Notes under the pieces: generated by a model
Seen by the model: only the letters and a program-made list of their open reading frames with translations
Database searches by the model: none
Told to the model about the DNA's origin: nothing
Program-made: the position numbers and the translations under genes
Part shown: in pieces, positions 1 to 64,000 of the stretch
Position numbering within the stretch: the first letter of the stretch is position 1
Layout of the letters: each line of letters starts with the position of its first letter
From: Octopus vulgaris
Lineage: Eukaryota
Direction of reading: 5' to 3'
Assembly: GCA_951406725.2 (NCBI GenBank)
Contig: OX597841.1
Location: 14,136,001-14,200,000, forward strand
DNA: 64,000 nucleotides

Positions 1-360
1 TGCTGGCAAATCATTTTGTCCAATTCTCTACTGATTCTAACATATATTAATCCTTTTTCTTTTTGTAAATTTTGCTTGTTCAGCCTGGAAGAAAAGGGCA
101 GTGCCAATGACCCCTGCAGGCCTTTAGGGACCAGTTACCTCAATGTCCTTAACACTTACATTTCCATATTTCTGTTGAAAAAACCCTGCCTTTGTTTTAA
201 TTAATTTTGAAAACAACGAAGTGATTAGTAAAATAACTTTGTTAATTATTAATCTGGTGTTTGGAATTTCGAGAGAAGGTTTTTAGCTTAGATCACTTTA
301 ACCCTTTTGTTACCCTATTTGTGTTGAAATCCTCCGACTTTGTTTCAATTCATTTTGGAA

Positions 361-768
361 CTCTTTACTCTTTTACTTGTTTCAGTCATTTGACTGCGGC
401 CATGCTGGAGCACCGCTTTTAGTCGAGCAAATCGACCCCAGGACTTATTCTTTGTAAGCCCAGTACTTATTCTATCGGTCTCTTTTGCCGAACCGCTAAG
501 TGATGGGGATCTAAACACACCAGCATCGGTTGTCAAGCAATGCTAGGGGGACAACCACAGACACACAAACACACACACGCATACATATATATATACATAT
601 ATACGACAGGCTTCTTTTCAGTTTCTGTCTACCAAATCCACTCACAAGGCATTGGTCGGCCCGGGGCTATAGCAGAAGACACTTGCCCCAGGTGCCACGC
701 AGTGGGACTGAACCCGGAACCATGTGGTTGGTTAGCAAGCTACTTACCACACAGCCACTCCTGTGCCT
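361..768 (-). mobile_element. tRNA-derived SINE family A, full length
   Basis: Head ggagtggctgtgtggtaag...ggttcagtccc, internal TA/GT microsatellite, tail gaaacaagtaaaagag. Confidence 0.85.
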
Positions 769-1686
769 AATGAAGAAATTATTAAACTGACTTTGTCGTT
801 ATTAATCTGGTGTTTGGGACATGAATTGGCATGGAATTGTGATGAAGGTTTTAAGTTCAATCATGTTAAAACAGGAAATTTGTGTTCTAGAACTAGGGGG
901 TGTTTGCAAGCCTGTAGGAACTGGAGTGGCTGTGTGGTAAGAAGCCTGATTCTCAACCACATGGTTCCAGGTTCAGTCCCACTGTGGCACCTTGGGCAAG
1001 TGTCTTCTACTATAGCCACCGGCCGACCAAAGCCTTGTGAGTGGATTTGGTAGACGGAAACTGAAAGAAGCCCGCCGTGTGTGTGTTCATCATAGAGTGG
1101 GCTGAGTGCTTTTTAAGTGGCACCAACACAGGCGAGGTCAGTTTTGGCATGGTTTTTACATCTGGATGTCCTTCCAAATGCCAACCACTTTGTAGTGTGG
1201 ACTGGGTGCTTTTTAAGTGGCACCTGCACTGACAGGGTCACCAAGTAACTGGCAAGACAAAGATCCTTTGTGAGGGGAGGGGCCATTGGAAGAGGGGATC
1301 TTGTGTCGGATGATGAAAGGGTAAAGTGAGACAGAAACAGGTGTTTTGCTGTAGGGGAGGTTCATGGTTACCCAGCCAGAGAGAAGGGGTGGGGGAGAAA
1401 GAGGGCAGGTTAAATGAGTCACATTCAAATTGATTTTGTGATGCACTTAAAGAGGCACAGTCTAAAAGCCTCGGCTCTAAACAATAGCCTATTCTAAGAC
1501 AAGTGCCATAAAGTGACACATTTTTTGTGTTGGTGAGGTGTGTGGTTGGTTATATCAAGTGCAGGACCTAAGTGGTACTTATGGACAAAACAGGCATAAG
1601 TGTGGCTGTGTGGTAAGAAGTTTCCTTCCCAACCACACGATTCTGGGTTCAATCCCACTGCATGGCACCTTGGCAAAGTTTCTTCC

Positions 1687-2097
1687 TCTCTCGGCAGGAA
1701 TTGTCCCACTCTCGGCAGGAATCGTCCCTCTTTCAGCTGGAATTGTCCCTCTCTCGGCAGGAATTGTCCCTCTCTCGGCAGGAATTGTCCCTCTTTCAGC
1801 AGGAATTGTCCCTCTCTCGGCAGGAATTGTCCCTCTCTCGGCAGGAATTGTCCCTCTCTTGGTAGGAATTGTCCCTCCCTCGGCAGGAATTGTCCCTCTC
1901 TCGGCAGGAATTGTCCCTCTCTCGGCAGGAATTGTCCCACTCACGGCAGGAATTGTCCCACTCTCGGCAAGAATTGTACAACTCTCGGCAGGAATTGTCC
2001 CTCTCTCGGCAGGAATTGTCCCTCTCTCGGCAGGAATTGTCCCACTCTCGGCAGGAATTGTCCCACTCTCGGCAGGAATTGTCCCTCTCTCGGCAGA
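1687..2097. repeat. 21-bp minisatellite (ctctcggcaggaattgtccct), about 19 copies
   Basis: Direct inspection; produces spurious ORFs in all frames. Confidence 0.95.
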
Positions 2098-2224
2098 TGG
2101 ATTTCATCGACAAGTCGAAGCATACATACCTACATATATATATGTTCTTTACTACCACTTGGCAGCTGGTGGTGGTGGTTTCTACATCTACACAGGAAGG
2201 TTAGATGGTTTGAATTTTTTTTTT

Positions 2225-2649
2225 ATGTTCCTCCTCCCTTATTTTCAGGGGGCAGCATGTTTCGCCTTTGTATAACATACCACAGCTGCATGGGATGGAA
2301 TACACACAGTCTTTGGTCATATTCTCTTCTATAGATGGTTTTACTCAAAGGAGATATTTGCAAAGTGTTGTATTACTCTTGAATACCGTCCTGATGTCAT
2401 ATGGGCCGAATATCTTTTGTACTTTTTCCGAGAGGCCTTTCACATAGGGTAGACAGACTGTGGACAGTTTATTGGCCTCATCCTCCCTCCTCTTTCTAAT
2501 TGGAGTGGATAGTATGTTTTGGGTGGGGGTAGTTGTTGCTTAATAGATTGTTACTGAGCTTGATCATTTCTTTGTGGTGTGTATCAGGATCACTACTTAT
2601 ATTCTTTGCACGATGTTTTAGGCACTGAGCAATCCCTCTCTTTACACTG
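2225..2649 (-). pseudogene. Penelope-like element fragment (RT C-terminus/linker plus GIY-YIG endonuclease)
   Basis: Minus strand translates, with frameshifts and a stop, to SVKRGIAQCLKHRAKNISSD...VCLPYVKGLSEK...DCVYSIPCSCGMLYKGETCCPLKIREEEH, the typical PLE GIY-YIG signature. Confidence 0.85.
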
Positions 2650-3083
2650 TCTGGATGGTGGTAGTTTGTTTTACGTCACCTTAACCTAGCAGTTCAGCAA
2701 ATGGGACACCGACAGATTAAGTACCAGGCTTCAAAAAATTATATACTCTGAATTTGTTTGGCTAAAACCTTTGGAAGTGGTGCCCCAACACGGCTGCAGT
2801 CCAGTGACTGGAACGAGGGAAAGATAAGAGATGAGAGATTATTGAACCAAGAGGGGGGCAGTGGTGGTGGTCGTGGTTGGGAAGTCCACTTTCCTCATTA
2901 TCATCATCATCATCATCACCATCTGTTTTCCATGGTTTGGCACAGGTTGGATTGTTTGACAGAGGTTGGCATGGCTGGAGAGCTGCACTAAGCTCCTGTT
3001 GTCTGTTTTGGCATGGTTACTATGGCTGGGTGCCCTTCCAAATTCCAACCATTCTACAGAGTGTTTTGGGGAAGGAGGTTTAA

Positions 3084-3304
3084 CCCTTTAGTGTTCAGAA
3101 TACTCTGTTAAATGCAATACTTTTTCACTCAAATTGTTTTGAATTAATCATGCATTATCTTATATCTTTGAGGTTTCAATGATGTGATTGCTTATTTTCA
3201 GAATGGCATTGTAGGTTAGGAGTAAGAGGCTAGATATCGCCAGTTTGAATATAAGACATGTAGAATATATTGGGCCGGATTTGGCCGGTTTAAACACTAA
3301 AGGG
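3084..3304. mobile_element. piggyBac-type TTAA MITE
   Basis: ttaa-ccctttag...ctaaaggg-ttaa; same body as the 25461 copy, inverted. Confidence 0.75.
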
Positions 3305-3835
3305 TTAAATGCAACACCAGCACAGGCAATGGACCGGATGCTCGGCCGAAACAAATAGTTGTATGGTCTAAGTGTCCTTGTTCACTCCCAGAGAACAGAG
3401 TTTGTCTGTCACTTGTATCCTATGTTGCCACTTGGGGAACAATGGTGGTGTAGTGAGACTTGTCATGACACAACAATGGCTTGTTATTGTGAGAGGCTGA
3501 GTTGTTGGCCAATCAGCAGCCAGACGTCACATGACACATCAGTCTAGATGAGTGGTTCTCAACCAGAGTCCATTATGCCCCCCCCCCCCAGGGTCCATAT
3601 AAGATTTTTGGGGTCCATGCAACAAAATGGTAAATTGGAAATCCACAATACTTTTTGCTCTTACTCTCTCTCTCTCTCTCCTCTCGTTTTCCCTCTGACT
3701 CAGTCATCAAATATCTCCTTTACATCGGCACACCTGTTTCTGTGCTTTCTCTTGTACCTCTCTCTCTCTCTCCTTTCTCTCTCCTTTCTCTTCTCCTTCT
3801 CTCCCCATGTACCTCCTCTATAGCAAAACACCTGT

Positions 3836-4240
3836 TTCTTATTTCTTTATTGCCCACAAGGGGCTAAACATAGAGAGGATAAACAAAGACAGACAAAGGG
3901 ATTAAGTCGATTACATCAACCCCCAGTGCACAACTGGTACTTAATTTATTGACCCCAAAAGGATGAAAGGCAAAAATCGACCTCGGCGGAATTTGAACTC
4001 ACAACGTAACAGCAGACGAAATACTTATTTCTTTACTACCCACAAGGGGCTAACCACAGAAAGGACAAACAAGGACGGATTAAGTCAATTATATCGACCC
4101 AGTGCGTAACTGGTACTTATTTAATCGACCCCGAAAGGATGGAAGACAAAGTCGACCTCGGCGGAATTTGAACTCAGAACCTAACGGCAGACGAAATACC
4201 GCTAAGCATTTCACCTGGCATGCTAACGATTCTACTACCT
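3836..4240 (-). mobile_element. SINE family B dimer
   Basis: Two tandem units with the same junction as 25107-25932. Confidence 0.75.
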
Positions 4241-4865
4241 TGCCCCCTATTTCTGCCTCTCTGACACACTCCAACCTTTCATCCTGTGACACACATTTCC
4301 CTCCTCAAATGCCTCTGCCCCTCTCATGATTTCCTTGTCTTGCAAGTTACTCAGTGAGCCTGCCAATGCTGGTGCCACGTGAAAAGCATCCAAGTCTACA
4401 CTGTATAGTGGTTGGCATTTGGAAGGGCATCCAGCTAACCATGCAAAACTCACCTCACTTGTGCTAGGACCACATAAAAAGCACGGAGTCCACTCTGTAG
4501 GCTGGTTGCTGTTAGGAAGGGCATCCAGCCATTAAAACCCTGCCAAAACAGACACAGTAACCTAGGGTAGTTTTCTACCTGGTTGCCCCCTGTCAACCAT
4601 CCTACCTGTGCATGTATGGAAGGAGAATTCCGCTGAGGTCGACTTTGCCTTTCGTCCTTTCGGGGTCAATAAATTAAGTACCAGTTACGCACTGGGATCG
4701 ATATAATTGACTTAATCCCTTTGTCCTTGTTTGTCCCCTCTATGTTTAGCCCCCAGTGGGCAATAAAAAAAAATTTTTGTGTCCTTCCTTGTTGGTGTTT
4801 AACCCTCGGTCAGTGTTGATCCAGCAAGCCTATGAACGAAAGGTCTTCCAGCGTTGATCATCTTT

Positions 4866-5272
4866 CTCTCTTTCTCTTTTTACTTGTTTCAGTCATTTGA
4901 CTGCGGCCATGCTGGAGCACTGCCTTTAATCGAGCAACTCGACCCCGGGACTTATTCTTTGTAAGCCCAGTACTTATTCTATCGGTCTCTTTTGCCGAAC
5001 AGCTAAGTGACGGGGACATAAACACACCAGCATCGGTTGTCAAGCAATGTTAGGGGGACAAATACAGACACACAAACATACACGCACATACATATACATA
5101 TATATACATATATACGACGGGCTTCTTTCAGTTTCCGTCTACCAAATCCACTCACAAGGCTTTGGTCGGTCCGAGGCTACAGTAGAAGACACTTGCCCAA
5201 GGTGCCACGCAGTGGGACTGAACCCGGAACCATGTGGTTGGTAAGCAAGCTACTTACCACACAGCCACTCCT
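4866..5272 (-). mobile_element. SINE family A
   Basis: Near-identical to 361-768. Confidence 0.85.
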
Positions 5273-5539
5273 ATCTTTTAACTAGACACAGTGTATCTAG
5301 GACTACATTATCTAATGTATCCATCCTTGCTGAATGCGGTTAGGTCCTTGTGAGGGGTTGGTACGAATCCATGTTTCCCACAGGCTATAACATCAGTGCC
5401 TCTTGGTTGTCTAGTCCCTGCGGGAGAACTGGCTCGTCCATGTATTTATGATAAAGGCTTGAACGCTGAGAAACCGTTCTCACCCCCCAGCCCACCACAG
5501 TCTTGTTGTTACTCGCTGCCCCACCCCACCACCACCACC

Positions 5540-5660
5540 ACTCACACTTTCTGACCCAGATATTCTCGAATGCATTTCTTGTGTGCCGTGATCCGGCGGC
5601 TGCCATTTCTAGCAGGTCCGGTTTACGATCCTCTTTCGCCGCTCTCTGATTGGTTCCCTG
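5540..5660. promoter_or_regulatory. Candidate CpG-rich promoter / first-exon region
   Basis: Locally CpG-rich unique sequence with a CCAAT box (gattgg, ~5648-5653), minus-strand aaATGGCAGCCGCC and a downstream gtgagt donor. Confidence 0.3.
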
Positions 5661-6607
5661 TTGTGTGTGTCTCCCATCGGTCTGTACGTCTGTCTGTCTG
5701 CATGACTTTTACCCCCCCCCTCTCTCTCCTTCGCTCTGTCTCTTTTTCTCTCCTCCCCTTCTAATGAACCTCACCTCTGCCAACCTTCGCTGCTGCTGCT
5801 ATATTACTTTCTCTCTCTCTTTCTCTCTCTCTTCCCCCTCTCTTATTTTGGCTTACTAGAGAGGGAAGAGTGAGAGGTTGGCATTGTTGACTGAAGGAAG
5901 GGGGAATAACATAGTGAACGCGAGAGGAAGACGGGGCGGGGGTTAGTATGGTGGTGGTGGTGGTGGTGGTGGTAGGAAGAGGCAGAAGACAGCAGTGGTT
6001 GAAAGATGAGCTGAAGCCGATAGTAGTGGGAGGAGGAAGCAAGAGGCTGTGGTGGTAGAAGGAGGAGGAGGCATAGCGTTATTGTGATGAGGTCGGCTTC
6101 ATTACTGCAGTGGCGGTGGTGGTTGTGGTGGTGGTGGAGGTAGAGGTGATGATGGTGGAGATGGAGACGGGGTGGGGTGGGGGGACGAGTAGTAGTTTTT
6201 TGTTTTTTTTTGGCAGGTTCTCGCCGTGACCATCATGCCTGCTCGTGCGCTTGTGTCTGTCTGTGTGTGTGTGTGTGTGTGCGTGGTTTAGATCTGTGAT
6301 TTAGGTGTATCTAGGACTACATTAATTTAATGTGCCTTGGTTTTTTTGGGGGGGCTCTTTTTTTGTCTTAATTCAAGACTTTGGTGTGTGTGTGTGTGAT
6401 TTTTTATTTTTATTTATTTGGCTTCTTTGCAAATTGGAAGAAAAAACGAGGGGGTGGGGGGGGGAGGGCGGGGAAGGAAGGGCTTGAGTGATAGGAAGAG
6501 ATTTTGGCGAGGTGGTCTTGTCTCCAATGGCTACAACACAGCTACAACCAACCAACCTCCTCCTCTCAAAACACACTTTCACTCACACTCACACTCCACC
6601 GCGCGCG

Positions 6608-6653
<46 letters not shown>

Positions 6654-6834
6654 ACACTTAACCCTCTGTATGTTGTGACTCATGCAACTTCTTCACATTT
6701 CACACACACAGACACACACACAGCCTTCCGCTTCGTATTTTAGTGTTTCGCCTGCACTCACGGCGGTCTTCCAGGTACACACACCTATTAAACGAAACAC
6801 ACACACACACACACTCACTCGCCGAATTTTACAC

Positions 6835-6868
<34 letters not shown>

Positions 6869-7544
6869 CTACTCTTTTACTTGTTTCAGTCATTTGACTG
6901 CGGCCATGCTGGAGCACCGCCTTTTAGTCGAGCAACTCGACCCCCGGGACTGTTCTCATGTAGTACCCACACCCTTTCCCTTTTCACACACACTCGAAAT
7001 TTTACATACACACGTACAATCTTTCACACATACACACTTTCACGCACGTACACACACACACACACACATACACTCATATACACGTTCTCTTGACACACAT
7101 TGTCGCACATACACTTACATACATCCGCACACGCTTACGTACACACACACGTTCTCACACTCTCACTCACTTCAGTCCACCTTCACTTTCACTCGCACTC
7201 ACACCTCCTTCCCCCTCCGTGACTTCCTTCTGCTTTGATTCAACACATCTCCTGTCTTTGTTTCCTCCCCGCTCTTACTCTCACTTTCCCTCCATCCCCC
7301 TCTCTCTCCCAATCCTCACTCCTCCTCCTCCTCCATTGTACCCCAATATCTTTGAAGTCTTCTTACACAGGTGTTCTTACTCGTCCTTTGTTTTGGCTCT
7401 TTTCCTCCCTCATTCCGCTCCGGTTGTTTTCAAAAGAAAGACACTTGCTCAAGGTGGTAGGCATGGATGTGTGTCCTACTGTGTGACACATTTGGGCAAG
7501 TGGAGTTGGTTGGCGGAAACTGAAAGAAGCCCGCCGAATATATT

Positions 7545-7942
7545 CTTTTATTCTTTTACTTGCTTCAGTCATTTGACGGTGGCCATGCTGGAGCATCGCC
7601 TTCAGTCGAGCAAATCGACCGCAGGACTTATTCTTTGGAAGCCTAGTACTCATTCTATTGGTCTGTTTTGCCGAACTGCTAAGTTACGAGGAGGTAAACA
7701 CACCAGCATCGGTTGTCAAGCGATGTTGGGGGGGACAAACACAGACACACACATATATATATATACACACACACATATATATGACAGGCTTCTTTCAGTT
7801 TCCATCTACCAAATCCACACACAAGGCTTTGGTCAGCCTGAGGCTATAGTAGAAGACACTTGCCCAAGGTGCCACGCAGTGGGACTGAACCCAGAACCAT
7901 GTGGTTGGTAAGCAAGCTATTTACCACATAGCCACTCCTATG

Positions 7943-7946
<4 letters not shown>
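7545..7946 (-). mobile_element. SINE family A
   Basis: Similar to 361-768. Confidence 0.8.
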
Positions 7947-7987
<41 letters not shown>

Positions 7988-7994
7988 GTCTGTG

Positions 7995-8030
<36 letters not shown>

Positions 8031-8440
8031 CTTGTTTCTAGCTACAAGCTTCCGGGTGTCTGTGTTTGTTCACCCACCATACACGGATTAATTTCTAAAA
8101 AAATTAAACTCATTAGATTTCAACTGGACTATTTGTTATTGCTACGGGGGGGGGGGGGCACGCCAATCATCGTGAAGTTGATTGGTCGTAAGTTGACGAT
8201 GTCCTGTATAACTATCAAATATATAGTTGTTACATTTATGTAAGGTATACATTAGTAACAAAAGTTGTTGAAATATTGCTATAACAAAACAAGAAGTTAG
8301 AAAATTGTTTTTGCATTTATTTACCATTACACATGTTTCATTTGCTAATAGGAACTACAAAAATTGTACATGTTGGATAAACATGTAAGAAAATTTCCTA
8401 TCAATAATTCTTCAGACTGAATCAGATAATATCAAAACTT

Positions 8441-8677
8441 TCTTATTTCTTTACTGCCTACAAGGGGCTACACACAGAGGGGACAAACAAGGACAGACAA
8501 ACGGATTAAGTTGATTATATCAACCCCAGTGCGTAACTGGTACTTATTTAATCGACCCCGAAAGGATGAAAGGCAAAGTCGACCTCGGCGGAATTTGAAC
8601 TCAGAACGTAGCGACAGACGAAATACTGCTAGGGGTTCCGCCCGGTGTGCTAACGTTTCTGCCAGCTCACCGCCTTA
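8441..8677 (-). mobile_element. SINE family B monomer
   Basis: Full head, core and tail. Confidence 0.8.
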
Positions 8678-8903
8678 ACTTTCTGTTTTGTTATATGATG
8701 GCATTAGTGTTGACCAGACTATTAGATGTGGTTATACATCGCTGGTCACAGTGTACTTCACTTCGTTTTAGCTTTTGAATGATGCCATCCTGCTGGCCAA
8801 GGGAGCAAGCCAACGGCCCCCAGCATGGCTGCAGTCAAACAACTGAAACAAGTAAAAGGAAACAAAGGATATATCGATACATGTTTGTCCCCTACCACCA
8901 TTT

Positions 8904-9308
8904 ACTCTTTACTCTTTTCAGTCATTTGACTGCGGCCATGCTGGAGCACCGCCTTTAGTCAAGCAAATCGACCCCGGAACTTATTCTTTGTAAGCCCAGT
9001 ACTTATTCTATCGGTCTATTTTGCCGAACCGCTAAGTGACGGGAACGTAAACACACCAGCATCGGTTGTCAAGCGATGTTGGGGGGACAAACACAGACAC
9101 ACAAATACATAAACACACATATATATATATATATACATATATACGACAGGCTTCTTTCAGTTTCCGCCTACCAAATCCACTCACAAGGCTTTGGTCGGCC
9201 CAAGGCTATAGTAGAAGACACTTGCCCAAGATGCCACGCAGTGGGACTGAACCCGGAACCATGTGGTTGGTTAGCAAGCTACTTACCACACAGCCACTCC
9301 TGCGCCTA
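8904..9308 (-). mobile_element. SINE family A
   Basis: Near-identical to 361-768. Confidence 0.85.
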
Positions 9309-10089
9309 TTGGTGTTGGTTTTTTTACATTCCTGTGACTTAGCAGTTCAGCAAAAGGAGACAAATGGAATGAGCACCAGGCTTAGCCCTTTAGCAATTAA
9401 ACCAGCCATGTCTGGCCTCTCACACCTGCCCTACAATGTCATTCTAAAAACATGCAATCACATCATTGAAAGCTGTGAGATAATCCAGGATTAATTGTAA
9501 ACAATGTGGATAAATAAGCATTACTTTAGACAGAATAATCTGATTGTTAAAGGGTTAAAATAGGGACCACGTGAACCAATGAGGGAGCTTCTATGTTGTC
9601 ACTTGACCTTACACAATGTAACAGCCAAATCTCCCCTCAGTAAACTCCCTACTCTCTTTAACCCTTTAACATGTAAACCAGCCACATCCAGGGTTCCAAA
9701 TATTCAACTTGTTTTATGTCCAAATTGGCCAGATCCACTCTAAGAAATAAACAATCAAATCATTGGAATCTCAAAGCTATGAGATAAAATTGTGATTAAT
9801 TGAAAACAACGTCAATAGATGAGGATTACATTTGACAGGGTAACCTGAATCCTAAAGGGCTAATGTGCACTTTCTGTGCTTGCTCGGGGCTCTGTCGTGC
9901 ACATGTGCACACACACACACGCACATGCGACTGACTGACTTAACTCCTTTCAGTTTCTGTCTACCAAATCCCATCATGGGGCTCTGGTTGGCCTGAGGCT
10001 ATAGTACAAGACTTTGGAGCCATGTGTTTGGGAAGTTTAACGTCTTACCATGACCTGTATGAAAAAAAAATTAAAACATTTTGTAGAAT

Positions 10090-10484
10090 TGTGTGGTAAG
10101 TAGCTTGCTAACCAACCACATGGTTGCGGGTTCAGTCCCACTGCGTGGCATCTTGGGCAAGTGTCTTCTGCTATAGCCCCGGGCCGACCAATGCCTTGTG
10201 AGTGGATTTGGTAGACGGAAACTGAAAGAAGCCTGTCGTATATATGTATATATATATATGTGTGTGTGTGTGTGTATGTGTTTGTGTGTCTGTGTTTTGT
10301 CCCCCTAGCATTGCTTGACAACCGATGCTGGTGTGTTTACGTTCCCGTCACTTAGCGGTTCGGCAAAAGAGACCGATAGAATAAGTACTGGGCTTACAAA
10401 GAATAAGTCCCGGGGTCGATTTGATCGACTAAAGGCGGTGCTCCAGCATGGCTGCAGTCAAATGAATGAAACAAGTAAAAGAGT
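10090..10484 (+). mobile_element. SINE family A
   Basis: Reverse-complement match to 8904-9308. Confidence 0.85.
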
Positions 10485-11713
10485 AATTTATTGTAGATAG
10501 ATTTTAACAACAAAACTTTATTTGGACCCTTAAAGGTCATAAGGACCCTGGTTGAGAATCACTGGTTTAAATATTGCATATATATGCTTTAAATACTGTA
10601 CATAACCATTCTAAATAGTGTGAGTGTATGTGCACATGGATTTCTGTCTATGTATATATATAGGTACAAGTGTGGCTGTGTGGTAAGAAGTTTGATTCCC
10701 AACCACATGGTTCCGGGTTCAGTCCCACTGTGTGGCACCTTGGGCAAGTGTATTCTGCTATAACCTCGGGTCAACCAAAGCCTTATGAGTGGATTTGGTT
10801 GATGGAAACTGAAAGAAGCCTGTCATATATAAATACGTGTGTGTGTGTGTGTGTGAGAGAGAGATCAGGTCTTTGTCTCCCTCTGCTGCTTGACAACTGG
10901 TATTGGTGTATTTATGTTCCTATAACTTAGCGGTTTGCCAAACGATCGATAAAATAAGCACCAGGCTTAACCAAAGTATGAAAATGAAAATAAGTACTGA
11001 GATTGATTAATTTGACTAAAGATCCTTTAAGGCAATGCCCTAGCATGACCGCAGCCTAATAACTGAAACACTTAAAAAAGAAAGAAAGAAACCTACATGT
11101 GACTATTGTAATGAATCATCATCATCATCATCGTCGTCGTTTAGCGTCCGCTCTCCATGCTAGCATGGGTTGGGCGGTTCGACCGGGGATCTGGGAAGTC
11201 AGAAGGCTGCACTAGACTCCAATGTTGATCTGGCAATGTTTCTACAGCTGGATGCCCTTCCTAACGCCAACCACTCCGTGAGAGGTGCCAGGCGAGGGTG
11301 GCAAACGGCCACGATCGGATTGTGTTTTTTACGTGTCACCAGCACGAGGCCAGTCGGGGCGGCGCTGGCATGAAAATCTAGATGTAACAAGAAAGGTTAC
11401 CTCTGCAAGTTCTGTTTGGCAACGCTGATGGCCTCACCTTTTCCAAATTGCTCAAAAGAGGTTCTGTTATTCGAGATGACAGCTTCAGCAAGAGAGGAAG
11501 AGTACTGAGTACTTGAATAGACAAAATCTTATTTTTCGTACCATTACTTTTGAATTACTCTGTATTTGTATGCGTGTAACTCCAATGCAATTAATGCGTG
11601 TCTTCCTTGTTGGTATTGCCTACATGTGTATATCAATATTTGTGTTTCTATGTAATAAATCCTTAATAATGACCTCCCCACTTCCCCCCCCCTCTCTGTC
11701 TCTGCTATTCCAG

Positions 11714-11811
11714 ATCAGGTCACTGTTGTTGTGTGACACTAAGACTTGTGTCATCAGTGGTTTGGTAGGGATTCACTTCCTGGCAGAGAGAGTGTCTTTT
11801 ACATTTGGACA
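11714..11811 (+). other. Candidate non-coding (5' UTR) exon
   Basis: Strong pyrimidine tract with ttccag acceptor and A|gtgagt donor around 98 nt of unique sequence upstream of the start-codon exon. Confidence 0.35.
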
Positions 11812-11887
11812 GTGAGTTCTCTGACTTTTTCCTTCTTCTTTTTGTATTCATACATACACACATGCTTACATATGTACACACACACAC

Positions 11888-12113
11888 AAATTTATAATTG
11901 TATATATAATTATATTAAAGGGTGCAGATTGACCACACCAACATGCTAGAAATAGATGCCAAATGGCTCTAAAAACCACCTCAGTACTCCCTTAGCCCCT
12001 GTGCTAATGGAGTACTGAGGTGGTTTTCAGAGCCATTTGGCATATATTTCTAGCATGTTGGTGTGGTCAGTTCACAATGTTATTATTATTATTATTTATA
12101 CAATTATAAATTT
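11888..12113. repeat. Long palindrome (about 67-bp arms, 6-nt loop) with an outer 17-bp inverted pair
   Basis: 11930-11996 pairs with 12003-12069; aaatttataattgtata pairs with tatacaattataaattt. Confidence 0.9.
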
Positions 12114-12189
12114 ACCTACAAGGTTTTCATTTCACACTGACCACTTGATAAAATTATTAAAGTGATTTTATCCTTAATTCTGTATAAAG

Positions 12190-12243
<54 letters not shown>

Positions 12244-12339
12244 CAGGAAGGTTTACGAAAATAAACAAAAGACGAAGGCAGGTGGTGTACAAACAAACAA
12301 ATGTATTAGTATGGAGCTCAGGGATAGAAATAGAACAAG

Positions 12340-12377
12340 TCTTTTACGTTTCAAGCCTACGCTCTTCGACAGAAAGA
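12340..12377 (-). ncRNA. Hammerhead-like motif, CUGUCGA (A6U) family
   Basis: Minus strand reads TCTTT-CTGTCGA-a-GAGC(gtag)GCTT-GAAA-CGTA-AAAGA. Confidence 0.55.
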
Positions 12378-12864
12378 TACACAGAAAAATCAAGGAGAGA
12401 AACAATATATATATATATATCTGTAAATGTAATATGAGACAATTATTCGGTAGCCATGATATCCACGCTTGCCATCTCTTCAGTTATCTGGCCATCGGAA
12501 AAATGCTATGAAAATCCGATGGCTGGATAACTGAAGAGATGGCGGCGTGGATTTCCACCTCGGCATCCGGAACTCGGATAAGAAGTTATGCAGTGACTCG
12601 AGGGCCGAGAGTTTCATATTTTGGCGCTTATCAACCTTGATGATGCATGAAATTTTTGGTCTTTGACTCACTCCAGCTTCTGCCAATTAATAAGAAAATA
12701 GATTTATACTCACACTTATGTTTTGAGTTCTCTTTGTATTACAAAACCTATGTTTGTATATGTATGTGTGTATGTATATATATGTATGTATATGTATGTA
12801 TATATATGTATGTATTTGTATGTATATATATGTATGTGTCTATGTATATATATTTGTATGTATA

Positions 12865-12917
<53 letters not shown>

Positions 12918-13371
12918 TCATATTCAGTAAATCATAAATCTGAAAGAGAAGGATACTCTAAGTTAGAGAGCAGTAGAGTATTTAGGTAGAGATGGTCATG
13001 GCTGGTTCATAAGGATAGTGGTGGTGGCCATAAGGGTGTGTAAAGCCAAGTGCTTTATAGACACGAAACCCTGGGTGCTCCTATGAACTGGCCATAACTA
13101 TCTTTATTTATCTGGGTCAGATATGGCCTGTCTAAGTGCTAAAGTGTTAATGTTAAATTGTTTTTATACATAACTCAGCATAAATATATATATATATATA
13201 TATATATAATTAGCAAAAACCACCTTTTATCAATTAAAAATTAAATTACACCATCTAGAAAATTACATATAATAGAAATATTAAATATAAGATAAAAAAT
13301 ATAACAATGATTTAGTATTTCTAAATTGAATTTTTCCCTGTAAGTTTGGAATAATATTCCCTCAAATTATT

Positions 13372-13438
<67 letters not shown>

Positions 13439-13923
13439 TTTTGTGTATAATGCTCAAAATGAAAAACAAAAAATGATGGTATATATAATATGTATTTGTT
13501 AAGTATTTTTTGTTATAGAAACTGAAAGTTTTACTTTGTCAACACAAAGAAGGGTTTCTTTTTTTTTTTTTTTTTGTACAATATATGTATATTGTTTCCC
13601 AACCATACTGTTTTTAGGTTCAATCCCTCTGTATCTTATCCTGGGTCCGTGTTTTCCATTACAGCCTAGGCTGATCAAAGCCTTGTGAGTTAATTTGGTG
13701 GGTAGAAACTGAACGACGCCCACTTTATGTGCATGTGTGTCTGTTTGTATGTATCTTTGTCTTGATGTTGTAAACGAGTGTCACTGTTATATAAGCAGTG
13801 TTGTTGTCCATTTCCAGTACCCTGCAAAAACCTATTTAAACATTTCATTGCATTTTCTCTGTTAAAATCCACTGCTTTTGTTTTAATTAATTTTTGAAAG
13901 TAACGAAGAATTTAGTAGAATAA

Positions 13924-14368
13924 TAGTTATCGCCAAACTAATATGGCAGTCCATAAATATAAGACTAAAGCTGTCGCTGATTAGCTCCAAGAGGCCATTG
14001 CCTCAAGCTAGCTATATGACACACGAACCTGCGTCCATTATAACCTTCGAACAGGGGAGGTCAGCCGCTTCACCTTGCTGGTCAGACATCTGCAGACATG
14101 TTTCAGGGTAGTTGCCCTTTATCAATGCAGAGTAGTCAGACCCAGCAGGTGTCGCTACCGACCGTCTGTTCGAAGATTTTATTTACCTAATTTCAGTGGA
14201 ATACATCCACTTGTTTTCAATAATAGAAATATTAAAATTACTAAGTCTCTCTAAAGCTTTAGTCTTATATTTATAGACTGCCATATTAGTATGGTGATAA
14301 CTATTAATATCCAGTAACACTGCCGTAATCTCCTTTAGAGAGACTTAGTAATTTTAATATTTCTATTC
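13924..14368 (-). mobile_element. Penelope-like non-autonomous insertion with internal inversions and hammerhead
   Basis: 9-bp direct repeat gtagaataa (13915-13923 and 14369-14377) interrupts a MITE; inverted pairs 13921-13972/14255-14306 and 14222-14256/14333-14367. Confidence 0.7.
14089..14131 (-). ncRNA. Minimal type-I hammerhead ribozyme motif (U3-A8 core variant)
   Basis: Minus strand reads TCTGCA-TTGATAA-AGGG(caacta)CCCT-GAAA-CATG-TC-TGCAGA; 6-bp stem I, 4-bp stem II, ACATGT palindromic stem III. Confidence 0.82.
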
Positions 14369-14677
14369 GTAGAATAACTTTGTCATTAGTTAATCTGGTG
14401 TTTGGAACATAAATTAAAGGGTTTCATTTAGATCACTTTAACCCTTTTGTTACCATATTTCTCTTGAAACCCACTGCCTTTGTTTCAATTACCGTATTTT
14501 AATGTGAATAAGGAACCCCCTAATTTTTGGGGCTTAATATTTGGAAAAAGGGTTTTTATAAGGGATTATCATACTATCTAGGTATAAAAAACTCCCATAT
14601 TTTTTAGACCTAATTTTTGACAAAAAAAAAAGGGTTCCTTACACATGTTAAAATACAGTTTTGAAAATGATGAAGAA

Positions 14678-14785
14678 CTAGCAGTATCGCCCGGTGTTTC
14701 TCGGGTTTGTTTCGACCCTTTAGAATTGGAATTTCTGAAAAATAAAAATTTTGCATTATGTAGCTTGTTATTCTCTTTAAGTAAA
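14678..14785 (-). mobile_element. Helitron 3' end fragment
   Basis: Minus strand ends acaaacccgagaaacaccgggcgatactgCTAG|T. Confidence 0.6.
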
Positions 14786-15429
14786 AAGCACGAGTGGTTG
14801 GTGTTAGGAAGGGCATCCAGCTGTAGAAACACTGCCAGATCAGACTGGAGCCTGGTGCAGCCTCCTGGCTTCCCAGACCCCGGTCGAACTGTCCAACCCA
14901 TGCTAGCATGGAAAAACGAACGTTAAACGTTGATGATGATGACACATATATACGACAGGCTTCTTTCAGTTTCCGTCTACCAAATCCACTCTCAAGGCTT
15001 TGGTCTGCCTGAGGCTATAGCAGAAGACACTTGCCCAAGGTGTCACGCAGTGGGACTGAACCTAGAACCATCTGTTTGGGAAGCAAGCTTCTTACCGCAC
15101 AGCCACTCCTGCACCTATATGTATATTATTTACATATGTAAAAACCTGGGACGACAAAGGGAACGAACAATTTTGTTATGAACCATACATTAGCTTAAAG
15201 CTGTTTCTGCTGCAAGGTGCAATGCACTCACAGCTGAGTGCTTCAGTATCATCTGTGTGTGTATATGTATCTGCACATACACACACATATTTACTTACAA
15301 ATGCATCTGTGTGTTTATATACGTATACTTATATATGTGTAAATGTATGTATGTGTATCTTTGTTTGGGGCATACATTTGTATGTGTGTGTGTGTGTGTA
15401 TGTATGTATAAACTTGTGTGTGTATTTTA

Positions 15430-15760
15430 GTTAGTTAGTTAGTTAATTTTTTGGCTCAAAAAGCAAAAAAGCAAGGCCATGTAGGGGGACATGGAGTTAT
15501 GTACAGGGTGGTGTTCATGTAAAGAGTTCAGGCCACTTGTGGTCAAGGGAGACTTTGAACCGAGCGGTCGTCGGCATCTTCGCCATCTCGTCCGGCAGCT
15601 TATTCCACGGAACCGCAAACCCGGACGGAGAAAGCCCCTCTCCTTCGATTGAGATGAAATCGTCGCAGATAGAGCTTTTCGGAGTGACCCCGCAGCCGAC
15701 GCTCTGGAACAGGAGTGAAGAACAGCTCTTTCGAGAGGTTACACTTTCTGCTTATGATGT
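15430..15760 (-). mobile_element. CR1-clade LINE 3' fragment
   Basis: Same sequence as 53950-54285; KCNLSKELFFTP..RLRGHSEKL; (TAAC)n tail. Confidence 0.8.
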
Positions 15761-16280
15761 ATGTAAAGATGGCTAAGTTTTGTACATTTTCCATTCTGTG
15801 TTACACGTTTTATTATAGTATAGAAAACACATTACGCATATAAATATTAACACTGCGTTACTTATAATTCCTTCCATACAAATGCATATATGTGTGTGTG
15901 TGTGTGTTTAAGTGTGTGTATATATGATTGTGTATCTATCTATCTATGTGTGTGTGTGTATGTATATATATTTTACTTGTTTCCATCATTTGACTGGCCA
16001 TGCTGGAGCACTGCCTTTTAGTCGAACAAATGGACTCCAGGACTTTTTTTTTTTTGCAAGCCTAGTACTTATTCTGTTGGTGTCTTTTTGCTGAACCGCT
16101 AAGTTACAGGAGTGTAAACACACCATCACTGAATGTCAAGCGACGGTGGAGCACAAACACAGATACACAAATACATATACATGTATATATATTGTATGTG
16201 TATGTGTGTATGTATATGTCTGTGTGTGTGTGTCTATATGTGTGTGTATATTTGTGTGTGTGTGTATATATATATGTGTT

Positions 16281-16327
<47 letters not shown>

Positions 16328-16825
16328 CTATATGTGTGTATGTATATATATATGTGTGTGTATGTATGTGTATATATATGTATATATATACATATGTGTG
16401 TGTGTGTAATTGTTAAAAAAGCTTTCATCTGTTTTATTCAGCCATTTGAATAATTGTGTCTGCCAAAGCTGCACTCCTCTCTCTCCCTCTCCCTCTCTCT
16501 CTCTCTCCCTCTCTCTCTCTCTCTCCCTCTCTCTCTCCCCCTCTCCCTCTCTCCCTCTCTGGTTTTGTCTATCAATCAACTCCATATTGTATTAAAATTC
16601 CCCAGTTCCCATCTCTTTAAGTGCTTTTTGACAAATCTGGTTCCCTTTTATAAAAAGGGACTTCCTCTTTTACCATTGCAGGCTGTACTCGCCTTCCTCT
16701 CCCTCTCTCTTTCTCTCCTTACTTTTTCTCTCTCTCTCGCCCTTCTCCTCCCCCCACCTCTCTCGCCTACATTGCAGCTGTCTGTGTTTTCCCTCCTCTC
16801 CTCTACCCTCTCCCTTGCTACTCTC

Positions 16826-16857
<32 letters not shown>

Positions 16858-16914
16858 CACATTCCAGCTGTCAGATCAGCTCAGACTTCCCTCTCTGACT
16901 CACTGCAGTAGTTG

Positions 16915-16952
<38 letters not shown>

Positions 16953-17341
16953 TTGTTGAATTCCACTTCATTTCAAGGTCTCCCCCCCCCCCCACCGAAC
17001 TATCTGTCTTGTATGTGTGTGTGTGTGTATGCCCATGTATGTTTTTTGTGTGTGCGTATGCGTGCACTAATTTCTCTTTCTCTCTCTCTCTCTCTCTCTC
17101 TGTGCAAGTTTCTGTGTGTGTGTGTATGTATGCCAGTTTCTGTGTGTGTGTATGTATGTGCCTTTTTCTCTGTGTGTGTCTGTATGCTTGTGTTTGACCA
17201 TCTTCCTGTATATGTGCATGTGTACGTATTTACTTCTGTGCCTTTGTTCCTGTGTGTGTGTGTTTATGTATTCCCATGTATTTGGTTTTGTGTGTTTACA
17301 TATTACTATTATTATTACTATTATTGTTATTATTATTATTG

Positions 17342-17375
<34 letters not shown>

Positions 17376-17854
17376 GGCAGGGGGAGGTGGCAGAGTCGTT
17401 AGCACGTCTGAGCGAAATGCCGAGTGGTGTTCAGTCTGTCTTCACGTTCTGCGTTCAAATTCTGCTGAGGTCTACTTTGCCTTTCATCCTTTCGGGATTG
17501 ATAAATTGGGTACCTGTCAAGTCTGGGGGTCAATGTAATCGACTAAATCTCCATCTCCCAAAATTTCAGGCCTTGTGCCTTTACTAGAAAGGATTACCAT
17601 TATTATTATTTTTATTATTATTATTATAGAAGATGGTGAGTTGGCAGAATTGTTAGCGGACTGGACGAAGTGCCTAGTGGTGTTTTGTTTGTCACTGCAT
17701 TCTGAGTTCAAATTCCGCTGAGGTCAGCTTTGCATTTCATCCTTTCAAGGTCAATAAATTAAGAACCAGTTATACACTGGGGTCGATATAATCGACTATC
17801 CCCCTTCCTCACAAATTCGAGGCTTTGTTCCTCCTGTAGAAAGGATTATTATTA

Positions 17855-17892
<38 letters not shown>

Positions 17893-18247
17893 GAGTGAGG
17901 GAGCAGTTCATGCCATCAAAGTGACACTGGGGTAAAATATATGAAGCCCAGTATACCCATCATGACTACCCGTCTGGTAAGGGTACACCAGGCACATGCA
18001 TCACAACCATATGTGCGCGACATGGTGATCTCATATCAAGATAAACAGCGCATGACCTTGCAGGTGGGACCCAGTTAGAATTTTCTTCAGGTTGAGTAAC
18101 CCATCCCGCTCAAATGGTCCCTGAATAAGGGTTGTTTAAGGATTTTGAAAGAACCACCCATATTTCCAGAGGTGAATTATTCAAACCCCAAAGAATCCCT
18201 CTCAACACATGGCTATGATGCTCCCCCACTATCATTGTTATTATTAT

Positions 18248-18440
18248 TCAGTAGTATATTTTTTATAGCGTGCTTTCACTTCACTACCGAGCGCAGCTCT
18301 GTGTGCCTTGGGTATGTGCTGTGATTTGTTGTGATGCTCTGATGGTTATTGTATGGAAAGTGTTCTGCGTAGGATGTGTGCAGTGCCCAGTAGTGCAATT
18401 TTCTGTATGTTATATGTGTTTGTAAGTCCTGGTGTTTTTG
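18248..18440 (-). mobile_element. R4/Dong-type non-LTR element 3' end inside (TTA)n
   Basis: IQKIALLGTAHILRRTLSIQ* C-terminal motif; flanked on both sides by (TAA)n. Confidence 0.7.
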
Positions 18441-19156
18441 TTATTATTATTATTATTATACTAGTTGGTGAGCTGGCTGAATTGTTAGCATAACAGGTAA
18501 AATGCTTGGTGGCACTTCCTTGGGTATTGTGTCCAAATTCTGCCAAGGTAGACTTAGTCTTTCATACTTTTGGGATCCATATAACAAGCACCAGTTGAAC
18601 GCTGGGGTTGATCTAATTGACTTAGCCCCTACCCCACAAATTGTTGGTTCGATGCCAAAATTCAAAACCATTATTATTGTTGCTGTTGTTGTCATTGTTA
18701 AGGCAGTAAGCTGGCAGAATCATTAGCTTGGCGGACAATATGCTTGCCAAGTTCTCGTCCATAAGTACCTGCCGTGCACTGGGTGCCGGGTGCAATTGAC
18801 TACCCCACCTCCTCTTACGATCTTCAGGCCTTGTGTTTACACTAGGAAAGGTTGTTGTTGTTGTTATTATTATTATTATTGTTAGACTGGTGGATTGCTG
18901 AAATTTGTAGAGCATGGGGAGAAAATAGCATGAAGTGTTTAGTCATGTCTGCTTTACAATCTGAGTTCAAATCCTTCCAAAGTCGACTCGGCCTTTCATT
19001 ATTCTTTCCATTTTTTGATGACTCATGACATAAAGTACCAGTTGAGTACAGGGTGCTAAAAAAAACCCCCACCCATATTATAGATACTTCATCTTTCCTC
19101 TTGTTCTTGTCATTAGACTGTGGCCATGATGGGGCAGCACCTCAAAGAGTTTCTTT

Positions 19157-19490
19157 CATCATCATCATCGTTTAACGTCCGCTTTCCATGCTAGCATGGG
19201 TTGGACGGTTCAACTGGGGTCTGGGAAGCCCGAAGGCTGCACCAGGCCAGTCAGACCTGGCAGTGTTTCTACAGCTGGATGCCCTTCCTAACGCCAACCA
19301 CTCCGAGAGTGTAGTGGGTGATTTTATGTGCCACCGACACAGGTGCCAGACGAGGCTGGCGAACGGCCACGCTCGGATGGTGTTTTTATGTGCCACCGAC
19401 ACAGGTGCCAGACGAGGCTGGCAGACGGCCACGCTCGGATGGTGTTTTTATGTGCCACCGACACAGGTGCCAGACGAGGCTGGCAGACGC
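19157..19490 (-). mobile_element. SINE family C ((ATG)n tail) with an internal ~62-bp tandem triplication
   Basis: gttggcgttaggaagggcatccagctgtagaaac core; other copies near 11116, 14792, 20170, 24075, 41233, 43090, 57686. Confidence 0.75.
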
Positions 19491-21118
19491 AAATGAATTA
19501 ACCCCAGTACTGTTCTTTTGTTTTCAAGCCTGGTGGTTATTCTATTCATCCCTTTTGCCAAACTGCTAAGTTATAGGGAGTGTAAACAAACCAGCACCGG
19601 TTTTCAGAAAGTAGCGGCGGACAAATGCACACACATGATAGGCTTCTTTCAGTTTCTGTCTGTCAAATCCACTCGCAAAGCTTTGGCTGGCCTGATACTG
19701 TTGTAGACACTTGTCAAGGTGCCACATGGTTGGGACACAAGCCTCTTACCACACAGCCACATGTATGCAAGGCAAGAGGAGTTTTTGTCACACCCTGTCC
19801 TTGGCATTTGACCTCTGTATGATTCACTATCGTTAGCATTTGACCTCTGTATCATTCACTATCCTTTAGCATTTGACCTCTGTCCTTAGCATTTGACCTC
19901 TGTATAATTGACTGGGTTCCTTCCCCAAAGTTTGTTGCTTTGTGCCCTTCTTGAAGCCCTTGGGCTAAATCTTAAACCTGTGGAGTTCCTTGTTTAATGC
20001 TTACTATATATTTGTGAGTAAGAGGTTTGGTTTGCAACCAGAAGGTTCCAGGTTCAGTCCTACTGCGTGGCACATTGGACTAATGTCTTCTATTGTAGTC
20101 TCAGGCCAATCAAAAAAGCCTTGTGGGTGGATTTGGTAGATGGAAACTGAAAGAAGCTCATTATATATCATCATGATCATCATCATCGTTTAACGTCCGT
20201 TCTCCATGCTAGCATGGGTTGGACGGTACGACTGGGGATCTGGGAAGCCAGAAGGCTGCACCAGGCTCCAGTCTGATCTGGCAGAGTTTCTACAGCTGGA
20301 TGCCCTTCCTAACGCCAACCACTCCGTGAGTGTAGTGGGTGCTTTTTACGTGCCAGGCGAGGCTGGCAACGGCCACGATCGGATTGGTGCATTTTACGTG
20401 CCACTGGCACGGAAGCCATTCGAGGCGGCACTGGCTTCGGCCACGATTCGGATGGTGCTTTTTACGTGACACCGACACGGAAGCCAGTCGAGGCGGCGCT
20501 GGCATCACCCACGATTTGGATAGTGCTTTTTACGTACCAGGGGTCCTGGCATCTGCCAGGTGCCAGTCATAGGATTGGTTCAATATATATATATATATAT
20601 ATGTGTGTGTTTGTGTGTGTGTCTTTGTGTCTATGTTTGTCTCCCATCTTTGCCTGAAAACTGCTTTTGGCGTGTTTATGTCCCCGTGACTTAGCAGCTC
20701 ATCAAAAGATACCTGTAAATATGTACTAGGCTTTTTTTTTTTTTTTTAAAGTGCTGGTTGTCAATTCAATGGACTAAAATTCTTTAAGGTGGTGCCCCAG
20801 CATGGCCGCAGTCTAATGTCTGGCTCAAGTAAAAGATACCTTTTTTTTTTTTTTTGCTTTCCCTCTTCCGTGCTTCTCCGATTCCTGTGTGCCCTTCCTC
20901 TTCACGTTTCCTATTCCGTCTTTGTGAAGTTCCATCATTTGTTACCCTTGTAGCAGTTTAAGAAAAAAAAAGAAGAAAAACGTGATTATTTTTTTTGTTT
21001 TTTTTTTTCCATTTATTTATTATTTTTTCTTTGTTTCTTTTTATTTATTATTTTCTTTTATTTTTATTTTCCTTTTTATTTATTTCGCCTCCAAGTTTAC
21101 AAAGACATTTAAAAAATC

Positions 21119-21526
21119 ATGGAACTTGGACCATACGCTGCTGAAGTTGGTCTGACCCCAGAGTCTTTGCAGTCGGGCACGTTGACCCCTCCCGACAAGG
21201 TGAAGGTCGGCCTCGTCTTTGAGATTTTGAAATATGCAAAGAGACTCAACGTCTCGTGTCTGCAGTCCGCCAGGTGGATACTGTCGCTGTACCGAGACGC
21301 GAGGAGCGAACACGACACTGCTGAACGGCGGAAACTGTTGGATTACGTTAGGAGATCGGCATCAAGGAAGTACAGCAAGCGTGAGAAAATTAGGGGTCAG
21401 AAGCGTAAGGAGTTCCTCGACTCGCAGTTTGAATTGCCGACCAGCTTACCCGCAGAGAGGGAGAACCAGTCCCCAGGGACCGAGGAGGAGCGCAGCCCAG
21501 CCAAGGGAAAAGTCGACAGCAATACA
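21119..21526 (+). CDS. Coding exon 1 (MELGPYAAEV...GKVDSNT)
   Basis: Long polypyrimidine tract and ccaag acceptor at 21095; in-frame TAA 9 nt before the ATG; donor ACA|gtaagt; phase 0 matches the next exon. Confidence 0.8.
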
Positions 21527-24500
21527 GTAAGTATTCTCGTCCCATCCATGCCATCTCCACCAACCACCCCCATCACCCCCCACCCCCCACCACTCACTAC
21601 TTTGACCGTTGGGAGACGAGGGGGAAGCCGGTGAGAAATCCTTTACACCAGATTTGGACAGACTTTCTTCACCATGAGCTGGGTCGCATGAGATGTGACC
21701 CGGGCCACGGTTTGCCCACGACTGCTCTCTATGTTCACACGGTCTGCATGAAATAGCAGCTAAATCTCTCTTGAATGACACCGTGCCGCCTTCGAGAGTG
21801 TTGCGCCATATAATGTTGTCTGGGGCTCCCGCAGCACAGAGCAGCGTGTCGACAAAAGAGACAGGATGGTCGTGCCTGGAGTGCCCGCCTTCTTTGATGA
21901 TAGGTTCCCTATCTGCTCAGTCAAGGCTGACCTTGTGGGGTCAAATTACTACTACTACTACCACCACCACCACTACTACCAACACCAACATCATCACCTC
22001 ATGCTGTGTCACTCACAGTCTTTATCTCTCTCTCTCTCTCTCTCTCTTTCACCCCCACCGCATTCAAAATCTTTCAACACCCCCTTTGTCCAAACATGAG
22101 CAGCTCTGACCCCTTCTACACACTTAAACCACTTCTGCTATTTCCCTGCCAATTCTTGTTTTATTTATTTTATTTAAATTTTTTTATTTATTTTTGTTTA
22201 TCATATGTTGTTTTGCTTCTTTTTTTTCTTTTTCTTTTTAAATTTCTTTTTTTTTTTTTTTGTTTATCTTTTCTGGAACCATCGTTTATCAAGCTTCTTG
22301 TATCTGCAAAATGAATTAACCCCAGAGGTGGAGGTGGAGGTCAACGTGATGGGTTGCCACCCTATACTCTCTGCAAAAGGGGTTGGCATTGGAAAATGGG
22401 GGCAGGGGTGGGTGGGTGGGAAAGGGAAACAGCATCCGGGCATTGAAGTATGGGCCCCGGTCAGATCCTGTCAAACTACCCGCCTCTCCCACATGCCAGC
22501 ATGGGTCATCATCATCATCATCATCATCATCACCACCACCATCATTTAACATCCACTTTCCATGCTGGCATGGGTTGGACAGTTTGACTGAAAACTGGTC
22601 AGCCAGAGAGCTACACTAGGTCAGATTTGGCATGGTTTCTACGGCTGGATGCCCTTCCAAACACCAACCACTCTGAGAGTATAACAGGTGCCTTTTATGT
22701 GCCACCAGCACAAGTGCCATTTACACAACACCGGCAAGGGCCACAACTACAATTTTACGGGTGCCACTTACATGACATCTGCAACGACCATGACCACAAT
22801 TTCACTTGATTTGACGAGTCTTCTCTAGCACAGCATATCCCCAAAGGGCCCGGTCACTTGTCATCACCTCCAGGCATTAAATTAAGACAATGACGACGCC
22901 CCCTTGTAGCTATGTTAGAAATCCTTATTCGATTGCCCTTGACCATACCCGCACCCTTCCACCACTGTTTTTCCACCACAACACATCCTTACCTCTGCAA
23001 CACCCCTCGTCTTTATTTCTGCCGTTCCTTCCCATCACAACTTGTCATATGGAATGGCCAGAACTTTGTTTTGTTCTGCTTCATTGAACCTAGGCCTGAG
23101 CCATGGGAAGGCCTTGGTCTTGTACCTCATGTCCCCCTGGGGCTGGCAGACCCACTGGAATGGCAAATATAAATACGTAGTTGTATTTTAGCCACAGCTG
23201 TTTTGCAAACTCCACTCAAGTCCTGCTGAGGTCCACTACAGGTCAGTTCACTGCCATCAATTCACTGTGGAGAAAGTTCACCATGGAAATGGTGACCCCC
23301 TTCGGTCAGACACTGACCATGGGTTTGCACCTAGAGAGTTACCCTCTGAGGCATAAGTCTGGGCAAGGTTGTTTTATGGAAGACCAGTAGTCGCCCATGC
23401 ATACCGGCCTTCCCCTCCACGTCACCGATGTTGTCCAAGGGAAAGGCAAAGGGGCCGATACAGCTTGGCACCTGTGACATCACAACTCATTTCTGCAGCT
23501 GAGTGAACTGGAGCAACGTAAAATAAAGTGTCTTGCTCAAGAACACAACACGCAGCCCAGTCCAGGATTCGAGCTCACAACCTCACGATCGTAAGCTCGA
23601 TGCTCTAACCACTGAGCCACGCGCCTTCACACCATGGAAATATATCCATAGTATCTTACGATTATCGTCATCGTCATCACTTAACATCTGCCTTCCATGC
23701 TGGCATAGATTGGACAGTTGGACAGGAGCTGACCAGGCTGAAGACTGCCCCACACCTGTGTCTGTTTTGGCAGGGTTTTTACAGCTGGATGCCCTTCCTA
23801 ACACCAACACCCAGCAGAGTGGACCGAATGCTTTTTTACGTGGTACCAGTACAGATGAGGTCATCTTGAAAAGGCCACGCTCAAGTGGTCACCCCAGTTG
23901 GATTCTTACTGAACTTCCTACTCTCTTCGACTGTCATCTTTCCTCCCTTCTGGAACTTTCGGTACCTCTCCTCATCTGCCTATCACTCCACCCGGATTAC
24001 CATTGGCTCTTCGTTCTTTTTTGGGATTCTATCACCATCTTATTGGCTATGTTCGTTTAAGCATCATCCGACCGTGGCCGTTTGCCAGCTCTGTCTAGCA
24101 CCTGTGCGGGTGGCACGTAAAAAGCACCCACTACACTCACGGAGTGGTTGGCGTTAGGAAGGGCATCCAGCCGTAGAAACACTGCCAGATCAGACTGAGC
24201 CTGATGCAGCCTTCTGGCTTCACAGACCCCAGTTGAACCGTCCAACCGATGCTAGCATGGAAAGCGGATGCTAAATGATGATGATGATGATATATATATA
24301 TATATATATACATATATACACACACACACATATTGAGGCAAATGTAAACAAATCAAAATCACTGACGTGGCCGATGACAGTACTGCCTGATTGGCACTCG
24401 TATCAGTGGAATGTTAAAAGAACGTCCGAGCGTGGTCGTTGCCAGGGCCACAGATTGGTTCCTGTGCCGGTGGCATGCGAAAAGCACCATTCGAGCATGA

Positions 24501-27500
24501 TTGTTGCCAGCATCGCCTTACTGGCACATATACCGGTGGCACGTGGAAAACAACATTTGAGCGTGGTTGTTGCCAGTGCCGCAAGACTGGCTCCCATGCA
24601 GATAGCATGTAAAAACAACGTTGTCGTTGCCAGAAGCGCTTGACTGGCCCTCGTGCCGGTGACACGTAAAAGCATCTACTGCACTCTCGGAGTGGTTGGT
24701 GTTAGGAAGGGCATCCAGCTGTAAAAATCCTGCTTAAACAGTCACAGAAGTTTGGTGGAGTTTTCTGCCTGACTGGCGCTTGTGAAACCGTCCCGCCCAT
24801 GCTAAATAATAATGATGACTAGGGGTGATTTCTTGAACTAAAATACTCCAAGGTGGTGCTCCATCTTGGCTGCAATCCAATGATTGAAACAAGTAAAAGA
24901 TAAAAGATATGTATATGTCCGTGTGTTTTTATTTTAAATGTTTGGATTATTTTGTTTGTTAGCGATGGTGTTTGTGTAGTGAGAATGTGTTGTGCCATAG
25001 TGTGGGTGTGTGAGGGTGCCCATGGGAATGAGGGCACATTGTGGAGCGAGGGCATGCCCTCTGTGCAGCAGTGAAGACACTGTATTCTTTTGCCGCGAGC
25101 TGGCCTGAGGCGGTGAACTGGCTGAAACGTTAGCACGCGGGGCGAAATGCGTAGCCGTATTTTGTCTGCCGTTATGTTCTGAGTTCAAATTCCACCGAGG
25201 TCAACTTTGCCTTTCATCCTTTTGGGGTCGATAAATTAAGTACCAGTTACACACTGGGGGTCCATGTAATCGACTTAATCCGTTCGTCTGTCCTTGTTTG
25301 TCCCCTCTGTGTTTAGCCCCGTGTGGGCAGTAAAGAAATAGGTATTTCGTCTGCTGCTACGTTCTGAGTTCAAATTCTGCCGGGGTCGACTTTGCCTTTC
25401 ATCCTTTCGGGGTCGAAATTAATACCAGTTATGCACTGGGGGTCCATGTAATCGACTTAACCCTTTAGTATTTAAACTGGCCATATCCAGCCAAAATATT
25501 TAATCTGTTTTATGTTCAAACTGACCAGATCCAGGCTCTCACACCTACCCTACAATGTTATTCTACATTAAGTAATTACACCATCAAGATCTTGAAGATA
25601 TGAGATAATGCATGATTAATTCAAATCAATGGGAATCAATAAGCATTATGTTTGATAGAATAATCTGAACACTAAAGGGTTAATCCGTTTGTCTGTCCTT
25701 GTTTGTCCCCTCTGTGTTTAGCTCCTTGTGGGCAGTAAAGAAATAGGTATTTCGTCTGCTGCTACGTTCTGAGTTCAAATTCCGCCGGGGTCGACTTTGC
25801 CTTTCATCCTTTCGGGGTCGAAATTAAGTACCAGTTACGCACTGGGGTTCCATGTAATCAACTTAATCCGTTCGTCTGTCCTTGTTTGTCCCCTCTGTGT
25901 TTAGCCCCGTGTGGGCAGTAAAGAAATAGGTATTCTTTTGCTGACTTAATCTTACTGACCTTTCTTTTCTCTTCCACAGATAATGGCGAAGATAAAAGGA
26001 CCGTACTCGCTTCGGCGATCCAACCAGAGCTCCCTGGAGCTCATGATGGAATGTGAGGAAGATGATTTGTCCCCGTGGCAAATCGAAGCTTCCCGTCGGG
26101 CCCTGGATGACTACGAGAAAGCAGTCCAACGTATCAAAGCTGCAAAAGCCCGTCAAATGATACAACAGAAAGCATCGTCTGTTACCACCCCAGCTTGTAA
26201 GTTGCCAGTCTCTCCCTCTTCACCCTGTTCAAACCCTTTTCTAAGTTAATGCTGTTTTTAGCCAAATAACAAAACCCCTAACGAGGTCACTGTCTGTTAG
26301 AAAGGTTGCTTTATTGAAGGCAGTGAGCTGGCAGAAACGTTAGCACGCCGGGCGAAATGCTTAGCAGTATTTCGTCTGCCGTTGTGTTCTGAGTTCAAAT
26401 TCTGCTGAGGTCGACTTTGCCTTTCATCCTTTTGGGGTCAATTAAAGTACCAGTTACACACTGGGGTCAATATAATCAACTTAATCCGTTTGTCTGTCCT
26501 TGTTTGTCCTCTCTGTATTTAGCCCCTTGTGGGTAGTAAAGAAACAGATTAACCCCAGGAAATTTACTCTGGTTGTTATTTCTAGTAAATCTAGTGACCA
26601 GGTAGAGGTCGACTTTGGCTTTCATCCTTTCGGGGTCGATAAATTAAGTACCAGTTACGCACTGGGGTCGATATAATCGACTTAATCCGTTTGTCTGCCC
26701 TTGTTTGTCCCCTCTGTGTTTAGCCCCTTGTGGGTAGTAAAGAAATAAGAAAAGTTGCTTTATTCTCTGTCCATTATTGACCGTGGAACATTGCAATATC
26801 TAGACCCCGGGGTGTGCAAACTACTCATCACCCAGAAGTCTGCCCTGAGGGTAACTGTTTTGTGTTGTCATCTTTCAGCCCTTCCTAGGAGTAAATCCCC
26901 TGATGTGATCATTGTTGGTGAGACGCCAGCGACCCGAGTTCCAAACCAGGTTCAGCAATCGAGAATGGGTTCGACACAGCTTCTGAAGGTAAGTGTGTTG
27001 GTGTGTGTGTGTGTGTGAGGGGGGGGTCACTGTGTGTGTGGGTGCGTGTGAGTGAAAATATGTGTGTGAGTGAAAATGTGTGTGTGTGTGTGTGTGTGTG
27101 TGAGTGAAAATGTGTGTGGGGGGAGTCATTGTATGTGTGTGTGTGTGTGTGTGTAAGTGAAAATGTGTGTGGGGGTGTCATTGTGTGTGTGTGTGTAAGT
27201 GAAAATGTGTGTGTGTAAGTGAAAATGTGTGTGTGGGGGTGTCGTGTGTGTGTGTAAGTGAAAATGTGTGTGTGTGTGCGAGTGAAAATGTGTGTGTGTG
27301 TGCTTTTCACTTTTGTGGCTGTGTGGTAAGAAGGTTGCTTCCCAACCACATGGTTCTCGGTTCAGTCCCGCTGTGTGGCACCTTGGGCAAGTGTCTTCTA
27401 CGATAGCCTCAAACAAACCCAAAGCCTTGTGAGTGGATTTCGTAGACGGAAACTGCTGAAAGAAGCCAAATAACAAAACCTCTAACGAGGTCACTGTCTA

Positions 27501-30500
27501 TCAGTAAGGCTGCTTTATTGAAGGCGGCGAGCTGGCAGAAATGTTAGCACGCCGGGCGAAATGCTTAGCAGTATTTCGTCTGCTGTTGTGTTCTGAGTTC
27601 AAATTCTGGCGAGGTCGACTTTGCCTTTCATCCTTTCGGGGTCGATTAAAGTAACAGTTACGCACTGGGGTCGATATAATCACACACACACACACCCAGA
27701 GAGAATAATCCTCCAACTATTGCCGGTGTTACATTGTGTTTGGCAGAGTAATCCGAATGCTAAAAGAGTTGAATATAGGCGCAAGAGTGGTTGTGTGGTA
27801 AGTAGCTTGTTTACCAACCACATGGTTCCGGGTTCAGTCCTACTGCGTGGCACCTTCGGCAAGTGTCTTTTACTATAGCCTCGGGCCGACCGAAGTCTTG
27901 TGAGTAGATTTGGTAGACGGAAACTGAAAGAAGCCTGTCGTATATATGTATATACGTGTGTTTGTGTGTCTGTGTTTGTTCCCCTAGCATTGCTTGACAA
28001 CCGATGCTGGTGTGTTTATGTCCCCGTTACTTAGCGGTTCGGCAAAAGAGACCGATAGAATAAGTACTGGGCTTACAAAAGAATAAGTCCTGGGGTCGAG
28101 TTGCTCGATTAAAGGCGGTGCTCCAGCATGGCCGCAGTCAAATGACTGAAACAAGTAAAAGAGTAAAGAGAATGTTAACCGAACTATGAATCCCTTCGTG
28201 TCCCTTTATTTAGTGGAGTCGATCTTAAACTATTGTTCTCCTCCTTCTTTTCCTTCCAGTCCCAACTCCATGCCAACCAATTACAGCGCTCTTCTCTTTC
28301 AAACTCCATGCTCACTGCCAACACCCTCAACAAAAACCTTGCGGGAAACATGTCCCTCGGCAAAGTCCAGGGACAGATGCGAAAACCTGGTAAGTTTATT
28401 GATTGATATTTTATTAAGGCTTTGCCTTCATTTAAAAAGAATTTGTTTTTCATCTAACATTCTCCTCTTGTCTAATCTTCCTGTTTCGTCTGTCTGTTTG
28501 TCTTATTTGTCTGTCTAGCTGTCTGTCTGTCTGCCTAGCTAGCTGTCTGTCTGTCTGCCTAGATAGCTGTCTGTCTATCTGTCTAGCTAGCTGTCTGTCT
28601 GTCTGCCTAGCTAGCTGTCTGTCTGTCTGCCTAGCTAGCTATCTGTGTGTCTGTCTGCCTAGCTAGCTGTCTGTCTGTCTGCCTAGCTAGCTATCTGTCT
28701 GTCTGCCTAGCTAGCTGTCTGTGTGTCTGTCTGTCTAGCTATCTGTGTGTCTGTCTGCCTAGCTAGCTGTCTGTCTGTCTGCCTAGCTAGCTATCTGTGT
28801 GTCTGTCTGCCTAGCTAGCTGTCTGTCTGTCTGCCTAGCTAGCTATCTGTCTGTCTGCCTAGCTAGCTGTCTGTGTGTCTGTCTGTCTAGCTAGCTGTCT
28901 GTCTGTCTGTCTGCCTAGCTAGCTGTCTGTCTGTCTATCTGTCTAGCTAGCTGTCTGTCTGTCTGTCTAGCTAGCTGTCTGTCTGTCTGCCTAGCTAGCT
29001 GTCTGTCTGTCTGTCTGTCTATCTGTCTAGCTAGCTGTCTGTCTGGCTGTCTAGCTAGCTGTCTGTCTGTCTGCCTAGCTAGCTGTCTGTCTGTCTGTCT
29101 ATCTGTCTAGCTAGCTGTCTGTCTGTCTGTCTGCCTAGCTGTCTGTCTGTCTAGCTGTCTGTTTGTCTGCCTAGCTGTCTGTCTGTCTGTCTGCCTAGCT
29201 AGCTGTCTGTCTGTCTAGGTAGCTGTCTGTCTGTCTGCCTGTCTGTCTAGCTGTCTGTCAGTCTAACAAGCAAGTTGTTTGACTAGCTGTCTGTCTGTCT
29301 AACTAGTTAGCCATGTGTCCATGTGTCTAGTTAGCTGTCTGTGTGTCTGGCTGTCTACCTGCCTACCTCGTTAGCTACCTGTCTGTCTATCTACTTATCC
29401 ATCTCTCTCTCTTGTACGTCTGTCTTTCTCCTATAACTCTCTATTTTTCTCTCACTCAATTTATCTTTCTCTCCGTCTTTTTAGCTCCGTATTTATTCCC
29501 TCTTCCTCCACCTCTCTCTCTCTGTCTTTCTGTCCATCTCTCTTACCTACATCCTCTTTCCCTCCCTCCTTCCCTCCTTCTTTGTCATTTTTTTCCTCTT
29601 CATTTAGATCTGCCCTATTTCACTTCTACCATCCAAGGTGTTGATGAGACCAGGGCTGTGGAGTCGGAAACAGTTTAGGGGTAGCTGGAGTCAGAGTCAG
29701 TAAAACTATATTGACTCTGAATTGCCATATCTTTATTCATTAATCTAAACCAGTCATGAGATATAGGTCTGACCCTAACCTTAACCCTAACCCTACTCAT
29801 CTCACCTGTTTACACGACCTCTCTCTCCTTTGACTGCTAACCTTATCATCACTTGACCCTTTCACCTCGCTTTTCCCAGCCTCTGACCAGTCACTTGACC
29901 TCTCGGCCCTTCCCGTTGTCTCCTCTAACCTCTGACCTTTCTCTCTCTCTCACAGGCGAAAACAGTTCCCTATCACAGCAACACTCCCTGATTTTACCAA
30001 AGGCTATCTCTTCTTTGCTCTCCGCTGCCAATCACAGACAAGTTGGAAGTGGAAACAACAGCAACAACAACAACAACAACAGCCTCAGCCAAAGCGAACA
30101 AGGGACCACCAGTGCCAACACGATCGGCTATGGCTTCAAGAAAACCGATCCCTTGGACACAGCCTCGACAACACTGAAACGGTCGGCGGACACAGATTCA
30201 GCCCAGTCCCCACCCAAAAAGAAGGTGCAGCGAAAAACTTCAACAGATTCCTCTGCCGGTCAGTTTCTTCCCTTTGGTCAACAGTGGCAGTAGTTGTTCG
30301 GGAAGGGGGTGGGGACGGGGTGGGGGTTTGATGTTCTGGTTTTGTCGTCATTGTCATCATGAAATGTAAATGCTGTGAACGGGTGCAGTTTGTGGACGTG
30401 CGGTGGAGAAGCTTGCTTGCCAACTAGGCGGTCTCCGGTTCGGTCCCACTGCACAGCACTCCGGGGGAAAGTGGTCTTCCACTACAGCTCTGGGCTTGAC

Positions 30501-32112
30501 CAAAGCCTTGTAGATGGAAACTGAAAGAAGCCTGTCATGTACTCCTTCATTCTTTTACTTGTTTCAGTCATATGACTGTGGCCATGCTGGAGCACCACCT
30601 TAAAGGGTTTTAGTCGAAGAAATCGGCACCAAGACTTATTGATTGTAAAGCTAGTACTTATTCTATCGGTCTCTTTTGCCAAACTGCTAGGTTACAGAGA
30701 CATAGTGATGGGGGTGGGGGACAAACACACACACATATACGACAGGCTTCTTTCAGTTTCCATCTATCAAATCCACTTGCAAGGCTAAGGCTATAGTAGA
30801 AGACACTGGCCCAAGGTGCCATGCAATGGGACTGAACCCAGAACCATGTGGTTGGGAAGCAAGCTTCTTACCACACAGCCACGACTTTCACTTGCTTCTG
30901 TCATTTGACTGTGGCCATGCTGGGGCACTCACTTTAAAGGGTTTTACATTTGACAAAGTAACCTGAATGCCAAAGGGGGTTAAAAGTATTTTCATCTGGG
31001 ACAACCCTGTCTCCCATTCATCCTAAGTCTACCTCATACTACACTATTGAATGTGTCATTCATATCTACTTGCAGTGTTCAATTTCCATATGCCATAACC
31101 CCCGATACCTGGGGACATTTGGCTGTTAAATTGTGTAAGGTCAAGTGGTTCATGTGGTCCCTATTTTAACCCTTTTTTAGCATTCAGATTACTCCATCAA
31201 AATGTAATGCTTATATCACGTGATCACGTGACCGACCAGACCATCAGATGTAGTTACACATCGCTGGTCACAATGTGCTTTGCATTGTTTTAGCCTTCAA
31301 ATGACGCCACCCCGCTGGCTAAGCGAGCAGGCCAACAGAAGAAAGAGTGGAAGAAAGTGGTGAAAGAGTACAGCAGGGATCACCACCCCCTGCCGGAGCT
31401 TCGTGGAGCTTTTAGGTGTTTTCGCTCAATAAACACTCACAACGCCCGGTCTGGGAATCGAAACCGCGATCCTACGACCGCGAGTCCGCTGCCCTAACCA
31501 CTGGGCCATTGCGCCTCCACAATGCTTATATATTCATATCATTTTGTATTAATCCTGAATTATCTCATAGCTTTGAGATTTTGATGATGTAATTGCTTGT
31601 TTTTAGAATGACATTGTAAGGTAAGTGTGATAAGCTGGATCTGGCCTAGAATTTTTGAACCAGATCTGGCCACTTTAAATACTAAGGGTTAAAATGCTGT
31701 GTGTGCATCACATCTGAGGATTGAACCTGTGTCCCTGTTGTTTGCGAGACTTCAGTCTTATTTTGTGTTTTTTTTTACCTTCTTCTTTCAGGAAACTGGG
31801 TCCCTCTGGATGAATATTATTATGGCAAAATGGAAGGTGACCCAAATTATTGGGAAGAGAAAGGAGAACACAGATTTAAGGTAGGCTTTCTTTTTTTCAT
31901 TGTTAAGGGAGCAGAATCTTTAACATAGTGGGCAAAATGCAAAATGGGGTTTTGCCCGGGTTAACTTTCTGAGTTAAAATTCTGCCAAAGTCGACTTTGC
32001 CTTTCATCCTTTCAGGGTCAATAAATGAAGTACCAGTTATGCACTGGTGTCGATATAATCAACTAGTCCCCTTGCCCCAAATTTCAGGCCTTGTGCCTAT
32101 AGTAAAAAGGAC

Positions 32113-32173
<61 letters not shown>

Positions 32174-35100
32174 CTGGAATTTAGGACGTTCATATCACTT
32201 ATGAGGTGTTCTATATTTTTCAGCTAGGGTGTATTTGGGTCTCAAGGGGGTGGTACAAACCTAGCAATATGTGTTTTATAGTGAACGCAAAAATTTCCAT
32301 TCAAATGGCAATTACTGGATGATTTTCTGTTTGAGTCTAACCGTTTTATGTTGTAGTGGAAACACGACCTATGTTGCAGATAGGCATACGAATAATGTAT
32401 GGATTTTATATTGGAAAATTTATTATATTTTGTACATAGGAGTATACCAGCTTGTGGGTGCAATTGTGCCTGCAGATGGCCGTTTCCTCACCCCTGCTTT
32501 AACCTCTTGTCATACTGTGGTACCTACTGTTGTATGACAAGGACACATTCTATAGTAGCACCATAGTATACTGTGCTGGTACAACACAGTATAGTACCAC
32601 CTGTTGTGGTACTATACTGTGATACACACTGTAAAAACTAGTATGGTTTCTTGTGTACTATCTACTGTGGTGTGGAGGCACAATGGCCCAGTGGTTAGGG
32701 CAGCATACTCGCAGTTGCTCGCAGATGGTGGTTTCGATTCCCAGACTGGGCGTTGTGAATGTTTATTGAGCGAAAACACCTAAAGCTCCATGAGGCTCCG
32801 GCAGGGGTTGGTGGCGACCCCTGTTGTACTCTTTCACCACAACTTTCTGTCACTCTTTCTTCCTGTTTCTGTTGTACCTGTATTTCAAAGGGCCAGCCTT
32901 GTCACTCACTGTGTCATGCTGAATATCCCTGAGATCTACATTAAGGGTACACACGTCTATGGAGTAATCAGCCACTTGCATGTTAAATTCAAGAGCAGGC
33001 TGTCACAAAGCCCCCTCATTCAGTAGTACACCTCCTCTCACTTGAGGAACCTTTGTCACACCGATGCCATATCAGAGGCCCTCAGTCCTCACTGTAAAGG
33101 GGTCAGCATTAGAAAGGCCATCAAGCTACAGAAAACATGCGAACGCAAACCTCGCTGGGGTTAGCACCATGTGAAAAGCACCCACTCCACCCTTTTCTAT
33201 CTCCATGGCTCTCACTCGTTCTCTTCTGTTGCAGTGTTGGTATTGTTCCAAGATGTTGTACAACAACGTGCGCACGATGATGCACATGCAGGGTCACATT
33301 GACAGCGAGAAGCAACAGAATCTTGACCTCAGTGACCTCACCCAGTGTAAACATTGCTACAAGCAGTTTGATACTCCTTTTGAAATGCAAACTCACATTG
33401 AGAAGGTAAGCACTTTTCTTTTTTATTTTCTTTCGGTCGTTTCACTGTGGCCATGCTGGAGCACCGCCTTTGGTTGAACAGGCCTTATTCTTTGTAAGTC
33501 ACAAGAAAAAAAGTCACGGGGGTTTTTGTCCGGTTGGGTTTTGTCCTAATGGGCAGGTTTGTCCAGTTCCCATAAATTAATTGTGACTTTTTTTCCTCTG
33601 TCTTTATTACCGGTCACCTAATAAATAGTCCAGTTGAAATCTAATGGGTTTAATTTCTTAGAAATAAGCCATAAATGTGGTCCAATCGATGTGTTTGTTA
33701 ATCTGTGGTTTTCTCCATTTTCTAATTATTTGCATTATGATTGTGATTTTTTTTTCCTGTGTCTTTATTACCGGTCACCTAATAAATAGTCCAGTTGAAA
33801 TCTACGATGGGTTTAATTTCCGTTAGAAATAAGCCATAAATGGCTTTGGTCCAATCGATGTGAAGTTTGTTAATCTGTGGTTTTCTCCATAAGCGGGTTC
33901 TAATTATTTGCATTCTGGGTATATATGAGTCTTTATTTTAAAAAAAAAACTGAAGTTGTGTGAGAGTCTGTCTACTCTATATACGACTATAAGCAGGTAT
34001 CTTATAGTCGTCCTTCATATCGAGCCCTTCTGGGTATTAGCGCGCGTCTACGATGAGTCTACGATTTAAAAAAAAATTTACCATCATTTTTCCGCATTTT
34101 TAATGCATTTTTTGCTCGGTTTATATAAGGGAAGTAACTCTCTAAAAATGCTTATATAGTTATTTCCCTTACAAACCTGAGCAACGCCGGGCAATACAGC
34201 TAGTATATGTATAAATGTATAATTATATTCTCAGATGTGACAATAGTCATTAACCTCTCTCTCTCTTTCTCTTTCTGCTCTGACCAGGTCCATATGAACA
34301 ATGCCAACGTGCTCCTGTGTCGCATCTGCGAGAAGGACCATGACAGTCGACTTGCGTTAACCAATCACATGCGCCAGGTGCACACAGCGTGCGAGATGCC
34401 ATATATTTGTCAAATGTGCAATTTCCGCTCATCCATGTACAGCGACGCAGTCGACCACTTCAAGAAGGTAAGTTCTTTGTTTTGGTTTTTTTAAAAAAAT
34501 TTTTATGTATTAGTTTTTTTAGCGGGTGGGGGTTGGTCTTTCATCTTTTACACCAGTACCTGCCACGACTATGATTCAATTGACCTGATGGATCTTCTTC
34601 TCAAGCACGGCATATTCCAAAGGTCTTGGTCAAATGTCCTTGCCTCTGTGAAGCCCAGTGGTCAATAGATGCTTTTTACATGCCACCGGCATGGCTGTTA
34701 GTTACATGACACTGGCATCGGCCACATTGCTTCTGTGAGGCCCAGTGGTCAATAGATGCTGTTTACATTCCACTGGCATGGGTGTTAGTTACATGACACT
34801 GGCATCAGCCACATTGCCTCCGTGAAGCACAAACCTCCTGCCCATGTGGCTGTTTGTTAAAACAAGTCTGTTAGCCGATCTGACCTCATGATCATCTTGC
34901 TGTTAGGACAATCTCTGTTTTTTTTGTTTTAAACTTCTGGCTGTCTGTTAAAACAACAAGTCTTAGCTTCTCAGACCCTCCGGTCAACTGCTCATTTCTC
35001 TCTGTATTTCTCTGACCGATGGTCATGTTTCCATTTCAGAAACACGACAGTTCTCCATTCATCCTGTGTCTGTACTGTTTGAAGATATTCCGTGTTAAGT

Positions 35101-37656
35101 TCGTGGCCAATGGCTGGGGTCAGACCCAAATGTACTACCACCACCTCCTGAAACATCAGTCCAAAACGAATTCTCGAAAATGTCCCATATGTAAGTTGAC
35201 GTTCTTCAATTCTTTGGAAGTGAAGGCTCACCGGAAGAAGGACCACCAGTCGAACCAAAAGGGAGTAATAGGTGAGTGGCCCCAGCTTACAGTTTCGTTC
35301 TTTGGTTTTTGTTTGTTTTCCTTCGTCTTTCTTTTATGCTGTCATCTTATTGTCGTCATTGTCACCATCATCATTATTATTGTTGTCATCACCATCATCA
35401 TCACAATCAACATTGTTGTTGTCATTGTCGTCATCACCACCAGCATTATCTCCATCATCAACATTGTCGACACTATCATCATCATCATCATTGTTGTTGT
35501 CATCATTGTCACCATCATCATTATCATCATTATTATTATTGTTGTCATCATCATCATCATCACAATCAACGTCGTTGTCATCGTCACCATCATCATCATC
35601 TCCATTACCACCATTGTCAACATCATTGTCATTGTCGTCATCACCACCAGCATCATCTCCATCATCAACACTGTCGACACCATCATCACCATCATCATTG
35701 TCATCTTTATCACCTCGTCATCATCTCCATCACCGTTGTCAACACCATCATCACCATCATCATCTCCATCATCACCATTGTCAACACCATCATTATTATC
35801 ACCATCATTATTATCGTCATCATCATTGTTGTCATCATCATCACCGTTGTCAACACCATCATCACAATCGTTATTGTCTTCATCATCATCTCCATCATCA
35901 CATGTTGTCATCACCATCATCGTCATCAACATATGTAATGGCATTGTGTCTGTCTTTACGATCTGAGTTCAAATTCTGCTGAGGTCGACTTTGCCTTTCA
36001 TCCTTTTAAGGGTTGATAAAATAAGTACCAGTTGAATGCTGGGGGTTGATGTAATCAACTTACTCCCCCTCCCTTCAAAAATGCTGGCTTTGTGCCAAAA
36101 TTTGAAATCGAAATCTATATATCTATATATACTATCTGTCTGTATGTCTTTCTGTGTCCCTGCAGGTATGAATGCCAAGTACACGACCCCTGACCAAGTG
36201 ATGATAAAGGTACCGGAGCCGGGCGTGGCTCCGACCAAAGACAAAGGGGTGAAGTCATTGAATGCCCCTGCACTCACCAAAGTTATGGATTACCATGGAA
36301 TGAGGCTACCCGAATACATGGAGACTTATAAATGTATCGAATGCAAAGCCAACATGAACACTGCCGGACACTTCCGGTAAGGGACTTTATAATCATCCGT
36401 CGTCATCGTCATCATCATCGTTTTGTCATCTGATTTCACATTGCGTGTTTCGTCTCATTTCATCTCTTTCACTGTTCTCTTCTCGTCTCTTGTCTCATCT
36501 GATCGTGCATCAACTTGACACCATCATTGTCATCGATATTACTACCACCACCACCACAGCATCCATGCATCATCATCATCACCATTACCACAAACTCTAT
36601 TCATTTTTCTATTTTTCTAGATGTTTCTACATCACTGTACAGATTCCACTTCTCTTACTCCAGTACGATGTACATAGAGCATGCACATGTGTGTGTGTGT
36701 GTATGTGTACGAGTTTGTGTGTGTGCATGTATATGTGTATGTATATATATATATATATGTGTATTAAATGGATGTCTTATAAAACTGTTCCGCACATACA
36801 ATAACAGCCATACCAACAATCCAACATATGTCCATCATCAGCTGCCCCCACAGATATCATTATGGTTTCGACACCTGAACAGTACCACTCAATCCAGCAG
36901 TGCCAGCAGCACTAAAATAAAGTGTTGTTTGGGAACAAACATACATTAGATATCGCCACATTCAATCTTAATTCTAGGTAGGATTAAATACTAACATTCA
37001 ACAATGTCAGTGTTCATGCACGACAGAGTGTAAGTGTAAAGTATAAAAGCCATCTCAATATGGCTAACCACAAAGTGGGGGTGTTACTGTAGCTTTTTAG
37101 CCCCAGGAGATCATCGTCTCCAGCTGGCTTTAGACACCCTTTCAGTGCCCTTGAAGTATTTGCAAAGGGAGGCCATCCCTTCCTCGCAAGCCTGTCTTTC
37201 ATCGTGACCTGGTGGTTACCGCCCGTTGATAAGAGACAATAATCTCGAAACCGCGGTCCGGTGCGTATCACTCAGGCTTGCGAAGAAGGGATGGCCTCCC
37301 TTTGCAAATACTTCAAGGGCACTGAAAGGGTGTCTAAAGCCAGCTGGAGACGATGATCTCCTGGGGCTAAAAAGCTACAGTAACACCCCCTCCCCTATGT
37401 GGTTAGCCATGTTAAGATGGCTTCTATACTTTACATTATCGAGCGATTACTGTTTACATCTCGCTCTGAGATTTAATAATGCTTCGAGTGTAAGTGGTTT
37501 GAGAGAAAAACTGGGTGTACGTGGCATCGGATGTAGTTTCATGCAAGAGAATGCATGTGAATGAAGACAGTTGCATCACTAATTGCAGAGAGAATATGTG
37601 GAAGGGGTAGACTCAGAAATATGTGTGTGTGTGTGGACACGTGCACACACACACAT

Positions 37657-37687
<31 letters not shown>

Positions 37688-37828
37688 TATGGTTTAAGCA
37701 ACTTGTTGCAAAAAAACCCTTATTATAATTATATAATTTTTACCGAATATGGTCCTTTCCATACTGAAATACTACTAGGTGAAATTTATTGATTTTATTA
37801 AATTAATTATATTTCACTCTTTATCTGT

Positions 37829-37873
<45 letters not shown>

Positions 37874-39163
37874 CAGCGTGGAATTTTGTCAGTGAACAGG
37901 TCGTGGTCTCTAAGCGATGAAAATATTTTGACAAATTAAACTTAAATGTTGAAGTGAATCGAACGGTTTTTGTGTGTTTCTTAAATGGCTTATAAACACC
38001 TTCCACGCTGCAATTGCTTTCGTTCCAGTACACGATCTCAGATCAGGTCACTTGCTATGCAAGTACATCTCCGTAATATATACATACACACACACACACA
38101 CAATCGCACAGCCATGTATACACACAAATGGCTTACACATTCATTTACTCAAATACAAAAGTCATGCACACACATACACACACTAGTCAATATGCCTATG
38201 CTCCCACCGACCACTAACCTTCTTCTTAAAGTCGAATCTCTTGTTTTCCTTGCAGCAAATACATAGAATGCTCCATGTGCCGGTTTGCGACCAGCTGCAG
38301 CACTGCCTACGCTACGCACATGTTGGGCTTTCACTCAGGGCGACTCACTAACTTCAGCATTAGTATCCCCACCGAGAAGCCGATGGACGAACCCATGTAC
38401 TGTCTGTGTGGCTTCGGGAGTCGCCTCGGCAACAAAATTGGTAAGTCCTTCACTCTGTCTGTCTGTCTGTTTGTCTCTCTCTCTGTTTCTCCATGTCTGT
38501 TCAAACTCTTGGACCCAGTGTTCCTCGAGACAGGGATAGGGGTTAGTGATTGGGAAGGGCTCCAAGTAACAAAGAAACAAACCTGTATATCTTTAAAGCT
38601 TGCAATGGAGTTTTCGTTAAAACTTCCTGTGAAGGTTTAGAAGATTCTCGGTTGAACGAACAACTGGTCAACTTTAAATTTGGTTTGGTGCTGCTTTTGG
38701 CTTGTGTTCTTGAACAGCTAAAAGGTTTTTCAGATGTTCAGTTAAAATTTATTTTGATAATATTGTTCTGACATTTTTCGTCCATACTTTTATTAATTTT
38801 AATAACAGTAATAATAATGATAATATATGTGTGTATATGAATGAATATATATATATATACGGGAAAATTTACGAAAATAAACAAAAGACGAAGGCAGGTG
38901 GTGTACAAACAAATAAATGTATTACTATAGCACTCAGGAATAGAAAAAGTCTTTTACGTTTTGAGCCTACGCTCTTCTACAGAAAGGGACACAGAAAAAA
39001 CAAGGAGAGAAAAAAATGTGTGTAGTATATATATGTATATATTCTGAGAAGATATAATATGAATGAAAATAGGGGCTTGACTGCTATTTCTTAACATGTA
39101 AGGGTTTTTGCAACCTTCTCCATTATAATTGTATAATTGTGATTTATTCATAATTATAAACAC

Positions 39164-39199
<36 letters not shown>

Positions 39200-40237
39200 G
39201 CATACATATATACACCCCTCTCTCTCTCAGAGAAGCAACACTAGTGTCGTCTAACCAGCCCACTCAAAAGTTCCTTGGATCGTAGGGTGACATGCCATGC
39301 TTGAGGTGACCTATTGAGTCAAGTACATCAACATCAAATCTCATTCAAATGGAAATTGTAGTTGTAATCCCCAGGCTGGTGGTACGTAAAAAGCACCACC
39401 CAAACATGGCTGATGCTAGTGCTGCCTTGACTGGCTTCTGTGTCGGTAGCACGTAAAAAGCACCATCCAATCGTGGAGGCTCATGGCTTAGTGGTTAGGG
39501 TGTCAGCATCATGATTGTAAGATTGTGGTTTCGATTCTTGGACCGGGCGATGTGTTGTGTTCTTGAGCAAAACATTTCATTTCACGTTACTCCAGTCAAC
39601 TCAGCTGGCAAAAATGAGTAACGCTGCAATGGACTGTCATCCCGTCCAGCTGGGGAACACATACTCCATAGAAACTGGGAAACTGGGCCCATGAGCCTGG
39701 CTAGGCTTTAAAAAGGGCGCATTTATTTTTATTTTATATATATATATCATTATTATTTAATACGGTTTGATTTGGCTCCATGCAACTTAAGACTTATAAC
39801 AGAAATCTAGCTCATTCAGGGAATTTAACTAAAATTTTGGATGTAATTTGAGGGAGATTTGGTTGCTATTTCTGGAAGGTGTGAGTGCCACTATTGGTGC
39901 TCCGTCTCTGTCCCGATTATCCAAGTACAGAGACTTCGCAATGATGTTTCTCTCTCCTCTCCATGTTGCCCGTTCAAGGTAAGTCGATGTGAAAGCCATA
40001 TATGTAAATGCTGTGTTGTGCCATACGTGTGGGAGGTGGCGGTGTTCATTCCTTGTTCATTGATGTCTCCTTCTTCTCCCGTTTTCCTTTTCGTGCCTCC
40101 TCCTCCGCTGCGGTGCTCCTCAGCTAATCACATGGTATACTGCATCAAGAAGACTTGTTACACACAGAAACCAGACGTGGACTGGGTCGAAGTAGACGAC
40201 GTGGATGAAGAATCAAATTGTGAGTCTCTCTCTTCTT

Positions 40238-40276
<39 letters not shown>

Positions 40277-41388
40277 AACACACACACAGACCAAAGCAGT
40301 TTCTTGCTCCCTGTCTTCCCTCTGTCAGAACTTCTCTTCTCTTCTGTAAGTGTTCATCCATCGGTGTGACGAAAAACCATCGAATCATTCTTGAGAAAAA
40401 CTGGTAACTTATTTAAAGTCATGGTTCACAGTTGGGCTCCATGTGACCCCTGCTGGTCCATATAAGATTTTTGGGGTTCTGTGCAAAGAGAATAGTAAAT
40501 TGGGGATCCAGAGTAGGGTTTTAAGGGTCCGTGAGAACTTTGGATTAAAATGTATGTATTGTTAGTAACAGCTGGTTTTTGGGGTTCTGTGCAAAGAGAA
40601 TAGTAAATTGGGGATCCAGAGTAGGGTTTTAAGGGTCCGTGAGAATTTTGGATTAAAATGTATGTATTGTTAGTAACAGCTGGGTTTCTTTCTCTAACAT
40701 TTTATATTGTTCAACCTACACAAAGGAATTTGTGAATAACAAAATAGTATTTATGAAACTAGTTTTAAAATGTTGAATGGCTGTAGGGGTCCATCAAATT
40801 AAAATAGTAATGAAAGGGGTCGTTATCATCATCATCATCATTTAATGTCTGTTGTCCATGTTGGCATCGGTTGGACAGTTTGACCTGAGCTGGTAAGCCG
40901 AAAGGCTGTACCAGACTCCAGTCTGATTTGGCAAGATTTCTACGGCTGGATGCCCTTCCTAACACCGACCACTCCGAGAGTGTAATGCATGCTTTTTATG
41001 TGCCACTGGCACAGGTACCAATTTGTGTGACACCAGTGTCTGCCCTGACTATGATTTCATGGGTCTTTTACTCAAGCACAGCATCTTGACCAAAGGTCTC
41101 CATCATTTGTCATTCCCAGCCTTACCAGCTCTTGCCAGACTCTCCAACCCATGCCAGGAGGGAAAACAGATGTTAAGTGATGCTGATTCATGATGATACA
41201 CACACCAACATATATACAACACAAACACACACTGGTTGGCGTTAGGAAGGGCATCCAGCCGTAGAAACTCTGCCAGATCAGACTGAAGCCTGGTGCAGCC
41301 TCCTGGCTTCCCAGACCCCGGTCGAACCGTCCAACCCGTGCTAGCGCGGAAAGCGGACGTTAAACGATGATGATGATGATGATGATGA

Positions 41389-41425
<37 letters not shown>

Positions 41426-41797
41426 TTTTCTCTCCTCATCCTTCCTCTCTCTCTCCCTCTCTGATTCACTTTGCCTTTGTTTATAACCTGTCTCTCTCAC
41501 CCTCTTCCTTTCCTTCTAGCTTCCTCTCTACCTCTCTCTCACTTTCTTTGCTCTCCGTCTCTCAGTACAACAAACCTATGTCTTTCAGTATAATTACCTC
41601 CCCCTCTCTCTCTCACTCTCCTCCCATCTCTGTTAGACTCCTCCTACTTCATCTTTCTGTTCAACTTGTCTGTCTCAATCACTTTTTTTTTCTGTATAAC
41701 TCTCACTCTCTCTCTCTCTCTCTCTCTCTCCTCTCTTTTACTCCTTTATTTCAGCCTCAGTTCCTTCCCACTCTTTCAAATTTCTAGGCCTTCTTCA

Positions 41798-41829
<32 letters not shown>

Positions 41830-42276
41830 AGTCTCCCTCTTCCCCCTACCTACCTCTCTCTATATGCCATGTTATTATTTACAGGAAGCTTAAGACGGAA
41901 CACCAGTGCTTCAGTAAATATCCCCGCCCCCTGTTGTGGCAATATTTCGGATAAGAAACACCCTTCCACAACTACTTTACCTCTCATGTGATGTGGTGGC
42001 TTCCAGTTGGTTAACTTTCACTCTGTCAGTGATAGGCACGTTATTATGTGTGTGTGTGAGTGTGTTGTGTGCTTATCTGTATAAGAAATATAGTCTTATG
42101 TGTACACATGTGAATGTGTATGTGTGTATATATGTATATTTGTGTTAATGTGTGTGTGTGTGTGTATATATATGTGTTTGTGTATAACTATATATGTATG
42201 TATATATACATGTGTATGTATGTGTATAGATGTATATGCCTATATGTGAATGTGAAGATGTGTATGTATGGGTATT

Positions 42277-42317
<41 letters not shown>

Positions 42318-45300
42318 GATATATATATATATGATATATATATATATATATATCATCATATATATATACATATACACACACAAAAAATGTGAATTATTAA
42401 GTCCTTGTCTAGCTTTTACATTCATGTCGCTACATGTTCATATCCATGTAGTTACATGTCTAAGAAATTTGTGTATGTGTATATCTGTTTGTGTGTATGT
42501 GTGTGTATTCATGTGTATAACACAATGATGTATCTCTTATTATAATCTTTGTATAAAAAACACCCAAGAATTTTCTCATGGATGCCTTATGCATAAAGGA
42601 CACATAGTCAAGTACTGGTTAAGACACTTTAATGTATCAATCGAAAATGAATTTGTAATCAGTGAGTTGCAGTCCATTGCAGAGTTGTACCCTCTGTCAC
42701 CTCCCCATGGTGACTGACAGCAGTGGAGATCGAACTCAGCATACATGGAACCAGAACGTTATACAGCAGGGCATTTCGTCTGACGCTCTGCCTTTTCTTT
42801 CTGCTAATTCACTGCAGTGGACTGGTATGTGATTCGGCCAGGCTCTCTGTCAGTTTACAGCGATGAGTGTTCCAGCTCATCCAATCAATGGAACATGCAG
42901 ACCTGTGTACCCTTAACCCTTTTGTTATCAACCCGGTTGCAGTCGACCGGAAAATTTTTTGGCTCAGACGACCAACCTGGCCGAGTTAACCCACTGATGT
43001 TTAAATGTGAATTTTAATACAAACCTCATTAGTGCATTCATGGAAACACTTGATTTCTCTTTGTAAATATCTGACATTGTTTGATGCGACTAGCTTCTGT
43101 GCCGGTGGCACATAAAAAGCACCATCCGAACATGGCCGATGCCAGCGCCGCCTTGGATGGCTTCCGTGCCGGTGGCACGTTAAAAGCACCAACCGATCGT
43201 GGCCGATGCCAGACTCCCCTGGCACCTGTGCCGGTGGCACGTAAAAAGCACCCACTACACTCGCGGAGTGGTTGGCGTAAGGAAGGATATCCAGCTGTAG
43301 AAACACTGCCAGATCAGACGGGAGCCTGGTGCAGCCTCCTGGCTTCCCAGACCCCGGTCGAACCTTCCAACCCGTGCTAGCGCAGAAAACGGACGTTAAA
43401 TGATGATGATAAATGATGATGATATCTGAGCTGTGTGAATTTTAGATTTTTTTTCCACAATTTCCTAAGGACTTTTTATTGAGCCCCGTGTCTGGCCCCT
43501 TTGTGACTCTGTCAGTTTGCTGCCTAAATTGGTTGAAGCATCGTTAGCGTTAACGACAAAGGTTGTGGATGTGGACGTGGACAATGTCAAAATTTTAACT
43601 AATCACTTAATGGTTTCATATCTTGACACAAGGCCAGTAATTTCGGGTGAGGGTGGGGGGAGTTGATTACACTGACCCCCTGCCCCATTGTTCAGTTGAT
43701 ATTTATTTTATCAATCCTGAAAGGATGAAAGGCAGCATCGACCGTGGCAGGACTTGAACTCAGAACATGGACAAAATTTCATTAAGTATTTTGCCTAGCA
43801 TGCTAACGATTCTGTCAGTACACCACCTTTAATTACATACAGGTGCGGTGGGTGGTGCAAAGGTAGGTATACAGCTATGTAAAAAAAAAACCCATACAAT
43901 TATCATTTATTTTTATCAAAAGAATTAAGTTACAATAAAAGTAAAAATATCAAAAATGAGGCTAACTTCGAAATATTTTTTTTTTGATAAAAATAAACGA
44001 GTATTGTACGTATTTTCTTTTTCTGTAACTGTATACCTACTTTTGCCCCCTTCCCATATTAAAAAATGAAGCTATGCAATGGAGAATGGGTTTGATGTTT
44101 GGTGAGCATTTTCCAGTCTTGTTGAACCTCTTCAGTGGAGCTGAGTCTGATAACATGTTAATTCATCTTAGTCTTTGTGAGGTAGCAAGTCAACAAGTTT
44201 GTATTTTTACTGGTTAAACAATTTAAAATAAATAACATTGAGAAAATTTCCTAGTATTTAAAACAGACAATTAGATTATGCCCGCCCCCTCTCACTCTCT
44301 TTTCTGCAAATAAATTTTTAATTAATTTAAATTTCAGAATTATCTCCCTTGCCTTCATTGACAAGAAGTGTCGATTAATGTTAATGCCTTCCCTTTTCAG
44401 TATTTGGTGTAATATCAACTAATTAAATGTTCCAGCCCACACTTACCTGGGTTCAAATGAAATGCAAAATTTGTGGGTGTCGGGGGAAGTCCTTGAAACT
44501 TCAGCCAGCCAGCTCCTTCATGTTTTGTTCTGGGATCTCTGACTTTACTCTTTGAGAGAGGGCACACCAAGCAGATGGGTTCAATTTAACCCATATGTGC
44601 CCCATAAAAAAAAAAAAAAAATGAAGTCTTTGAATTTCATTGTATTTAGATAAAACGCTATGGTAAGCTTTCACAATGTGGAAGAGAAGGACAGTAGGCA
44701 ACTGTCAGCTATGGGTGTCGACTCCCTACTGAGCATTTCCTATGCTCAGTCAGATCCCTCCCAGTGAGTTCATGTCCAAACAAGTAGGAGCAGGATTTGC
44801 GTTGTGAAAACACAACCAGGGGTGTATACGGGTAAAGCCAGAGTAGTTAAATAATTTAATAAAACAGTAGGCGCAGGAGTGGCTGTGTGGTAAGTAGCTT
44901 GCTAACCAACCACATGGTTCCGGGTTCAGTCCCACTGCGTGGCATCTTGGGCAAGTGTCTTCTGCTATAGCCCCGGGCCGACCAATGTCTTGTGAGTGGA
45001 TTTGGTAGACGGAAACTGAAAGAAGCTTGTCGTATATATGTATGTGTGTGTCTCCCTAGCATTGCTTCACAACCGATGGTGGTGTGTTTATGTCCCCATT
45101 ACTTAGCGGTTCGGCAAAAGAGACCGATAGAATAAGTACTGGGCTTGCAAAAGAATAAGTCCCGGGGTCGATTTGCTCGACTAAAAGGCGGTGCTCCAGC
45201 ATAGCCGCAGTCAAATGACTGAAACAAGTAAAAGAGAGAAAAGAGAGTCTATATATATAAAATTTTGAAAATGTGGTTCTTTGCATATTCAGAATCACCG

Positions 45301-46443
45301 TCATCGAAAACATAGGAATCCGGTGAAAAAAAAAAAATCGGAAAGGTCAGTTTTAGGGGTGGAGGTGACTGTTCTCCAGCTCCACCAAATTTTGTTGATG
45401 GATGGAAACTGAAAGAAGCCTGTCATGTATGTATATATATGTATATATATATAAATGCATATATGTGTGTGTATATATGTATATATATAAATGCATATAT
45501 GTGTGTGTGTATATATGTATATATATAAATGCATATATGTGTGTGTGTGTATATGTATATATATAAATGCATGTTTGAGTGTGTATATATGTATATATAT
45601 AAATGCATATATGTGTGTCTATATATGTATATATATAAATGCATGTGTGAGTGTGTATATATGTATATATATAAATGCATATATATGTGGGTGTGTGCAT
45701 ACATGTGTTTGTGTCTCTTCTTGACATCACATGATTGTTGTAAACAATTGTCACTGTTATACAAGCAGTGTCGTGCATTCCCAGTATTCTCCAAAACACA
45801 CGTCCAGCCCGGAGTGGGGTGTGGAATACTACCTTGTTTGGATCTGGTGAGGGTTGGTGACCGGAAAGGCACCCGGCCGTAGAAACATCTGACTCACGAT
45901 GCGAGCATGGAAAACGAGAACATCTAAAAGCGATGCACCTTAGTCGTAACGTTAAGAAGAATCCCTTGATTCCAGGTTCCGTCGCACTACTTGGCACCTT
46001 CGGTAAGTGTCGCAGGGTCTTTGCACAGCTTCATGTTGGTTATCGGCGTGGACAACGGAAGTTGGTAGGTAGAAATGATGCAGATGTCTGTCAAGTGTGA
46101 ACGCTAGTGTGCACACGCGTGCATGTCCTTCTGTGTGCTTGTGAATGCTTCTGTAAACGTGTGAACCAGTTTAAGACAATGTCCAGTTTTGTCCCATTGG
46201 TACAGATGCTAAATTTGTAGAAACCAGAAAAATATGTTCGTTGGTTGATAGTGTAATAACAATTCTCTTAGAAGCTGTGCTCCAGGATGGCCATAGACCA
46301 GTGACTGAAATTGGCTGTGTATTGCATTTTACTCTTAAATAGTTTTTTAAGTGCTCACAAGTTATCTGTCTTTGCAATATTCCAAAAATATATGTATGTA
46401 TATGTGTGCATATACATGCAGTATATATATGTGTGTGTGTATG

Positions 46444-46489
<46 letters not shown>

Positions 46490-49400
46490 GTTGGCATATG
46501 TAATAGGGATAAGGATGTGCATTGTCTGTTTAATTGGAAAATTCTATATGTGGCTGAAGATTGCTCGACATTTTAAAACTGATGTAATACTTACATTGTT
46601 TAATAAAACGAAGTAGCATGAAACGATTGTACTACACTACCTTGGATATACTTGTTGCTTGTTTTGATTATATATATATGAGGTTATAAATGACAGAAAT
46701 AGTTTGATAAAATTTTATTTGGCAATAAGGAAATTCTATTATCATGACAGATTGTTTCGTAACTTAAAAACATGTAAATAGTTTATATTATTATTATATT
46801 GAATAATAAATTACTTACGTCTGCATTAATGCAAAATGGAGAAGTTCGTTCAAAATAACGCAGAATTAAAGCTGCATTTTCTGATGAAAGAAAGTCTTTG
46901 TTAAATATTAAATTCTCAATGTAACATTATAAGAACACAAAGTTAAAAATTTAAAAGATTATGGAAGACAATAATGACAAAATTGATATGCATTAATTAC
47001 AGGATTTTCTAATAAGTGGAAGGGAATATTAGTAATCTAATTAAAAAGTAACTAGTAATAGTACATGTGAATGCTTGTGTAAATATGTGAACCAGTGTGA
47101 GACAGTATCGAGTTTGGTCCTGTTGCTACAGATGGTAACTTTGGGGTATCTCTCGTAGGAACCAGAAAAATATGTTCTTGGATTGATAGCATCAACGACA
47201 ATGCTCTTAGTTGAACAATGAGAATATGGATGGATAAATATTCTTTATCTGTGTATTAAGGCTACCATTGGTTTCATGCATTAAGGCTACCATTGGTTTC
47301 ATGTATTAAGGCTACCATTGGTTTCATGCATTAAGGCTACCATTGGTTTCATGCATTAAGGCTACCATTGGTTTCATGTATTAAGGCTACCGTTGGTTTC
47401 ATGAATTAAGGCTAGCATTGGTTTCATGTATTAAGGCTGCCATTGGTTTCATGCATTAAGGCTACCATTGGTTTCATGCATTAAGGCTACCATTGGTTTC
47501 ACGCATTAAGGCTACCATTGGTTTCATGAATTAAGGCTACCATTGGTTTCATGTGATTGGCTTGAAAAAAATTAAGATATTTCCTTGGTTTCAAGGCTGT
47601 TGGGAAACCAATGGTAGCCTTAATACACAAATAGAGTGTGTGTGTGTGTATATATATATATAGATATATATATAATATACATACACACACACACACACAC
47701 ATACATATAAGCATCTGTATATAGTGTTTATTTTTCCAGTCTTTACATATATCAGTTTGACTTGTGATGTTGGTTATGCTGCAATGATCACCCATTTTTG
47801 AAGTGGGGGAGGGGGAAATGAGAGAAAAAAAAATCGATCCCCCCCTCAGCAAAAAAATAATAAACCCACACATACACACACACACACATACACCCCATGA
47901 TTTTAAAACACTGGCTCCCCCTGTCCTCGTTGTCGCTGCCATTGTCGCTACTGCTGCCGCCACAAAGTGTCTCTGTGCCCCTTCCTGCCCCTTCCTGCTC
48001 CTACTCCTCCTTCCCCCCAAACCGCTCCCCCCCACACTGCCAAAATACCATAAAAGTAAATATAAAAAAAACCATTGTACCGCCTCCGTGCCGCCTCTAT
48101 GATATGTTACTTGATTGCCTTCCATCAGATGATGATCCATGTCGTCGGCCGGGCGCCTCCATTCTGGACGTTCTGGGATTGGTGAAGAAGCAAACATTAT
48201 TACCTGGCAGTAAGTACCACGCTCTCTCACACACTGTTTGTTGCTGTTTAAAACTATTTCATTTTTTTTTTTTTGAATTTTTTTTTTAATAATTACGTGT
48301 CCCACCCACCCCTGTCCCTTGCCTGCACCTCTTAACTACCCTGTCCTCTCCCCTACCCCTGGTCAGGCCCCCTTAGATTCCCGTCACCGCCAATAAATGT
48401 TCCACCTGATAAAAGCTTCACTGTTCCTCCAAAAAATCCTTGGCCCCCTGTTCCCCCCTTTAACTAATCATATCCTCCTGCCCCTACCAAGACCGCCATC
48501 ACTGGCCTTCCCTCCACCCTAAAATGAAAGCTCCACCCTATTTGAACGAGGGTGCAGTTTAGCTTATGTGCCCCCTCATTCTGCCCTATCCCCTCAGTAG
48601 CTTAAGTATTCCATACCACCACCACTTCTGACGTCCCTTCTCCCCCCAAATTCTACACTCCAAGCTATGAAATAATTTATGTTTATGCTCCCCAATTTCT
48701 TTGTCTGCCCCCCCCCCATCATTAAATATTTCTGCTGAGGATGGGCTGTCTTTCTGCTTCTATTTACACCCCCCCACCTGCCCCTGTCTGACCTTCCCCC
48801 AGAAAACTCCACTCTGCCTGAACTACGATGTGACTTGGTTCTCTCTCCATCTCCTGTTCACCGCCCTCCCCCCACCTCCGTCCCCCCACGCCCCACCCCA
48901 TCCCTTCATTACATCGTTACGTTGACCGACAGGCGGGCGGGTGGGTGGGCTGGCCGGCTGACCGAATGCCACAATCTTGGCGGAACGAAGGCGTCGTCGT
49001 CGTCCCTTTTTTTTTATCCATCTGTCTACCTGTCTGTCTGTCTGTCCCTGTCGCGTTCCCTGTTTTGTCCTTGGTGTTTGTTTGTTTGTCTCATGTGTAA
49101 TTTTGTCTGTTTTTTTTTTCTCTTTTTATTTGTTACGGGTTTCCCTGCTGCCCACCATCCACCCTTCCCTCACCAAGACCCGTCACCCTTTTAAGTTTGA
49201 CCACCCCAATTAACCTAAACTTAGCTCCCACCCCAGTGAGCAACAATGACAGCGAAAGTGATGGCAGCGTTGTCGTCTGTCTGTGTGTCCAGTTTGTTTC
49301 AGCATTTACTTGTTGGTTTACTCTTTTGGCCCCTTCCCTTCCAGTGCAACCCCCCCCCCCCGTGTCCCTATTTACACAAATCTGCAATCTGCATTTATTT

Positions 49401-50555
49401 TCAACTTTCCTTTTTGCCCTCACCTCCACCCCACCCTTGGCCCCTATTTTTCCATCACTGACCACATTCACATGTAGCCATGCATGTATCGAGGCAGGTT
49501 TCTTTTTTTTTTTTCTCTACAACTGGATGCCCTTCCTGTCACCAACTTTTCTTGTTTCTTCCAAGCCAAGCAATATTCCTATCCCCCCCCCCCCCATAGC
49601 CAGACATGTTTTCACAGAATATCAGAAATGAACGGCATTCATTTATGGCACATTTTGCAATGCCTCAAGGAGGCACACACACTCACGTATGCACTCACAC
49701 ACCTCTATGCATGAGAGGTTTCAGAACAGTTTCTGTCTGCTAAATTTCACTGTCAAGCTTTCAGTCAACCCAATGCTAGAAGTAAAAGAGACTTTCCAGT
49801 GGGTCCGTCCATGGGATTGAACCGAAAACCATGTTGTTGCATGCCACACAACCATTGTTGCCATCATGGTGCCTGGTTGTACTCGAGAAGACCCCTACTC
49901 CATGACAGAAGTGTTAAGAGTGGTCCCTCTGGTAGTGTAAAGCACTCATGGTGGTGCCATGTAAAGGCACCCGTGCAGTTCCATGGTGCCCATGTGGTAC
50001 CACATAAAAGCACCCATCTGGAGCCACGTAAAAGTGTCCGTGCAGTGCCACGTAAAAGCATCCGTGCTGTACCATGTAAAAGCGTCTGTGCGGTGCCACG
50101 TAGAAGCGTCTGTGCGGTGCCACGTAGAAGCGTCCGTGTGGTGCCACGTAAAAGCGTCTGTGCGGCACCACATAAAAGCGTACGTGTAGAGCCACGTAAA
50201 AGCGTCTGTGTGGTGTCACGTAAAAACGTCCATGCGGTGCCACATAAAAGCACCTGTGCAATGTTGCACAAAAGCCCCTGTGTAGGTTCTCCCGTCAGAT
50301 GACGCCATAGCACAACTTCCTTCTGACTTTCTTGTTGTGCTTTTTTTTTTTTTACGGCTGGGATATTGGGGGCAGTATACTGTTGCCTTCTGCAATTGGA
50401 TGTTTGATGGTCATTGGCTCCAAGTGACTCATCTGCCCTTCGATGCGTCTTTTTTTTTTTTTAGTCCTGCAGGTTCTCCAGACACCCTCCTTACAACAGT
50501 AGCCAACCACACAAGTATAATAGATAAGAGAGAGAAGCATGGTGATTTACAATGA
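21119..50555 (+). CDS. ZNF280/POGZ-like: ZNF280/POGZ-family C2H2 zinc-finger protein gene (14 coding exons, about 831 aa by manual splicing)
   Basis: Exons join in consistent phase at GT-AG sites. Motifs LMMECEEDDLSPWQ, DEYYYGKMEG, FKCWYCSKMLYNN..HMQGH, CKHCYKQFDTPFEMQTHIE, EMPYICQMCNFRSS and CIECK..GHFRKYIECSMCRFATSCSTAYATHM parallel the vertebrate ZNF280/POGZ zinc-finger region in order. The terminal exon is less certain. Confidence 0.9.
25107..25932 (+). mobile_element. tRNA-derived SINE family B, head-to-tail trimer
   Basis: ggcggtgaactggc...gagttcaaattcc head; gtcgactttgcctttcatcctttcggggtcg core present three times. Confidence 0.8.
25461..25679. mobile_element. piggyBac-type MITE (TTAA target, CCCTTTAG...CTAAAGGG ends) inserted in a SINE
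   Basis: The SINE consensus atcgacTTAAtccg is split and TTAA is duplicated on both sides. Confidence 0.85.
25980..26196 (+). CDS. Coding exon 2 (IMAKIKGPY...MECEEDDLSPWQ...TTPA)
   Basis: cttccacag acceptor; T|gtaagt donor (phase 1); contains the ZNF280/POGZ N-terminal motif. Confidence 0.9.
26879..26988 (+). CDS. Coding exon 3 (SLPRSKSPDVIIVGE...QLLK)
   Basis: tctttcag acceptor; AAG|gtaagt donor; phase 1 to 0. Confidence 0.85.
27777..28170 (+). mobile_element. SINE family A
   Basis: Full head-to-tail match. Confidence 0.85.
28260..28389 (+). CDS. Coding exon 4 (SQLHANQLQR...QMRKP)
   Basis: tccttccag acceptor; G|gtaagt donor; phase 0 to 1; open frame. Confidence 0.85.
28490..29300. repeat. 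Compound (GTCT)n/(CTAG)n tetranucleotide array
   Basis: Direct inspection. Confidence 0.95.
29956..30258 (+). CDS. Coding exon 5 (GENSSLSQQ...poly-N...PPKKKVQRK...SSA)
   Basis: ctctcacag acceptor; G|gtcagt donor; phase 1 to 1; SV40-like basic NLS candidate PPKKKVQRK. Confidence 0.85.
31217..31520 (-). mobile_element. tRNA-derived SINE (Arg-like head, resembling octopus OR-type SINEs) nested in a TTAA MITE (31170-31692)
   Basis: A box TGGCCCAGTGG, CTCGCG loop and B box GTTTCGATTCCC on the minus strand; 11-bp TSD aatgcttatat. Confidence 0.8.
31792..31880 (+). CDS. Coding exon 6 (GNWVPLDEYYYGKMEGDPNYWEEKGEHRFK)
   Basis: ttctttcag acceptor; AAG|gtaggc donor; family D-x-YYG motif. Confidence 0.9.
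33235..33405 (+). CDS. Coding exon 7 (two C2H2 fingers, CWYC...CKHC...HIEK)
   Basis: gttgcag acceptor; AAG|gtaagc donor; phase 0 to 0. Confidence 0.95.
33930..34203 (+). mobile_element. Non-autonomous Helitron, shorter copy of the same family
   Basis: TC start; same body as 54632-55030 minus an internal segment; hairpin plus CTAG|T end. Confidence 0.75.
34288..34467 (+). CDS. Coding exon 8 (CRICEK...HTACEMPYICQMCNFRSS...HFKK)
   Basis: tgaccag acceptor; AAG|gtaagt donor; phase 0 to 0. Confidence 0.95.
35040..35271 (+). CDS. Coding exon 9 (CLYCLK...CPICKLTF...HRKKDH)
   Basis: catttcag acceptor; G|gtgagt donor; phase 0 to 1. Confidence 0.95.
35345..35930. repeat. Degenerate (CAT)n low-complexity tract, intronic
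   Basis: Follows the exon 9 donor; explains the poly-I/H/S/M ORFs. Confidence 0.9.
36166..36376 (+). CDS. Coding exon 10 (GMNAKYTTPDQVMIK...CIECKANMNTAGHF)
   Basis: ccctgcag acceptor; CG|gtaagg donor; phase 1 to 2. Confidence 0.9.
37035..37485 (+). mobile_element. Penelope-like foldback insertion: about 160-bp inverted repeats around a hammerhead
   Basis: Inverted repeat 37035-37194/37273-37435; direct repeat gagtgtaag(tg) at 37026 and 37486 splits an RTE remnant that is contiguous at 53450-53530. Confidence 0.75.
37220..37265 (+). ncRNA. Minimal type-I hammerhead ribozyme motif (U3-A8 core variant)
   Basis: cgcCCG-TTGATAA-GAGA(caataa)TCTC-GAAA-CCGCGG-TC-CGGtgcg; stems I and II pair, stem III is the palindrome ACCGCGGT, GUC cleavage triplet ends at 37258. 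Confidence 0.8.
37885..37935 (+). ncRNA. Hammerhead-like motif (G3-C8 core variant)
   Basis: TTTGTCA-GTGAACA-g-GTCG(11 nt)CGAT-GAAA-ATAT-TT-TGACAAA; 7-bp stem I and AATATT palindrome. Confidence 0.6.
38256..38440 (+). CDS. Coding exon 11 (RKYIECSMCRFATSCSTAYATHMLGFH...CLCGF...NKI)
   Basis: ccttgcag acceptor; G|gtaagt donor; phase 2 to 1. Confidence 0.92.
38860..39020 (-). mobile_element. Third copy of the TA-targeted HHR-bearing short element; ribozyme core decayed (GAAA to AAAA)
   Basis: High similarity to 12243-12400 and 51051-51210; CTGTAGA...GCTC-AAAA-CGTA at 38950-38986. Confidence 0.65.
40124..40219 (+). CDS. Coding exon 12 (ANHMVYCIKKTC...EVDDVDEESN)
   Basis: ctcctcag acceptor; T|gtgagt donor; phase 1 to 1; completes the CxC...H...C finger. 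Confidence 0.85.
44869..45248 (+). mobile_element. SINE family A
   Basis: Full head-to-tail match. Confidence 0.85.
47243..47636. repeat. 25-bp tandem array (attaaggctaccattggtttcatgc), about 12 copies, plus one inverted copy
   Basis: Array at 47255-47553; inverted unit at 47604-47636. Confidence 0.9.
48129..48209 (+). CDS. Coding exon 13 (YDDPCRRPGASILDVLGLVKKQTLLPG)
   Basis: ccttccatcag acceptor; A|gtaagt donor; phase 1 to 1; non-repetitive island. Confidence 0.75.
49950..50280. repeat. 24-bp degenerate minisatellite (gtgccacgtaaaagcgtccgtgcg)
   Basis: About 13 units; motif shared with the SINE family C internal segment. Confidence 0.85.
50473..50555 (+). CDS. Probable terminal coding exon (SSPDTLLTT...HGDLQ*)
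   Basis: poly-T plus cctgcag acceptor; phase-1 frame open to TGA; AATAAA at 50708-50713. Confidence 0.5.
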
Positions 50556-51146
50556 GCATTTCATAAAAAAATTTTTTTGACGTGGCTGAACTTACTAATT
50601 GAAATAGGTGTTAAATATTTGGTGAAAACAAGGTCTGTAAATTTTAAAATGTGCTGCAAACAGTTGACAGCATATTTTGAGGGGAAAAAATCTTGATAAA
50701 GTAGATTAATAAAATGTATAAGAGGTACGTGTGCATGGAAGAAGGGAGAAGGAGAAATACATACAGAATCATAGTTGATAGAGAGGACGGAGGTGTATAG
50801 CTGTGGAATTAAGTTTTATGGAGAAAAATGAGTGTATATTGGTGAGGAGTGTGAAAAAGAAGAATATAGTGTAAAGATGACTGCTCTGTAAGAAGCTGTA
50901 TAGTAACACTTACTGAAGTGGGATAGAAAAGTGAAAACGTTTTTTGGCTTTAATAAACAGTATTCAAGTACTATTTTTTATGCCTTGTTTGTGTTTCTGT
51001 GCTTACTTGTGTGTTTGTGTATACGTATATATATATATATATATATATAACGGGAAGGTTTACGAAAATAAACAAACGACGAAGGCAGGTGGAGTACAAA
51101 CAAACAATTGTATTAGTATGGCGCTCAGGAATAGAAATAGAACAAG

Positions 51147-51184
51147 TCTTTTACGTTTCGAGCCTATGCTCTTCGACAGAAAGA
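51147..51184 (-). ncRNA. Hammerhead-like motif, CUGUCGA (A6U) family
   Basis: Minus strand reads TCTTT-CTGTCGA-a-GAGC(atag)GCTC-GAAA-CGTA-AAAGA. Confidence 0.6.
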
Positions 51185-52108
51185 TACACAGAAAAAAATG
51201 AGAGAAAAAAAATTGCATGTAGGAGCTAACGATCTATCATATGAGGGAATATTATTCCAAACTTACAGGGAAAAATTCAATCTAGAAATACTAAATCAAA
51301 TTTCACAAAATTAGATCTGTAATTTAAATAAAAAGGATATTTGCATATGAGTGATTAAATGTCTTGCACAGATTCAGACCGGACAAAGATTCTGGATTAT
51401 TTTTTTGTTATATTAACTTTAGATGAAGTCTTTCAAATCTTTCTCTGATTATCTCCCTTATACATTATACATACATGCAAACACTTTACAGTCTACTTCC
51501 ATAGATACATAATTCTATACATTGATCTAAAACAACAGAGTTACTAAAGGAAGGCCAGAATTTAAGAGAAGAGATAAGCGTTGGTGTTGCCATGGCAGAG
51601 GTTTGCGCTCTCTGAGTGGCCTTGTCATTAATGAAATGTGTGTAAGATGATACACCTAAACAATTTATAAAAACTCTCCTGATTACACACACACACGCGC
51701 ACACACTGTTATCGCAACTGTCTGGCAAATGGTCTCATGAAAATCTGAGTTACAGTTTGTGAAAACGTTTTTTGGCTTTAATAAACAGTATTCAAGTACT
51801 ATTTTTTATGCCTTTTTTGTGTTTCTGTGCTTACTTGTGTGTGTGTGTGTGTGTGTATACATATATATAAAATATGAGGGAATATTATTCCAAACTTACA
51901 GGGAAAAATTCAATCTAGAAATACTAAATCAAATTTCACAAAATATATATATAAATTAGTAAAAAAACACCTTTTATCAATTCAATAATGAAAAATTAAA
52001 TTATACCATTTAGAAAAATTACAATAATAATAATATATAATATGAATTTTTCTAAATGGTATAATTTCATTTTTCATTATTGAATTGATAAAAGGTGTTT
52101 TTTTTCTA

Positions 52109-52151
<43 letters not shown>

Positions 52152-53449
52152 AACACAAGAAGAGTGGTGGCAGTGACTTTGAACTTTTGGCTTGCTAGCT
52201 TCCATCAGACTCTTTGACAATCTGGCATCGTGTAGCAGTCTGAAACTTTGGAATTCTGTCTCAATTCTTCTTGTAAAAGTGTAATAGATTTGTATTTTAC
52301 AAAATATTTCAGTAATTCTTCAATTTAATGAAAAGTTATTTCTCTTACAACTCAACGTAAAAACAAACATACACACACACACACATATATATAGAAAGCT
52401 TCATAATTTAAAAAATTTTTTCCCTCCTGAATCGTAGTGAAAAATATAGAAAGAAAATGCACAGAAATTTTGTTGGACAAAATTTATATATTTTTTATGA
52501 AATAAAATATTTACAGAGTCAACCTGTTTCGCTTGTGCTAATCATAACAAGTTAGTGATAATGTTACTATTTCATGCTTTCATAAGAAGTTTTCATTCTG
52601 TGTTAGTAGAAGGAATACTACATTGTGTGTATATACATACATATATATCATGCACACACACACACATATGGACAGGCAAGGAAACTGTAACTGGCAAAAT
52701 ATTATTTTAATTATATTACATATATATATATATTCACTGAACATGTTCTTCCAGTCTCTTCACTGAAGATAGCCTTCAACCGAAGTACTGCATTGAAATT
52801 TCTATTTTATTAAATTTCAGGTGTCTATATATCATAGCTTTTATCTTCTGTCTTTTACTTGTTTGCCACTGGACTGCTGCCATCCTGGGGCACCACCTTG
52901 CACTTCTTTTCCTTTCTTTTGAACCCTTTTTAAAGTGTTATGCTTATGTCAGTCTGTTTCACCAAGCTTCTGAGTTACAGTGATGGCGGCTCAACTGCAC
53001 ATTCACACACACACACACACACACGCATATAAATGGTGGGATTTCACAGTTTCCCTCTACCAAAATCACTTACGAAGTATTGGTTTACCTGGCCTTGGGT
53101 TATAATAGAAAACACTTGTCCAAATTTTCACAGTGAGACGTGAACCTGAAGCCTTGGTGTTTGCAGGAAAACAAGCTTCTTACCCACACACACCTCTGTG
53201 TGTGTATGCACTCACCCAACACACAGGTAGTGCAGTGCCCTTGTACCAGTGCCACATAAAAAGCACTTATGGCAATTCCACATAAAGGTGCCTGTGTGGT
53301 GCCATGTAAAACCACCCAGCACACACTGGCTGTGTGGTAAGTAGCTTGTTTACCAACCACATGGTTCTGGGTTCAGCCCCACTGCGTAGCACCTTGGGCA
53401 AGTGTCTTCTACTATAGCTTCGGGCCGACCAAAGCCTTGTGCGTAATTT

Positions 53450-53760
53450 CAGTGTGCATGCACGACAGAGTGTAAATGGTTTAAGAAAAATATTGGGTAT
53501 AAGAGACATCAGAAGTTGTGTGCAAGAGAGGAGACTGCGATGGTTTGGTCATGTGATGCGTATGGATGAGGACAGGTGTGTAAAGAAGTGCTGAGCTCTG
53601 GTTGTGGAGGATACCTGTGGAAGGGGTAGAACCAGGAAGGTGTGGGACAAAGTGGCGAGAAAAGATCTTTGGATGGTGGGCCTCACTGAAGAAATTCAAG
53701 AAAAGCCTGGTGGATTCAAGCAGGGATGTGTACTGAGTGAAAGCTAAATGTGTCCACCTC
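53450..53760 (+). mobile_element. RTE-clade LINE 3' fragment
   Basis: RLRWFGHVMRMDEDRCVKKC...GRGRTRKVW. Confidence 0.8.
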
Positions 53761-53949
53761 TTGTCTGTGAACCTTGTGACATGTCTGGTCCAGCAGGACT
53801 TGTGCTTTTGGTACTCTGCAATCGAATCATTCACTCTGCTCCATTCTTGAATTATTTCATTTTAAATACAATCTCTTAAGGATATTCCCATGATGGATCT
53901 TTGTATTGTAGCCAATCAATGTTCTATCCTCTTCATACTTGCCTATGGC

Positions 53950-54385
53950 TAGTTAAGTTAAGTTAAGTTAATTTTTTGGCTCAAAAAGCAAAAAGCAAGG
54001 CCATGTAGGGGGACATGGAGTTATGTACAGGGTAGTGTTCATGTAAAGAGTTCAGGCCATTTGTGGTCAAGGGAGACTTTGAACCGAGTGGTCGTCGGCA
54101 TCTTCACCATCTCGTCCAGCAGCTTATTCCACGGATCCGCAACCCGGACGGAGAAAGCTCCTCTCCTTCGATTGAGATGAAATCGTCACAGATAGAGCTT
54201 TTCGGAATGACCCTGCAGCCAACGCTCTGGAGCAGGAGTGAAGAACAGCTCTTTCGAGAGGTTACACTTTCCGCTTATGATGTTGTGAGCAAGAATGAGA
54301 TCACCACGGCATCGTCGTTTTTCTAGAGAATAAAGATCGAGCATCTTCAGCCTTTCTTCATAAGACAAATGCTTGAGACCAGCTT
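53950..54385 (-). mobile_element. CR1-clade LINE 3' fragment
   Basis: YEERLKMLDLYSLEKRRCRGDLI is the classic CR1 ORF2 C-terminal motif; (TTAAC)n tail. Confidence 0.88.
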
Positions 54386-54631
54386 GCTTATAAGAGCGCT
54401 GGTGGGATGGTAGGATGGTGCTATTGAGGAGTCTGGCACCATTGGAATTGTGTATGGTTGGAGCACATCCTTTATGGAGTTAATATAAACATACAGCAAT
54501 TCCTTGACTATTGCAAGTGTTATGTTCCAAAACCTCCCACAGAAATAATTAAAATCTAAAAAAGTTTATAAATACCTATCGGCCACAGTAACCCGCGATA
54601 TACTGAGGAGTCCACAATATAAATTTACATA

Positions 54632-55030
54632 TCTTTATATATAAAAGTGAAGTTGTGTGTCTGTCTCCTACGATTTAGATTCCTAACTACTCCCACATTT
54701 TGTGGTGCAGTTTAACCAAAACCGGGTATCCTATAGTCGTGATTCATATCGAGCCCTTGTGGGTATTAGCGCGCGTCTACGATGAGTCTACAATTAAAAA
54801 AAAAATTTACCATAATTTTTCCGCATTTTTTATGCATTTTCGCTCGGTTTATATAAGGGAAGTAACTCTCTAAAAATGTATCATTAAATCTCAGAACGTA
54901 AAATGCTACAGTAACCCCCTCCCCCTTTGTGGTTAGCCATATTGAGATGGCTGTTATACTTTACATCTCTAAAAATGCTTATATAGTTATTTCCCTTACA
55001 AACCTGAGCAACGCCGGGCGATACTGCTAG
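54632..55030 (+). mobile_element. Non-autonomous Helitron
   Basis: A|TCTTTATATATAAAA 5' end; subterminal hairpin cctgagcaacgccggg; CTAG|T 3' end. Confidence 0.8.
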
Positions 55031-55408
55031 TTTACATATAAACAGAAAAGCTTGTAACGTACTGAATAGCTTTCACCAGTAAATTAATCCTCTTTTTTTA
55101 ACGAAGGCATACATGGGCAAAGCACACGATGCCAATTTCTTTGATGAAAGCATCAGAGCCCAGAGAATTCTGTGAAAATGTCAGACCTAGATTCTACATC
55201 TTCCGTATAAATTGTCTCCCCCCGTCCTGCATCCAATCAAGAACTGCCCTGTCTCCACATCCCCAATTATCTTGCCGTCTCCTGATTGTTACTCGTTAAA
55301 TGTCCTGTATCCCTTTTCTTAATTATACTGTCTCGTCTCCCCCGTTGTTAATTGTTCTGCATTTCCATCCCACTCAATTTCTCTCCTGTCCTATCCACCA
55401 ACCATTAA

Positions 55409-55651
55409 CCCTTTAGCATTCCGATTCCTCTCTCAAATGTAATGCTTATTTACTTACTTACTTTACTTTTACTTGTTTCAGTCATTTGACTGCGGCCATG
55501 CTGGAGCACCGCCTTTAGTTGAGCAAATCGACCCCGGGACTTATTCTTTGTAAGCCCAGTACTTATTCTATCGGACTCTTTTTGCCGAACCGCTAAGTGA
55601 CGGGGACGTAAACACACCAGCATCGGTTGTCAAGCAATGCTAGGGGGACAA

Positions 55652-55698
<47 letters not shown>

Positions 55699-56040
55699 TA
55701 CGACAGGCTTCTTTCAGTTTCCGTCTACCAAATCCACTCACAAGGCTTTGGTCGGCCCGAGGCTATAGGAGAAGACATTTGCCCAAGGTGCCACGCAGTG
55801 GGACTGAACCCGGAACCATGTAGTTCATAAGCAAGCTACTTACCACACAGCCACTCCTGTGCCTTCACATTGTTTTGAATTAATCATGCAAAGACATCGT
55901 AGCATTAAAATTTTGAGGATGTGATTGCTTATTCCTAGAATGACATTGTAGGATAAGTGTGCAAAGCCAAATCCGGCCAGTTTGAACACAGAACAGGTTA
56001 AATATCTGGGCCGGATACGGCCGGTTTAAATGCTAAAGGG
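55409..56040. mobile_element. piggyBac-type TTAA MITE with a nested family-A SINE (55459-55864)
   Basis: TTAA/CCCTTTAG...CTAAAGGG/TTAA termini. Confidence 0.75.
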
Positions 56041-56089
56041 TTAATTGTTGTCCCCTGAATCATTGTCCCCTTTCCTGTCCTGTTTTTTT

Positions 56090-56510
56090 TTCAATCATTA
56101 TTTTGTCCTATTTTGCACTAATTGTCCTGCCCTCTCTTCTCATCATTAATTCTGTCCTCTCTCCCAATCATTGTCCTGTTTCTTAATTATTAATTGTCCT
56201 ATCTTATCCTCACCCCAGCCCCAGTCATTAGCTGCCTTCTCCTGTCTCCCCCTCATTAACTGTCCCTCATTTCCTTTTAATTATTTTGTCCTATTTTGCA
56301 CTAATTGTCCTGCCCTCTCTTCTCATCATTAATTCTGTCCTGTCTCCCAATCATTGTCCTGTCTCTTAATTATTAATTGTCCTATTTTATCCCCACCCCC
56401 AGTCATTAGTTGCCTTCTCCTGTCTCCCCCTCATTAATTGTCCCTTATTTCCTTTTAATTGTTTCGTCCTATTTCACACTCATTAATTGTCCTGCCCTGT
56501 CTTCTAATCA
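56090..56510. repeat. About 183-bp tandem duplication of a ttgtcc-rich low-complexity unit
   Basis: attattttgtcctattttgcactaattgtcc recurs near 56097 and 56280, with a partial third copy. Confidence 0.75.
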
Positions 56511-58479
56511 TTCATTGTTCTGTTCTATTGCGAAGTTGTGTAGCATGGTGGTTAGGGATATTTGGCTCAACATCATAAGGTTGAGAGTTCGATTCCTGGC
56601 AGCACCTTGTGTTCTTGAGCAAGACACTTTATTTTCCATTACTCCAGTCCACTCATCTGCCAAAAACGAGTTGTACCTGTAATTCACAAGGGGCCAGTCT
56701 TGTCACTTTCTGTGTCACACTGAATCTCCCTAAGAACTACAACATTAAGGGTATGTGAGTCTGTGGAGTACTCAGCCACTTGCACATTAATTTCATGAGC
56801 AGGCTGTTCCATTGATCGGATCAACTGGAATCTTCATCATCATAACCAATGCAATGCCTTGAGAACTATGTTAAGGGTACGCATGTCTGTGGAGTACTCA
56901 GCCACTTGCACTTAAATTTCACAAGCAGGCTGTTCCATTGATTGGTTCAACTGGAACCCTCATCGTCATGACCGACGGAGTAGTGCCAGTTCTGTCCCAT
57001 CTCCCAATCAGTGTCCTATCCTGTCCCCACCCTACTCATAAACTGCCCTCATCTCACCCATGTCCCCTATTTCCTTTCTTTCCTTGACCAATACACACCC
57101 CATGTATTGTATCCCAACTAGCCAGCAACGAAGCCTCTATGCACGAGTTTGACCTACTAGAAAGCATAGCTGAATCTCCCTCAAACTACAACACAATATA
57201 GTAAACAGGGAAGGAAGCATTGGGATGATGCATAGCCCTGGACGTTACGAATCTGATGGGGTGGTCACTGCTGGAATGGCCTTCATCATAGGGATTAACA
57301 TCAGCCAACATTATATACCCTGATCATTTTCCACTGCCTTTATTTCGTTTTGTCTCTTTTCCCAGCCACCCTTTGTGTGTGTGTGTGTGTGTGTCTGCCC
57401 AACCTAACCCTGTTTTCTCCACCATACCCTTATGCTATGTATACCACCCGTCTCCCAACCCCATACCCAGGTACCATGTCTCTACTCATTCATTTATTCA
57501 ATTATCTTTGCTATGCTATATACACCCACACACACATACATGCAAGCACACATACATGTTTAATAAGTACGTATATTTGTATACACACACATATACATAC
57601 AGACACACACTAACATTTAATTAGTACATGTATAAATGTCTATATATTTGTGTGTGTGTGTGTATACACACAAATATATATGTAATCACCATCATCATCA
57701 TCGTTTAGCGTCCGCTTTCCATGCTAGCATGGGTTGGACGGTTCGACAGGGGTCTGGGAAGCCGGAAGGCTGCACCAGGCTCCAGCCTGATCTGGCAGAG
57801 TTTCTACAGCTGGATGCCCTTCCTAACGCCAACCACTCCGTGGGTGTAGTGGGTGCTTTTTATGTGCCGCCGGCACAGGTGCCAGGGGAGGCTGGCAATG
57901 GCCACGATCGGTTCGGGATTTTATGAGTCACCGACACAGACGCCAGTCAGGTGGCGCTGGCATCTGCCACGTTTGGATGGTGCTTTTAACGTGTCCATTA
58001 TTCACTATGCTCCATGCTGGTATTGGTAGGGCAATTGAGCAGGATCCAACAGTTGTACTCTGCTCCAGTGTCTGCTCCAGCCTGGTTACCCTTCCTAATA
58101 CCAACCACTTCACATGTTTGCTGGATGCTCTCTTTTTTCATTACACCAGCACTAATAGCTTAGAAGACCAAGATCCTTGTTGGGGCGGTAGAGGACAACG
58201 ATTGGGAGATAGGACAGAACTGGCACTGCTCCGTCAGTCGTGACGATGAGCGTTCCAGTTGATCAAATCAATGGAACAGCCTACTCATGAAATTAACATG
58301 CAAGTGGCTGAGTACGCCACTGACATACATGCCCTTTGAAGACTAAGATCCTCTTAGATTGAATTCAGGTGGGAGTGGGTGTAGAGAGGGAATTGGCTTT
58401 GTGCTGAGAGCAAAGGGGTTCCAAGTATGGAAGAAGTGGTTGAGTGATCAATGTAAAATGTGAATGGAGAGGACAGCAT

Positions 58480-58760
58480 TATGACCAAAAGCTGGATAAT
58501 TATGGACCTACTACCACAGCTGGTAGCAAAAGTTTTTTTTCCCTTGGAGTGAAGGGGCAGTTTGAGCGATGCTTACATTAGCACTGTGATGCTACATGGT
58601 AGTGAGACATGGGCCTTGGATGCAGAGGACTTGAGATGACTGGAAAGAAATGAAGTGAGCATGGTTCATTCGATGTGCACAAAAGACATTAGGAATGTTT
58701 TGAGAGAAAAACTAGACTCTAAAAGGAATCAGGTGTGGTGGGCAAGAAAGGAAACTGCAC
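58480..58760 (+). mobile_element. Degenerate RTE LINE fragment
   Basis: MLHGSETWAL...LERNEVSMV motif. Confidence 0.65.
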
Positions 58761-59230
58761 CCAGTCCACTCTGTAAAGTGGTTGGTGTTAGGAAGGGCAT
58801 CCAGCTGTAGAAACCATGAGAAAGCAGACATTGGAGCCTGGTGCTGGCCCCTGGAGCGTTAGATTCTGGCGCATGCCAACATGGAAGACAGATATTAAAC
58901 GGTGACGATTATGATGATTTCTATTTAGACATGCATACACACACTTATGTATGTATAAAAATATACAGACACGCATGTATATAAATATGTGCAGACATAT
59001 ACTGACAAAAATGTATGTGTGTGTGTGTGTATATATATATATACACACACACACATCATACACAAACACATATATATTGCGAGATACAAACAAGATGATA
59101 TCTGCTTTTTATGGATACCTTATCCAATTTCTGCTGTTTTATCAGCATTTATGTGTTTGAAAATAAAATTATCATCCTGTTTGTATCTCGCAACACACAT
59201 TTCAATGCTCATAAAAACAAACATTTATTG

Positions 59231-59278
<48 letters not shown>

Positions 59279-61704
59279 ATAATATGTGGGAATATTATTC
59301 CAAACTTACAGGGAAAAATTCAATTTAGAAACACTAAATCCAATTTCACAAAATATATTATTTATATATATATATATATATATAAATTAGAAAAAAAACC
59401 CACCTTTTATCAATTCAATAATGAAAAAATTAAATTATACCATTTAGAAAAATTACATCTTAGAGAAAGATTAAATATAAGATAAAACATATACATACAT
59501 GCATCCATACATCCATACATAAATAATACAGGAAGTTGAAAATGTTTTCATATTATAGTCACCATTACACATGTTCCATTTGCTAATAAGAACTGCAGAG
59601 TTTTACATGCTATACGAGGAACCAGCTGGGATCTTACCCTTCCTTCCTTCCTACATAGCATATATATATATATATATACACATATATACATCCACATTTA
59701 TAGACATATATGCACATGCTCACACACCTGTACACATAGTTTGTACCTGTCTCCATTTAAAAATAATGACGACTATTCTGTGTTTCCGTTGTTTAAAAAA
59801 AACCTTGTTCTTCTTGCTGCTGTTGTTGTTGTTGTTGTTGTTGTCCTTGTTGTTGACGTTGATGATGATGATGATGATGATGATGTTTGCATGTGGCCTG
59901 TCCTCTTGAATTTGCCGTCTACCTACCTCGTTGGCCTAACATTAGCCGTTCATTGATCAGTTTACAGGAGATGTGGCCCACCAACATACCCTCAGAGCAC
60001 GATGATATTGGGTGAGGTTTTCTTAAACTGCTCTTCACTGCCTCTCTTTCCGCCGTATATTCCAATTAGTGTCTTTTCATTAAGTCATACCATTAACGAA
60101 TACTTATTATTGTTGTCATTATTTGTTCTCTCTCTCTCTTTCTCTCTCTTTCTGTCTCTCTATCTCTATTTATCTATCTATCTCTTTATATATATATATA
60201 TATTTCTCTCTGTATATTTCTCAGTTTTTTTACTACTGCCTCTCTCCCGCCCCACCACCATACACACACACACACACAGGTCTTTTAAACACGTGCCCCT
60301 CGTCCCTGTGAAACTTGGGGGTCATTTAAGCATACATGTTCTCTCCCCAACCCCCACCCACCCTCATATCCCCCCCCCCATCATGCCATAGGTCTATCGC
60401 ATTCTGTCACGAGACAGATGTGTTGTGTTGCCTTTCGTGAAGAAGTTTACGAGTTTCCTAAACATTAATTAGCATTAATTAGCAAACACTTACCTCCAAC
60501 ACTTCACTTTCTGCATGAAACAAGCCTAATGGGTTGGTTAGAAATAGCAGCCAAATCTCCCTTGAATCACCTCATAGCTAGACTTGACAGAAAAATCGAC
60601 CCAGTCTCACTTGAATCGCACCTCAATCTCTTATGCATGCACTTGCTAGCTAGGCTTGGTAGAAATAACAGCCAAATATCCTTCAGACCATACCATACTA
60701 CTTTGTGTACGTATATCATGGATGCGCCATTGAAGGAGGCCTCTACATAGTTAGACATGTTAGAAGCATCAGCTAAACGTCCCTCAAAAAATACTCTCCT
60801 GTCTTATCTATAATATATATGTATAAGTTGATGAAAGAGACCTCTACATGGTAGACTTAGTAGAAATAGCAGCCAAATTGCCCTCAAATCACACTATACT
60901 GTCTTATGTATGTATGAACCAATGCGGGAGACCTCTACCTGGTAGGATTAGGGGTGAAAAGTCCCTCATACCACATCCTACTGTTTTATGCATGGATATA
61001 TGAGTCAGTGAAGGAGGCCTCTACATAGTAGCTAGAGCTGGTAAGAAAAGCAGCTAAATTTCCCTCAGATCACATCCTATTGTCTTGTGCATGCATGAAG
61101 CAATATGGAAGACCTATATATTTGTAGCTAGACCTGCTACAAATAGCAGTCAAATTTCCCTTAGGTCACACCCTAGGGTAAAAGGGGAAAGACCCCCTTC
61201 AGTCATGAAATATTGTGGGATTGCAACTAGAAAGTTCCCCTCTGAGGCACAAATCTGGGCAAGGTTGTTTATGGAAGACCAGCAGTTGCCCATGCATACC
61301 AGCCTCCCCTTTTCATGCCACCGATGTTACCCAAGGGAGGGGCAAAGGGGCCAATACAGCTTGGCGCCAGTGACGTTGCAACAGAGTGAACTGGAGCAAC
61401 GTGAAGTAAAGTGTCTTGCCCAAAAACACAACAAACAGCTGGGAATCGAACTCATTACCTCATGGTTGTGAGTCTGATGCACTAACCACTGAGCCATGTG
61501 CCTTCATACACACACACACACACACATTCATGCACAAACACATATATAAACCCACGAGCACAAAAAGACAACATGAGAACAAATTTTAGGAAATGTAGTT
61601 TTAGTGTAGCACTGGAAAAGCGAAGTAAAGGGTCTTAACTTTTCGGATGTCAGTCCTTCATCAGAATTATTAAAAGAATGAGTCGAGTTGATTGGGAGAT
61701 ATGT

Positions 61705-61764
<60 letters not shown>

Positions 61765-61989
61765 TCATATATATTCATTCACACACGTACACATTGCCAT
61801 TGATATCAGCGCTTAACGAATCTCAGCAACTACCTAATTACATTTAAAATCACAACTACCTTAATTACTAACCTCCCAAGGGTATTTCTTTTCTTTAGAG
61901 GAGATTTCTTACAATATAGAAGGGGCCCTTCCCTTTACCTCCACATTATTTTTATTCTGTTATTATTAATTATTAATTATTAATTATTA

Positions 61990-62028
<39 letters not shown>

Positions 62029-63244
62029 TTGCCTTTCTTTTTCAAAAATTTTTTCCTGCCCTCTCTGAATATATTTACATAAATTATTCTTCAAACATTC
62101 AACAAGCTTTTCTCGTTGTTCTAATTAATTTAATTTATCGCATTAATTATTATTTTCTTTCTTTGTTATGGTTTGGTTACAGTGTTTCTTTTTCTTCTTT
62201 TTTTTTTTTCCTTTTTTTTTATTTGCTTAGAGTTTTCATTTTTTGTTGTGTTTCTTTCTTTTCTTGGTTTATATTTTTATGTATATTTTCGTTGTTGGTG
62301 TTGTATTTTTTTTACATTTTCTTGTTGTTGTTTGTTTTTGTTTTCTTACTATTTTTTTTCTTGTTTTTTTTTTCTTTCTAAATTTTATCTTTATTTTTTT
62401 TTTCATTTTATTTTCTATTTTGTTTCATTTTATTTTCTTGGTTAAAATCTTTCAAAAAAGTTTATATATACATCCTTGTTAGATCTTAAATGGCTGATTA
62501 GCCCCCATCCTAGCCCTGCTACATTGCCCCCGCCTTGTAATAACCATTGCCTTCACCATCACCACCACCACCACTACACTTTCATTCATCCCCTACCACC
62601 CCTCAGAGACAATCGACCCTCCCTTCAGTTTAAACACCCTCATAGGGGTTAGCATGACTTCTCTCTGCTGTCCTTCTTTTGTAGTTCTTTGTTGTCATGT
62701 TTGTGGGGTCGAGGGCCCCACCAAGATCTTCCTTCATCCTTTCTCCTTATGTCCTCCTTGGTCAGCCTCTTTCACCTGTCCATTCTTCTTGCATCTCCTC
62801 GTCCCCTCATCGTTTAACACCTGCCTTCCACGTTGGCCTGGATTGGACGGTTTGACAGGGGTCGACCAGGCAGAAGACTGCAGCAGGCCTCTGTCTCTGT
62901 TTTGCAGTGGGTTTTATGACTGGACGCCCTTCCTAATGCCGACCACCCCGTAGAGTGGGCTCGGTGCTTTTTACGTGGCCCCAGTACAGGTGGGGGTCAG
63001 TTTTATCCTCGCCAGTTCCTGTTCTCCATTACACATCATATCTCCGTACAAGCCAAGCCTTCTCTCTTGCTTGCTGTGTCTGAGTTGTCCTGCACCCAGT
63101 TTGTCTTTGCGTTCATGACGATGATGATGATATATAGTTTCAGTGATTGGTCTGTGGCCATGCTGGGGCACCAGCTTGTAGGGTTTAGTCAAGGGTTTTT
63201 GTAAAGTCTGAAATCTAATCTATTGTAGTGGTGGAGGACAAATG

Positions 63245-63283
<39 letters not shown>

Positions 63284-64000
63284 CATTTGCCCCTTCTGAT
63301 GTTGGACAAATGTAGACCCATTCGGTCCTGTTTCCGTCTCTGTTCTTCTCAACCCTGTCACCGACCCTTTCCCTCTCCCCTGTTTCCTGTTGTACTTGCC
63401 TCATCCTCCCTTCTTACCATTTCCTCATCCCTCCCCCTGGGACCATCACACTCTCTCTCTCGCTCACTCGTTCCCCCTCAGGTACAGGGACCACATTAGG
63501 CCCTTAGCCTTGCAAGCTGGTGTCATGCGAGAAGCCCCTGTTACCCTTTGTGAAGTGGTTGGCATTAGAAAGGACATCCAATTGTAGAAACCCAAAGAAA
63601 GCATTGGAGCAGGATGCTGTCTTTAGATGTATCAGACCCCTTCAAATTCTCTAACTCATGCCATCATGGAAAAAGGGCGTTCGGGCCCTTAGCTTCCAGA
63701 TTACGTTGTCAAATGTAAATGCATATTTATTCTTGTTGTTTTGAATTAATTAATTGTTCATTTAATGAATCTCTTAGCTTTGAGATTCCAATGATGCGAT
63801 TGTCTGTTTTTTTAGAATGTCATTGTAGGGTAGGTGTGAGAGGCCAGGTCTGACCAGTTTGAACATCATCATGTAATGTCCATTTTCCATGCCGGCATGC
63901 GTTGGACAGCAGCTGACCAGCTAAAGGGCTGTTCAGGCTCCCTGTCTGTTTTGGCAGGGTTTCTACGGCTGGATGTCCTTCATAACACGGTGCTGGGTAC

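Follow-up and report, generated by a model that had tools for sequence, protein, structure and literature searches.

The locus examined here lies within a 64,000-nucleotide stretch of the Octopus vulgaris genome (contig OX597841.1, positions 14,136,001 to 14,200,000 of the forward strand; hereafter the window), where an intron of a zinc-finger gene holds a long foldback with a hammerhead ribozyme in its loop. The question that it raises is whether this arrangement serves the host gene or was left there by a mobile element. The genomic comparisons described below make it quite probable that the locus holds a member of a family of non-LTR retrozymes, 355 nt in unit length, hammerhead-bearing and scattered through the genome, and that the foldback is a by-product of Penelope-like insertion, a reading drawn from DNA sequence.

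Results

Layout of the window element

The foldback comprises two pairs of inverted arms, one of 118 nt with 99% complementarity (37077-37194 and 37273-37390) and one of 47 nt with 87% complementarity (37035-37081 and 37389-37435), separated by a spacer of 78 nt. Its fold gave a z score of -27.6, and none of 100 shuffled sequences was equally stable. Together with the Rfam match reported below, these values confirm the inverted repeats, the spacer and the type I hammerhead recognized in the first-pass annotation. The target-site duplication, previously put at 9-11 bp, is the 11-bp sequence GAGTGTAAGTG at 37026-37036 and 37486-37496 (+), with the last 2 nt of the left copy common to the element end. 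A shared stretch of at least 11 nt was found by chance in 0.3% of random flank pairs (n = 600).

Alignment to the 355-nt unit resolved the element into two 5'-truncated copies. The inverted copy (37035-37194, minus strand) runs from unit position 305 to 146 and has its outer end at a fixed end site, termed A; the direct copy (37186-37484, plus strand) covers unit 61-354 and has its outer end at a second fixed site, B. Within the direct copy, the stretch pairing with the inverted copy forms the right arm (37273-37435, +), and the canonical type I hammerhead occupies 37208-37276 (+). Between end sites A and B, an unpaired tail of 49 nt (37436-37484, +) is present at one end only, in line with the one-end tail described for Penelope-like insertions (PMC8557442). 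The extent of the arms was thus as first annotated, and the tail, which lies outside the inverted repeat, is to be added to it.

Given that the left arm is identical over 154 nt to an unlinked copy of the family (L026), the window copy is considered to be young. At 37390-37446, 8 sites in the right copy (unit 261-316) are of another subfamily type, the remainder being of the L026/L147 type. An origin of the arms from two RNAs, with later homogenization, was rejected, the data fitting instead a brief stretch of foreign type within the right copy, for which a template switch or gene conversion are the candidate causes. A second insertion of the family is present in the window at 54868-54977. It measures 88 nt, has no hammerhead, and joins an inverted tail end to a direct piece ending at site A, between 11-bp duplications at 54868-54878 and 54967-54977.

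A dispersed 355-nt family and its sister

The genome searched consists of 2.8 Gb in 227 contigs. Of 2271 first-look candidates from a search with the window cassette, 40 were scored and yielded 104 matches; a 27-nt degenerate hammerhead-core pattern gave 421 exact matches genome-wide, with none for the reversed control. The repeat unit is 355 nt long with 44.8% GC, and in tandem loci its end joins its own start with no open reading frame between; partial tandems and full dimers were both observed (e.g. L055, L198 and L221). Five monomers that were checked had GC fractions of 0.42-0.45 and longest ATG frames of 21-69 amino acids. A Pfam search with a 118-residue stop-free frame of the unit gave no match at the cut-off, and the reverse transcriptase (RT) plus GIY-YIG frame of an autonomous Penelope-like element is absent from the 355 nt. 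When folded as a circle, the unit gave a z score of -4.7 against 60 shuffles, with a long stem capped by the hammerhead. The family therefore shows the sequence features by which non-LTR retrozymes are defined: a canonical type I hammerhead, tandem units within 150-450 bp (here 355 nt), non-coding sequence with GC under 50%, and target duplications longer than 4 bp (11 bp at the window locus and 8-14 bp at 13 of the 20 loci with ends at A and B considered below).

A sister family (L115-L144; 2615 first-look candidates), to which a unit-like neighbor of the Penelope-like locus L084 had led, is ∼75% identical to the 355-nt unit. Its hammerhead has the canonical CUGAUGA core and ACUCGAGU as stem III. 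In a separate repeat, the minus strand of L088 holds at about 2665-2745 a further motif resembling a hammerhead, in which ACUCGAGU is accompanied by an extended stem II region. Four loci on one contig (L010, L012, L013 and L017) share an identical insertion and duplication, represent a segmental duplication, and were later counted once.

The hammerhead ribozyme

The window hammerhead matched the Rfam model Hammerhead_HH9 at 37208-37281 (+) with 33.4 bits (E = 3.5e-6), so that the Rfam check proposed at the outset gave a match below the gathering score of 52. Its architecture is canonical, with a 6-bp lower stem I, an internal loop, an upper stem I and a 4-bp stem II (37233-37246, +). The core UUGAUAA (37226-37232) is a U3-A8 variant, stem III is the palindrome ACCGCGGU (37250-37257, +), and cleavage is predicted after C37258.

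Constraint on the ribozyme was assessed in two alignments, duplicate loci being dropped. Two of 48 rows were left out of alignment A1 (one with a 5-nt insertion and one truncated), and 4 of 17 regular-expression hits were left out of alignment A2 (two spurious, one truncated and one identical), which includes 10 hand-picked family-1 rows. In the young family (44 distinct copies), 96.3% of 924 hammerhead cells were paired, and double-sided changes occurred at only 2 pairs, no more than in shuffled alignments (479 of 500). When the family and the sister family were aligned jointly (23 rows), both-side changes were observed at 8 of 18 pairs, a result matched by 7 of 500 shuffles, although each such change may be a single event given that the rows are related. 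The expected covariation was thus recovered across the two families and not within the young family alone. Core pair 3-8 was C-G in 13, U-A in 8 and U-G in 2 of the joint rows. Given the covariation across family and sister family, it is likely, as judged from sequence, that catalysis is selected within the mobile element.

Stem III is palindromic in four spellings across the two families (ACCGGU, ACUAGU, ACCGCGGU and ACUCGAGU). Palindromic stems III are the mark of hammerheads that act, within tandem transcripts, in dimeric form (PMC4209133, PMC7229834), and conservation of the palindromes suggests that the octopus ribozyme is likewise dimer-dependent. The family data therefore support the Penelope link and the dimer-type hammerhead proposed earlier; the minimal, Penelope-type hammerhead proposed with them was wrong, the fold being canonical. 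By nearest-neighbor folding, the catalytic fold of the window copy lies 5.6 kcal/mol above the minimum. Given that this difference was 3.0-13.9 kcal/mol over all 23 copies tested, the energies do not rank copies, and active and inactive copies were not told apart by them. The pairing probability of upper stem I fell from 0.99 to 0.11 once inside the foldback. As a monomer, stem III of the window copy can form 2 bp with a tetraloop.

Two fixed end sites

Copies of the family terminate at two fixed sites 48 nt apart, A at unit 305-307 and B at about 347-355. Given that the first search had favored query-like copies, loci of the core-pattern list were taken in their order along the genome and the ends tabulated for the first 60, a sample that covers 69 of the 421 matches. 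Half of these loci (30) were inverted and half (30) were single-direction. Among the inverted loci, 20 had one end at A and the other at B, none had A at both ends, none had B at both ends, and 10 had one end elsewhere. All 20 loci with both ends at A or B sites thus carried one of each (binomial p = 1e-6 against 50:50). A possible A/A case, L033, lies beyond these 60 loci; its ends, at 307 and 313, both fall in the site-A bin. Thirteen of the 20 A/B loci had duplications of 8-14 bp that were not (TA)n, and the other 7 sit in (TA)n.

The single-direction loci ended at A in 16 cases, at B in 11 and elsewhere in 3. A shared flank of at least 10 bp was seen in 9 of the 16 single-direction copies ending at A and 1 of the 11 ending at B (L165-L224), a difference that boundary calls may explain. 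The arms differed at a median of 4 sites within a locus versus 14 between loci (47 pairs). The layout of the window copy, a two-piece foldback whose loop holds an intact hammerhead, was found at 6 of the 60 loci (L176, L192, L206, L208, L209 and L210), which extrapolates to roughly 35 loci genome-wide. The family accordingly displays the insertion form of Penelope elements, with an inverted 5'-truncated copy, partial tandems and a tail at one end.

Penelope-like elements in the same genome

Of 6136 candidate GIY-YIG matches in the genome, 150 were scored, and frames of 781 amino acids containing RT plus GIY-YIG were identified. Penelope-like families of the L081 and L084 types have two ends and a one-sided tail, as do the retrozyme copies; in L084 the insertion is likewise inverted, and a single arm bears the tail. 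The retrozyme tail is 48 nt long, compared with 30-40 nt published for Penelope-like elements. DNA similarity of Penelope-like elements to the 355-nt unit was found at none of 34 loci, a small sample of the 6136 candidates, and similarity to the sister unit at none of 54 loci.

The L081-L083 family has many intact copies, with a separate upstream frame (479 amino acids, two loci) before the 781-residue RT/GIY-YIG frame. The L081 type bears a minimal hammerhead with the same UUGAUAAG U3-A8 core as the retrozyme and a tail of about 40 nt. Copies of the family of L084 and L095-L114 are 99-100% identical over 1.1 kb and inserted in (TA)n, and this family has likely been active very recently. A 76% match beside the Penelope-like frame of L084 was considered as a pseudo-LTR and rejected as an unlinked neighbor, since in 39 of 40 scored copies the match was confined to the first 1100-1117 nt of the query and did not reach its unit-like part.

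The host intron

A GT-AG intron (36377-38255) carries the element in sense orientation and interrupts a match to PF25429 (zf-POGZ), in agreement with the sense orientation and the split finger annotated initially. The upstream exon (36166-36376, +) ends in the first half of the zf-POGZ match (profile 2-20, E = 0.011, weaker than the cut-off), and the downstream exon (38256-38440, +) contains the second half (profile 20-42, E = 4.9e-6). The splice sites are 658 and 770 nt from the element, which is nested in an older repeat, and eight further inverted pairs of at least 80 nt and less than 3 kb apart are present at 20-50 kb of the window. In contigs of four runs, the family and the flanking repeat were present in all, and no joint skipping the element was found among the matches listed.

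In work summarized in PMC2995048, cleavage by an intronic hammerhead left splicing efficient and a faster ribozyme blocked it. The lone window copy has no tandem partner of the kind that its palindromic stem III likely needs, and a 160-bp stem would keep the halves together after any cut. The hammerhead may therefore cut slowly or not at all, with splicing hardly affected. ADAR enzymes act generally on long, nearly perfect hairpins, and hyper-editing of double-stranded RNA is strong in octopus (PMC5625713). In the host pre-mRNA the foldback would be one such substrate among others, and editing of the window arms is plausible but generic.

Discussion

A purified Penelope-like protein, predicted to be a dimer, cuts and extends both target strands and starts at two RNA sites that bound the tail (PMC11167929). 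The ends of the octopus insertions can be accommodated by a similar scheme. Here, tandem retrozyme loci would be transcribed, and paired hammerheads would cut out monomers, which would circularize. A Penelope-like enzyme would nick both target strands about 12 bp apart, and RNAs of one kind would serve as templates for both cDNAs, one primed at site B and its partner at site A, before the truncated products were joined head to head. At the window locus, one cDNA would have passed the hammerhead and the other stopped short, so that the ribozyme was left in the loop. One-of-each ends are what paired priming at two tail-bounding RNA sites would be expected to leave. We lean, by a narrow measure, toward the view that the paired enzyme primes the two strands at different fixed RNA sites, one each, and that a retrozyme with no helper homology found carries sufficient signal for this.

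Other origins of the foldback have to be set against this scheme. The inverted arm could have arisen by another route, through LINE twin priming or because a plain retrozyme insertion was later rearranged into a foldback, and such a route would suit both the lack of a sequence-matched helper among 34 loci (54 for the sister unit) and the arms of a locus usually being of one subfamily, as arm-to-arm copying would also give. In LINE twin priming, however, the second priming site varies, whereas the inverted arm of the octopus copies has a fixed start, either 48 nt away from the other end or at that end itself, with one of each in 20 of 20 loci; moreover, a single duplication flanks both arms and autonomous Penelope-like copies in the same genome show the same form. 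Another route is accordingly judged unlikely. Long near-perfect inverted repeats with a target duplication also recall a MITE or foldback DNA transposon with a captured ribozyme, but 30 of the 60 loci have no inverted arm and hence no fixed terminal inverted repeats, the junction varies between copies, the tail lies outside the repeat on one side, and the duplication length ranges over 8-14 bp. Such a transposon is largely refuted by the single-direction and tandem copies and is exceedingly improbable. That the unit might be the truncated pseudo-LTR of an unsampled autonomous Penelope-like element, and not a self-standing circular-RNA element, is suggested by Penelope-like insertions being mostly 5'-truncated terminal repeats and by the small part of the 6136 GIY-YIG candidates covered. 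This too is very unlikely, given that unit 355 joins unit 1 directly in tandem loci with no intervening frame, that the longest ATG frame in five monomers is 21-69 amino acids, and that the hammerhead is canonical here versus minimal in the sampled Penelope-like element.

The proposal made at first annotation, that the host has co-opted the window copy, with hairpin and loop ribozyme tuning the splicing, editing or decay of the zinc-finger pre-mRNA in the way suggested for the conserved amniote ribozymes in introns, draws on the sense orientation, the intron splitting a domain, the intact core with a monomer stem III able to form 2 bp and a tetraloop, the strong hyper-editing of octopus double-stranded RNA (PMC5625713), and the domestication of retroelement hammerheads described for amniote intronic ribozymes (PMC6155905). 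Against it stand the identical layout at 6 of 60 sampled loci, the youth of the copy with its L026-like left arm, its insertion within an older repeat far from both splice sites, the fall in upper stem I pairing from 0.99 to 0.11 in the foldback, the 8 other inverted pairs of at least 80 nt in 20-50 kb of the window, and the efficient splicing that persisted despite intronic hammerhead cleavage (summarized in PMC2995048). The idea of a device by which the host links isoform output to cleavage or editing is thus unsupported, and co-option of any such kind appears highly improbable. The window locus itself is an ordinary young insertion of the retrozyme family; it is the family-level end rule that is worth following.

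Non-LTR retrozymes of animals and their proposed Penelope origin have already been published (Cervera and de la Pena 2020, PMC7229834; Li et al. 2026, 10.64898/2026.07.22.740005). The octopus family resembles them in its canonical type I hammerhead, its non-coding unit of about 350 nt (mussel repeats measure 350-390 bp), GC under 50%, tandem and solo copies, long target duplications and coexisting Penelope-like elements; it differs in the U3-A8 core variant, in inversion of half of the sampled insertions and in its two fixed ends. Inverted copies or a tail are undescribed for retrozymes in the main texts of these two papers (the word "inverted" has no hits in the former and one, within a reference title, in the latter), whose supplements may list such a family. 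Similarly, a literature search found no cephalopod retrozyme, inverted tailed retrozyme insertion or one-of-each rule, although published supplements may hold such a family.

With EN+ Penelope-like elements (Craig et al. 2021, PMC8557442; Frangieh et al. 2024, PMC11167929), the family shares partial tandems, an inverted 5'-truncated copy, a one-end tail, two start sites, AT-rich targets and a hammerhead upstream of the tail. In contrast to them, the octopus unit has no RT or GIY-YIG frame, its hammerhead is canonical, its tail is 48 nt, and it has no sequence match to the sampled Penelope-like loci. The hammerheads of amphibian satellites and the axolotl retrozyme have a weak stem III with a palindromic loop and are reported to work best as dimers (PMC7229834, PMC4209133), whereas for the octopus ribozyme dimer dependence is suggested by the conserved palindromes. 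The conserved intronic hammerheads of amniotes (Rfam HH9) have the same type I fold, stem I motif and intronic sense-strand position; each is a single conserved locus, compared with hundreds of young octopus copies (421 core matches), and the octopus score is 33.4 against the HH9 cut-off of 52, which places the window ribozyme outside that class.

One-sided tails are already known for Penelope-like elements, and the inverted truncated copy with a one-sided tail of 30-40 bp is a Penelope hallmark whose origin is called undefined in the text of PMC8557442; the end rule bears on this origin, and one of each in 20 of 20 loci predicts sharply what the in vitro system described in PMC11167929 should show. 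The mover of animal retrozymes has so far been argued from co-occurrence and pseudo-LTR similarity, and the octopus insertions bear a Penelope footprint. Retrozyme insertions seed long intronic hairpins and are thus a likely source of ADAR substrates. If the proposed priming is correct, the family would attest, directly from the genome, to the use of Penelope machinery by animal retrozymes and would offer a minimal template on which to test it.
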